Source of the DNA: a virus
Strand: one strand, 5' to 3'
Virus record (IMG/VR): IMGVR_UViG_3300013936_000008
Coordinates: 1 to 33,356 of that record
Length of the DNA stretch: 33,356 bases
Shown here: piece by piece, positions 1-33,356 of the stretch
How the letters are laid out: each line of letters begins with the position of its first letter
How positions within the stretch are numbered: position 1 is the first letter of the stretch
The notes under the pieces: generated by a model
Told to the model about the DNA's origin: nothing
What the model saw: the letters and a program-made list of their open reading frames with translations, nothing else
Databases searched by the model: none
Position numbers and translations under genes: made by a program

Positions 1-70
1 CGGGGTCGCCTTTGTCGCCTTTTTCTCCCTTGAGCGCCGCCAGCTGCTCCGGCGTAAAGTCGGAGTAGAC
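1..70. repeat. Terminal direct repeat identical to 33287-33356 (circular-closure overlap, or contig break inside tandem coding repeats)
   Basis: nt 1-70 and 33287-33356 are the same 70-mer (cggggtcgcctttgtcgcc...gtcggagtagac), read directly. Confidence 0.95.
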
Positions 71-535
71 GAACGGGTCTCCCTTGTCTCCCTTTTCACC
101 CGGCGCACCATCCGCGCCGATCTTGACGTCCTCCAGCGCGACGACGAGCGCCTGCATATTGCCGAGATCGACCGTCACGGTCGGCACATCGCTGCCGGTC
201 GCGTCCGCTGCGGGCGTGGTCTGCATGACCGCCCTGTCCGGGCACGCCTGCACAATGATCTGCCGGCGGCTGACGTAGCCCTTGAGCTGCGCCGCCGCAA
301 ACTCCATGCGCACGGTCAGCGTCGCCGCGCCGGGGCGGAGAGCGAGGCTCTCCTCCTGCGTCATGGGGTAGCGCCACACGCCGTCGGCGTAGGTGATGCC
401 GCCGTCTGGGTAGGTTTTGACCGTGCCGCCTAGGGCGACGCGCATCTGCCGTATATCCGCCGCACTGAGCGCCGCGCTTTCCGCACGGATGACGATGCCG
501 ATGTCGTAGGCGTCGCCTTGAATAATCGTGAACAC
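1..535 (-). CDS. Tail fibre, N-terminal part. The ORF runs off the left edge and continues in frame at the right edge if the sequence is circular.
   Basis: Not in the ORF track because it has no stop in the window. GTG at 535 lies 7 nt after GGAGGA (548-543), and the frame is open to nt 1. Translation is [20 protein letters not shown]...[43 protein letters not shown]. The globular N domain is weakly BppU-like, followed by Gly-X-Y triplets from about nt 109. Confidence 0.75.
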
Positions 536-548
536 TGAGTATTCCTCC

Positions 549-1193
549 TCAATTGATCTCTATCCGCTCGATGTCGTAGGTCTGCGAATAGGCATGCGTG
601 CAGATGTAGAACTCCCCGTTGAGAGCGGACACATCGACCGTGTGGATTCTGCGCCCGAGATCCTTTTTCGTCAGCTTGGTCAGCGCCGAGAAATAGCTGT
701 CCCATGGATCGACCGTGTCGCCGCTCAACTTCTCCGCGACCGCGCCGAGGTATATGCCGTGGCTGTCCGAGAACGCCGTCCAGTTGATAAGATACCGTAT
801 CTCGCTTATCCCTGTGAGGTCGATCGGATTGGCCGTGCGGATGTCCACACCGGAATAGTTGGTGTTTGTAAAGCTCACCGAAATTTTGTCGTCGCCCCAC
901 GTGACCGCGCCGTTGGCCTGCTTGTTGTACTGAAAAGTCACGCGCCGGTAGATCGACGGCGTGCCGATGGGGTACTCGACGAGGTACGTGCCGGAATCAT
1001 ACTTGACCCGCACCCTCATGCCGGGGCAGAAGTTGTAGGCGGAGTTGCACCGATACGTCTTTTGACTTGCCTCGGTCTGTCCGGGGAAAATCAGCGTCAG
1101 CCCGGTAATCGTTACAGCCGCGACCGTCGCTGTCAGGAATTCCGGCTCGGCGAGGTTTTGAGAGTTGAGTATTAAGCTCGGGTCGCCTATCAC
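549..1193 (-). CDS. Hypothetical tail/baseplate protein (by position)
   Basis: 214-aa ORF between a Tal-like gene and the fibre gene, overlapping its upstream neighbour by 4 nt. No motif recognised. Confidence 0.5.
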
Positions 1194-2242
1194 AGTATCA
1201 CCGTCCTTTTCGCTTTGATGGTCATCAACGCGCCCGCCGCGAGGTTGTAGCTCCAGCCCGTCTCTTCATAGATGCCGCCCACGTCCGGGTGCTCGATGCT
1301 TATAATGTCGCCCACGCCGTGCCCCGCCTCCGCGGGCACGGTGAACGTCAGCTCCCTCGTGCCCATGAGGCTCTGATCGCGCAGTTTGTCGGCGTAAGCT
1401 TGCAGCGAGGTCTGATCCGCGATCTGCGTGACCTTTTCCGTCTGCACTATGCGCATCCCGCGCTGGAGGATTGACTTCGCGCCGAAACTCTTATTTTCCG
1501 CCGTCGCCGTCAGCACGGCGGAGCGGTCGGCGTTGTCGCAGATGCACACGAACACGTTGGGCGCGTTATAGACGTCCGTCGTCTCCGTGTAGCCGGGGGC
1601 GACGGGTCGCAGCGTCAGCCCATGACGCGCGCTGTATGAGCGCTTGATCGCGGCGGCGCTGGGTGCGGCGTACTTTTGTAAATGCGCCAGCCCATCCGCG
1701 TCGAACCAGAGGGGATTGAAACCGATCTCGCCGAGCAGCTGATTGATGATCGTCAGGTAGCTCGTGCCGATCTGCCAGTCCTCGCGGTCGGCGGGCAGCA
1801 CGGCGGACGAGGCGTCCGCCAGCACAAGCGTTAACCCGCACGTCAGCAGCAGCCGCTTGATGACGTCGATGTACCCGTCGCCTGCCGAGAGATGCAGCAG
1901 CGTCTCCGTCTTAGTCGTCTGCACGACCCATCCGCGGTCGTAGGCGGTGACTGCGGTGGAGGTGACGTAGCTTTTGCGCTGGGCGCTGGTGTCCGTCGGG
2001 CGGAAGATGCCCAGCGGGGTCTCCACCCCGTCGATGATGATGCAGGGCTGAAGCTCATCCCTCAGCCAGTTTATCTCCGGCTCGCCCGCCCTGGCGGGCA
2101 GCAGCGTCGCGGAGAACGAGGTCTTCAGCGCGCCGGACGCACGGCAGGAGATGGACGGCGCCTGTGCGCTGTCCCAGCGCATCTCGCTGAGATACGCCCC
2201 ATTGCGCAGCGCCTTGATCCTGTATTCGACGGTTCTGATCAC
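1190..2242 (-). CDS. Tail-associated / baseplate hub-like protein (Tal position)
   Basis: 350-aa ORF, second gene after the tape measure, translationally coupled (4-nt overlaps on both sides). The call rests on siphovirus synteny. Confidence 0.5.
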   Translation of the reverse strand: MIRTVEYRIKALRNGAYLSEMRWDSAQAPSISCRASGALKTSFSATLLPARAGEPEINWLRDELQPCIIIDGVETPLGIFRPTDTSAQRKSYVTSTAVTAYDRGWVVQTTKTETLLHLSAGDGYIDVIKRLLLTCGLTLVLADASSAVLPADREDWQIGTSYLTIINQLLGEIGFNPLWFDADGLAHLQKYAAPSAAAIKRSYSARHGLTLRPVAPGYTETTDVYNAPNVFVCICDNADRSAVLTATAENKSFGAKSILQRGMRIVQTEKVTQIADQTSLQAYADKLRDQSLMGTRELTFTVPAEAGHGVGDIISIEHPDVGGIYEETGWSYNLAAGALMTIKAKRTVIL

Positions 2243-4527
2243 TCGCGCACCTCCTCCTCAAGCTCCGTGTTGGTCACGGAAAGCTGATAACTCGTGTAAA
2301 ACATATCAACGGTCTTAGTCGTCGATGTCAGAACACCGATCGCCATCTCACCGCTGTCGGTCTTCAGGCACACCACGCGCCCGAGGAGCGCCTCCAAAGC
2401 CCTCATCCCGGCGCGGTCATCCGCCCAGAATGCCGCAGAGACCGTCAGCGTCTCGTCCAGAAACTCGCTCACGTCGACCGACGGGCGCGCCTGCCCGACG
2501 ATGTGATAGCTAGTCGCCTGTCGGGCGCGCGTCATGCCGTATGTGCGGTGCTGCTGCTCGCTCAGCTCCAGCCACAGCGCCGCGCGCGTTTCCACGTCGA
2601 TGATGACCGGGCAGCGAGGATAGACCTCAACTATCACGGGATCGCTGATGCCGTAGTTGTTGCTCGCGGGGTAGCACCCGCGCACCTTGTAGGTGCACAG
2701 CCCGCAGGAGAGATAGTCAAGGTATTCCGTCTCCGTCACCCGCGCGACGGCGACGTCGTCGCGGTACACAAGGTAATAGTCATACCCGCCGACGTTCCAC
2801 GTCAGCCGCACCGCTGCGCCCTCGCCCTGTGCCGTAAGCTGTATGCTTTCTCCTGACGTGTTGACGACAGTCAGCTCGACCGTGCCGGGCTGGCTCCAAC
2901 GTCCGTAGCTGTTCTGCACGCGCACGCTCACAGTGTGTACGCCGTCCGTGAGGTACTTCGGGCTTTGCCAGCGCTTCAGCGAGCCGTAGGCAGTGGTCTT
3001 CTCCCCGTCGAGCGTCAGCTCGTATGCTTCCTGCTCGTTCGCCTGCCACTCTATGATTGGCTTTGGGCTCGCGTTTTTGACGGTCAGCCGCGGCGCACGG
3101 GGAGACCCGACAGCGACAAACTGCGCAGCGGCGCTCCACGTCCCGGCAACGCCGTCGAGGTTGTACGTGCACACGCGCCACCACCATGTGCCGCTTGCGA
3201 GCGTTCCTGCCGCGATGACGGTCTCGGTCTCCGCGCCGGTCACAGTCACAAGGTCGGTCCACGCCTCGCCGTCGGTGCTCTTTTGCAGGTCGGCCTTGGT
3301 CTGCGCCGACCCCGTGGAGATGATGTGCTGCCACGCAAACGCGACGGGGTTGTCGTTGTCAACAATTGTGCCGATAGGTGAGACCGGCGCGGAAGAAGGC
3401 ACAGCATCCGTGGTGTCAATGGCGCGCCACTCCGTCACCCAGCTGTTGCCGTACTGGTCATTGCCAGCGACCGCCCACTCATACTCGCCGCTCGTCATGA
3501 CATTTTCGGCGAGAGTGTAGCCGTCCGCGCTGTTTGCCACGGTGTACTCAGTGTATTCCGCCGCGTCCTTTACCCGGAGGCGCAGCTTCGTGATGACTGC
3601 ACCGTCAACCGTCGTCCAGCTGAAGAGCTGAGGCTTCGTGCGGTCGAGAAACGCCCCATCTGCGGGGCTGAGCGACGTCGTGATGCTGACATATGAGGAC
3701 AGCTCCACCCAGTCGGACGTGCTGGTGTAGCCGAGGGCGTCCGTCACGGAGAATTGATACTCAAAAGCCCCCTCGGGCAGCAGATTCCCCGCGACCGCCT
3801 TGCTCGTCTCCGTGCCGAAGTCCACCTCGGTGTATGCCGTCGCGCCCTTGGCTCGAAGGTGCAGCTTGATGCTTGCAACATCGGGCGTCCTATAGCTCGT
3901 GTCAACGCTGCTTTTGAGCTTCACATCAAACATCTGGGCAATCGCACGGTTGCAGCGGGCTCCCGTTCGCGGGGATGTACTGTCGGCGATTTTATGACAC
4001 TGCCCATCGCCAAATTCAAGCCGCAGATACGGTTTACTGCTGCCATAGGCTGTCTGCACGTAGGCTGTCCAGTATGCGTCGTCATACGGCGTGCTCTCAT
4101 CTTTTAAGCAGTACAGAAGACCGTTGTCGAGTATCCGGCGTATTTTATAGGTGAAATAAGCCGGTGCGATGTCGCAAGTGACATAGCCGCCGGACGATGC
4201 GAACCGTCCGAACCCGATGTAATCGACCCCCGGCAGCGACGCATAGGTAAGCGATGATACGTCCACTGGCGCGCTCAACGCGCGGAATTCGCACTCCGGC
4301 GCGCCCCAGCCAGAGACCTCAACGCCGTACCCGTATGCGGCGACAGCCGCATTGGTGATGGGGCTGTACAGCTTTGAGGCAGGAACGGTAAAGCCATTAC
4401 AGACGATGCTGTGCAGATAACCGCCCTGGAGGACGACCTGCCCGGAGCCCTGCTCGCGATAATAAATATCCTGCCCGGATATTTTAACTGACGCAGTCGG
4501 GTATAAAGTCACCGTCTCGCTCATCAC
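2239..4527 (-). CDS. Distal-tail/baseplate protein with repeated Ig/FN3-like modules
   Basis: 762-aa ORF immediately after the tape measure (overlap 4524-4527). It has several beta-rich modules of about 90 aa with conserved W/Y spacing, and a C-terminal part weakly Dit-like. The call is mostly from synteny. Confidence 0.55.
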   Translation of the reverse strand: MMSETVTLYPTASVKISGQDIYYREQGSGQVVLQGGYLHSIVCNGFTVPASKLYSPITNAAVAAYGYGVEVSGWGAPECEFRALSAPVDVSSLTYASLPGVDYIGFGRFASSGGYVTCDIAPAYFTYKIRRILDNGLLYCLKDESTPYDDAYWTAYVQTAYGSSKPYLRLEFGDGQCHKIADSTSPRTGARCNRAIAQMFDVKLKSSVDTSYRTPDVASIKLHLRAKGATAYTEVDFGTETSKAVAGNLLPEGAFEYQFSVTDALGYTSTSDWVELSSYVSITTSLSPADGAFLDRTKPQLFSWTTVDGAVITKLRLRVKDAAEYTEYTVANSADGYTLAENVMTSGEYEWAVAGNDQYGNSWVTEWRAIDTTDAVPSSAPVSPIGTIVDNDNPVAFAWQHIISTGSAQTKADLQKSTDGEAWTDLVTVTGAETETVIAAGTLASGTWWWRVCTYNLDGVAGTWSAAAQFVAVGSPRAPRLTVKNASPKPIIEWQANEQEAYELTLDGEKTTAYGSLKRWQSPKYLTDGVHTVSVRVQNSYGRWSQPGTVELTVVNTSGESIQLTAQGEGAAVRLTWNVGGYDYYLVYRDDVAVARVTETEYLDYLSCGLCTYKVRGCYPASNNYGISDPVIVEVYPRCPVIIDVETRAALWLELSEQQHRTYGMTRARQATSYHIVGQARPSVDVSEFLDETLTVSAAFWADDRAGMRALEALLGRVVCLKTDSGEMAIGVLTSTTKTVDMFYTSYQLSVTNTELEEEVRE

Positions 4528-6314
4528 GTCACCCCCATTCGGCTGTATCGCTCAAGATTGTCAAAAAAGTCTATGATGTCCTGCATTGATTGCAGGGAGC
4601 TAGCGTCAACGGTCATGTTTTCTATGACGACCGTGGCGTGCTCGCCGCGGGTCTCCTGCGCGGTGCGTATCTGCGCGCCCTGCGGCAGATACACGGTCTC
4701 CGGTCCCGTCTCGCCCACGCGGGTCATGCCCCCGCGCCAGTAGTCCGTGCCGCCCGCGTTGTAGCCATTCGCGACCCACTTGCCGCTCGCGTCCTGCACC
4801 CAGCCGCCCGCGCTGGCGCGCTGGCTGCCGTATTTCGCCTGCTGCATGTGCGACATTTCGCCGGTCGTGTTCATGCCATAGCCCAGGGCGACGCCGATTT
4901 TACCGAAATCAAGCGTCAGCAGCCCGACAAGCACGTCCTTCGCGTCGAGGATCCACGCCACTGTGCCGCGCAGGGCGTCAAACGCCGTCCCGAGCGCCGG
5001 GATTGCCGCGCTCGCCAGCGACTCGATTGGTTCGAAGAGCTCGACAGCGAACTCAAGCAGCTGCCCGAAGCTGTCCACGATGCCGGATTCGACGAGCTCC
5101 GAACCCAGAGATTCGACAAGCTCGGCGGACTTGTTCAACGCCTTTTCCATGTGCGGCGCATACTGGAGGCTGATCTGGTCGGTCACTGCCTCCTGCGTCT
5201 TTTTCAGCCGGTTCTGCGCGTCGTCCACAGCCTTGAGCGCCTCAAGGTCATCCTCGCTGAGCACTGCGCCCATGCGCTCCGCCTCGTCGCCGTAGGCGCG
5301 CAGCGCGTCCGTTCCCTCCTCGATGAGGGGGTTGAGCTGCTGTGCGCTCTCGTTGATCAGTCCCATCGCCGCCGCGTCGCGCTCGGTCGTGTTGCCCATT
5401 TCGCCGAGAGCGTCTATCACGTCGAGGAACACGTCGTAGCTGTCGCGAAGACTGCCGTCTGTGTTGGTGATGCTGACGCCGAGAGCATCGAATTTTCCGG
5501 CATACTCTTCGTTGCCGTTTGCGGCGTCTGCCATGTTTTTCGTCAGGTCCTTGAGCGAATCCGTGAGAGTGTCCGAGCTGACGCCCACGAAATCAGACGC
5601 ATACTGGAACTTTTGCAGCGCGTCGGCGCTGACGCCGGACACGCTCGAAAGCTTCAGCAGCTCCTCCGCCCGCTGTCCGCTCTCCAGCGTCATCTCGTCG
5701 AGGGCGTTTTTTGCCTTAACAGCGGCGACGACAAGCCCGGCGACAGCGCCCGCCGCGGCGACGGCACCAGCGCTTACGCCGCCCAGCCCATTCAAAGCCT
5801 TCGTTGCTCCGTCGGGCAGATCTATTCCTAGTTTGCTGCTCACCGTGCCGACGGCGTCGCCCAGCTCCACGGTCTTGGGCTCAGTGTCCTTTATCGTGTC
5901 GCCGAGCTTATCGGTACTGTTCTGCGCGTCCTCCTCGGCGGATTCAAGCGCCTGTATCTGCTCCGCCGTGGCGTCCATCGCGTTGCCGAGCTGGGCTGCC
6001 TCCGCCTGGGTGTTGTTCAGGCTGACCTGCCAGCTCTTCGTGCGTTCGTCCGCCTCGCCGTATGCCTGGGCGCTGTCTCGGAGCGCCTTTTCAAGGGTCT
6101 CTATCTTTTCCCGGAGCGTCAGCACCTGCCGCTCCTGCACGTCGTACTTGGCGCGCAGCGCCTCCACGCTGTCGGCGTTCTCGGCAAACTCTGCGGAGGT
6201 GAGCTTCATTTCGCTGTTGAGGACGCGGAGCGAGCTGTTGATCTCCTTCACGGCATTTTTATACGCCTGTTCACCAGTCAGCTCCAGCTTGGCGGATATT
6301 TTTCGCTGTGCCAT
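4524..6314 (-). CDS. Tail tape measure protein
   Basis: 596 aa with a coiled-coil N-terminus (MAQRKISAKLELTGEQAYKNAVKEINSSL...), a Gly/Ala-rich hydrophobic segment, and a position directly after the chaperone frameshift product. Confidence 0.85.
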   Translation of the reverse strand: MAQRKISAKLELTGEQAYKNAVKEINSSLRVLNSEMKLTSAEFAENADSVEALRAKYDVQERQVLTLREKIETLEKALRDSAQAYGEADERTKSWQVSLNNTQAEAAQLGNAMDATAEQIQALESAEEDAQNSTDKLGDTIKDTEPKTVELGDAVGTVSSKLGIDLPDGATKALNGLGGVSAGAVAAAGAVAGLVVAAVKAKNALDEMTLESGQRAEELLKLSSVSGVSADALQKFQYASDFVGVSSDTLTDSLKDLTKNMADAANGNEEYAGKFDALGVSITNTDGSLRDSYDVFLDVIDALGEMGNTTERDAAAMGLINESAQQLNPLIEEGTDALRAYGDEAERMGAVLSEDDLEALKAVDDAQNRLKKTQEAVTDQISLQYAPHMEKALNKSAELVESLGSELVESGIVDSFGQLLEFAVELFEPIESLASAAIPALGTAFDALRGTVAWILDAKDVLVGLLTLDFGKIGVALGYGMNTTGEMSHMQQAKYGSQRASAGGWVQDASGKWVANGYNAGGTDYWRGGMTRVGETGPETVYLPQGAQIRTAQETRGEHATVVIENMTVDASSLQSMQDIIDFFDNLERYSRMGVT

Positions 6315-6930
6315 TAAAACGTCACCCCCTTAAAAAAGTCTCTCAAACTCTTCTGTTTCGGCGCGCCCCTGGGTGGGGGCGGCGGTGCCCATCTGGGCAC
6401 AGGCTCCGGCGCGGGCGGGGCAAGCGCCTCGCACAGCGCGTCCAGCCGCGCCGGAGACATATTGTCCCAAAAATCGTGCTCAGACCCGTTAAAGCGGGAG
6501 AGCCAAACGGCGAGGGGCAGGGCATAGTCAAGCTCCTGCCCCTCGCCGGTCAGTTTTTTGGTGTATCCTCCTCCGCCGCCTCGGCGGCGGAGTCGTCTGT
6601 GTTGTCGGCGGCAGCCTTGCTGCCGAGCACGGCGGCGAACACAAGCGCGTTGACCTCGTTGACAAGATCGACGGCCGTGCCGTGGTAGTCCGTCTCCAGC
6701 ATTGCGGAGACCTGCGCCGTGGTGTAGCGCGTCTTGCTGCCGTCGCGGCGGTGCGCGTCGTTGATCATCGCGGTCAAGAACGTGAGCGCACAGTAAAAGC
6801 TGCCCGCGTTGAGGGCGTTCTTGACCCCGCCGTAGACATAGTCCACATCTGACAGCACGGCAAAGTTGCAGCGCAGGGCATAGGTCTCGCTGCCGAGGGT
6901 GAAATCAAGCTCTTTCGGTCTTATATCCAT
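6314..6930 (-). CDS. Tail assembly chaperone, -1 frameshift fusion product (gpGT-like)
   Basis: After a -1 slip at A_AAA_AAC the frame is open for 79 codons (KKLTGEGQELDYALPLAVWLSRFNGSEHDFWDN...KGVTF). It stops at TAA 6316-6314, which overlaps the tape-measure ATG (TAATG). Confidence 0.7.
6385..6400. repeat. 16-bp palindrome copy 1 (GTGCCCATCTGGGCAC on + strand), inside the gpT coding extension
   Basis: Exact match to the six-copy motif; encodes P-V-P-R-W-A in the frameshifted frame. Confidence 0.95.
6550..6930 (-). CDS. Tail assembly chaperone (gpG-like, zero-frame product)
   Basis: ATG at 6930 lies 7 nt after GGAGGG (MDIRPKELDFTLGSETYALRCNF...). The acidic C-terminus ends ...EEDTPKN-stop on a slippery site, and the gene sits between the major tail and tape measure genes. 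Confidence 0.8.
   Translation of the reverse strand: MDIRPKELDFTLGSETYALRCNFAVLSDVDYVYGGVKNALNAGSFYCALTFLTAMINDAHRRDGSKTRYTTAQVSAMLETDYHGTAVDLVNEVNALVFAAVLGSKAAADNTDDSAAEAAEEDTPKN
6553..6559 (-). promoter_or_regulatory. Programmed -1 ribosomal frameshift heptamer A_AAA_AAC
   Basis: The minus strand reads CCA AAA AAC TGA. This is a canonical X_XXY_YYZ heptamer at the last codons of the chaperone ORF. Confidence 0.7.
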
Positions 6931-6944
6931 CGCACAGCCCTCCG

Positions 6945-7598
6945 TCAGGTCGTCATGCCGAGCATGGCCTTGCACCAGGCGACGGCCTCCTCCTCGGTGT
7001 CCACCTCGGTCTGCTCGATCATCAGCGGCGCGGGCGTGCCGGTCCTGTGATCAGGTGCCATGAACTCGCCGGTCGTCGTGGGCGTGACCCACGTGATGCT
7101 GTCATTCTCGGTGTTGTAGGTCGTCTCGGGCGGACCGAACTGAGCTTTACGGACGAAAACGCAGAAAAAGCTGTCGTCAGAATCGTTATCATCTGCGGGG
7201 GCATAGTAGGCGTAGCCGACAGGATGTCCCGGCGTCGTCTCGCCGTAACCGATATTCTTGACGGTCTTTTCGGTCTGCGCCGTGCCGACCTTGATCTTGA
7301 CCTCGGTCTCCTGCGCCTGATAAAGCATTTTCTGCATCTCAAGCTTCAGCGCGTCCACGCCAAAGGACACGCTGCCGCCGGTCAGCTTGCGCTTGAAGCG
7401 GCGCAGCACGCCGGAGGCGTAGAGCCGACCCTCGGCAAATCTGAAGCCGAGCGTTGCCGTGATGCCGTGTCCGATGGCGGCGCAGTCGGTGTAGCTGATC
7501 GTGCCGGTCTCGGTGTTGTAGTTGTACACGCCCGCATAAAAGTCACGCAGACCGTATACTATGTATTCATTCTTGCTGAGAGTTGCAGTGTCGGGCAT
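6945..7598 (-). CDS. Major tail protein
   Basis: 217 aa with a position upstream of the chaperone pair; beta-rich sequence of the size typical of siphovirus major tail proteins. Confidence 0.75.
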   Translation of the reverse strand: MPDTATLSKNEYIVYGLRDFYAGVYNYNTETGTISYTDCAAIGHGITATLGFRFAEGRLYASGVLRRFKRKLTGGSVSFGVDALKLEMQKMLYQAQETEVKIKVGTAQTEKTVKNIGYGETTPGHPVGYAYYAPADDNDSDDSFFCVFVRKAQFGPPETTYNTENDSITWVTPTTTGEFMAPDHRTGTPAPLMIEQTEVDTEEEAVAWCKAMLGMTT

Positions 7599-7613
7599 TT
7601 GTCACACTCCTTT

Positions 7614-8099
7614 TTACAAGTCTTTCGATTTTAGCCAGTCGTCATAGATGCGCGTCTGCACGGCGAGTATCTGGTCGGCGCAGCCCTCAAGGGCGGTGCG
7701 CATCCATTGATAGGCTTTCTTGTTCCGCCGAGGCGCACCGAACTCAAGCACGAAGCCGACATCGTTGTTGGTCATCTTTATTGCTTGACCGCCCTTGCGC
7801 CGTCCCTTGATGCTCACGCGCCGGAGCTTCGCGCCGACGTACATATCCTTGCGCGTCCCGCGCGGGTAAATGAGGTAGTAGAGCTTGTTGTCCTTGCTCC
7901 GTTTTTGCACGGAGACAAGGCTGCCGAGCAGCTGCCGCGTGTCTACGAGACCGAGCTTTTCGAGGTTGGCGGTCATGGCGCGCAGGGCGATGTCGGCGGA
8001 GGACCTGAGCATTTTATCGACGACGCTGTCGGGTATCGCCTCCAGCGCCGCCATGTCGAGCATGAGCTTGTCGATGCTCTGCGCCAAAAATTTAGCCAT
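7614..8099 (-). CDS. HK97 gp10-like neck/tail-completion protein
   Basis: Start chosen at MAKFLAQSIDKLMLDMAALEAIPD... The motif ...GFVLEFGAPRRNKKAYQWM... is typical of the HK97 gp10 family. The upstream ATG at 8129 would overlap the previous gene. Confidence 0.65.
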   Translation of the reverse strand: MAKFLAQSIDKLMLDMAALEAIPDSVVDKMLRSSADIALRAMTANLEKLGLVDTRQLLGSLVSVQKRSKDNKLYYLIYPRGTRKDMYVGAKLRRVSIKGRRKGGQAIKMTNNDVGFVLEFGAPRRNKKAYQWMRTALEGCADQILAVQTRIYDDWLKSKDL

Positions 8100-8439
8100 A
8101 GTCCACCGCCTCGCTGCCCTCGAACTCAAGCACCCAGTGTTGGCTGTCGCCGTCGCTCGCGTCCTCCGCCGTCGGGAACGTAAACCCCGCCAGAAATACC
8201 GCCCTTTTGAGGCCTTTCAGCTTCCCCTCCGGGTTGCGCCCGGGGGGGAGATAATAGTGCAGCTGATAGAGGTACACGATGCGCCGCGGCGCGCCGCCAG
8301 CGTGCAGCCGGGGGTACTCCGCGCGGTTGTAGGTACAGTATTCGTCCGGCTCTTCGCCGGGCGCGGGGATGTAGCTGTCGGGGCGCACGGTCGGCACGAT
8401 CGGCCCGACCGCCGCCACAAGCGCCGCGTTGAGGCTCAT
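8092..8439 (-). CDS. Head-tail joining / tail-completion protein (by position)
   Basis: 115-aa ORF within the connector gene block, overlapping both neighbours by a few nt. Confidence 0.5.
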   Translation of the reverse strand: MSLNAALVAAVGPIVPTVRPDSYIPAPGEEPDEYCTYNRAEYPRLHAGGAPRRIVYLYQLHYYLPPGRNPEGKLKGLKRAVFLAGFTFPTAEDASDGDSQHWVLEFEGSEAVDYG

Positions 8440-8786
8440 GACGCACCCCCCAGCTCGCGCAGCTCCGCGAGGATCTCCGTAAACCCGCCCCGGTCGCCGT
8501 ACTGGTTGACGTAGGTGATGTTGTACGTGTCCCCGTTGTACCTGATGAGGTACAGCCGGGATATTTCGACCGGCGGCGTGCGGATGAGGAAGCGCACCTT
8601 GACCGTGCCGAGATCCGCCCCCTGCCGAAGGCTCTCCGTCCCGCTCTGGCGCGTGAACTGCGCCCAGCAGCGCTGGATCGGCTTGTCCTCCGTGGTTGCG
8701 TACCGTGCGGCGTCGTGGGTCTGCACTCGCTGGATGATCTCAATGCGCTTGTCCAGCGCGCCCGCATCTACGTTGAGCTCAGTCAT
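8436..8786 (-). CDS. Head-tail adaptor (head closure) protein
   Basis: MTELNVDAGALDKRIEIIQ...KVRFLIRTPPVEISRLYLIRYNGDTYNITYV resembles SPP1 gp16/HK97 gp9-type head-tail joining proteins; start at 8786. Confidence 0.65.
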   Translation of the reverse strand: MTELNVDAGALDKRIEIIQRVQTHDAARYATTEDKPIQRCWAQFTRQSGTESLRQGADLGTVKVRFLIRTPPVEISRLYLIRYNGDTYNITYVNQYGDRGGFTEILAELRELGGAS

Positions 8787-9102
8787 CGTTGTCCTCCTCG
8801 TAGCTGTCGGCAACGACCTGCGCCTCCGCGTCCAGCTTGAGCTGGTTGATCACCGGGCGCAGCCCGCGCGGCATTTCTGCCTCCGTGCCGACCGCGTCCC
8901 TGTGGTCGTAGTAGTACAGCGTCAGCCCATGCACCACGATGTCATACCGCGCGGCGTTGTCCGCCGTGCGGTAGATACCCGCCCCGGTCAGATACTCCTC
9001 CGCGCCCGTGAGCAGCGACGCGATGAGGGTGTCCTCCGCGTCGCCGTCCACGCGCATATACGCCTTGCACGCAGCGAGGCGGTCAGCGCTCACGCTCGCC
9101 AT
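8779..9102 (-). CDS. gp6-like head-tail connector (DNA-packaging) protein
   Basis: 107 aa immediately after the capsid gene. The motif ...AYMRVDGDAEDTLIASLLTGAEEYL... is characteristic of the gp6-like connector family. Confidence 0.7.
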   Translation of the reverse strand: MASVSADRLAACKAYMRVDGDAEDTLIASLLTGAEEYLTGAGIYRTADNAARYDIVVHGLTLYYYDHRDAVGTEAEMPRGLRPVINQLKLDAEAQVVADSYEEDNDD

Positions 9103-9104
9103 TC

Positions 9105-10346
9105 TCAGCCGCCGCTCGCGGTCTTGGGCAGCGTCGCGATGACAAAGCCCTTGTGGCGGATGATATTTCCGCCGACCATCGCGTCGCCGAGGATGGTCAG
9201 CATGCGCTCCTCGCCCTTGATACTCTCATCGACACGGATGGAGTAGTCGCCGAAGAGACCCAGCTCGTAGTTGAGCGGATCGCCGTAGAGCATGGTCTGT
9301 ATATCGGCGGAGCTGGACGCGGTCGCACCGGAGAGGGAGGTCAGCGACGATACTATGCAGTACGGCACGCTGTTGCCGCCGTCCTCGATGCGCCCGGTGT
9401 TGGGGTTGCCCGCGTCGGGGATGACCTTAAAGACGCGCTCCTTGTTAGCGTTGCGTATCTTGCCGATGGCCTTGAGGTCGGTCTTGGTCAGGTACAGCCT
9501 CGCGCCCGCGCCGATCTCGCTGTCGCTGCCGTAGGCAAAGTACAGCGTGTCGAGCAGGTTTTCGTCGATGGCGCTGATGTTCTCCGTCGCGTATATGGCA
9601 GCTCCCGCCGCGTTCTTCGCGGTCTTGATGCCGTACATGTCGGGCGTCGCCTGCCCGTCGCCGTTGACGATCAGCTCCGCCAGCTTGCGGTACATGGCGC
9701 GCATCGCCATCCCGTATATCTTGCCGTAGTAGTCCGCGGGGCTGAGGCGGTTGATGTTGCGGTCAACGTAGCTCGTCACGTTCATCTCGTAGGGGTTGAT
9801 TCTGGCAACCCCAAACGTCGGGTCGGCGGAGGCGGTGCGCGCCTTGCCCGCGTTGGTCGTGACCTTGCCGGTCTTGGCGTCGGTCTCGCTGATCACGTAG
9901 GGCTCGCTGAAGCTGCCCATGCCGGTCATGCTCTGCACAAAGACCTGGTTGACGATGGAGCTGGGGTTGGTGCCGATGAGGTCTCGGATGTCCGTGCCAG
10001 CGCCGGATGGCTCCACGATCGTGCCGGTGGCGAGAGTCGTCGCGTTACGTATGCCGCGCAGCACGTCCAGCGTGGAAAACTGCACCACGCCGTGGTTGCG
10101 CAGGATGTTGCCGCGTTCCTCGGCGATGTCGCGCGCCTCCGCGCCGGTCGGCGCGTTCTCGATGACGCGGCGCTCCTGCTCGCGCACGAGGTTGTTCACG
10201 CGGTCGATCTCCGCGTTGAGGTTGTCCACCTCCTGCATTGCGGAGGCGTAGTCTGCCTGGTTGCTTGCCTCGTATGCGGCAGTCGCGCGGTCAAGCGCGG
10301 CGGTTCTCGTCGCCGCGAGGTCAATGAGCATCTGTTTGAGATTCAT
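9105..10346 (-). CDS. Major capsid protein, HK97 family
   Basis: ATG at 10346 lies 9 nt after AAGGAG. There is a coiled-coil delta domain (MNLKQMLIDLAATRTAALDRATAAYE...) followed by an HK97-like body, and the gene follows a ClpP-type protease. Confidence 0.9.
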   Translation of the reverse strand: MNLKQMLIDLAATRTAALDRATAAYEASNQADYASAMQEVDNLNAEIDRVNNLVREQERRVIENAPTGAEARDIAEERGNILRNHGVVQFSTLDVLRGIRNATTLATGTIVEPSGAGTDIRDLIGTNPSSIVNQVFVQSMTGMGSFSEPYVISETDAKTGKVTTNAGKARTASADPTFGVARINPYEMNVTSYVDRNINRLSPADYYGKIYGMAMRAMYRKLAELIVNGDGQATPDMYGIKTAKNAAGAAIYATENISAIDENLLDTLYFAYGSDSEIGAGARLYLTKTDLKAIGKIRNANKERVFKVIPDAGNPNTGRIEDGGNSVPYCIVSSLTSLSGATASSSADIQTMLYGDPLNYELGLFGDYSIRVDESIKGEERMLTILGDAMVGGNIIRHKGFVIATLPKTASGG

Positions 10347-10359
10347 TTTTTCACGCTCC

Positions 10360-11115
10360 TTAATATCTGTTCTTTTCAATTTCAAGGCGGGCTTCGTCCC
10401 GCCATGTCATGGCCGGGGCAGGGTCAAGGACGGGGTGCCCGTCCGCCGGGGTCGCGCCGCGGGCGACAAGCTCGGCGTACTTGGCGCGCAGCTCCGCCGC
10501 ACTGGGCAGGGCCGCGCCGTTGACAAGTCCTCGAATGCTGCTGCCCACGGCGTTGACGATGTCGCCGGGCAGTGCGGCTGACGCATCGTCCTGGTAGAGT
10601 ATCTCGTCGGCCAACCCCATCTCCACGGCGTCCTGCGCCGGGATCCATGTCTCGGCGCGCATCAGCTGTGCCAGCCTCTCGCGCGTCGCCTTGCCGCGGC
10701 ACTTGCTCTCGTAACCGTTGAGGATAGATTCGGTGATGCTGTCCAGCAGCTTGATGCTCTCGCGGTGGTCGTCGCGGTTGCCGGAGGTCGAAATCGCTGG
10801 CAGGTGCAGCATGATCTGCGCCACCGGCGACATCTGCACCGTGCCGCAGCCGGATATTATCGTGCTTGCCGCGCTCGCCGCGAGCGACTGCACCACCGCC
10901 ACCGTGCGGCAGCTCGCCCCGCGCAGCAGGCTGAATATCTCAAAGCCCGCGAACACGCTGCCGCCGCCGCTGTTGACCTCCACGACAAGCTCATCGTCGG
11001 TGTTGCCCCGGAGGGCATTGCGCACGGCAAGGGGAGAAAATGCCGTGATGCCGAAGTAGTCGTACAGCCACAGATCATCGTCCGCGACTACTGTCCCGTT
11101 GAGTGTCAGTCTGAT
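10360..11115 (-). CDS. ClpP-like prohead (head maturation) protease; start codon non-canonical or uncertain
   Basis: ...LTLNGTVVADDDLWLYDYFGITAFSPLAVRNALRGNTDDELVVEVNSGGGSVFAGFEIFSLLRG... is the conserved ClpP/S14 phage-protease N-terminus. The conserved part lies upstream of the first canonical start (GTG 11025). ATC at 11115 sits 8 nt after AAGGAGG. Confidence 0.8.
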   Translation of the reverse strand: MRLTLNGTVVADDDLWLYDYFGITAFSPLAVRNALRGNTDDELVVEVNSGGGSVFAGFEIFSLLRGASCRTVAVVQSLAASAASTIISGCGTVQMSPVAQIMLHLPAISTSGNRDDHRESIKLLDSITESILNGYESKCRGKATRERLAQLMRAETWIPAQDAVEMGLADEILYQDDASAALPGDIVNAVGSSIRGLVNGAALPSAAELRAKYAELVARGATPADGHPVLDPAPAMTWRDEARLEIEKNRY

Positions 11116-12394
11116 TCGTATCGCCTCCTTGATTTCGATTCTCGCTCAGCCGCTCCCACGCGGCGAGCGGCACATAGTTGAGAGATGCGTAGCGGTCGTC
11201 GCCGCCCTCTACGTCGGACAGGTCCTCCAGCGCGCGGATGTCGTTGACGCTGTACGCGCCGATCTCGCGCATCACGCGGTACCATGTGCCGCGACTGGCG
11301 TAGTCGCCGCGCAGCTCCGCCATCATGTTCATCCGCACGCGGTAGCGCCGCGTTTCGCCCGGCGGCAGGAGCTTATAGACAAGCTCCTCCTCGTAGGCTG
11401 TCACCTTGGGGTGCAGCGTCCCAACGACGTACTCGATGGCGTTTTGCTCGTTGCTGCTGTAACTCTGCTTCCCGGCTTGGAGCTTATAGAGCGGTACGCC
11501 GAAAAATCGGGCGATGTCCTGCACGCTCAGCTCGGTCTGCTCCACAAACTGCGCGTCGCGGTTGCTCACGGCGATGGGCTTGTACTCAAGCCCGAAGTCG
11601 AGTATTGCGATCCGCGCGGCGTTTGAGGGGCCTGCGTGACGCTTCTCCCAGTCCCGGCGCAGCAGCTCCTTTTTGGAGATCTTGACCTCCTCGCCGTTGA
11701 TGGTCGTCGTCACCGTGCCGCTCAGATCGGTCGCGGTTTGCAGCACGCCCGCGGGCTGTCCGCCGTTGACGTAGTAGTTTAAGTTATACTGCTGGGCGGC
11801 GCGCGCCGCGCCGATGGTCTCGCTCGCGCGCTGGAGAGTGCTGATGCCCTGCCACCCATTGCGGGAGTAGCCCATGATGTGCACCATGTCCATCCGGTGC
11901 ACGGCCATCGGCTCGCCGGTAAAGGGCTGTATCACGCTGTACCAGACGTGCCCCTCCGTGTCCAGCCATGGGGTCACAAGCTCACCCGGCACGGGGATCA
12001 GCTCCCGCGGACGCAGCGTCGCCGGGTCGCGGCTGATCCAGATGTAGCCGTTGCCGGTGCACTCCACGTTCGCCTCGACCATCTTTTTCATCGCCGTCGG
12101 CGTCTGCGCCTCGTTCGGGCGGACAGTCAAAAGGTCGTTGAGCCAGTGGTCAACGCGCTCCCGCGTCTCCCTGTCCATCACGTACACCGGCAGCTTGCCG
12201 ATGCTGTCCGACAGCACCTCAATGCAGCGGTTGACGGCGGACAGCTTCATCGCGTTCGACGCGGCAGAGGATGTCACCGCGTCCCCCATGGGGTAGCCCG
12301 CCGCGGCGAGCGTCGCAACGGTGGTGTCGTTTCGGATGTGGGGCGGCGCGCCGCCCAGCGTTGCGCGGATGCCGCGCACAAGTGGATTGCTCAT
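11075..12394 (-). CDS. Portal protein, HK97 family
   Basis: 439 aa located between terminase and protease; the region ...GYSRNGWQGISTLQRASETIGAARAAQQYNLNYYVNGGQPAGVL... is typical of HK97-family portals. Confidence 0.9.
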   Translation of the reverse strand: MSNPLVRGIRATLGGAPPHIRNDTTVATLAAAGYPMGDAVTSSAASNAMKLSAVNRCIEVLSDSIGKLPVYVMDRETRERVDHWLNDLLTVRPNEAQTPTAMKKMVEANVECTGNGYIWISRDPATLRPRELIPVPGELVTPWLDTEGHVWYSVIQPFTGEPMAVHRMDMVHIMGYSRNGWQGISTLQRASETIGAARAAQQYNLNYYVNGGQPAGVLQTATDLSGTVTTTINGEEVKISKKELLRRDWEKRHAGPSNAARIAILDFGLEYKPIAVSNRDAQFVEQTELSVQDIARFFGVPLYKLQAGKQSYSSNEQNAIEYVVGTLHPKVTAYEEELVYKLLPPGETRRYRVRMNMMAELRGDYASRGTWYRVMREIGAYSVNDIRALEDLSDVEGGDDRYASLNYVPLAAWERLSENRNQGGDTNQTDTQRDSSRGR

Positions 12395-12537
12395 GTGTCG
12401 CCATCACCTCCCTTAATCATCAGCGCCGCCGCGGCTATCAGCAGCACCCCGCCGACGATGAGCGCCGCGGGTATGCTCAGCAGCGCGACCCCGGCGGTCA
12501 TCGCCGCCGCGCCGAGGATCACAAACAGTGTTGCCAT
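12391..12537 (-). CDS. Small hydrophobic membrane protein (48 aa), unannotated in the track
   Basis: ATG at 12537 lies 5 nt after GGGAGGC. Translation is MATLFVILGAAAMTAGVALLSIPAALIVGGVLLIAAAALMIKGGDGDT, and its TGA overlaps the portal ATG. It is below the 60-aa track cutoff. Confidence 0.5.
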   Translation of the reverse strand: MATLFVILGAAAMTAGVALLSIPAALIVGGVLLIAAAALMIKGGDGDT

Positions 12538-12548
12538 ATTTGCCTCCC

Positions 12549-12564
12549 GTGCCCAGATGGGCAC
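12549..12564. repeat. 16-bp palindrome copy 2 (GTGCCCAGATGGGCAC), between terL stop and the SD of the small TM ORF
   Basis: Exact motif, 4 nt after the terL stop and directly abutting GGGAGG on the minus strand. Confidence 0.95.
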
Positions 12565-12567
12565 ATC

Positions 12568-14367
12568 TCATAATGTCCAGTTTTCGTCTATACGATCGGC
12601 GAGCGTCGGGCTGTCGCGTCTGATCAGCGCGAGCCCCAGCGCGTTCATCGCCGCGGCCACGGGGTCAATGCGCTCGGTGTCGTCCTTGTGCCGCTTTGAT
12701 AGCTTAATATCGCCGTAGTTGTCCTTGACCTCATTCGCGTTCGCCAGGCACCACATAACGAGAGGGTTTTCCTCCAGCACGACGCGCCCCTGCAGCAGCA
12801 TTGTCCTGAATTCCTTCGTCGCGAGGTTTTGCCCCGCGCATGTCTGCCGGATCTCGACAGTAAAATCCTCGTTGTTGCGGTCGGTGCACATCTTGATGGC
12901 GAGGTCCGTCGCGTTATGCCCGTCGTAGCCGACGTGCTGAATCTGCCAGCCGTGTTTGCGCTCGTTCTCGCAAAACCAGTTTTCCACATAGCTGTTGTCC
13001 GTCACGTCGCCCGGGGTGAGAATGCAGTGCCCGGTCTTCGTCCATGCCAGATACGGCACGCGGTCGCTCTTCATGTGGCGCGCCGCCTGATTTTCGGGCA
13101 TAAAGCCCGCGGCCTTGATCGCGACGCGGTCATCGTCCAGCAAAAACACCGCCGCCGCGCCCGTGAGGTCAACGCGCTTGCCGAGGTCAAACCCGCCGTA
13201 GCACTCGCGCCCGTCTGTCAGCGCGGCAAACTCCTCGGCGCTGATCTGCGCCGCGCGGGCGAGCCGCATCTGCTCTTCGTCGAGATAGCGGTTGACGCTG
13301 CCGGTCTGCCATTGGCACATACGGCGCGTCAGAAACTGCCGTATCTTGTCCGGGTCCTTCGATCCATACGCCGCGTTGTACTCGCTCTCGATCTCCTTGA
13401 GGAGGTACTTGCTGTAAGCGTTGGGATAGCGCAGGCAGGGATTCGGCATGACCCACAGGCTTTTGTCATGCGGATCGACGCCCTCCGGCAGCTCGCGGAT
13501 CATCACGAAATACGTCTCGTCGACGACCTCCCCGCTCAGTACGCGCCTGGCGTACTCCTCCTCGCGGTAGCACGGCTTGCTCTGCGCGTCGTCGCCCGCG
13601 GTGGTTATCACGTCCAGCAGCGCCTGCGGGCGCTTGCCGAAGGAGTTGAGCCCGATGTCGTAGATGTCGGACGTCGGGTGCGCGTGGTACTCGTCGACGA
13701 CGAAGTACGTCGGCGCACCGGAATCCTTGTTCTTCGTGTCTTTGGACAGGGCGCGCATCCAGCCGCCGCGCGTCTTGTGCGTCACGGGGTTTGCCTTGGG
13801 GATGTTCAGCCGCTTCGCGATGGCGGGCGATGCCTGGGCGATGGCTTTTGCGTCGCCGAAAACTCGCTTGGCCTGCGTGCGGTCGACAGCCGCACACTCC
13901 ACCTCCGGCAGCATTTCAAAGCGTGCCAGCTCCGGATGATACGGCGGGTACATCGCGTCGCCGCACATGTGGTACAGACACTGTCCGGACTTTTCGGTGC
14001 TCTTGAAATTTCCGCGGGCTCGCTTGTTGTACGTGCGGGAGAACCGCCGCGCGCCGTCGTCGGCGTTGACCCAGGCATACACGTTGCTCAGGTCAAACAC
14101 CTGCCACGGCTGAAGCTCTATCGGCTGCCCGCTCTCAACGCCGCGCACCTGACGGCACTGCCCGAACCAGCGGATGATGCGGTCGGCGCGGGTCGTGTCG
14201 AAGATGTACGGAAATCCCGGGGTGTTCTGCCGCTTGAGGTCGCGTAGGAAACGCTCGCACGCCTGTATTTCCGCTGGGCAGCACATGGCACGCAGCTTGC
14301 CCTGCGTCACCTGCTTTGCGTAGACCGCCGCGGGATGGTGCAGCCCGCTCTGTCTCCGCATCGGCAT
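12568..14367 (-). CDS. terL: Terminase large subunit
   Basis: 599 aa with a Walker-B-like YFVVDEYHAH and a nuclease C-domain; start overlaps the terS stop (TGATG). Confidence 0.92.
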   Translation of the reverse strand: MPMRRQSGLHHPAAVYAKQVTQGKLRAMCCPAEIQACERFLRDLKRQNTPGFPYIFDTTRADRIIRWFGQCRQVRGVESGQPIELQPWQVFDLSNVYAWVNADDGARRFSRTYNKRARGNFKSTEKSGQCLYHMCGDAMYPPYHPELARFEMLPEVECAAVDRTQAKRVFGDAKAIAQASPAIAKRLNIPKANPVTHKTRGGWMRALSKDTKNKDSGAPTYFVVDEYHAHPTSDIYDIGLNSFGKRPQALLDVITTAGDDAQSKPCYREEEYARRVLSGEVVDETYFVMIRELPEGVDPHDKSLWVMPNPCLRYPNAYSKYLLKEIESEYNAAYGSKDPDKIRQFLTRRMCQWQTGSVNRYLDEEQMRLARAAQISAEEFAALTDGRECYGGFDLGKRVDLTGAAAVFLLDDDRVAIKAAGFMPENQAARHMKSDRVPYLAWTKTGHCILTPGDVTDNSYVENWFCENERKHGWQIQHVGYDGHNATDLAIKMCTDRNNEDFTVEIRQTCAGQNLATKEFRTMLLQGRVVLEENPLVMWCLANANEVKDNYGDIKLSKRHKDDTERIDPVAAAMNALGLALIRRDSPTLADRIDENWTL

Positions 14368-14876
14368 CAGCCGAAGAGATCCGCGTCGGGATCGTCCGCC
14401 GCCTCGGCGGCCTTCTTTTTGGCAAGCCCCGCGCGGCTCGCGGGCGTCAGCCCGAGCCGGTCAGCGTACTGGAGTATCAGCCGCTCCTGACTGCGCAGCT
14501 GGCTGTCAAGATCCTGCATCTGCGCCGTCAGGTCGAGCAGCTCCGCCACGTCGAGCCCCTTGGTCCTCGTGAGGCTCGCGAGCTTTTTGTACATTTTGCA
14601 GGTGCGGTCACGTCGAGAGAGCATAGAGCAGTACAGCCCCAGCACCTCGCTGTCGAGATCGTCCAGCAGCTCCACGTTTGCCGCGGCGAGTCGGTCAAGC
14701 ACCTGCGTCCAGTAACGCAGCGCGGCGCGGTCGCCCTTGGCCACGTAGGCGGGCGGCACGATGTTCAGCGTCTCGCGCTGGGGGATGGTCGCGGCTTCCG
14801 CCTCGATGCGGGCCTGCTCCTCGGCGAGCGTCATGTTTTTGGTCATATTCTCGATTCGCTTGGCTTTCGGCGGCAC
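14367..14876 (-). CDS. terS: Terminase small subunit (P27-like)
   Basis: GTG at 14876 lies 8 nt after GGAGG (the track start at 14885 abuts the SD). The regions ...LDDLDSEVLGLYCSMLSRR... and ...RLGLTPASRAGL are typical of P27-family small terminases. The gene sits upstream of terL. Confidence 0.75.
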   Translation of the reverse strand: MPPKAKRIENMTKNMTLAEEQARIEAEAATIPQRETLNIVPPAYVAKGDRAALRYWTQVLDRLAAANVELLDDLDSEVLGLYCSMLSRRDRTCKMYKKLASLTRTKGLDVAELLDLTAQMQDLDSQLRSQERLILQYADRLGLTPASRAGLAKKKAAEAADDPDADLFG

Positions 14877-14922
14877 ATGGCTCACCTCCTCAAATTTTGA
14901 TCAGGGACTTTTTTGCACACGA

Positions 14923-14953
14923 GAGGGGGGCGGCGGTAAATGGCGCCCCCCTC
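14923..14953. other. GC-rich hairpin (10-bp stem GAGGGGGGCG/CGCCCCCCTC) in the HNH-terS intergenic region; candidate cos-region structure
   Basis: Perfect inverted repeat 14923-14932 / 14944-14953; G-tract GGGGTGGGGGGTGG at 14966-14979 follows. Confidence 0.4.
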
Positions 14954-15062
14954 CAAAACTTTTTCGGGGTGGGGGGTGGTCTTGAATCGCGCGGGCGACG
15001 CGCTCGCACTCGCGCGGCCGCGACGCTTGGGCGCGGACGTAGCCTCAGCAGCGGAAACGGCG

Positions 15063-15437
15063 TCAAAAACGTCGCTTATCGCGCTGCTCCTGCGCAGTTT
15101 TGATGTCGTGGTGGCGCTTGCAGAGGCTTTGCAGATCGTCCGGGTCGGTGAACACATCCCAGTCACCTCGATGCGGAATGATGTGGTCGACGACCGTCGC
15201 CGGTGTGCGATGGCGCGGATCACTCGGCGGATATTGCCGCGCGCACTCCCGGCAGAACGGCTCCCGCAGGAGCTGTGCCGGGCGCAGCCTCTCCGTCCAG
15301 ATGGGCAGCATGTACCAGCCGTGATACCCCGCGCTCGCCTTGCGCTGTTCGCGCGGCTTGTGCCTGGGGCACCAGCCCTCGCGCGTTAGTACGCCGCACC
15401 CTGCATGGTTGCATGGTCTCAATGGTTTGCTCGCCAT
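15063..15437 (-). CDS. HNH endonuclease (terminase-associated)
   Basis: 124 aa with Cys pairs (CNHAGCG...CPRH, CRECARQ) and VVDHIIPH...LQSLCKRHHDIKT HNH motifs; located just upstream of terS/terL. Confidence 0.9.
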   Translation of the reverse strand: MASKPLRPCNHAGCGVLTREGWCPRHKPREQRKASAGYHGWYMLPIWTERLRPAQLLREPFCRECARQYPPSDPRHRTPATVVDHIIPHRGDWDVFTDPDDLQSLCKRHHDIKTAQEQRDKRRF

Positions 15438-15470
15438 GGGCTATCACCTCCATCGTCCGAGCAAATCAAA

Positions 15471-15526
15471 AGAGCCGGAGCCAACAACACAGCGCACGCA
15501 TTGCGCTTGTCATTGGCTCCGGCTCT
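15471..15526 (-). terminator. Intrinsic terminator preceding the packaging/late genes
   Basis: 14-bp outer stem (15471-15484 / 15513-15526) plus an inner 6-bp stem. On the minus strand it is followed by UUUGAUUUG. It overlaps the 3' end of the zinc-ribbon ORF. Confidence 0.65.
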
Positions 15527-15686
15527 CAAAGCACTGACCCTCTCGGATGTCTATCCGATGTTCGGTTTTGCAGTCCGGGCAGTAGACCAAAAGGTTGACT
15601 GCCGCGGCGTCCGGCGGGATCTTCATCAAATGCCGATTCCGCCGGCAGGTCGGGCACACAAGAAACCCGTTCCTTACAGTTAGCAT
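15510..15686 (-). CDS. Cysteine-rich zinc-ribbon protein (Cys-rich KTR-like)
   Basis: MLTVRNGFLVCPTCRRNRHLMKIPPDAAAVNLLVYCPDCKTEHRIDI... has two CPxC pairs with the spacing of the Clostridial Cys_rich_KTR family. An alternative TTG start at 15713 lies 9 nt after AGGAGG. Confidence 0.6.
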   Translation of the reverse strand: MLTVRNGFLVCPTCRRNRHLMKIPPDAAAVNLLVYCPDCKTEHRIDIREGQCFESRSQ

Positions 15687-15713
15687 TATACACGATTTGT
15701 TGAGTGTTTGCAA
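15685..15713 (-). promoter_or_regulatory. Candidate sigma-A promoter TTGCAA-17nt-TATAAT (minus strand)
   Basis: -35 at 15713-15708, 17-nt spacer, and -10 at 15690-15685 overlapping the zinc-ribbon ATG. It lies about 160-200 nt upstream of terminator 15471-15526. Confidence 0.45.
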
Positions 15714-15790
15714 TATGTTTAGCCTCCTCTTGTCTAAAAATAATACAGGTTTCAAGCCAGAAAAATTAAAATAAAAAGTACATTCTCCTC

Positions 15791-15806
15791 GTGCCCAGAT
15801 GGGCAC
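15791..15806. repeat. 16-bp palindrome copy 3 (GTGCCCAGATGGGCAC), 9 nt downstream of the Rep-like stop
   Basis: Exact motif, directly followed on the minus strand by GAGGAG. Confidence 0.95.
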
Positions 15807-15814
15807 AGCCTCGC

Positions 15815-16540
15815 CTACCTGCGCCGCCTCGGTGAGCGTCTGCGGCGGCGGAGCGCGTTGTCATATGCGAACTCTATATACTGATACTCGCCCTTCGCGC
15901 GCACGTCCTTAAATACCGTCGTGTTCTTCGGCACGCGCAGCGTCGTATCATCCGGTACCCAGAAGCTCTCGGTCTCCGGCTTTTTAACATTGCGTGTGTA
16001 GCTCCATGATCTCTGTCCGACCTTCTCGCGCGCCTCCTTGCACATGTAGCGCGCCAGCGTCTCATAGTTGCGCTTGGCGTCCACGCGCAGCGCGGCGAAC
16101 TCCGTCTCTCCCTGCCCCCACAGCCGGTGCAGCTCGGCGTAGTCCTCTCCGCCCGTGGCGTTGGCCACGATGTGGATGTGCCAGCGCCCGTCACCGTGCC
16201 GGTGCTCGATCGACCAGAACATCACCAGCTCCTGCCCACGTTCCCGGCGCGCCGCCTCCGCCTTCCGGCGGAACCATCCAAGCTTGTTTGTCACCTGCTT
16301 GCGCGTCTCGGGCAGGTGGTCGTCGTCAAATGTCAGACAGCCGACGATGTCGCCCTTGATAAAATTCGCGGCGAGCAGCCACTTAAGCTTTTGCCATGAC
16401 AGCTTATCGTTGACGATCCTCTGCATCTCGTTCGTGGGATTTGACTTCCGCCCGCGTCCGCGCCCGGTCGGTGCGGTGCGCGGCTTGTACAGTGCCTCGG
16501 CGACCAGCGGGCCCGCCGACTTGATCAGTTTTTTTTGCAT
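15815..16540 (-). CDS. HUH-superfamily Rep-like (rolling-circle initiator-like) protein
   Basis: ATG at 16540 lies after GGAGGAAAT. Motif I is GCLTF, motif II (HUH) is RWHIHIVAN, and motif III is NYETLARYMCKE (Y..K), all in canonical order and spacing. The tail is Arg-rich. Confidence 0.7.
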   Translation of the reverse strand: MQKKLIKSAGPLVAEALYKPRTAPTGRGRGRKSNPTNEMQRIVNDKLSWQKLKWLLAANFIKGDIVGCLTFDDDHLPETRKQVTNKLGWFRRKAEAARRERGQELVMFWSIEHRHGDGRWHIHIVANATGGEDYAELHRLWGQGETEFAALRVDAKRNYETLARYMCKEAREKVGQRSWSYTRNVKKPETESFWVPDDTTLRVPKNTTVFKDVRAKGEYQYIEFAYDNALRRRRRSPRRRR

Positions 16541-16583
16541 ATTTCCTCCGTGATAGTCGCCCTCGACCCTCACGGCGCTCGGC

Positions 16584-16910
16584 TCATCCTCCTTTCAATT
16601 CCGGGTGCCGCTCGTCGAACGACACGAATTTACTGCCTACGTACTGTTTTATCTCGCGGTCGAGGCAGGCTTTATAATAAGCCTGCTCCCGGTCGTCGCT
16701 GCCGTCCTCCTCGCGGAGAGCGTCATACTCATTGTAGGCGGCGGAGAATGCCGCCTCAAACTCGGTCAGCCGCTTTTCGCCCCAGCCGAGGCGACCGAGG
16801 GCGATAGTCGCGATGTCGGTGCAGAATCCGATCTCCAGCAGCCGCGCCGCGTGGGCATATTGCAGCGCCTGCTTCTCTATGCGCGCCATCAGCGCATTGC
16901 GCTTAGGCAT
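16584..16910 (-). CDS. Hypothetical protein
   Basis: 108 aa; ATG at 16910 lies 8 nt after GGAGG and overlaps the parB stop; no motif recognised. Confidence 0.5.
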   Translation of the reverse strand: MPKRNALMARIEKQALQYAHAARLLEIGFCTDIATIALGRLGWGEKRLTEFEAAFSAAYNEYDALREEDGSDDREQAYYKACLDREIKQYVGSKFVSFDERHPELKGG

Positions 16911-18192
16911 CGTCGTCACCTCCCATCCTCATCTCATCCGTCCGCCCGAGGAGATAGTCCAGCGACACATCAAGCGCATCCGCTACTGAGATCAGTCTGT
17001 CCACGCTGGAAACGTCAACGCCGTAGCCGAATGGCGTCGGAACGCTGATACTGTCAATACACTTCCCGGAGAGATAGTCCGGGGCTGAAAAGCTGACCCC
17101 ATTCAGCTTGCATTCTTCACTCATTTCTAGAAAGTCCACACCCTGCGCCGTGCACGCCGCGTTCATCCGCTGCCAGAGGTCTCGGATTCTTCTGATTGTG
17201 GCGAAGTTTTCAGCCACAACCGCCGCCTTTTTCGCCGCCTTGTCGGTCTTCGCGTCAGCTCTGAGCTTGTCTTTTTTTCCTTTCATCCGCTGGCAGCTCT
17301 TTGAGCAGAACACGAGGTCAGGACAGGTGGCACAGCAGCCGTGCCCGCAGTAAGCATATCCGCGGTAACCTTGAGAGTAGAGCTTGTCCAGTATCTTCGA
17401 CTGGTTGATACACTCGCCGCCGCCTGCACACTTACGGCAGTCGAGATCCCGCAGTCTCAGAATGTCCTCTCCCATGAGCTTGGTCAGCACCGCACCGAGC
17501 CGCGACACGTGTCCGGTATACAAGTTCCGCGCACGGTTGATTATCTCTCGCTGCACGTCCTCCGGCAGCTTGGCAAGCTCAAGCGCCGCAGCCTCGTTAA
17601 GTGTGCCCGTCTCGTAATATGCCTTGCTTATGTCCGGGGCAAGACCGTCCTTGATCTGTTTAAGCCTGCCGAGCTTGCTCTTGCTGATCTTGCACGCCTC
17701 GGCAACGTGGTCGCGCATGCGGCCGGGGAACTCGACGCCCTGCTCCTTGAGCCTGTACAACAGCGCCTCCACGCGCTCCGCCTGTTTGCGCAGCTCAAGG
17801 TCTGAGATCTTGCGAGTGTCGGCATTGGCGTAGATAAGCCGGAGCTCCTGTAAATCGGCGCTGTCGGCGCACGCCTCCACGATGGCGGGGATGGTCGTCC
17901 AGCGCTCGCCGCCGTCCTTGTCGTCGCGCAGCTGCTTGAATGCGGTCAAGCGCCTGTGCCCGCTGACGACAATGTACCGCCCCGGCGCGTCCGGGTTCGG
18001 GCGCACGCGGATGGGCTGCTGCAAGCCGATCAGTTCGATGTTTGCCATCAGCGCGCCGATGTCGCTCATTGCGTAAAAGTTCTTTGCGTCTGCGCCGATT
18101 TTGTCGATGTCTATGTACTCTATCTGCTCGCGCCCCGTGCCCATCTGGGCACCGGCGTCCTTGAGCACGCTGGCGAGGTCAAATGTCGCCAT
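16903..18192 (-). CDS. parB: ParB-family protein (ParB/Srx N-domain) with a Cys-rich central region and C-terminal HTH-like tail
   Basis: MATFDLASVLK...QPIRVRPNPDAPGRYIVVSGHRRLTAFKQL carries the GxRR box of the ParB N-domain. The ATG is coupled to the parA stop (TGATG). There is a Cys cluster CRKCAGGGEC...YCGHGCCATCPDLVFCSKSC, and the protein ends ...ADALDVSLDYLLGRTDE. Confidence 0.8.
   Translation of the reverse strand: MATFDLASVLKDAGAQMGTGREQIEYIDIDKIGADAKNFYAMSDIGALMANIELIGLQQPIRVRPNPDAPGRYIVVSGHRRLTAFKQLRDDKDGGERWTTIPAIVEACADSADLQELRLIYANADTRKISDLELRKQAERVEALLYRLKEQGVEFPGRMRDHVAEACKISKSKLGRLKQIKDGLAPDISKAYYETGTLNEAAALELAKLPEDVQREIINRARNLYTGHVSRLGAVLTKLMGEDILRLRDLDCRKCAGGGECINQSKILDKLYSQGYRGYAYCGHGCCATCPDLVFCSKSCQRMKGKKDKLRADAKTDKAAKKAAVVAENFATIRRIRDLWQRMNAACTAQGVDFLEMSEECKLNGVSFSAPDYLSGKCIDSISVPTPFGYGVDVSSVDRLISVADALDVSLDYLLGRTDEMRMGGDDDA
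18137..18152. repeat. 16-bp palindrome copy 4 (GTGCCCATCTGGGCAC on + strand), inside parB codons 14-19
   Basis: Exact motif; encodes G-A-Q-M-G-T in the parB frame. Confidence 0.95.
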
Positions 18193-18980
18193 CACTGCAC
18201 CCCCTTGATGAGGCACTCGACGAAGTGCCGGTAGTCTACTGCCGCCGCGCTCCTCGGGGAGCATACTATCAGCGGCTCCTGCTCGAATGTCATGTCGTCT
18301 GCCTTGACCGTCCGGCGGATGTGCGGGAACACCGGCAGCCCGGAGGCGCGCAGTTCGTGCTCGGCGCGGACGATGTTGTCAGACCGGTACCACATCGTGG
18401 GCAGGATGCCCGCGACGCGGAGCTTGGGGTTGATCCGCTGCATGTTGCGGATCTGCTGCATGACGTTGGCCATGCCGCGCAAAGAGAATGCGTCAAGCTT
18501 TATCGGGATTACTACCTCGTCCGCCGCGAGGAGCGCCGCGGCGCTCGCCGCGTTGAATGCTGGCGGGCAGTCAACGATCATCCAGTCGTAGCTCGCCGGG
18601 CTGCCGTCGGGGCAAGCCTCGGCATGAGCTGCCAGCTCTCTGAGACACGCCGCCGAGGCGTCGCCGGTCTCCACCTTGCTCAGATCGAGGTCCATCAGGC
18701 TATCGTCCGCCGCGAGGATGTCGATCCCGGCGTACCGGCTGTGCTCGGTGCCAGCAAGAGCGTAAGCCCCGGCATCGTTGCCGCGATACCTCAGTACGTC
18801 CCCCAGCGTCCGCGGGTGCATTTTGTCCCGCTGCAAAAATTCCGTGCAGTTGCACTGGCTGTCTGCGTCCACGATAAGGACGCGCTGCTTGTGCTGTGCG
18901 GCGAGTATCGCCGCCGCGTTGATCGCGGTTGTCGTCTTAGCGACCCCGCCCTTCAGGTTACAGATAGCGACAGTATGCAT
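18192..18980 (-). CDS. parA: ParA/Soj-type partition ATPase
   Basis: MHTVAICNLKGGVAKTTTAINAAAILA... carries the deviant Walker A KGGxxKT. ATG at 18980 lies after GGGAGGG. The upstream extension in the track is Arg-rich junk. Confidence 0.9.
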   Translation of the reverse strand: MHTVAICNLKGGVAKTTTAINAAAILAAQHKQRVLIVDADSQCNCTEFLQRDKMHPRTLGDVLRYRGNDAGAYALAGTEHSRYAGIDILAADDSLMDLDLSKVETGDASAACLRELAAHAEACPDGSPASYDWMIVDCPPAFNAASAAALLAADEVVIPIKLDAFSLRGMANVMQQIRNMQRINPKLRVAGILPTMWYRSDNIVRAEHELRASGLPVFPHIRRTVKADDMTFEQEPLIVCSPRSAAAVDYRHFVECLIKGVQ

Positions 18981-19281
18981 TTTTTGACCCTCCCGGTTCT
19001 CTTTTCGTTTTCCAGCCGCTGTATTTCCCTCGCGAGGGCTCGGCTTCATCCGGCTCTCGCGTCGGTGTAATCTTGAAGCATTCGTGCCCGACCCATTCGC
19101 GCCCGAACGGCGCGCGCACGGTGTAGCGGACGCGGCAGTAGCCGTGTGCCGCGTTGATGTACTCGACCACGCCCTCAACGTCTGACGCCTGCATCCATGC
19201 CGGGCGCGGGATGCCGAGCCCCTTGCCCGCCTCGCTCCATGCCGACGGCACAAAGCGGAGCGTATCGCCTATCTTGATCAT
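18958..19281 (-). CDS. Hypothetical protein
   Basis: MIKIGDTLRFVPSAWSEAGKGLG...; ATG at 19281 lies after GAGGAGGGG; located between dnaB and parA. Confidence 0.5.
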   Translation of the reverse strand: MIKIGDTLRFVPSAWSEAGKGLGIPRPAWMQASDVEGVVEYINAAHGYCRVRYTVRAPFGREWVGHECFKITPTREPDEAEPSRGKYSGWKTKREPGGSKNAYCRYL

Positions 19282-19292
19282 CTTGCCCCTCC

Positions 19293-20621
19293 TCAAAACG
19301 GCAGCTCGTCGTTGTCGTCGGTCAGCTCCTCGAACTTGACCTGCCCTACCGCCGCCTTTTCTGCGGCGACCGCCCTGGACGCGCGGCGTATCTCCGCCTG
19401 CGTCTCGCGGTAGTTCTTGAACTTTTCGGTCAGCGTCTGCACCGCGCCGTCAAACTCCAGCTCGTACTTGGCGCGCGTGCCCTCCTTGTTTTTGGCGACG
19501 TACAACACACGGTCACTGCGGTAATCGTTCGGGTCGCTGGGGTACACCAGCAGCGCGCAGTCTGCGTCCTGCTCTATCTGCCCCGATTCCCTGAAGTCCG
19601 CCATGCTCGGCGGGATGGGCTTGCCCTTTTCCTTCTCCGGGCGCTTGAGCTGGGCAAGGGCTATCACCGTCACGCCGTTCGCGCGCCCGAGGCTGTGCAG
19701 CTCCTGTGATATTTGCGTCACCGTCTCATAACGGCTTTGCTTGCCGCCCCCCGCGATCAGCTGGAGGTAGTCGATGAAAATCACCTGATACCTCCGGCTG
19801 AGGCACAGCGCCCGGATGTCCCGGACGGTCATGCCGCCCGCGTCGATAAGCTCAAGCTTCAGCGCGGCGAGCTGCTCCGCCGCCCGCGTCAGCGCCAGCC
19901 AGTCGGCGTCGCCGAGATCGCGGTCCTTGATCTTTTTCAGCGGCACCCGGCTCAGATGACACATCAGCCGGTCTGTCAGCTTCGACGGGCTTGTCTCAAG
20001 GCTAAAAAATCCTACCCGGTACTTTTTCGCCAGCTCCGCCGCCATCTGGAGGCTGAGGAGCGTCTTGCCGCTGGACGGGTACCCGCCGACGATCATCATG
20101 TCGCCGAGCTCCACGTACAGAATGCCGTCCAGCCGCGCCATGCCAAACCGCAGGTACTCCGGGCGCGTCTCGTTTGCCCGGTCGCAGAATGTGGACGCCG
20201 CGTCCATTGCGGACACGATGCGCAGGTGCTTTTTGTCGACGAAGAGGGAGTTGAGATTGGCCATCTCCTCCTCGGCGGCGGTGTACGTCTCGGCGTAGGC
20301 CACGTTGAGCGCCGCGGGCTGTATCAGCTCCATCCGCCGCTGATCCTTGAGCATTGCGGCGTAGTAGGAGAGGTCGACGATGCCGATCGTCTCCATCTGC
20401 CGGATGATGACCTTGTACGTCTCTCCCAGCTCGTGCTCCAGCGTCACCGCGTCGATCGGCGCGCCCTTGCCGTGCAGCCGCTCCATTGCGGAGAATACCT
20501 CGCGGTATGCCTCCGTGCCGAAGTCCGCGGGAGACAGCGCGGCGAATGCCTCGCCCGCCTTGTCCGGGCGGCGCAGGATCGTGCTCAGTATGCCAAGCTC
20601 TATCTCGTCCGTATGCATCAC
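19293..20621 (-). CDS. dnaB: Replicative DNA helicase DnaB
   Basis: 442 aa with a DnaB N-domain, Walker A GYPSSGKT and Walker B IFIDYLQL, plus the ...RESGQIEQDAD motif. Confidence 0.92.
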   Translation of the reverse strand: MMHTDEIELGILSTILRRPDKAGEAFAALSPADFGTEAYREVFSAMERLHGKGAPIDAVTLEHELGETYKVIIRQMETIGIVDLSYYAAMLKDQRRMELIQPAALNVAYAETYTAAEEEMANLNSLFVDKKHLRIVSAMDAASTFCDRANETRPEYLRFGMARLDGILYVELGDMMIVGGYPSSGKTLLSLQMAAELAKKYRVGFFSLETSPSKLTDRLMCHLSRVPLKKIKDRDLGDADWLALTRAAEQLAALKLELIDAGGMTVRDIRALCLSRRYQVIFIDYLQLIAGGGKQSRYETVTQISQELHSLGRANGVTVIALAQLKRPEKEKGKPIPPSMADFRESGQIEQDADCALLVYPSDPNDYRSDRVLYVAKNKEGTRAKYELEFDGAVQTLTEKFKNYRETQAEIRRASRAVAAEKAAVGQVKFEELTDDNDELPF

Positions 20622-21376
20622 AGCACCTCCCGGCTCTCTGCCCAGCCGCCCGTGTCCGCCGCTCTGGCGGTGGGCGTTATCTCATCGCGCCAGCGCTGCC
20701 CGTTGAGCCAAGAGGACGGGTACGGTATGCCTATCCCTCGCTGCCAGTCGTCGCTCTTCTTCTGGGCTCGCAGCGCCCGGGCGATCGTGTCTATCAGCTC
20801 GTCACTCGGGCGGAGCTTGTCCCACGCCCGCACAGCGGCCACCCGGCTCTTGTGCAGGGGGTAAAAGTCGTAAAAACCTTCAAAGCGCTCCGGCTTCCAT
20901 TGCGGTCGGCTTTTGTCCTTTGACTTTTTCGTGCCGCTCGCGCTGTCCCCCTCTGGGGGACTATAGGGGGTATTATATTTTAAATTATTATTTTCTATTG
21001 GTCTCGGATTTAAATCCGAGACCGTATCGGATTTTTGTCCTATACCGGTATCGGATTTAAATCCGATACCCCCCTCGCCGGTAAAGTCATACGGTTTGCC
21101 CGTGAGGTAGATGCGGCGGCGGTCAAGGTTGACCCTGCTCTTGTCCACGTCGATTTTTATGTACCCTGCGTCCTCCAGTTTTTTGACCAGGGAGCTGACC
21201 GTGTCCGGCTTGAGCCCAAAGCGCTCCGCGAAATACTGGTTGTGACTGTAGCAGTAGCCCTCCTCGTTGATCTTCGCGGCTATCTCCGCATAGATCAGCT
21301 TGGCATTCGCCGGGAGCGCGCGGTCGTACCTGACCCGTGCGGGCAGTATCGCCCATTGACCGGTATAATCGCCCAT
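20618..21376 (-). CDS. Replication initiator / replisome organiser (N-terminal wHTH, DnaD-like phage C-terminus)
   Basis: N-terminus is ...NAKLIYAEIAAKINEEGYCYSHNQYFAERFGLKPDTVSSLVKKLEDAGYI (wHTH). C-terminus is ...FYDFYPLHKSRVAAVRAWDKL...IPYPSSWLNGQRWRDE (conserved phage C-terminus). The gene is upstream of and coupled to dnaB. Confidence 0.75.
   Translation of the reverse strand: MGDYTGQWAILPARVRYDRALPANAKLIYAEIAAKINEEGYCYSHNQYFAERFGLKPDTVSSLVKKLEDAGYIKIDVDKSRVNLDRRRIYLTGKPYDFTGEGGIGFKSDTGIGQKSDTVSDLNPRPIENNNLKYNTPYSPPEGDSASGTKKSKDKSRPQWKPERFEGFYDFYPLHKSRVAAVRAWDKLRPSDELIDTIARALRAQKKSDDWQRGIGIPYPSSWLNGQRWRDEITPTARAADTGGWAESREVL
21001..21070. repeat. Putative replication-origin iterons: three tandem 22-24-bp palindromes (TATCGGATTTAAATCCGATA type) inside the initiator gene
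   Basis: 21001-21022 is a perfect 22-bp palindrome, 21024-21045 is a degenerate copy, and 21047-21070 is a perfect 24-bp palindrome. An AT-rich tract (20965-21000) is adjacent. The repeats encode the repeated peptide IGFKSDT/GIGQKSDT. Confidence 0.6.
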
Positions 21377-21444
21377 ATATCCACCCTCTCAAAATGTTCT
21401 CGTATCAGCCGCCGAGAGATCCTCGGCGGTTGAAGCCAGCACAT

Positions 21445-21636
21445 CTATGCGGGCGTCACCTTGACGTTGCTGTAAAACTCTATGCTCTGCCAGCGGCAGC
21501 CCCAGCCGCCGGCCGCGGCGACCATCGCCGCCTGTGCCGTCGGCGCCAAAACGGCAATGGGGCGCTTGTGGCTCGGATGATATACGAGCCACCGTTTTTT
21601 GCCCGAGTAGCCGGGATAGGTCGGTGTCTTTGCCAT
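21445..21636 (-). CDS. Hypothetical small protein
   Basis: 63-aa ORF (MAKTPTYPGYSGKKRWLVYHPSHKRPIAVL...) in the early operon. Confidence 0.4.
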   Translation of the reverse strand: MAKTPTYPGYSGKKRWLVYHPSHKRPIAVLAPTAQAAMVAAAGGWGCRWQSIEFYSNVKVTPA

Positions 21637-21640
21637 CCCA

Positions 21641-21904
21641 TCACACCACCTTCATGCCCGGGTAGTAGCCGCACGTGGGTGCACCCGGTTTGCTCCGCCT
21701 CTGGCGGCTCGCCGGTCGCGCCTGCGGCGCGCGGCGAACCGTCCTCTGCGCAGCTATATAAGCCTCCACCTCGTGCTCATAGTAGCGGCAGCTCCCGCGG
21801 ATTTTGTACATCGGCAGCCCGCCCTCGGCAACGATCCGATCCAGAGTGTAGACCGTCACGCCGAGCATGTCCGCCGCCTCTGCCTTTTTTATAAGTCTTG
21901 ACAT
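21641..21904 (-). CDS. Excisionase-type (MerR/HTH_17-like) DNA-binding protein
   Basis: MSRLIKKAEAADMLGVTVYTLDRIVAEGGLPMYKIRGSCRYYEHEVEAYI matches the excisionase-family HTH pattern. Confidence 0.6.
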   Translation of the reverse strand: MSRLIKKAEAADMLGVTVYTLDRIVAEGGLPMYKIRGSCRYYEHEVEAYIAAQRTVRRAPQARPASRQRRSKPGAPTCGYYPGMKVV

Positions 21905-21905
21905 C

Positions 21906-22076
21906 TCACAGCACCCCCATCATCAGCCAGTACACCGCCAGCCCCATGTACCCCAGCACGATGCCGACCAGCAGCCAGTACTCCCAGCGGCTCTCTGCCC
22001 CGTGCAGGATGATGGCGATGGCGAGCGCGCCGAGCCCGAAGAACATCAGCCCGACCAAAAGCCTGTACCATACCAT
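21906..22076 (-). CDS. Small two-TM membrane protein (56 aa), unannotated in the track
   Basis: ATG at 22076 lies after AAAGGGG. Translation is MVWYRLLVGLMFFGLGALAIAIILHGAESRWEYWLLVGIVLGYMGLAVYWLMMGVL. The stop is adjacent to the Xis-like ATG. Confidence 0.45.
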   Translation of the reverse strand: MVWYRLLVGLMFFGLGALAIAIILHGAESRWEYWLLVGIVLGYMGLAVYWLMMGVL

Positions 22077-22082
22077 GCCCCA

Positions 22083-22523
22083 TCAGCCCCTTTCCGCGTA
22101 CTTGACCGCGAGCGCCGCGGTCACTACGTCCTCAAGATCGTCGAGGATGTCCTCAAAAAGCTCCGTCTCTCCCGCGTCGACCATGCCGTCCCGCGCGATC
22201 ATCAGCAGTTCCTTGACCTGCGGCTGTATCGTGTCTATTGCCGCCAGCAGGTCAACGACCGCCTGCGGCAGCGGCACGCGCGCCACGTCCGGCAGCGCGT
22301 CGTTGGCGAGCGCGGACTTGAGCTTCAGGTGCCAGTACCCCAGCACCGGCATACCGGCAACCTCCGCCATCCGCGCGGCGACCTCGTCGGACGGGTAGTT
22401 TCGTCCGCTCTCGTACAGGCGCACGGTGTCCGCCGTCACGCCGAGCTGCTCCGCCCAGCGCTCCTGCGTCAAGCCCGCAGTCTGACGCGCGTTTTTGTAA
22501 ATATTCGGTGAGCCTCGCTCCAT
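22083..22523 (-). CDS. XRE-family HTH protein (second early regulator)
   Basis: N-terminal IYKNARQTAGLTQERWAEQLGVTADTVRLYESGRNYP is an HTH_3 motif; 146 aa. Confidence 0.75.
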   Translation of the reverse strand: MERGSPNIYKNARQTAGLTQERWAEQLGVTADTVRLYESGRNYPSDEVAARMAEVAGMPVLGYWHLKLKSALANDALPDVARVPLPQAVVDLLAAIDTIQPQVKELLMIARDGMVDAGETELFEDILDDLEDVVTAALAVKYAERG

Positions 22524-22526
22524 TGA

Positions 22527-22745
22527 CTACGCCTCCTCCTCTGGTAAAATATCCTCAGATACGCCGTCGATGAGGTCGGCGTATGTGCAGCCGAGTATCT
22601 CCTTGCACTTGAGCACGTGTTCCAGCTTCGGCATCCTGTCGCCGACCTCCCAGTGCGCAAGCGCCGCCTGTGTCACGCCCAGCCTCTCGGCGAGCTCCTT
22701 CTGTTTCAGCCCCGCCGCGAGTCGGAGCGCCTTCAAACCTTTCAT
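22527..22745 (-). CDS. Cro-like XRE-family HTH protein (first gene of the early leftward operon)
   Basis: MKGLKALRLAAGLKQKELAERLGVTQAALAHWEVGDRMP; 72 aa; divergent from + strand gene 22810. Confidence 0.75.
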   Translation of the reverse strand: MKGLKALRLAAGLKQKELAERLGVTQAALAHWEVGDRMPKLEHVLKCKEILGCTYADLIDGVSEDILPEEEA

Positions 22746-22757
22746 GCCTGTGTCCTC

Positions 22758-22787
22758 TTGATTTGTGTTTATGACTTGTGGTAATAT
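22758..22787 (+). promoter_or_regulatory. Candidate promoter TTGATT-18nt-TAATAT for gene 22810
   Basis: -35 at 22758-22763 and -10 at 22782-22787, in the 64-bp divergent intergenic region. Confidence 0.4.
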
Positions 22788-22809
22788 CTCCTTGTTGGAG
22801 GTGTTGCCG

Positions 22810-23154
22810 ATGATGCTGGATCGCAAAAGCGTTAAATTCCTGCGCTATCTCCGCGAGCAGGAGGAAAATACAATTCGCTGTAGCATGATAGACCCTGTGC
22901 CCAAAGGATATGGGCAGAGGGATGAATATAACGCGATGATGGACTTCCTCGAACTCGGCGGTTACGTGTCCGTGCAGCGCGATAGCTCGAATAATCGAAA
23001 GAGTGTCAAGCTTGACCACAAGGGCTATAAATTCAGCGAGTTCCGCCGCATGGAGCTTTTGGAATACCTCTCCGAAAAGTGGGTTGACTTCTTCGCCATG
23101 CTCATGGCGGCGGGCTCTCTGGTCGTGTCGGTCATTGCGCTGCTGTCACGGTAG
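22810..23154 (+). CDS. Winged-helix-like protein with C-terminal TM helix (function unknown; lysogeny-side gene)
   Basis: ATG at 22810 lies 8 nt after GGAGG. Translation is MMLDRKSVKFLRYLREQEENTI...FFAMLMAAGSLVVSVIALLSR, with a hydrophobic C-terminus. GC content is visibly lower than in the structural genes. Confidence 0.5.
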   Translation: MMLDRKSVKFLRYLREQEENTIRCSMIDPVPKGYGQRDEYNAMMDFLELGGYVSVQRDSSNNRKSVKLDHKGYKFSEFRRMELLEYLSEKWVDFFAMLMAAGSLVVSVIALLSR

Positions 23155-23460
23155 CAGCAGTGCCGCCAAGGAGACGAGCAGACTGACGCATGACGCGATG
23201 ATGGCAATGAGCCGGGAGACCTCTGGCTTTTTCTTAGACGGGGTGTGCAGTGTCTCGGTCCATTCCGGATATGCGCATACCATCCAGTCGTTCGCGGCAA
23301 GCTCAAACGTCGTCGGCAGCCAGCGTTCTCTGTTGACGTATAGCTCGCAATCTGAGAAGTGATAATAACCTTCAAACTCTATCCTTGCCGAATCCCAGCA
23401 CTCGCGCTTTATGCACAGGTTTTCCTCCTGCGCCTTTGTTATCGCCTCGTGTATGTACAC
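23146..23460 (-). CDS. DUF2829 (Tad2-like) domain protein with C-terminal TM anchor
   Basis: GTG start after AAAGGAGGTG. The N-terminus YIHEAITKAQEENLCIKRECW and the later RWLPTTFELAANDWMV match the DUF2829 signature (xxEALxAxKxGxxxxRxxW ... WxPxxxDLLAxDWxI). The protein ends with VSRLIAIIASCVSLLVSLAALLLP. Confidence 0.55.
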   Translation of the reverse strand: MYIHEAITKAQEENLCIKRECWDSARIEFEGYYHFSDCELYVNRERWLPTTFELAANDWMVCAYPEWTETLHTPSKKKPEVSRLIAIIASCVSLLVSLAALLLP

Positions 23461-23614
23461 GTGCGCTCACACCTCCTTTGTCGCTCAGAAAATCCCGAAG
23501 AGGGATGTAGTTCAGGGCGGGCGCGTCGTCGCTCGCTTGACGGTCGAATGCCGTCCCGCAGTATTCACAGTGCGTGCCTCTGACTGGTGCTCCGCAGTTG
23601 GGGCAATTTCTCAT
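23372..23614 (-). CDS. Small zinc-ribbon protein
   Basis: MRNCPNCGAPVRGTHCEYCGTAFD has CxxC...CxxC. ATG at 23614 lies after GGAGGGACGAGGGGAAGG. The 3' end overlaps the next gene out of frame. Confidence 0.5.
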   Translation of the reverse strand: MRNCPNCGAPVRGTHCEYCGTAFDRQASDDAPALNYIPLRDFLSDKGGVSARVHTRGDNKGAGGKPVHKARVLGFGKDRV

Positions 23615-23802
23615 CCTTCCCCTCGTCCCTCCTCCGCTTGGTATATGTCGCAACGACATTTTATCTCTTTACGGGATTATAATACATCGCATTTTGGGAT
23701 ATGTCAAGAGGTAAATTTATATTTTTTCGCTTTTTGCAATGTCACCTTGTAATTTTTGTGTGTTTAGGTTATTGTTATACCAGCATGAAAAGGCGGTAAA
23801 AG

Positions 23803-24111
23803 ATGAATCGTATAAAAGAATTTCGCGTTGCCGCTGGCATGAAGCAGTCAGAATTGGCTGAGCTAACGCACGCAAAGCAAAGCACCGTCAGCGGTTGGGA
23901 AAGCGGTCGTAGAGAGCCAGATTTTGAAACCCTTAGCATCATGGCCAGCACTTTCGGTTGCACGATTGACGATCTTCTTGGATATGAAAAAGCGCCCACC
24001 GTCATGACTGACGGTGAGCGTAGCGTGCTTGATATTACAGCCCTCAGCCCCGAGAACAGAGACCGGCTTGAGGACTATTTACACCTCCTTTTAGATTCGC
24101 AAAATAAGTGA
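23803..24111 (+). CDS. XRE-family HTH protein (candidate CI-type repressor)
   Basis: MNRIKEFRVAAGMKQSELAELTHAKQSTVSGWESGRREPDFETLSIMASTFGCTIDDLLG; preceded by an AT-rich intergenic region of about 190 bp. Confidence 0.7.
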   Translation: MNRIKEFRVAAGMKQSELAELTHAKQSTVSGWESGRREPDFETLSIMASTFGCTIDDLLGYEKAPTVMTDGERSVLDITALSPENRDRLEDYLHLLLDSQNK

Positions 24112-24484
24112 GTGCTTTCTGCTGATTTCCCGGCGTGAGCTGCCGGAAGATCTCGTTGATGCGCGCCTGCTGTGTCAAGGGATCCTCGCTGTCGTCGTTG
24201 ATACTCTCGCCTCCTTTTTGCGTGCTTTTTACGGATAAACGCCGCCCAGAGCGGCACGGAAATATGTATCAAAACGCCCCGGACGGCGGCGGCAACCGCC
24301 GTCAAGGGCTGAGCAGTTGATGCTGTCGCTCATCTCCTGCTGTGCCTTAATATTAGCACTGATGTGTTAGGACTTTCCAGCCCCAACAACGGAGATGTTA
24401 TACCCTTTTGCGGGCTTTTTCCGCCCCATAAGGGGGACACATCAACCGGAAAACACTTTGGAGGCGGGGAAAACGGACGAAAAA

Positions 24485-25012
24485 ATGATGCTCTACGAGC
24501 TGTGCCGGGAGCAGAAAGACGCGCAGCATTTGACCTATGCCGACATTGCCGAAAAGTCGGGAATCGTTGAAAAAACGGTGAAAAATTTCTTTGGCGGAGC
24601 CAAGCAGCCGTCGGTGAATACCGCCGGTCCGATCTGCCGCGCTCTTGGCGTGTCGCTGGACAAGTATTTCGACATTGTCACCGACGAGCATCCCGCCGCG
24701 CTGGAGCTGGCGCAGCAGGAGAACGAGCACCTTGTTGCGGTCGGCGAAATGAAGGATGCGCGGATCGAGAGAAACGACCGCAGCGGGCGCAAGAAAAACC
24801 GGATCATCATCGCGATGAGCGGCTTTATAATGTTTTTAATTGCGTATATGACCATGGCCGACAGCCTTGACCCGATGGTCGGGCTTTTCCGCGGGGAGTT
24901 TTCGGTCTCCGGCGTTATCGCGATCGCAGGCTTTGCCGTGGCAGCGGTGGATCTCTGCGTCATGGCAGTGGACGACATCTGCGAACGTCAGACGCGCAAA
25001 GGCGAAAAATAA
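24485..25012 (+). CDS. Membrane-anchored XRE-type HTH protein
   Basis: The HTH is LTYADIAEKSGIVEKTVKNFFGG...PSVNTAGPICRALGVSLDKYF, followed by two hydrophobic helices (IIIAMSGFIMFLIAYMTM, VSGVIAIAGFAVAAVDLCVMAV). The start is uncertain (weak SD). Confidence 0.6.
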   Translation: MMLYELCREQKDAQHLTYADIAEKSGIVEKTVKNFFGGAKQPSVNTAGPICRALGVSLDKYFDIVTDEHPAALELAQQENEHLVAVGEMKDARIERNDRSGRKKNRIIIAMSGFIMFLIAYMTMADSLDPMVGLFRGEFSVSGVIAIAGFAVAAVDLCVMAVDDICERQTRKGEK

Positions 25013-25013
25013 T

Positions 25014-25029
25014 GTGCCCAGATGGGCAC
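25014..25029. repeat. 16-bp palindrome copy 5 (GTGCCCAGATGGGCAC; extends to the 22-bp palindrome AATGTGCCCAGATGGGCACATT)
   Basis: Exact motif, 2 nt after the stop of 24485..25012 and 11 nt before the GGAGGG of ltp. Confidence 0.95.
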
Positions 25030-25051
25030 ATTAGAATTTTGGAGGGTAGAT

Positions 25052-25978
25052 ATGAGAGCCTCTACAAAAGTGTTAATTAGCGTTGTTGTCGCAGGTGCTA
25101 TTTATTTTGGGCTTGCGCCTCAAATACAGGAGGCGCGCACAAACAGCCTCGAAAATGCTAAACCCGTCAACGCATTCTCCTCCATGTCTCCCACGCCGGA
25201 AGCCTCGCCCGAAATCCCCGCTGCAATTCCGGTTGAGCAGCAAGAAACCGCAATCAATGAGGCGTGCAAGTCGGCAGAGGACACACTCAGCAACTGGAGC
25301 GAGGTCTATGTTCGCCCCGTTACGGATTCTTCGGGCGCAACGACCGTTGAGATCTCTATCGTGAGTGATGCTACCGTCGCATTGGCAAAACAGCTGTGCG
25401 CCGCCGGAGAGGGCGAAACACCAGAATGGTATGAGCCCAAATATGAGCTTGAGCGTGTAGGCGCTGACATTTTGAGCGACCTCGAAAAATCCGGCGTGTC
25501 AAGCGCGCACGTCGACATCAGAATTTTTGACGCAGACAACTATAAGCAGTTCGTTGATACGGATGGCGCGGAAGATTTCAGCGTGCTGTACATCCGTGAT
25601 GGAGCGCAGATAAATGACGCCGTATTTGATTTCGTCCCGGCGGACATTTCCTACGACGAGGGCGCTGTCCCGGTTACTTATGACGTCGTGACAAGCGGGA
25701 TGCTGAATGCGCTGAAGCAAGCAGACAGTTATCTGTCTCACTCTGCATTCTCACGCTCGGGGCTGATAGATCAGCTCGTGTATCACGGCTACACACGTGA
25801 CGAGGCGATCTACGCCGTCAACACCTGCGGCGCGGACTGGGAAGAGCAAGCGGCGCTAAAGGCGGCGTCCTACTTGTCGCACTCGGCTTTTTCAAAAAAA
25901 GAATTGATCGAGCAACTTGAATACGAGGGCTTCACCCACGCGCAAGCCGTGCACGGTGTAAACTCAGTTTATGATTGA
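25052..25978 (+). CDS. ltp: Ltp-family superinfection-exclusion protein (two Ltp repeats), N-terminal TM anchor
   Basis: The C-terminus has two repeats, LKQADSYLSHSAFSRSGLIDQLVYHGYTRDEAIYAVNTCG and LKAASYLSHSAFSKKELIEQLEYEGFTHAQAVHGVNSV. This is the host cell surface-exposed lipoprotein (Ltp) motif. ATG at 25052 lies 5 nt after GGAGGG. Confidence 0.8.
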   Translation: MRASTKVLISVVVAGAIYFGLAPQIQEARTNSLENAKPVNAFSSMSPTPEASPEIPAAIPVEQQETAINEACKSAEDTLSNWSEVYVRPVTDSSGATTVEISIVSDATVALAKQLCAAGEGETPEWYEPKYELERVGADILSDLEKSGVSSAHVDIRIFDADNYKQFVDTDGAEDFSVLYIRDGAQINDAVFDFVPADISYDEGAVPVTYDVVTSGMLNALKQADSYLSHSAFSRSGLIDQLVYHGYTRDEAIYAVNTCGADWEEQAALKAASYLSHSAFSKKELIEQLEYEGFTHAQAVHGVNSVYD

Positions 25979-25991
25979 TCTTCCGCAACGC

Positions 25992-26020
25992 TTGACACGG
26001 CGCAAGCGTTGCGGTATAAT
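25992..26020 (+). promoter_or_regulatory. Perfect consensus sigma-A promoter TTGACA-17nt-TATAAT
   Basis: TTGACA at 25992-25997, exactly 17 nt of spacer, TATAAT at 26015-26020; no ORF follows before the terminator. Confidence 0.65.
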
Positions 26021-26026
26021 ATGCAT

Positions 26027-26115
26027 AGAAAAAGGCGCTGCCGGTTGACGGTCAGCCCCCAGTTGTCATTGAAGTAATCGCCGACTTTGTGAGGGTGCGG
26101 CGATTACTTCTTTTT
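26027..26115 (+). ncRNA. Predicted antisense sRNA of about 90 nt (candidate type I antitoxin)
   Basis: The RNA is bounded by the consensus promoter and terminator 26071-26115. It is antisense to the 3' end and 3' UTR of the toxin ORF. It carries CAGCCCCC (26053-26060), complementary to the toxin SD region. Confidence 0.5.
26071..26115 (+). terminator. Intrinsic terminator (13-bp stem + TTTTT)
   Basis: GAAGTAATCGCCG (26071-26083) pairs with CGGCGATTACTTC (26098-26110), followed by TTTTT at 26111-26115. Confidence 0.7.
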
Positions 26116-26187
26116 GTATGCCTGTATAAACAGGTTGCAAATACCGATGATTACTAAGCAAAGCTGTAACACTTCGTTCGTGCTCAT
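26104..26187 (-). CDS. 27-aa hydrophobic peptide, candidate type I toxin (holin-like toxin / Fst-like)
   Basis: MSTNEVLQLCLVIIGICNLFIQAYKKK. The SD AAAGGGGGG lies 6 nt upstream of the ATG at 26187. The peptide is embedded in the 66-aa track ORF 26104..26304, whose N-terminal part has no SD. Confidence 0.6.
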   Translation of the reverse strand: MSTNEVLQLCLVIIGICNLFIQAYKKK

Positions 26188-26292
26188 GGGCAGCCCCCCT
26201 TTCGAATCAGGGGGCAGAAGCTGCCCCCGTAAGTACAGGGGCTGATCGCCTACCGTTGTATGGCAACGCCTTAGTGCCGAAGCACCATCGAC

Positions 26293-26321
26293 AGGATAGC
26301 ACACGCGGCGGCAAAATGCAA
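26293..26321 (-). promoter_or_regulatory. Candidate promoter TTGCAT-17nt-TATCCT for the toxin mRNA
   Basis: -35 at 26321-26316 and -10 at 26298-26293; predicted leader of about 100 nt beginning with a GUGC-UUCG-GCAC hairpin. Confidence 0.4.
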
Positions 26322-26324
26322 GCT

Positions 26325-26351
26325 AGAAACTCAAGAGGAGGCAGCAGCATG
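26325..26351. repeat. Left copy of the 26-27-bp direct repeat flanking the IS (AGAAACTCAAGAGGAGGCAGCAGCATG)
   Basis: Identical to 27432-27458; contains the integrase SD (AGGAGG) and ATG. Confidence 0.95.
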
Positions 26352-27431
26352 TGTAGGTTAGTCAATGATGAGTTACACATTAGGAAAAGAAAAAAGGACA
26401 TCGCTGGGAGACTTCCAGTTGAGCGGACGCATTGGGAAATTATTATATTCCCGTTGACGTACAGCAAGCTGCTTCGCAAAATCGTCAAAAGAATAGAAAC
26501 GGTGAGACGCATAAAATTCCTCATTATCTTTTCTATGACTGCGTTCCACCTTGCCGTTATGTCTCGGGGTGAACGGTCTGATCTTTTTATGCTTGATTCC
26601 CAACTGCTCAAGCGTTTTCTCGAAGAGGGTAGGCGGCTTTTTCTTGCTGTTTCCCATCTCATTTGTAAATTCAAATCCGTTATCCGTTTGAACGCATTCT
26701 ATGGCGTATTGAAACTTCTTCACTACATGCATCAGGAAAACGGTCGAGGTATATGTGTCTTTTTCCTTGAAAGCCTCCAGATAACGAAAACGGCTGTATT
26801 CATCGATAAAAGTGTACTGGTAGTAGTAACCGCCGCACTCTTTAGCATCCTCTGCCGCTTCTCCGACAAGGCATGCAGAAGGAACATATTTCACATCGAT
26901 CTGAACCTTTTGACCGGGATACCGCATCTGCTCATAAGGCTTTGGAATATATTTCGGGTTTGGCAGCTTGGTCGGAGCACCGCCGATCCGCCGCAGCAGC
27001 TTATACAGCCCTGAGATAGATCTGGTATATCCGCGCCGGCGAAGCTTGACCCAGAAGACTACCAGACCGTCGTGTGGGTTCCTTCGGCGCATGTTTTTTA
27101 CCAACGTGATCTCTGCCTCTGTGTGCTGCTTTGGGTGGCTGTGGGGACGGTGGGAGCGATCTGCCAGCGAGTGAATGTCTCCATCATATTTCTTCTTCCA
27201 ACGATAGATATTCTGACGGCTGGTCTTGTAGCGGATTGCGGCCTTTGTGACACCATGCTTCATCGAATACTCAATTACTGCTTGCTTATACCGCATGTCT
27301 TGTGTTATTTTATTCATAGCGAATAGGGTACACCTGCCTTTCGGTTTTGTCTTGTCAACTCAACCTTAACACAGGTCGCTCCTATTCGCTATCTTTTTTT
27401 ACTTCCTGTCACACATCATTGTAACTCCTAC
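26352..27431 (-). mobile_element. Insertion sequence of about 1.08 kb (rve DDE transposase, IS481-like by size) with imperfect terminal inverted repeats
   Basis: The ends are TGTAGGTTAGTCAATGATGAG... and ...CACATCATTGTAACTCCTAC(A), with about 18/26 matches and TG..CA tips. There is a single transposase ORF. GC content is visibly lower than in the flanks, and the element is flanked by a 26-27-bp direct repeat. Confidence 0.85.
26373..27317 (-). CDS. DDE (rve/integrase-core) transposase with N-terminal HTH
   Basis: 314 aa with QIDVKY...YQYTFIDEYSRFRYL (D), VQTDNGFEF (D) and RPFTPRHNGKVERSHR (E) motifs. Confidence 0.9.
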   Translation of the reverse strand: MNKITQDMRYKQAVIEYSMKHGVTKAAIRYKTSRQNIYRWKKKYDGDIHSLADRSHRPHSHPKQHTEAEITLVKNMRRRNPHDGLVVFWVKLRRRGYTRSISGLYKLLRRIGGAPTKLPNPKYIPKPYEQMRYPGQKVQIDVKYVPSACLVGEAAEDAKECGGYYYQYTFIDEYSRFRYLEAFKEKDTYTSTVFLMHVVKKFQYAIECVQTDNGFEFTNEMGNSKKKPPTLFEKTLEQLGIKHKKIRPFTPRHNGKVERSHRKDNEEFYASHRFYSFDDFAKQLAVRQREYNNFPMRPLNWKSPSDVLFSFPNV

Positions 27432-27458
27432 AGAAACTCAAGAGGAGGCAGCAGCATG
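27432..27458. repeat. Right copy of the 26-27-bp direct repeat; supplies the functional SD and ATG of int
   Basis: Identical to 26325-26351. Confidence 0.95.
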
Positions 27459-28667
27459 GCACGAAAAGCCGCGCCGGAGTTTTATTTTGACGCGCGCCTT
27501 AAACAGTATCGCAAGCGTCTCAAGGACCCACGAACGGGCAAATGGTCGATAAGCGTTTATGGCAAAACCAAAGCCGAGTGCCGCGAAAAGGCCGCGCGCC
27601 GTGCCGCCGATCTGGCAGCAGCGGTGGAAGAGAGCACGGGCGGCGCGCTCGTGTATCAATACGCCAAGACGTGGTACGACCTCAACACCCGAGACCTCGG
27701 CGCGAAACGCCGGGACGATTATCGCAATGCGATAAATAATCACATCTGCCCCGTCATCGGCGAGAAGCGGCTGTCCGACGTCACGCTTGACGACGGGTTG
27801 GAGATCCTCCGCCGATCGCCGCAGTCAAAGTCGGCGCAGCAAAAGATAGTCACCGCGCTCAAAAGGATTTTTAAAGCGGCCGCAGACAATGATATGATCC
27901 GCCGCTCTCCGTTTGCGGATCTAAAGCCGGGCGGCAAGCCCGCCGCCGAGAAGCAAGCCCTGACGCGCGAGCAGCAGGCGGCGCTGCTGGACGCGGTCAA
28001 GAACTGTGCCGTTGAGCCGTTTGTGCACCTGTGTCTGTTTGCCGGTCTGCGACGGGAGGAGGCGCTCGGTCTGCGCTGGGCAAATGTGCACCTTGATGCC
28101 GTGCCGCCTTATCTTGATGTTCGCACTGCGTGCAGCTGGCAGGGCAGGAATCAAGCTGTCGTATCGGAAACGCTAAAGAGCGCCGCCGCGCGCCGGTCTA
28201 TTCCTCTGCCTCCGCCGCTCGTTGAGAGCTTGACGGCTTTAAAAGCCGCGTCGGCGAGCGAGTATGTCGTCTGCAACCGCTCCGGCGGTGCAGTGTCCGC
28301 CACCGGTTTCCGTCGTATGTGGGGCGTGATTGCGCAGCGCACCGTGCGCGACGGCTATGCTCTCGGCGACAAAATTAAAAACCACAACATCACCGTGACA
28401 TTAGACTTCCACGTCACGCCGCACCAGCTCCGGCACACGTATATAACCGAGCTCGTGCAGTCCGGCGCGGACATCAAGACCGTGCAGTACCTCGCCGGTC
28501 ATGCGACCGTCCAGCTCACACTTAATATCTACACGCACTTGATGACGAACCGTCCCGAGGACACGGCGGTGCAGGTACTAAAAGCGTTTGGGGCTTTTTA
28601 TTCGGGCTACAAAAGCAGTTCAGGCAGCGGTCAACCCGTTGATGGCACTGCGCTTCAGACGGTTTGA
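27456..28667 (+). CDS. int: Tyrosine site-specific integrase
   Basis: 403 aa with ...GLRREEALGLRW... and HQLRHTYITELVQSGADIKTVQYLAGHATVQLTLNIYTHL (R..HxxR..Y catalytic set); adjacent to the tRNA-derived att core. Confidence 0.95.
   Translation: MARKAAPEFYFDARLKQYRKRLKDPRTGKWSISVYGKTKAECREKAARRAADLAAAVEESTGGALVYQYAKTWYDLNTRDLGAKRRDDYRNAINNHICPVIGEKRLSDVTLDDGLEILRRSPQSKSAQQKIVTALKRIFKAAADNDMIRRSPFADLKPGGKPAAEKQALTREQQAALLDAVKNCAVEPFVHLCLFAGLRREEALGLRWANVHLDAVPPYLDVRTACSWQGRNQAVVSETLKSAAARRSIPLPPPLVESLTALKAASASEYVVCNRSGGAVSATGFRRMWGVIAQRTVRDGYALGDKIKNHNITVTLDFHVTPHQLRHTYITELVQSGADIKTVQYLAGHATVQLTLNIYTHLMTNRPEDTAVQVLKAFGAFYSGYKSSSGSGQPVDGTALQTV
28604..28611. repeat. GGGCTACA motif (candidate P-arm integrase arm-type site)
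   Basis: Same octamer as in 28820-28858, located on the other side of the att core. Confidence 0.35.
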
Positions 28668-28673
28668 GATAAT

Positions 28674-28721
28674 TGCCTTTTAAGCAGGGTGTCCGGGGTT
28701 CGAATCCCCGCTGGAGCACCA
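28674..28721 (+). tRNA. Partial tRNA: 3' half of tRNA-Lys(UUU), from the anticodon loop to CCA. This is the attP/att core and not a functional gene.
   Basis: The fragment reads TGC|CTTTTAA|GCAGG|GTGTC|CGGGG-TTCGAAT-CCCCG|CTGGAGC|A|CCA. It has an anticodon loop with UUU, a 5-nt variable loop, a canonical T-arm, a 3' acceptor and CCA. No D-arm or proper 5' acceptor lies upstream, because the int stop is at 28665-28667. Confidence 0.75.
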
Positions 28722-28730
28722 CGCGGAAAA

Positions 28731-28760
28731 GCCTGCAATCATTGCGATTGCAGGCTTTTG
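28731..28760 (+). terminator. Intrinsic terminator after the tRNA fragment
   Basis: GCCTGCAATC (28731-28740) pairs with GATTGCAGGC (28746-28755) with a 5-nt loop, followed by TTTT. Confidence 0.7.
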
Positions 28761-28808
28761 GCATTTACGCAGGCACTAACAAATGACAGCAGGATTGCGC
28801 AGACTTTA

Positions 28809-28858
28809 GGGCTAAAATAGGGGCTACAATACCCTCTGGGGTTAAAAATGGGGCTACA
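28809..28858. repeat. Direct repeats GGGCTAAAA / GGGGCTACA / GGGGCTACA (candidate P'-arm integrase binding sites)
   Basis: AAAATAGGGGCTACAAT (28820-) and AAAAATGGGGCTACATT (28850-) are spaced 30 bp apart, with a degenerate copy at 28809. Confidence 0.45.
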
Positions 28859-28898
28859 TTTTTAACGCACCACACCGTCACTCTCCGACGCACTTTGC

Positions 28899-28922
28899 GA
28901 AAATTCTCAAGGAAAATTCTCA
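28899..28922. repeat. Tandem direct repeat 2 x GAAAATTCTCA (13-bp period) just upstream of the -35 of the cassette promoter; candidate operator
   Basis: 28899-28909 and 28912-28922 are identical 11-mers. Confidence 0.5.
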
Positions 28923-28930
28923 GAACCCCC

Positions 28931-28959
28931 TTGACATTTTTCTTGGTGTGGTGTATACT
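28931..28959 (+). promoter_or_regulatory. Strong sigma-A promoter TTGACA-17nt-TATACT
   Basis: TTGACA at 28931-28936, 17-nt spacer, TATACT at 28954-28959. The first ATG (28966) lies 7 nt downstream, so a leaderless start is possible. Confidence 0.7.
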
Positions 28960-28965
28960 TAAACC

Positions 28966-29259
28966 ATGCTAAGAAAGGGGAAAGCTGAAATGAAAGAGTT
29001 TAAAGAAAATATCGTTAACAAGATGGTCGAGAAGTCGCGCGAGATGCGCATCGTCTCCCTGCGGGAGACAGCCGGGGAGCTGGGCATTGACCACATCAAC
29101 GCCCAGGACGTTCGGGACATTGCGCGGTGTCTCCGCAGTGTGGAGGGCTTCCACCTCGTCCAGATGATGAACACGCCGCACGACAGCCTTTTCTGCTCGC
29201 TCTGCATGGTCGAGGACGGCGTGGAATTCGACAGCGGGGAGGGACTTGTTCATGCCTAA
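28966..29259 (+). CDS. Hypothetical small protein, possible HTH (cassette gene 1)
   Basis: 97 aa, or 89 aa from the SD-linked ATG at 28990 (MKEFKENIVNKMVEKSREMRIVSLRETAGELGIDHINAQDVRDIARCL...); no family recognised. Confidence 0.5.
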   Translation: MLRKGKAEMKEFKENIVNKMVEKSREMRIVSLRETAGELGIDHINAQDVRDIARCLRSVEGFHLVQMMNTPHDSLFCSLCMVEDGVEFDSGEGLVHA

Positions 29260-29479
29260 AGGCGGACGCTGGGAGGGCGAGTACGGCATCGAGTATCGCA
29301 GGGACTTCAAGAGAGAGACCTATGACGCGCTCACTCTGCAGTTTCGGAAGGACGGTCGCGATGGGCTGACGCGGGAAGCTGTAAAAAAAGCCGCCGAGGA
29401 GCAGGGGCTGACGGCAGCGGAGTACATCAAGGCACTTATAAGAAAAGACCTCGAAACGAGAGACGAGCGGCAGGGTTAA
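29252..29479 (+). CDS. Ribbon-helix-helix (Arc/CopG-like) DNA-binding protein (cassette gene 2)
   Basis: ATG at 29252 lies 8 nt after GGGAGGG and overlaps the gene 1 stop by 8 nt. ...YDALTLQFRKDGRDGLTREAVKKAAEEQGLTAAEYIKALIRKDLE fits a strand-helix-helix pattern. Confidence 0.55.
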   Translation: MPKGGRWEGEYGIEYRRDFKRETYDALTLQFRKDGRDGLTREAVKKAAEEQGLTAAEYIKALIRKDLETRDERQG

Positions 29480-29494
29480 CCCCGCCGCTCGTCT
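29461..29494. terminator. Long hairpin between convergent genes (possible bidirectional terminator, no clear U-tract)
   Basis: AGACGAGCGGC...GCCGCTCGTCT (11 bp) plus an inner GGG-TTAA-CCC; contains the stop of the RHH gene. Confidence 0.35.
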
Positions 29495-29511
29495 ACGCAA
29501 CGCTCGCTATT

Positions 29512-29847
29512 CTATTCTTTTTCAGCGCCGGTCTCGTGATACCTGTCGTTAAGCTCCTTCACTGCCGCCTCTACAAGCGCGTGCAGCTCAGTGTCGGATA
29601 TGACTATGTTTTTCTCCGCAAGGATCTCCGATGCTGTCTTGAGTGCGACGGCAAGCTTTTCATCACCGTGGATGTCCTTATACACCTGCTCAACGTAGTT
29701 GACCGTGGTCTGCGCGACTTTCTTCGCGGTGTCGGTCGTGATGTACTTCGCTGCAAGGTTTTTAAGGACGATGCCGACATAGCCGAAGATCATGATGACG
29801 ATCGCCTTGACTATCTCCATGCCGTAGGTTGAAAGTATTTCGTTCAT
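29512..29847 (-). CDS. Holin (LL-H-like: one N-terminal TM plus a long soluble tail)
   Basis: MNEILSTYGMEIVKAIVIMIFGYVGIVLKNLAAKYI...; ATG at 29847 lies after AGGAGGAGAAAAC; last gene of the lysis cassette. Confidence 0.7.
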   Translation of the reverse strand: MNEILSTYGMEIVKAIVIMIFGYVGIVLKNLAAKYITTDTAKKVAQTTVNYVEQVYKDIHGDEKLAVALKTASEILAEKNIVISDTELHALVEAAVKELNDRYHETGAEKE

Positions 29848-29860
29848 GTTTTCTCCTCCT

Positions 29861-33356: not shown

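Follow-up and report, generated by a model that had tools for sequence, protein, structure and literature searches.

[quoted passage not shown] The cassette is part of the window, the 33,356-nt stretch of viral DNA analyzed here (IMG/VR record IMGVR_UViG_3300013936_000008). It sits in the lysogeny module, beside a superinfection-exclusion gene and int, a position that would suit a function in prophage retention or defense. A preliminary description of this DNA had proposed a type I TA-like locus here, and re-reading of the sequence recovered all the features that it listed at the positions given. The description had also placed the locus next to int; int is indeed nearby, but an IS481-like element (26352-27431) intervenes, and the toxin gene and int were divergent neighbors before this insertion. 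We consider it probable that the cassette represents a previously undescribed type I TA-like family of Oscillospiraceae and their phages, with the whole of the mechanism proposed below. The ORF, both promoters, the structure of the small RNA (sRNA), the long-distance duplex, and the alternative helices rest on sequence and comparison; from these we infer toxicity, the transcript ends, the regulatory relay, and an RNase III step.

The putative toxin is encoded on the minus strand (26104..26187) as the 27-amino-acid peptide MSTNEVLQLCLVIIGICNLFIQAYKKK, recognized from its translation and its homologues, which has a polar N terminus, a single hydrophobic helix, and a KKK tail. A Shine-Dalgarno (SD) sequence, GGGGGG (26194..26199, minus strand), lies 6 nt before the ATG and is kept in the alignment as AAAGGGGGG or GGAGGGGG. 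When homologous cassettes were compared, the ORF proved to be under purifying selection (pN/pS = 0.148), and variability across the three codon positions (1.97/0.61/5.99) was dominated by the third. The start codon is ATG in 74 of 76 loci, and peptide length stays between 26 and 29 amino acids. Homologues keep the peptide; the “translation” upstream of it is not conserved. On these comparative grounds, we regard the small hydrophobic ORF as genuinely coding.

Membership of the peptide in the Hol_Tox or Fst toxin types, which the preliminary description had suggested, did not hold up in profile searches. Pfam and NCBIfam scans with the window peptide returned no Hol_Tox or Fst match, and the Fst model (PF13955) gave no match at E values up to 10 for the window peptide or 35 family members. 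The Hol_Tox/TxpA model (PF16935) matched 1 of the 35 members (E = 0.38) and not the window peptide, and hhalign against TxpA (P0038, itself PF16935) gave a probability of 23.5% over 16 columns, a value that does not amount to membership. The only matches for the peptide and these members, all below threshold, were SLATT_6, PetG, and the one to Hol_Tox. A SLATT_6 identity was rejected, since the match was far below the cutoff and covered only the transmembrane segment.

Homologues were searched for with 40-aa and 30-aa references from the window. The same cassette layout recurs in 76 distinct homologous loci and in a further 16 loci from IMG/VR; because the whole cassette recurs in this arrangement, the locus is more than a chance assembly. 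The family comprises >140 loci in species-representative genomes of gut Oscillospiraceae, and the cassette is present in >100 gut Oscillospiraceae genomes and phages and also on plasmid-like contigs. Its genomic contexts are diverse: recombinases are among the nearest neighbors in 10 of 109 cases, copies are found beside integrases, on viral contigs, and on a contig resembling a Rep3 plasmid, and many loci are situated among housekeeping genes. Tandem and multicopy loci occur in diverse contexts, and decayed copies, either frameshifted or leader deleted, recur. The varied contexts, the recombinase neighbors, and the tandem, multiple, and decayed copies fit the way of life of a TA system. Neither blastn in distant mode nor tblastn found a match among 50,697 phage records. 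A literature search with the peptide string found nothing, and a search for the taxon together with TA systems returned only unrelated microbiome work. The cassette family is undescribed in Pfam, NCBIfam, Rfam, and the literature searched. Type I TA systems are hard to detect by homology, and a 2019 review noted that homology searches had given none in most Clostridia outside C. difficile (PMC6563280). The Oscillospiraceae that carry the cassette are abundant, poorly cultured gut bacteria; among the carriers are Colidextribacter sp. OB.20 (NZ_QWKG01000006) and Oscillospiraceae bacterium CM18GR_63. The many copies of the cassette amount to a natural mutational data set, from which the promoters, the fold of the sRNA, and a long-range switch in the mRNA can already be resolved.

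The antitoxin candidate is transcribed from the plus strand, where TTGACA and TATAAT stand 17 nt apart (25992..26020). This promoter matches the consensus at 12 of 12 positions, the sole such match in the window, and none arose in 100 shuffles. All 76 loci have a match of at least 10/12 at this place, 80 to 96 nt from the toxin stop codon, with TTGACA itself in 71; the promoter is also found in 16 of 16 IMG/VR loci. A perfect 12-bp palindrome, CCGCAACGCTTG / CAAGCGTTGCGG, surrounds the −35 box (25983..26014, not assigned to a strand). It could possibly be a terminator of ltp, an operator, or the remnant of a second mRNA terminator; three relatives (L001, L009, and L015) have this same hairpin with a U-tract behind it in the direction of the mRNA.

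The predicted sRNA of ~89 nt (26027..26115, plus strand) consists of an A-rich 5′ end, a stem-loop (SL1, ~26034-26059), a C-run (26056-26060), a linker, and an intrinsic terminator, and folds at −37.6 kcal/mol (z = −4.55). The terminator (26071..26115) has a 13-bp stem (26071-83 / 26098-110), a 14-nt loop, and T5. Read on the minus strand, it is a hairpin with the toxin stop codon inside it and an A-run that codes for KKK. In an alignment of 75 sRNAs, 97.4% of cells were paired, and 60 double-sided changes were observed against 21.6 expected, a value that 0 of 500 shuffles reached. Covariation in the terminator (AU51/GC21) mirrors the exchange of stop codons TAA and TGA, and a further pair varies as CG42/UG24/UA7. 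An Rfam search of 25500-26800 in E-value mode gave only a chance snoRNA match (E = 2.1), and in gathering mode over the whole window, nothing in the cassette region reached the gathering score. A further possibility, that the plus-strand RNA serves int as a leader or attenuator, was rejected because int is absent downstream in most loci. The earlier prediction of an sRNA of ~90 nt with its own promoter and terminator is backed by the promoter in 76/76 loci and the covariation of SL1 and the terminator. This predicted cis-encoded antisense RNA would overlap the toxin mRNA, with full complementarity to the 3′ untranslated region (3′UTR) and the final 12 nt of the ORF. The idea of a type I TA-like locus therefore stands as to its core, a peptide gene under selection that is convergent with an independently promoted and terminated sRNA, but not as to Hol_Tox/Fst membership or a generally par-like design.

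The toxin mRNA promoter (26293..26321, minus strand) consists of TTGCAT (26321-26316), a 17-nt spacer, and TATCCT, together with an extended −10 TG (TGC-TATCCT, 26301-26293). The pattern TTGnnn-(13-15)-TGnTAnnnT is found 77 to 112 nt before the ATG in 62 of 76 loci, versus 19 of 1,520 shuffles (1.25%). The TTGCAT-17-TATCCT promoter proposed earlier is thereby upheld, as a weaker promoter of the extended −10 type, and would place the transcription start near 26286-26288. At the predicted 5′ terminus is the hairpin UGGUGC-UUCG-GCACUA (26272..26287, minus strand, from the fold), which is present in only some homologues. This hairpin and a perfect 8-bp leader hairpin (see below) had both been described before, and both are there.

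The other end of the mRNA bears on the mode of control. A par-like design, as proposed in the preliminary description, would have both RNAs share a bidirectional terminator, but this does not generalize: among 74 loci, only 7 have a U-tract (at least 5 T in 8 nt) behind the stop hairpin in the mRNA direction, and the window continues with AATGACAA at this point. We rejected the stop hairpin as a bidirectional terminator for most loci, given the lack of such a tract in 67 of 74. The next hairpin, at element A′ (26024..26063, minus strand), is followed by a U-rich stretch in 49 of 57 loci; in the window, this is UUUUUCUAU, which makes it a candidate terminator. Because U-tracts follow A′ and seldom the stop hairpin, the toxin mRNA probably ends ~75 nt past the stop hairpin and overlaps the whole sRNA. 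A full-length mRNA of ~265 nt (26024..26288, minus strand) would follow from the promoter, the candidate terminator, and the need for A′ to be on the same RNA as its leader partner, segment A. This 3′ end is uncertain, since the U-tract after A′ is modest (CUUUCUAU in many loci) and further terminators lie beyond it in many loci.

Segment A (26235..26271, minus strand) is the 5′ arm of a long-distance duplex recognized from folding and coevolution, and A′ is the 3′ arm (26061-26031), the complement of SL1 of the sRNA; the 5′ stem-loop of the sRNA is a paralogue of segment A. The duplex spans ~28 bp, with leader nt 18 to 54 paired with the 3′UTR, and dominates the MFE structure of the 265-nt mRNA (−118 kcal/mol; z = −8.26). 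Across loci, A:A′ energies range from −47 to −63 kcal/mol, and arms pair better with the partner of their own locus than across loci (−51.0 versus −41.5 kcal/mol; P < 1 × 10−4). Compensatory pairs occur in the duplex (CG41/UA12/UG10), and G·U wobbles outnumber A·C mismatches (206:13 and 158:24), an asymmetry to which self-pairing within segment A could contribute. When RNAalifold was applied to the full-length alignment, no more than the outer helix of the duplex emerged; the inner helix was established from per-locus duplexes and a joint A/S alignment. Segment A contains C1, CAGCCCCUG (26244-26236). Its octamer CAGCCCCU (26244-26237) had been taken for an anti-SD, but is better explained as part of the 5′-3′ duplex, which coevolves locus by locus.

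The local anti-SD is C2, CUGCCCCC (26217-26210), which together with G1, GGGGGCAG (26228-26221), forms an inverted repeat (26210..26228, minus strand) capable of a perfect 8-bp switch hairpin, GGGGGCAG-CUU-CUGCCCCC. C2 is paired with the SD in MFE structures, and G1 competes for C2; both G1:C2 and C2:SD pair better within their own locus than across loci (P < 2 × 10−4 each). Folding models place the SD in a sequestered state in the toxin mRNA, and compensatory pairs likewise support this sequestration. In these models, opening of the SD costs 5.3 kcal/mol with the 3′UTR free and 10.3 kcal/mol with it masked, and the cost is higher with the 3′UTR masked in 64 of 67 loci (P = 1.5 × 10−12). At equilibrium, the models leave the SD largely paired whether the 3′UTR is free or masked (unpaired probability per nucleotide in the window, 0.013 free versus 0.044 masked), and the G1:C2 probability is low in both states, so that the relay described next rests on the free-energy difference of the all-open SD and not on MFE structures.

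We propose that the weak extended −10 promoter yields a ~265-nt mRNA for a 27-aa single-helix membrane peptide, whose SD would be held by C2. This mRNA would read past the stop-codon hairpin and end at A′, which would pair over ~28 bp with leader segment A and close the mRNA 5′ to 3′. The near-consensus convergent promoter would yield the ~89-nt sRNA, with a 5′ stem-loop that mimics segment A. Extended pairing of the sRNA with the 3′UTR would likely commit the mRNA to decay by way of RNase III, in the manner of txpA/RatA and bsrG/SR4. The same pairing would displace segment A, and the freed C1 could then pair with G1; G1, thus engaged, could not compete for C2, and the C2:SD helix would be locked with translation off. 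Without the sRNA, the duplex would hold C1, and the SD would be ~5 kcal/mol easier to open. We advance only tentatively, from these models, the reading that the sRNA is a leader mimic that captures the 3′UTR arm and releases the leader into a relay from C1 to G1, C2, and the SD, and that the duplex is a translation-permissive, stable reservoir form rather than an inert one; it may well prove wrong. If true, this would, to our knowledge, add an allosteric mechanism to those by which type I antitoxins act and make the duplex the first of its kind in a Firmicutes toxin mRNA; it would also provide a compact RNA switch and a counterselection marker for gut anaerobes.

Other readings of the same elements have to be weighed against this one. 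The par locus of pAD1 (Fst/RNA II, Enterococcus faecalis) is likewise convergent, with direct repeats, a terminator hairpin in the overlap, and sRNA complementarity to the translation-initiation region, and a par-like cassette would use a shared bidirectional terminator and an sRNA C-run, CAGCCCCC, that binds the SD in trans as the main block to translation. Such a contact had been proposed for this locus, and its complementarity is real: the octamer CAGCCCCC is present at both 26053-60 and 26191-98, the 8-bp core gives −22.4 kcal/mol in the window (mean over all loci, −20.5), the direct repeat GGTCAGCCCCC / GGGCAGCCCCC is present, and the C-run, immediately 3′ of SL1, is mostly single stranded in the MFE structure of the sRNA. 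Locus-specific covariation, however, was not seen between the SD region and the sRNA (own locus, −20.47; cross-locus, −20.25 kcal/mol; P = 0.12), in a comparison of low power, since neither element varies much among the loci. The sRNA of locus L066 has UGUC in place of CAGC, a change shared by the leader copy but not matched in the SD, which is still GCUG, and two C's of the C-run fall within covarying base pairs of SL1. U-tracts behind the stop hairpin do occur in a minority of the loci, but with the tract lacking in 67/74 loci, no Fst model match, and an overlap that probably takes in the whole sRNA as in txpA/RatA and bsrG/SR4, the cassette departs from par, and we judge par-like control possible but rather unlikely. 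The similarity of leader and 3′UTR might also reflect gene conversion between short inverted repeats, or self-folding, with no role for a duplex. Own-locus similarity alone cannot separate conversion from selection on pairing, and the hairpin of segment A could itself produce the G·U bias. Yet every locus retains an 8-nt insertion found only in segment A, as well as divergent columns on the loop side, all of which a conversion tract spanning the repeat would have erased; only paired columns covary, with as many as four different bases in a column, and the duplex dominates the mRNA MFE structure (−47 to −63 kcal/mol; z = −8.3). We hold this explanation to be quite improbable.

Whether the peptide is a toxin at all is a separate matter. 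It might be a nontoxic small membrane protein, such as a phage or host accessory factor, that is tuned by a cis-antisense RNA and belongs to no TA module; the missing HMM link to proven toxins and the many loci among housekeeping genes would fit. Against this stand hallmarks of toxin mRNAs (PMC6733600), namely, layered SD sequestration, a strong antisense versus a weak sense promoter, and a long-distance duplex. The tandem and multicopy loci in contexts as different as integrases, a Rep3 plasmid-like contig, and viral contigs, the recurrent frameshifted or leader-deleted copies, and a peptide resembling the TxpA/BsrG type in its N terminus and K-rich tail also speak against it, and we consider a nontoxic role unlikely. 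Finally, the region begins directly after the ltp stop codon, and the palindrome overlaps the −35 box, as might be expected if the plus strand held only the 3′UTR and terminator of ltp and the promoter match were fortuitous. That the promoter stands equally far from the toxin stop in 76/76 loci and in 16/16 viral loci, after unrelated upstream genes, and that no 12/12 match arose among 100 shuffles leave this account with a negligible chance of being right.

The proposed type I TA-like cassette has relatives in architecture among several known systems. Among them are the prophage and CRISPR-adjacent TAs of Clostridioides difficile (CD0977.1/RCd11 and others), which likewise occur in Clostridia and in prophages, with convergent, overlapping genes and toxins that, like the cassette peptide, have a hydrophobic N-terminal region and a lysine-rich C terminus; those in prophages stabilize mobile elements (PMC7699646, PMC6563280). 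They differ in that tblastn against the 50,697 phage records found no sequence similarity, in that the host family here is Oscillospiraceae, and in that a review of them reports no long-distance duplex. In txpA/RatA and bsrG/SR4 of the Bacillus subtilis skin and SPβ prophages, a convergent antisense RNA likewise covers the mRNA 3′ end and 3′UTR, an architecture that the cassette shares, and the prophage-borne toxins are likewise small single-helix peptides with an MST.E... N terminus and a K-rich tail, although the cassette peptide is shorter (26 to 29 aa) and lies outside the Hol_Tox HMM family. We know of no description, for txpA/RatA or bsrG/SR4, of a covarying 28-bp 5′-3′ duplex with an antitoxin-targeted 3′ arm and a leader-mimic antitoxin. 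Binding of SR4 at the bsrG 3′ end raises SD sequestration and promotes RNase III decay (PMC3834814, PMC3531473), and this tightening of SD sequestration from the 3′ end is the behavior modeled here.

Closure of the mRNA finds its counterpart in hok/Sok (plasmid R1) and aapA/IsoA (Helicobacter), whose mRNAs contain long-distance interactions (PMC5416894, PMC6733600). There, too, a covarying 5′-3′ duplex closes the full-length mRNA, and successive local SD-sequestering hairpins could act cotranscriptionally. In hok and aapA, however, the duplex supplies the anti-SD or locks an inactive fold, the mRNA becomes active upon 3′ trimming, and the overlap with the antitoxin is in the 5′ region. In the cassette, the SD lies outside the duplex and has its local pairing partner in C2, the 3′ arm is the target of the antitoxin, and the duplex, according to modeling, would make the SD easier to open. 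Should the relay be correct, the cassette would unite two designs hitherto seen apart, the 3′-overlapping antisense control known from Bacillus and the 5′-3′ closure of hok and aapA.

All the sequence elements listed in the preliminary description were found in the window, where that description places them. The minus-strand ORF (26187-26104; both strands read) encodes MSTNEVLQLCLVIIGICNLFIQAYKKK and is preceded, 6 nt upstream of its ATG, by the Shine-Dalgarno (SD) sequence GGGGGG (26199-26194; strand read). Upstream lie the promoter-like site TTGCAT-17-TATCCT (26321-26293), which additionally carries an extended -10 TG, and a leader with a UUCG-capped 5' hairpin, CAGCCCCU (26244-26237), and a perfect 8-bp hairpin (26228-26210). 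On the plus strand, TTGACA-17-TATAAT (25992-26020) precedes a 13-bp stem and T5 (26071-26115), and the octamer CAGCCCCC is repeated as claimed. By comparative measures the peptide ORF is coding (pN/pS of 0.148 for 71 unique sequences; variability of 1.97/0.61/5.99 by codon position), with an ATG start in 74/76 loci and a length of 26 to 29 aa. The proposed membership in the Hol_Tox or Fst families did not hold: no Pfam or NCBIfam model matched the peptide, 1 of 35 members reached Hol_Tox (E 0.38), and there was no Fst signal whatever. Alignment of the family profile to TxpA (verified as PF16935 Hol_Tox) by hhalign was weak (probability 23.5%, over MST.E...(V/M)IG). Therefore, the peptide is TxpA/BsrG-like in outline, but not a member by the available tests. 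Frameshifts or stop-codon losses recurred at the A-run coding the KKK tail (AAAAAGAAG), yielding C-terminally extended peptides (loci L006 692-829, L068 2222-2416, and L102; proteins P0011, P0014, P0018, P0019, P0022, and P0026); these changes may be natural toxin inactivation, phase variation, or homopolymer assembly errors.

The predicted antisense RNA, the putative antitoxin, is real by comparative criteria. Its promoter is the sole 12/12 match in the window (0 in 100 shuffles), and a sigma-70 match of at least 10/12 was present on the opposite strand, 80 to 96 nt past the toxin stop, in all 76 distinct loci (-35 TTGACA in 71; -10 TATAAT or TATACT; 17-nt spacer in 63), while the spacer sequence and the DNA upstream diverge. 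The same arrangement was seen in 16/16 IMG/VR loci, inspected only once the hypothesis was already formed. An alignment of 75 sRNAs folds as a 5' stem-loop (SL1) plus a terminator, with 97.4% of cells paired (24 to 53% in slid controls) and 60 double-sided changes versus 21.6 ± 7.3 in shuffles (0/500). One terminator pair (AU51/GC21) reflects the toxin stop codon, TAA and TGA switching together with the partner. The toxin promoter pattern, TTGnnn-(13-15)-TGnTAnnnT, occurred in 62/76 loci versus 1.25% of shuffles; this promoter is weaker than that of the antitoxin, yet conserved. A strong antitoxin promoter paired with a weak toxin promoter is the classical asymmetry. No Rfam family matched the cassette RNAs. 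A G-rich motif, UUGGGG or GAGGG, is semi-conserved in the sRNA terminator loop (26084-26097; columns ~85-100 of alignment A2), so the matching toxin-mRNA loop is C-rich (CCCUC) and could provide an additional anti-SD or kissing-loop contact.

A terminator shared between the two RNAs, as in par, was not borne out for most loci: just 7/74 have at least 5 T in the 8 nt past the stop-codon hairpin, in the mRNA direction, where the window has AATGACAA. The following hairpin, which is complementary to SL1 of the sRNA, precedes a T-rich stretch in 49/57 loci; this stretch in turn complements the conserved A-rich sRNA 5' end. About 30 loci carry an additional strong terminator immediately past the sRNA -35 box. 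These U-tract counts (7/74 versus 49/57) suggest that the toxin mRNA most likely covers the entire sRNA, as in txpA/RatA and bsrG/SR4 and unlike the shared terminator of par.

SL1 (GGCGCUGCCGGUUGACGGUCAGCCCCC) and segment A of the mRNA leader (GGCGUUGCC...ACGGUAGGCGAUCAGCCCCUG) are paralogous, and the 3' untranslated region (3'UTR; its arm A') is thus complementary to the leader. In the predicted fold of the 265-nt mRNA (-118 kcal/mol; z -8.26), leader nt 18 to 54 pair with the 3' end. Across 72 loci, leader-3'UTR duplexes averaged -51.0 kcal/mol for own-locus versus -41.5 kcal/mol for cross-locus partners (permutation P < 1e-4; median rank 4 of 72). The 69 unique duplexes (mean 28 bp) contained 206 G.U pairs and 13 A.C mismatches, and in a joint alignment of segment A with the sRNA side, paired columns hold Watson-Crick identity across up to four different bases, with 158 wobble-compatible versus 24 A.C-type differences. 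RNAalifold on full-length mRNAs recovered the outer helix (CG41/UA12/UG10 and GC58/AU5). Gene conversion could make the leader and 3'UTR alike, but is unlikely here because all loci retain an 8-nt insertion found in segment A only, as well as divergence in the loop-side columns.

The initiation region has four G/C-rich elements, namely the SD, C1 (26244-26236, within segment A), G1 (26228-26221), and C2 (26217-26210), the last two forming the 8-bp hairpin. C2:SD was paired in every predicted structure. G1:C2 and C2:SD each co-evolve (own-locus exceeding cross-locus, P < 2e-4), as do C1:G1 and C1:SD more weakly; in the L060 group, AGAGGGCA:UGCCCUCU exemplifies this with the SD itself unaltered. 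The modelled cost of full SD exposure was 5.3 ± 1.8 kcal/mol when the full-length mRNA was free and 10.3 ± 2.4 kcal/mol with the sRNA-complementary 3' region masked (greater when masked in 64/67 loci; Wilcoxon P = 1.5e-12), although in the window per-nucleotide unpaired probabilities were low in both states. The sRNA:3'UTR duplex was computed at -188 kcal/mol, far stronger than the long-distance duplex. As suggested earlier, the C-run of the sRNA may also contact the SD in trans; these two showed no locus-specific co-variation (P = 0.12).

Nothing similar to the cassette was found in the INPHARED phage collection. Large protein collections gave 6 clusters of homologues in one search and 31 representatives in another; conservation in these covers the peptide but not the over-called N-terminal extensions. 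When one genome per species was scanned, 144 loci were found, of which 80 were retained, and an IMG/VR search added 17. Carriers were nearly all Oscillospiraceae (Oscillibacter, Lawsonibacter, Colidextribacter, and Pelethomonas); a few contigs (L025, L047, and L072) are titled Bacteroidaceae or Alloprevotella, all others being Clostridia, and these labels are probably MAG mis-binning, with horizontal transfer as the alternative. Contexts varied (a Rep3 plasmid-like contig, beside LexA or SpoIID/ApbA, prophages), and the 109 nearest-neighbour ORFs include 7 tyrosine integrases, 3 serine recombinases, 8 XRE regulators, and 2 PIN proteins. The mobile unit is the ~330-bp cassette itself. Several genomes hold two or tandem copies. 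Tandem cassettes, spaced 0.36 to 1.6 kb, occur in L020 (1358-1441, 3001-3084), L043 (2592-2675, 3001-3087), and L066 (2642-2725, 3001-3084), and several MAGs have two copies on separate contigs; in L007, L043, and L059 the leader is replaced or deleted but the sRNA side is unaltered.

The window is a prophage, with genes for terminase, portal, major head protein, tape measure, DnaB, and repressor. The cassette belongs to the lysogeny module, flanked by an Ltp-type superinfection-exclusion lipoprotein gene (ltp, 25022-25978) and a tyrosine integrase gene (int, 27456-28667). An IS481-like element (26352-27431), inserted exactly at the int start, now separates the toxin gene from int. Its terminal inverted repeats, of 26 nt, are imperfect, and it encodes a transposase on the minus strand (26373-27317; NF033577 score of 209.7 bits, slightly below the 224 cut-off). 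A perfect 27-bp direct repeat (26325-51/27432-58) that includes the int RBS and ATG flanks it, and would be unusually long for this family as a target duplication. The insertion, which lies 4 nt from the -35 box of the toxin promoter, has severed int from its upstream region; until then, int had been the divergently oriented neighbour of the peptide gene. Opposite the toxin promoter and leader, and overlapping both, the plus strand has a weak promoter-like TCGACA-18-CAAAAT (26288-26317) that points to int; in the earlier arrangement, transcription of int would have run antisense to the 5' leader of the toxin mRNA. Overlapping the int stop codon (28667), Rfam matched a tRNA at 28652-28718 (31.4 bits; gathering score, 29) where ARAGORN found none; a tRNA fragment or an att site probably marks the right end of the prophage here, which would place the endolysin-like gene at 30167-31588 outside the prophage. 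Immediately past the ltp stop codon, a perfect 12-bp palindrome (25983-26014) surrounds the sRNA -35 box and may act as terminator, operator, or both; in the close relatives L001, L009, and L015 this hairpin also occurs and, read in the direction of the toxin mRNA, is followed by a U-tract. Were ltp transcription to read through it, the ltp mRNA 3'UTR would include the antitoxin.

The sequence and its comparison across loci show the layout of the cassette, its two promoters, the covarying fold of the sRNA, the long-distance duplex, and the alternative helices, and from these we infer a relay. During transcription, C1:G1 and C2:SD would hold the SD closed. After termination, A' would capture segment A, giving a closed, stable mRNA that leaves G1 available to compete for C2. 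Abundant sRNA, mimicking segment A, would then pair with the 3'UTR, probably beginning at complementary 14-nt hairpin loops, opening the mRNA to RNase III and freeing segment A, so that C1:G1 could re-form and C2:SD be locked. A literature string search returned no paper with the peptide sequence. According to a 2019 review, almost all Clostridia came up without type I toxins in homology searches, and C. difficile is the only one with characterised type I systems (PMC6563280). We classify the cassette as a new family, with a putative toxin, predicted transcripts, and a proposed relay. The mechanism would parallel bsrG/SR4, where 3'-end binding extends SD sequestration (PMC3834814), and would share the closed-mRNA principle with hok and aapA (PMC5416894, PMC6733600), but with the opposite sign and another antitoxin target.

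Follow-up and report, generated by a model that had tools for sequence, protein, structure and literature searches.

Insertion of an IS481-related element upstream of a promoter as the probable source of a 26-bp target-site duplication in a temperate phage

In the stretch of temperate phage DNA analysed here (the window, 33,356 nt), the sequence AGAAACTCAAGAGGAGGCAGCAGCATG occurs as two exact copies, at 26325–26351 and 27432–27458, adjoining the ends of an element of about 1.08 kb. A sequence-only reading had taken the repeat for an unusually long target-site duplication, left by an insertion sequence (IS) that landed exactly at the start of an integrase gene. The locus therefore raises two questions: whether transposition produced so long a repeat, and why the element lies where it does. 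The answer reached, with high confidence, is that the repeat is a 26-bp target-site duplication made by a member of an IS481-related clade that inserts in a fixed register to promoters.

The earlier description of the element was borne out on recheck. The 27-mer copies cannot be extended (preceding base T vs. C, following base T vs. G), and 100 shuffles gave no match, even with three mismatches allowed. The imperfect inverted repeats, TGTAGG...CCTACA at their tips, have 26-nt arms that are 73% complementary: IRR, distal to the transposase gene, at 26352–26377 and IRL, proximal to it, at 27407–27432. Between the repeat copies there is one intact ORF, for a 314-aa rve-type DDE transposase (26373–27317, minus strand), and GC content is 46.0%, against 60.4% in the rest of the window. 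The A at 27432 ends the IS tip (ACA) and at the same time opens the repeat. Given symmetric TGT...ACA tips, the IS is therefore 26352–27432 (1,081 bp, with its transposase gene on the minus strand) and the duplication is 26326–26351 and 27433–27458, so that the repeat, first put at 26–27 bp, is real but shortens to 26 bp, its 27th base being common to the IS tip. The left copy holds a duplicate of the integrase Shine-Dalgarno (SD) sequence (GAGGAGG) and ATG (26349–26351), and the right copy holds the functional ones (SD 27442–27448, ATG 27456–27458).

The empty site is available for comparison. In IMG/VR no integrase relatives were found and a junction-spanning DNA pattern gave no match; a metagenome scan yielded only one IS-free relative (L089), 67% identical and with another upstream gene, in which the SD–ATG region is also single. 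The exact empty site was located through a look-up of the neighbouring Ltp gene, in IS-free copies of the same phage from two other samples (L096 and L094), 99.9% identical to the window in the left flank and 98.1–98.5% in the right. Their Ltp–int spacing is 371 bp, or 1,478 minus 1,107; each has a single copy of the 27-mer, and the flanks are joined as predicted for removal of a transposed element and one copy of its target-site duplication. Compared with the integrase of the IS-free relative, that of the window has 7 synonymous and 9 nonsynonymous codon differences and is undisrupted.

The long duplication is a property of a whole group of elements. Thirty independent insertions of related ISs (64–96% amino acid identity; 1,056–1,136 bp) in Clostridia genomes have duplications of 25–27 bp, and the duplicated sequences at all 31 sites, the window included, differ from one another. 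The raw direct repeats, 25–30 bp long, adjoin the TGTAGG...CCTACA tips; corrected for these, the duplications are 25 bp at 12 sites, 26 bp at 15 and 27 bp at four. Neither of the outcomes that the sequence-only reading had named as refuting, two 27-mers in IS-free relatives or short duplications at other insertions, was observed. None is under 15 bp among these 31 matched sites, most of the relatives being from metagenome-assembled genomes, in which repeats can be misassembled, and some 20 further loci having no matched duplication. The same IS is present at other sites in two loci (L001 and L002; 99.6–99.8% identical); the two have one flank in common but not the other, as in chimeric or collapsed contigs, so they were rejected as full loci and used as single flanks only. 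Five annotated canonical IS481 plasmid copies, checked as a control, had no clean flanking repeat of any length, and the canonical range used here is a published one: 2–15 bp, with 6 the most frequent (ISfinder data cited in PMC10045372). No IS481-like element with a duplication of ~26 bp was found described in the literature, although the clade may already carry a name, novelty having been judged from papers rather than from ISfinder entries.

By sequence, IS481-like is the best available assignment, as had been proposed from size and single ORF. The transposase has an N-terminal helix-turn-helix (HTH) and a DDE (rve) core, with HTH_28, rve and rve_3 domains and no sequence beyond the rve_3 region. 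The best-scoring family model is that of NCBIfam for IS481 (NF033577; 209.7 bits, E = 6e-62, model positions 8–283 of 284), just below its curated cutoff of 224; the next best family is IS21, at 62.6 bits. The only ISNCY-type model matched is NF033594, which may not represent IS1202, and the match is weak (33 bits against a cutoff of 250). Like IS481 family members generally, the element has a single unframeshifted ORF for an HTH and DDE transposase of ~310 aa, a length (~1.05–1.1 kb) within the family's ~1–1.3 kb, and TGT...ACA tips; D141, D212 and E258 are intact and, like the NGKVER motif, can be aligned with those of five annotated IS481 transposases, the three acidic residues being invariant. 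Unlike them, it scores below the family cutoff, has only 29–36% identity to annotated IS481 transposases, and, in the same five-sequence alignment, has 11 extra residues, specific to the clade, between D212 and E258. The duplications, 25–27 bp at 31 of 31 matched sites rather than 2–15 bp, and the fixed-register promoter target described below, which is not described for the family, set the clade further apart. Public sources label clade members merely “transposase” or “InsO family.” The IS thus falls in a separate clade related to IS481 that is common in Oscillospiraceae of the gut and in other Clostridia. Of the two options first offered, an atypical small member or an undescribed insertion mode, the former stands, except that the whole clade is atypical.

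Duplications of this length are known from two sets of relatives. In the IS1202 group (IS1202 family, formerly ISNCY), they are 27–28 bp in 38 examples, or 16–28 or 24–29 bp in other tallies; the transposase is a distant relative of that of IS481 and falls inside IS481 in one phylogeny (bioRxiv 10.1101/2022.12.17.520857; PMC10132070; PMC10045372). The ranges given in the sequence-only reading, up to 15 bp for IS481 and 24–29 bp for the IS1202 group, agree with these sources (PMC10045372; bioRxiv 10.1101/2022.12.17.520857). The clade's 25–27 bp fall within the ~24–29 bp of that group and the tips are likewise of TGT type, but IS1202 elements are ~1.5 kb long and encode ~440–500 aa with extra C-terminal parts, compared with 1.08 kb and 314 aa here, and no target has been found for them (PMC10132070). 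The IS481EU/Banshee transposons of parabasalids, also IS481-related and with TGT...ACA tips, have duplications near 4, 15 and 25 bp (PMC10045372). They resemble the clade in having discrete lengths but are eukaryotic, and their rare 24–25 bp class is mixed with 4 and 15 bp in one family; the clade described here is uniform over 31 sites and has a promoter target in addition.

The ends of the element bear on how it moves. IRR holds an outward-facing -35-like TTGACT (reverse complement of 26360–26365), 8 nt from the tip, and IRL an inward-facing -10-like TACAAT (reverse complement of 27418–27423), 9 nt from the tip; abutted, they read TTGACT-17-TACAAT. Of 31 related elements, 30 have TTGACA at this distance from the IRR tip, where the window has TTGACT, and TACAAT is 8–9 nt from the IRL tip, giving a spacer of 16–17 nt when the ends are abutted. 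A promoter that is completed at a circle junction, the -35 facing outward from one end and the -10 inward from the other, is a criterion for copy-out-paste-in transposition (bioRxiv 10.1101/2022.12.17.520857), and both boxes are present here. Because these boxes would make a promoter when the ends abut, they suggest copy-out-paste-in transposition through a circle intermediate.

Insertion sites of the clade are aligned to promoters. At 27 of the 31, a TTGACA-16/18-TATAAT sequence with at least 9 of 12 matches begins 3–5 nt (typically 4) beyond the duplication; 0.53% of 9,506 control positions have the same promoter match. The targeted promoters fire away from the IS, their median match is 11 of 12, and information content peaks at TTG and TAnAAT. 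SD-preceded ORFs follow 26 of the 31, at a median distance of 48.5 nt. One-sided flanks from loci without matched repeats behave similarly: a promoter is present in 27 of 43 on the IRL side and in 11 of 38 on the IRR side, compared with 0.8% of controls. The clade thus places its insertions at a fixed register upstream of a sigma-70/sigmaA-type -35 box, a targeting rule not found described in the literature for any bacterial IS. Fixed insertions are survivors of selection, so that the promoter enrichment, unlike the fixed 4-nt register, is partly a filter.

In the window, the target would be a promoter on the minus strand that serves a small toxin-like gene. The promoter-like sequence (26293–26321, minus strand) is TTGCAT-17-TGcTATCCT, with its -35 at 26321–26316, its -10 at 26298–26293, and a 17-nt spacer ending in the TGc of an extended -10. 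It begins 4 nt (TAGC) past the duplication and points to the toxin-like ORF, with the IS behind it. With 7 of 12 matches it went unreported in a generic promoter scan; by a position weight matrix (PWM) from the other 30 target sites it is, however, among the highest 0.09% of window positions and the highest 0.8% of unrelated loci. It is best regarded as a weak, putative promoter that fits the rule by register and PWM rank. The ORF it would serve (26104–26187, minus strand) encodes a hydrophobic peptide of 27 aa, MSTNEVLQLCLVIIGICNLFIQAYKKK, preceded by the SD GAAAGGGGGG; the peptide has no significant match in Pfam and is called toxin-like from form and context.

The position at the integrase start, originally read as related to the integrase, follows instead from the clade rule, which puts the insertion 4 nt plus the duplication upstream of the -35 of the toxin-like gene. 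The integrase SD and ATG were copied because they occupy roughly -40 to -66 of that gene's minus-strand promoter. The integrase itself (27456–28667, plus strand), a tyrosine integrase of 403 aa, is intact and, at the sequence level, retains SD and ATG at a distance of 1.1 kb from its former upstream region, as had been pointed out. A candidate for its former promoter, from a consensus scan only, is TCGACA-18-CAAAAT (26288–26317, plus strand; 9 of 12 matches), which now points through the left repeat into the IS and is antisense to the transposase gene. The insertion would thus account for the duplication of the integrase start; a change in how the integrase is controlled is predicted. The antisense reading frame reported to open in the left repeat exists, but has 221 rather than 225 codons (26349–27014, plus strand), beginning at the duplicated integrase SD and ATG. 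Since 27 of the 31 related elements close it within ~50 codons, it was rejected as a gene; it is probably a by-product.

These observations fit a mechanism in which the 1,081-bp IS transposed into the phage and produced the 26-bp duplication, its transpososome joining the two IS ends to target phosphates 25–27 bp apart. Such a stagger would exceed the 5–6 bp of typical relatives by about two helical turns, which would keep both joints on one face of the helix. In keeping with this, duplication lengths in IS1202 and IS481EU relatives fall into discrete classes near 5, 15, and 25 bp (PMC10045372; bioRxiv 10.1101/2022.12.17.520857), and those of IS481EU/Banshee support a helical-repeat rule for the stagger. 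The near joint would be made 4 nt upstream of the -35 hexamer and the far joint ~30 nt upstream, so that the IS would sit just upstream of an intact promoter firing away from it. The transposase gene is divergent from that promoter at ~80% of sites (26 of the 31 counted) and co-directional at the remainder (five, including the window).

How the register is recognised can be explained in more than one way. The transposase itself may read the promoter, its HTH recognising a TTGACA-like hexamer, also present in its own IRR, with the active sites 4 and 30 nt away; this is a tentative explanation, but one that comes close to even odds in our judgement. The -10 would then only accompany the hexamer, since TTGACA between genes usually marks a real promoter and genic insertions are purged. 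Consistent with this, conservation across the target is highest at the TTG of the -35 (30, 29, and 27 of 31), 30 of 31 elements have TTGACA within IRR, a protein of only 314 aa has no spare domain, and a good -10 is found at 6 of 10 untargeted intergenic TTGACA hexamers compared with 14 of 17 targets (p = 0.36, in a small sample). The bases around the target hexamer are, however, unlike those in the inverted repeat (C is preferred before TTGACA, where the inverted repeat has A), and spacing and polarity relative to the joint differ, with 8 nt inside the tip in one case and 4 nt outside the joint in the other. Further, one site (L080) is in canonical register with TACCGC in place of a -35 and a perfect extended -10 (TGcTATAAT), and several others keep only TTG, along with a perfect -10.

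Pairing of a weak -35 with a perfect or extended -10 (L080, L062, L009, and the window) would be easier to understand if the landmark were the promoter-bound sigmaA RNA polymerase holoenzyme, with docking on sigma region 4 or the alpha C-terminal domains from the upstream side of the promoter complex. Integration would go into the upstream DNA from about -40 to -66, and the 26-bp stagger would be set by the geometry of that complex. This possibility is a serious one but is held with less confidence. All sigmaA promoter elements are enriched in register, the -10 and the TG of an extended -10 included (T at 18 and G at 13 of 31 sites, at the expected positions); the high median match marks near-consensus promoters, which are likely highly occupied; and the near joint, just upstream of the -35, would fall at ~-40 by standard promoter geometry. 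A class II activator, which sits at about -41, provides an analogue. On the other hand, the -10 enrichment is not significantly above that at untargeted intergenic TTGACA hexamers (a small sample), and a contact with polymerase is putative for a 314-aa transposase without an obvious interaction domain. If guided by polymerase, this would be the first bacterial IS steered by RNA polymerase, and a prokaryotic counterpart of Ty3/Tf1 targeting. In the Ty3 and Tf1 retrotransposons, the transcription machinery or promoter fixes the position of integration, and coding sequence is spared; the likeness is by analogy only, element types, hosts, and targeting factors being unrelated.

It is very improbable that the promoter association comes purely from selection after random insertion, with survivors in harmless upstream regions. 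Many insertions in coding sequence must indeed be purged, 137 of the 147 TTGACA hexamers (93%) in the sampled loci being located there, but purging can account neither for a fixed 4-nt distance (range 3–5) from duplication to -35, seen at 27 of 31 sites, nor for the invariable direction of the promoters, away from the IS. That the 27-mer is no product of transposition at all, but a pre-existing duplication, an att-like or other recombination site, or an integrase-start sequence recognised by the IS, might be argued from its length alone, far beyond the 2–15 bp recorded for IS481 (PMC10045372), but is refuted by the seamless single-copy junction of the IS-free phages, the single SD–ATG region of L089, and 30 other insertions with equally long, unrelated duplications.

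Insertion at a set distance from a landmark has precedents. The ISAjo2/ISAba32 group, at dif/pdif sites, and Tn7, at attTn7, also use an asymmetric landmark beyond the duplication, with a constant spacing of 5 bp to the XerC arm in the first case and of ~25 bp to the TnsD site in the second (PMC10132070). As in the clade, orientation is preferred and the site is a “safe haven,” but the landmark is Xer- or glmS-related rather than a promoter and the duplication is 5 bp rather than 25–27 bp; the clade moreover has no accessory targeting protein, and its landmark occurs hundreds of times per genome. An upstream preference of this kind would offer hundreds of safe landing sites per genome while leaving the core promoter intact. 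Insertion displaces the regulatory DNA formerly upstream of the targeted promoter, and may in this way rewire gene control in Clostridia that are abundant in the gut, as well as in their phages. With respect to the enzyme, the ~25-bp duplication class is extended from the large IS1202 enzymes and sporadic IS481EU cases to a compact IS481-type transposase, in which it is uniform; at 314 aa, this could serve as a minimal system for how a DDE transpososome spaces its strand transfers (~5, 15, or 26 bp, one helical turn apart). There is also a consequence for annotation: the elements fall below the NCBI IS481 cutoff and are called just “transposase,” and tools expecting duplications of <15 bp will miss the IS boundaries of the clade.

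Two further features of the element were considered. An outward promoter-like site beside the integrase (27366–27395) is present in only 7 of 31 elements and was rejected as a clade feature. No Rfam families were found across 25900–27500, and sequence comparison detected no solved structure. The transposase leader can be folded into a hairpin (27316–27392, minus strand) with 31-nt arms that are 74% complementary, its 3′ arm covering the transposase start codon. The minimum free energy stem is kept, with compensatory changes, in the window and three related elements (L007, L020, and L048), and probably dampens translation of read-through transcripts.

The 27-mer AGAAACTCAAGAGGAGGCAGCAGCATG occurs exactly twice in the window, at 26325-26351 and 27432-27458. 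The sequence-only reading took this for an exact repeat pair flanking an IS-type element, which is borne out by the positions, by shuffled sequence (zero 27-mer matches with 3 mismatches allowed), and by the element's tips, TGTAGG... and ...CCTACA, whose arms of 26 nt are 73% complementary. The bases beyond the two copies are unlike each other, so the repeat does not extend further. The A at 27432 is ambiguous, being either the final base of the IS tip or the first of the repeat; symmetric TGT...ACA tips give an IS of 1,081 bp (26352-27432, minus strand) and a duplication of 26 bp. The sole ORF (26373-27317, minus strand; 314 aa) carries HTH_28, rve, and rve_3 domains. Its catalytic residues D141, D212, and E258 are present in alignment with annotated IS481 transposases, and it is an intact DDE transposase. 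The GC content is, as had been claimed, lower in the IS (46.0%) than in the remainder of the window (60.4%).

Empty sites were sought in public assemblies via the neighboring Ltp-like gene. The gap between this gene and the integrase is 371 bp in the same-phage contigs found vs. 1,478 bp in the window, and the difference is exactly 1,107 bp, the IS plus one repeat copy. Two such contigs without the IS, L096 (Logan SRR29834373) and L094 (ENA ERZ26858509), match the window at 99.9% identity through 26351 and at 98.1-98.5% from 27432 onward, and read as the window minus the IS and one repeat copy. Other loci (L003/L093, L004, and L097) have the IS at the window's position and are identical to it there; a more distant relative without the IS (L089; integrase 67% identical) has one Shine-Dalgarno (SD)-ATG region. 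The empty sites show directly that the 26-bp repeat is a target-site duplication, as had been proposed: the IS-free relatives of this phage have one 27-mer each, not two.

In a transposase scan of species-representative genomes, relatives were encoded at 325 loci. The best 80 of these (64-96% amino acid identity) belong to Clostridia from the guts of humans and animals, Oscillospiraceae and Acutalibacteraceae among them; IMG/VR contigs supplied four more. Where both flanks are present and matched, a direct repeat of 25-30 bp abuts TGTAGG...CCTACA-type tips. There are 30 such independent sites plus the window, with a different repeat sequence at each. Once bases shared with the tips are discounted, 12 sites have a duplication of 25 bp, 15 of 26 bp, and 4 of 27 bp; none of the 31 is under 15 bp, and the long duplication is a property of the element. 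At some 20 further loci no matched flanking repeat was found. Most of these are attributed, provisionally, to assembly chimeras or inter-copy recombination, because L001 and L002, short metagenome contigs with the window's IS (99.6-99.8% identical), have one flank in common and the other different. All three of these flanks carry a promoter at the distance described below, a sign that assembly has collapsed several recent insertions. In a viral contig (L086, ~3446-3540), the duplication is followed by more tandem copies of a near-identical ~25-nt unit (GGGAAAAATCTACAGATTTCA...); the IS therefore borders a tandem repeat array that was there before it.

When the 31 reconstructed empty sites are aligned on the duplication end, a TTGACA-like hexamer begins 4 nt past the duplication on one side, followed after 16-18 nt by a TATAAT-like hexamer, the promoter pointing away from the IS. 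Matches of at least 9/12 are found at 27 of the sites, vs. 0.53% of 9,506 control positions in the same loci; 22 match at 10/12 or better, and nine at 12/12. The promoter adjoins the transposase-proximal end, divergent from the transposase gene, in 26 cases and the distal end in five. Single flanks from loci without matched repeats behave likewise, with a promoter at 27/43 proximal and 11/38 distal ends (controls, 0.8%). An SD-preceded ORF lies downstream of 26 of the 31 promoters, at a median distance of 48.5 nt. Of the two joints, the near one lies just upstream of the -35 box and the far one ~30 nt upstream, and the core promoter and the gene it serves remain intact after insertion. Selection alone cannot give the fixed 4-nt register and constant polarity, and this promoter-upstream register is therefore a targeting rule. 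In two metagenome-assembled genomes (L060 and L061, ~2300-2360 in each), a clade IS lies upstream of seemingly the same promoter and gene, with similar -10 and leader, downstream ORFs of 760 and 761 aa, and unrelated duplications, which suggests independent hits on one promoter.

The rule could be read from the DNA in two ways. The chance that the transposase itself reads the -35 is put just short of even: TTG dominates target conservation (30, 29, and 27 of 31, the best-conserved bases together with T-A---T of the -10), and the transposase-distal inverted repeat (IRR) contains the same hexamer. Slightly more tentatively, the transpososome may recognize polymerase-bound promoters. The -10 and the extended -10 TG are also enriched in register, the targets are near consensus, and sites such as L080 have no -35 and a perfect extended -10. 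A good -10 accompanies 14 of 17 TTGACA hexamers at targets and 6 of 10 untargeted intergenic ones, a difference that is not significant in this small sample (p = 0.36).

The targeting rule also accounts for the window's own site. Past the duplication, the minus strand reads TAGC, then TTGCAT, a 17-nt spacer with TGc at its end, and TATCCT (26321-26293). By plain counting this promoter is weak (7/12), and a generic promoter scan missed it; with a weight matrix from the other 30 sites it is in the top 0.09% of the window's 66,640 positions, in the expected register, and in the top 0.8% of unrelated-locus positions. The window has the minority orientation, with the promoter at the transposase-distal end. 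The integrase SD and ATG are duplicated because both fall within about -40 to -66 of this divergent promoter. The sequence-only reading had the IS exactly at the integrase start; the position stands, but it is set by the divergent minus-strand promoter-like sequence, not by the integrase.

After a long leader, this promoter is followed by a good SD and a 27-aa hydrophobic peptide with a KKK end (26187-26104, minus strand). The layout of 25992-26321 is like that of a type I toxin-antitoxin module. Transcription from a perfect promoter on the plus strand (TTGACA-17-TATAAT, 25992-26020) would yield an RNA of ~90 nt with a 13-bp perfect hairpin (26071-26110) and T-run at its end. This RNA would overlap, in antisense, the 3'-terminal part of the peptide gene (26104-26187), whose mRNA has a structured leader of ~100 nt. 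Upstream of this module, a gene (25022-25978) encodes a protein with two Lipoprotein_Ltp repeats; the family has been connected with superinfection exclusion by temperate phages that infect Gram-positive hosts. In L089 an unrelated gene replaces it.

With a 5' stagger of ~26 bp, the two phosphates under attack would share the face of B-DNA that they occupy with a stagger of 5 bp or 15-16 bp, and the clade would be limited to the class with two extra turns. This agrees with the discrete duplication classes of the IS1202 family (5-6, 16-17, and 27-28 bp; bioRxiv 10.1101/2022.12.17.520857) and of IS481EU (~4, 15, and 25 bp; PMC10045372). A candidate determinant of stagger length is an 11-residue basic insertion, NEMGNSKKKPP, between D212 and E258 (residues ~219-231; 26625-26663, minus strand), which is clade-specific and not in the five annotated IS481 transposases compared; in the IS1202 family, catalytic-domain indels separate duplication-length subgroups (bioRxiv 10.1101/2022.12.17.520857). 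In these elements an outward TTGACA lies 8 nt from the IRR tip (30/31; TTGACT in the window), and at the transposase-proximal end a TACAAT faces inward, 8-9 nt from that tip, so that joined ends would make a promoter with a 16-17-nt spacer. Such an end-junction promoter is a hallmark of copy-out-paste-in IS (bioRxiv 10.1101/2022.12.17.520857), and we infer a circle intermediate and this mode of transposition. A hairpin in the transposase leader (27316-27392, minus-strand RNA) joins the area around the start codon to a stretch further upstream; its stem is kept in relatives by compensatory changes (AGG/CCT, AGA/TCT), and in L048 with a different sequence. It would probably dampen expression of resident copies.

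The suggested IS481-like assignment holds in that IS481 is the best family model (209.7 bits; next family 62.6), although the score is under the NCBI cutoff of 224 and identity to annotated IS481 transposases is 29-36%. The clade has the architectural features of IS481 but not its duplication length; it shares the latter with the IS1202 group, from which it differs in IS size and protein architecture, and for whose long-duplication members a target was not found (PMC10132070). A literature search, with ISfinder outside it, found neither an IS481-like element with a ~26-bp duplication nor any bacterial IS that targets promoters in a fixed register. The elements are best described as a clade of compact IS related to IS481, which duplicate 25-27 bp uniformly and insert upstream of promoters; of the two traits, the targeting is the more interesting result. 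A broken copy (70% identical across 61% of the protein) directly follows a tyrosine recombinase gene on a Monoglobus pectinilyticus plasmid (L098, NZ_OY725741.1, 2501-3130); annotated only as "helix-turn-helix domain-containing protein," it exemplifies how the clade escapes IS annotation.

The window encodes a large terminase, portal, tape measure, endolysin, DnaB-like helicase, ParA/ParB-like proteins, CI-type repressors, the Ltp-like lipoprotein, and the integrase, and its first 70 nt (1-70) exactly repeat its last (33287-33356); it is a complete temperate tailed phage of ~33.3 kb, a circular assembly that includes the IS. The integrase is intact; it differs from the IS-free copy at 7 synonymous and 9 nonsynonymous codons and shows no sign of decay. 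A promoter scan places its candidate former promoter at 26288-26317. The former upstream region now runs into the left repeat copy and an antisense frame, reported earlier as 225 codons; the frame exists, at 221 codons, but it is not conserved among relatives, so it is regarded as a by-product and rejected as a gene. An outward promoter-like site in the IS (27366-27395) is found in only 7 of the 31 elements. Since a scan of 25900-27600 found no terminator-like sites, transcriptional read-through into the integrase gene may be possible. Several samples, drawn from at least two studies, contain the IS-bearing form of the phage, which therefore persists.
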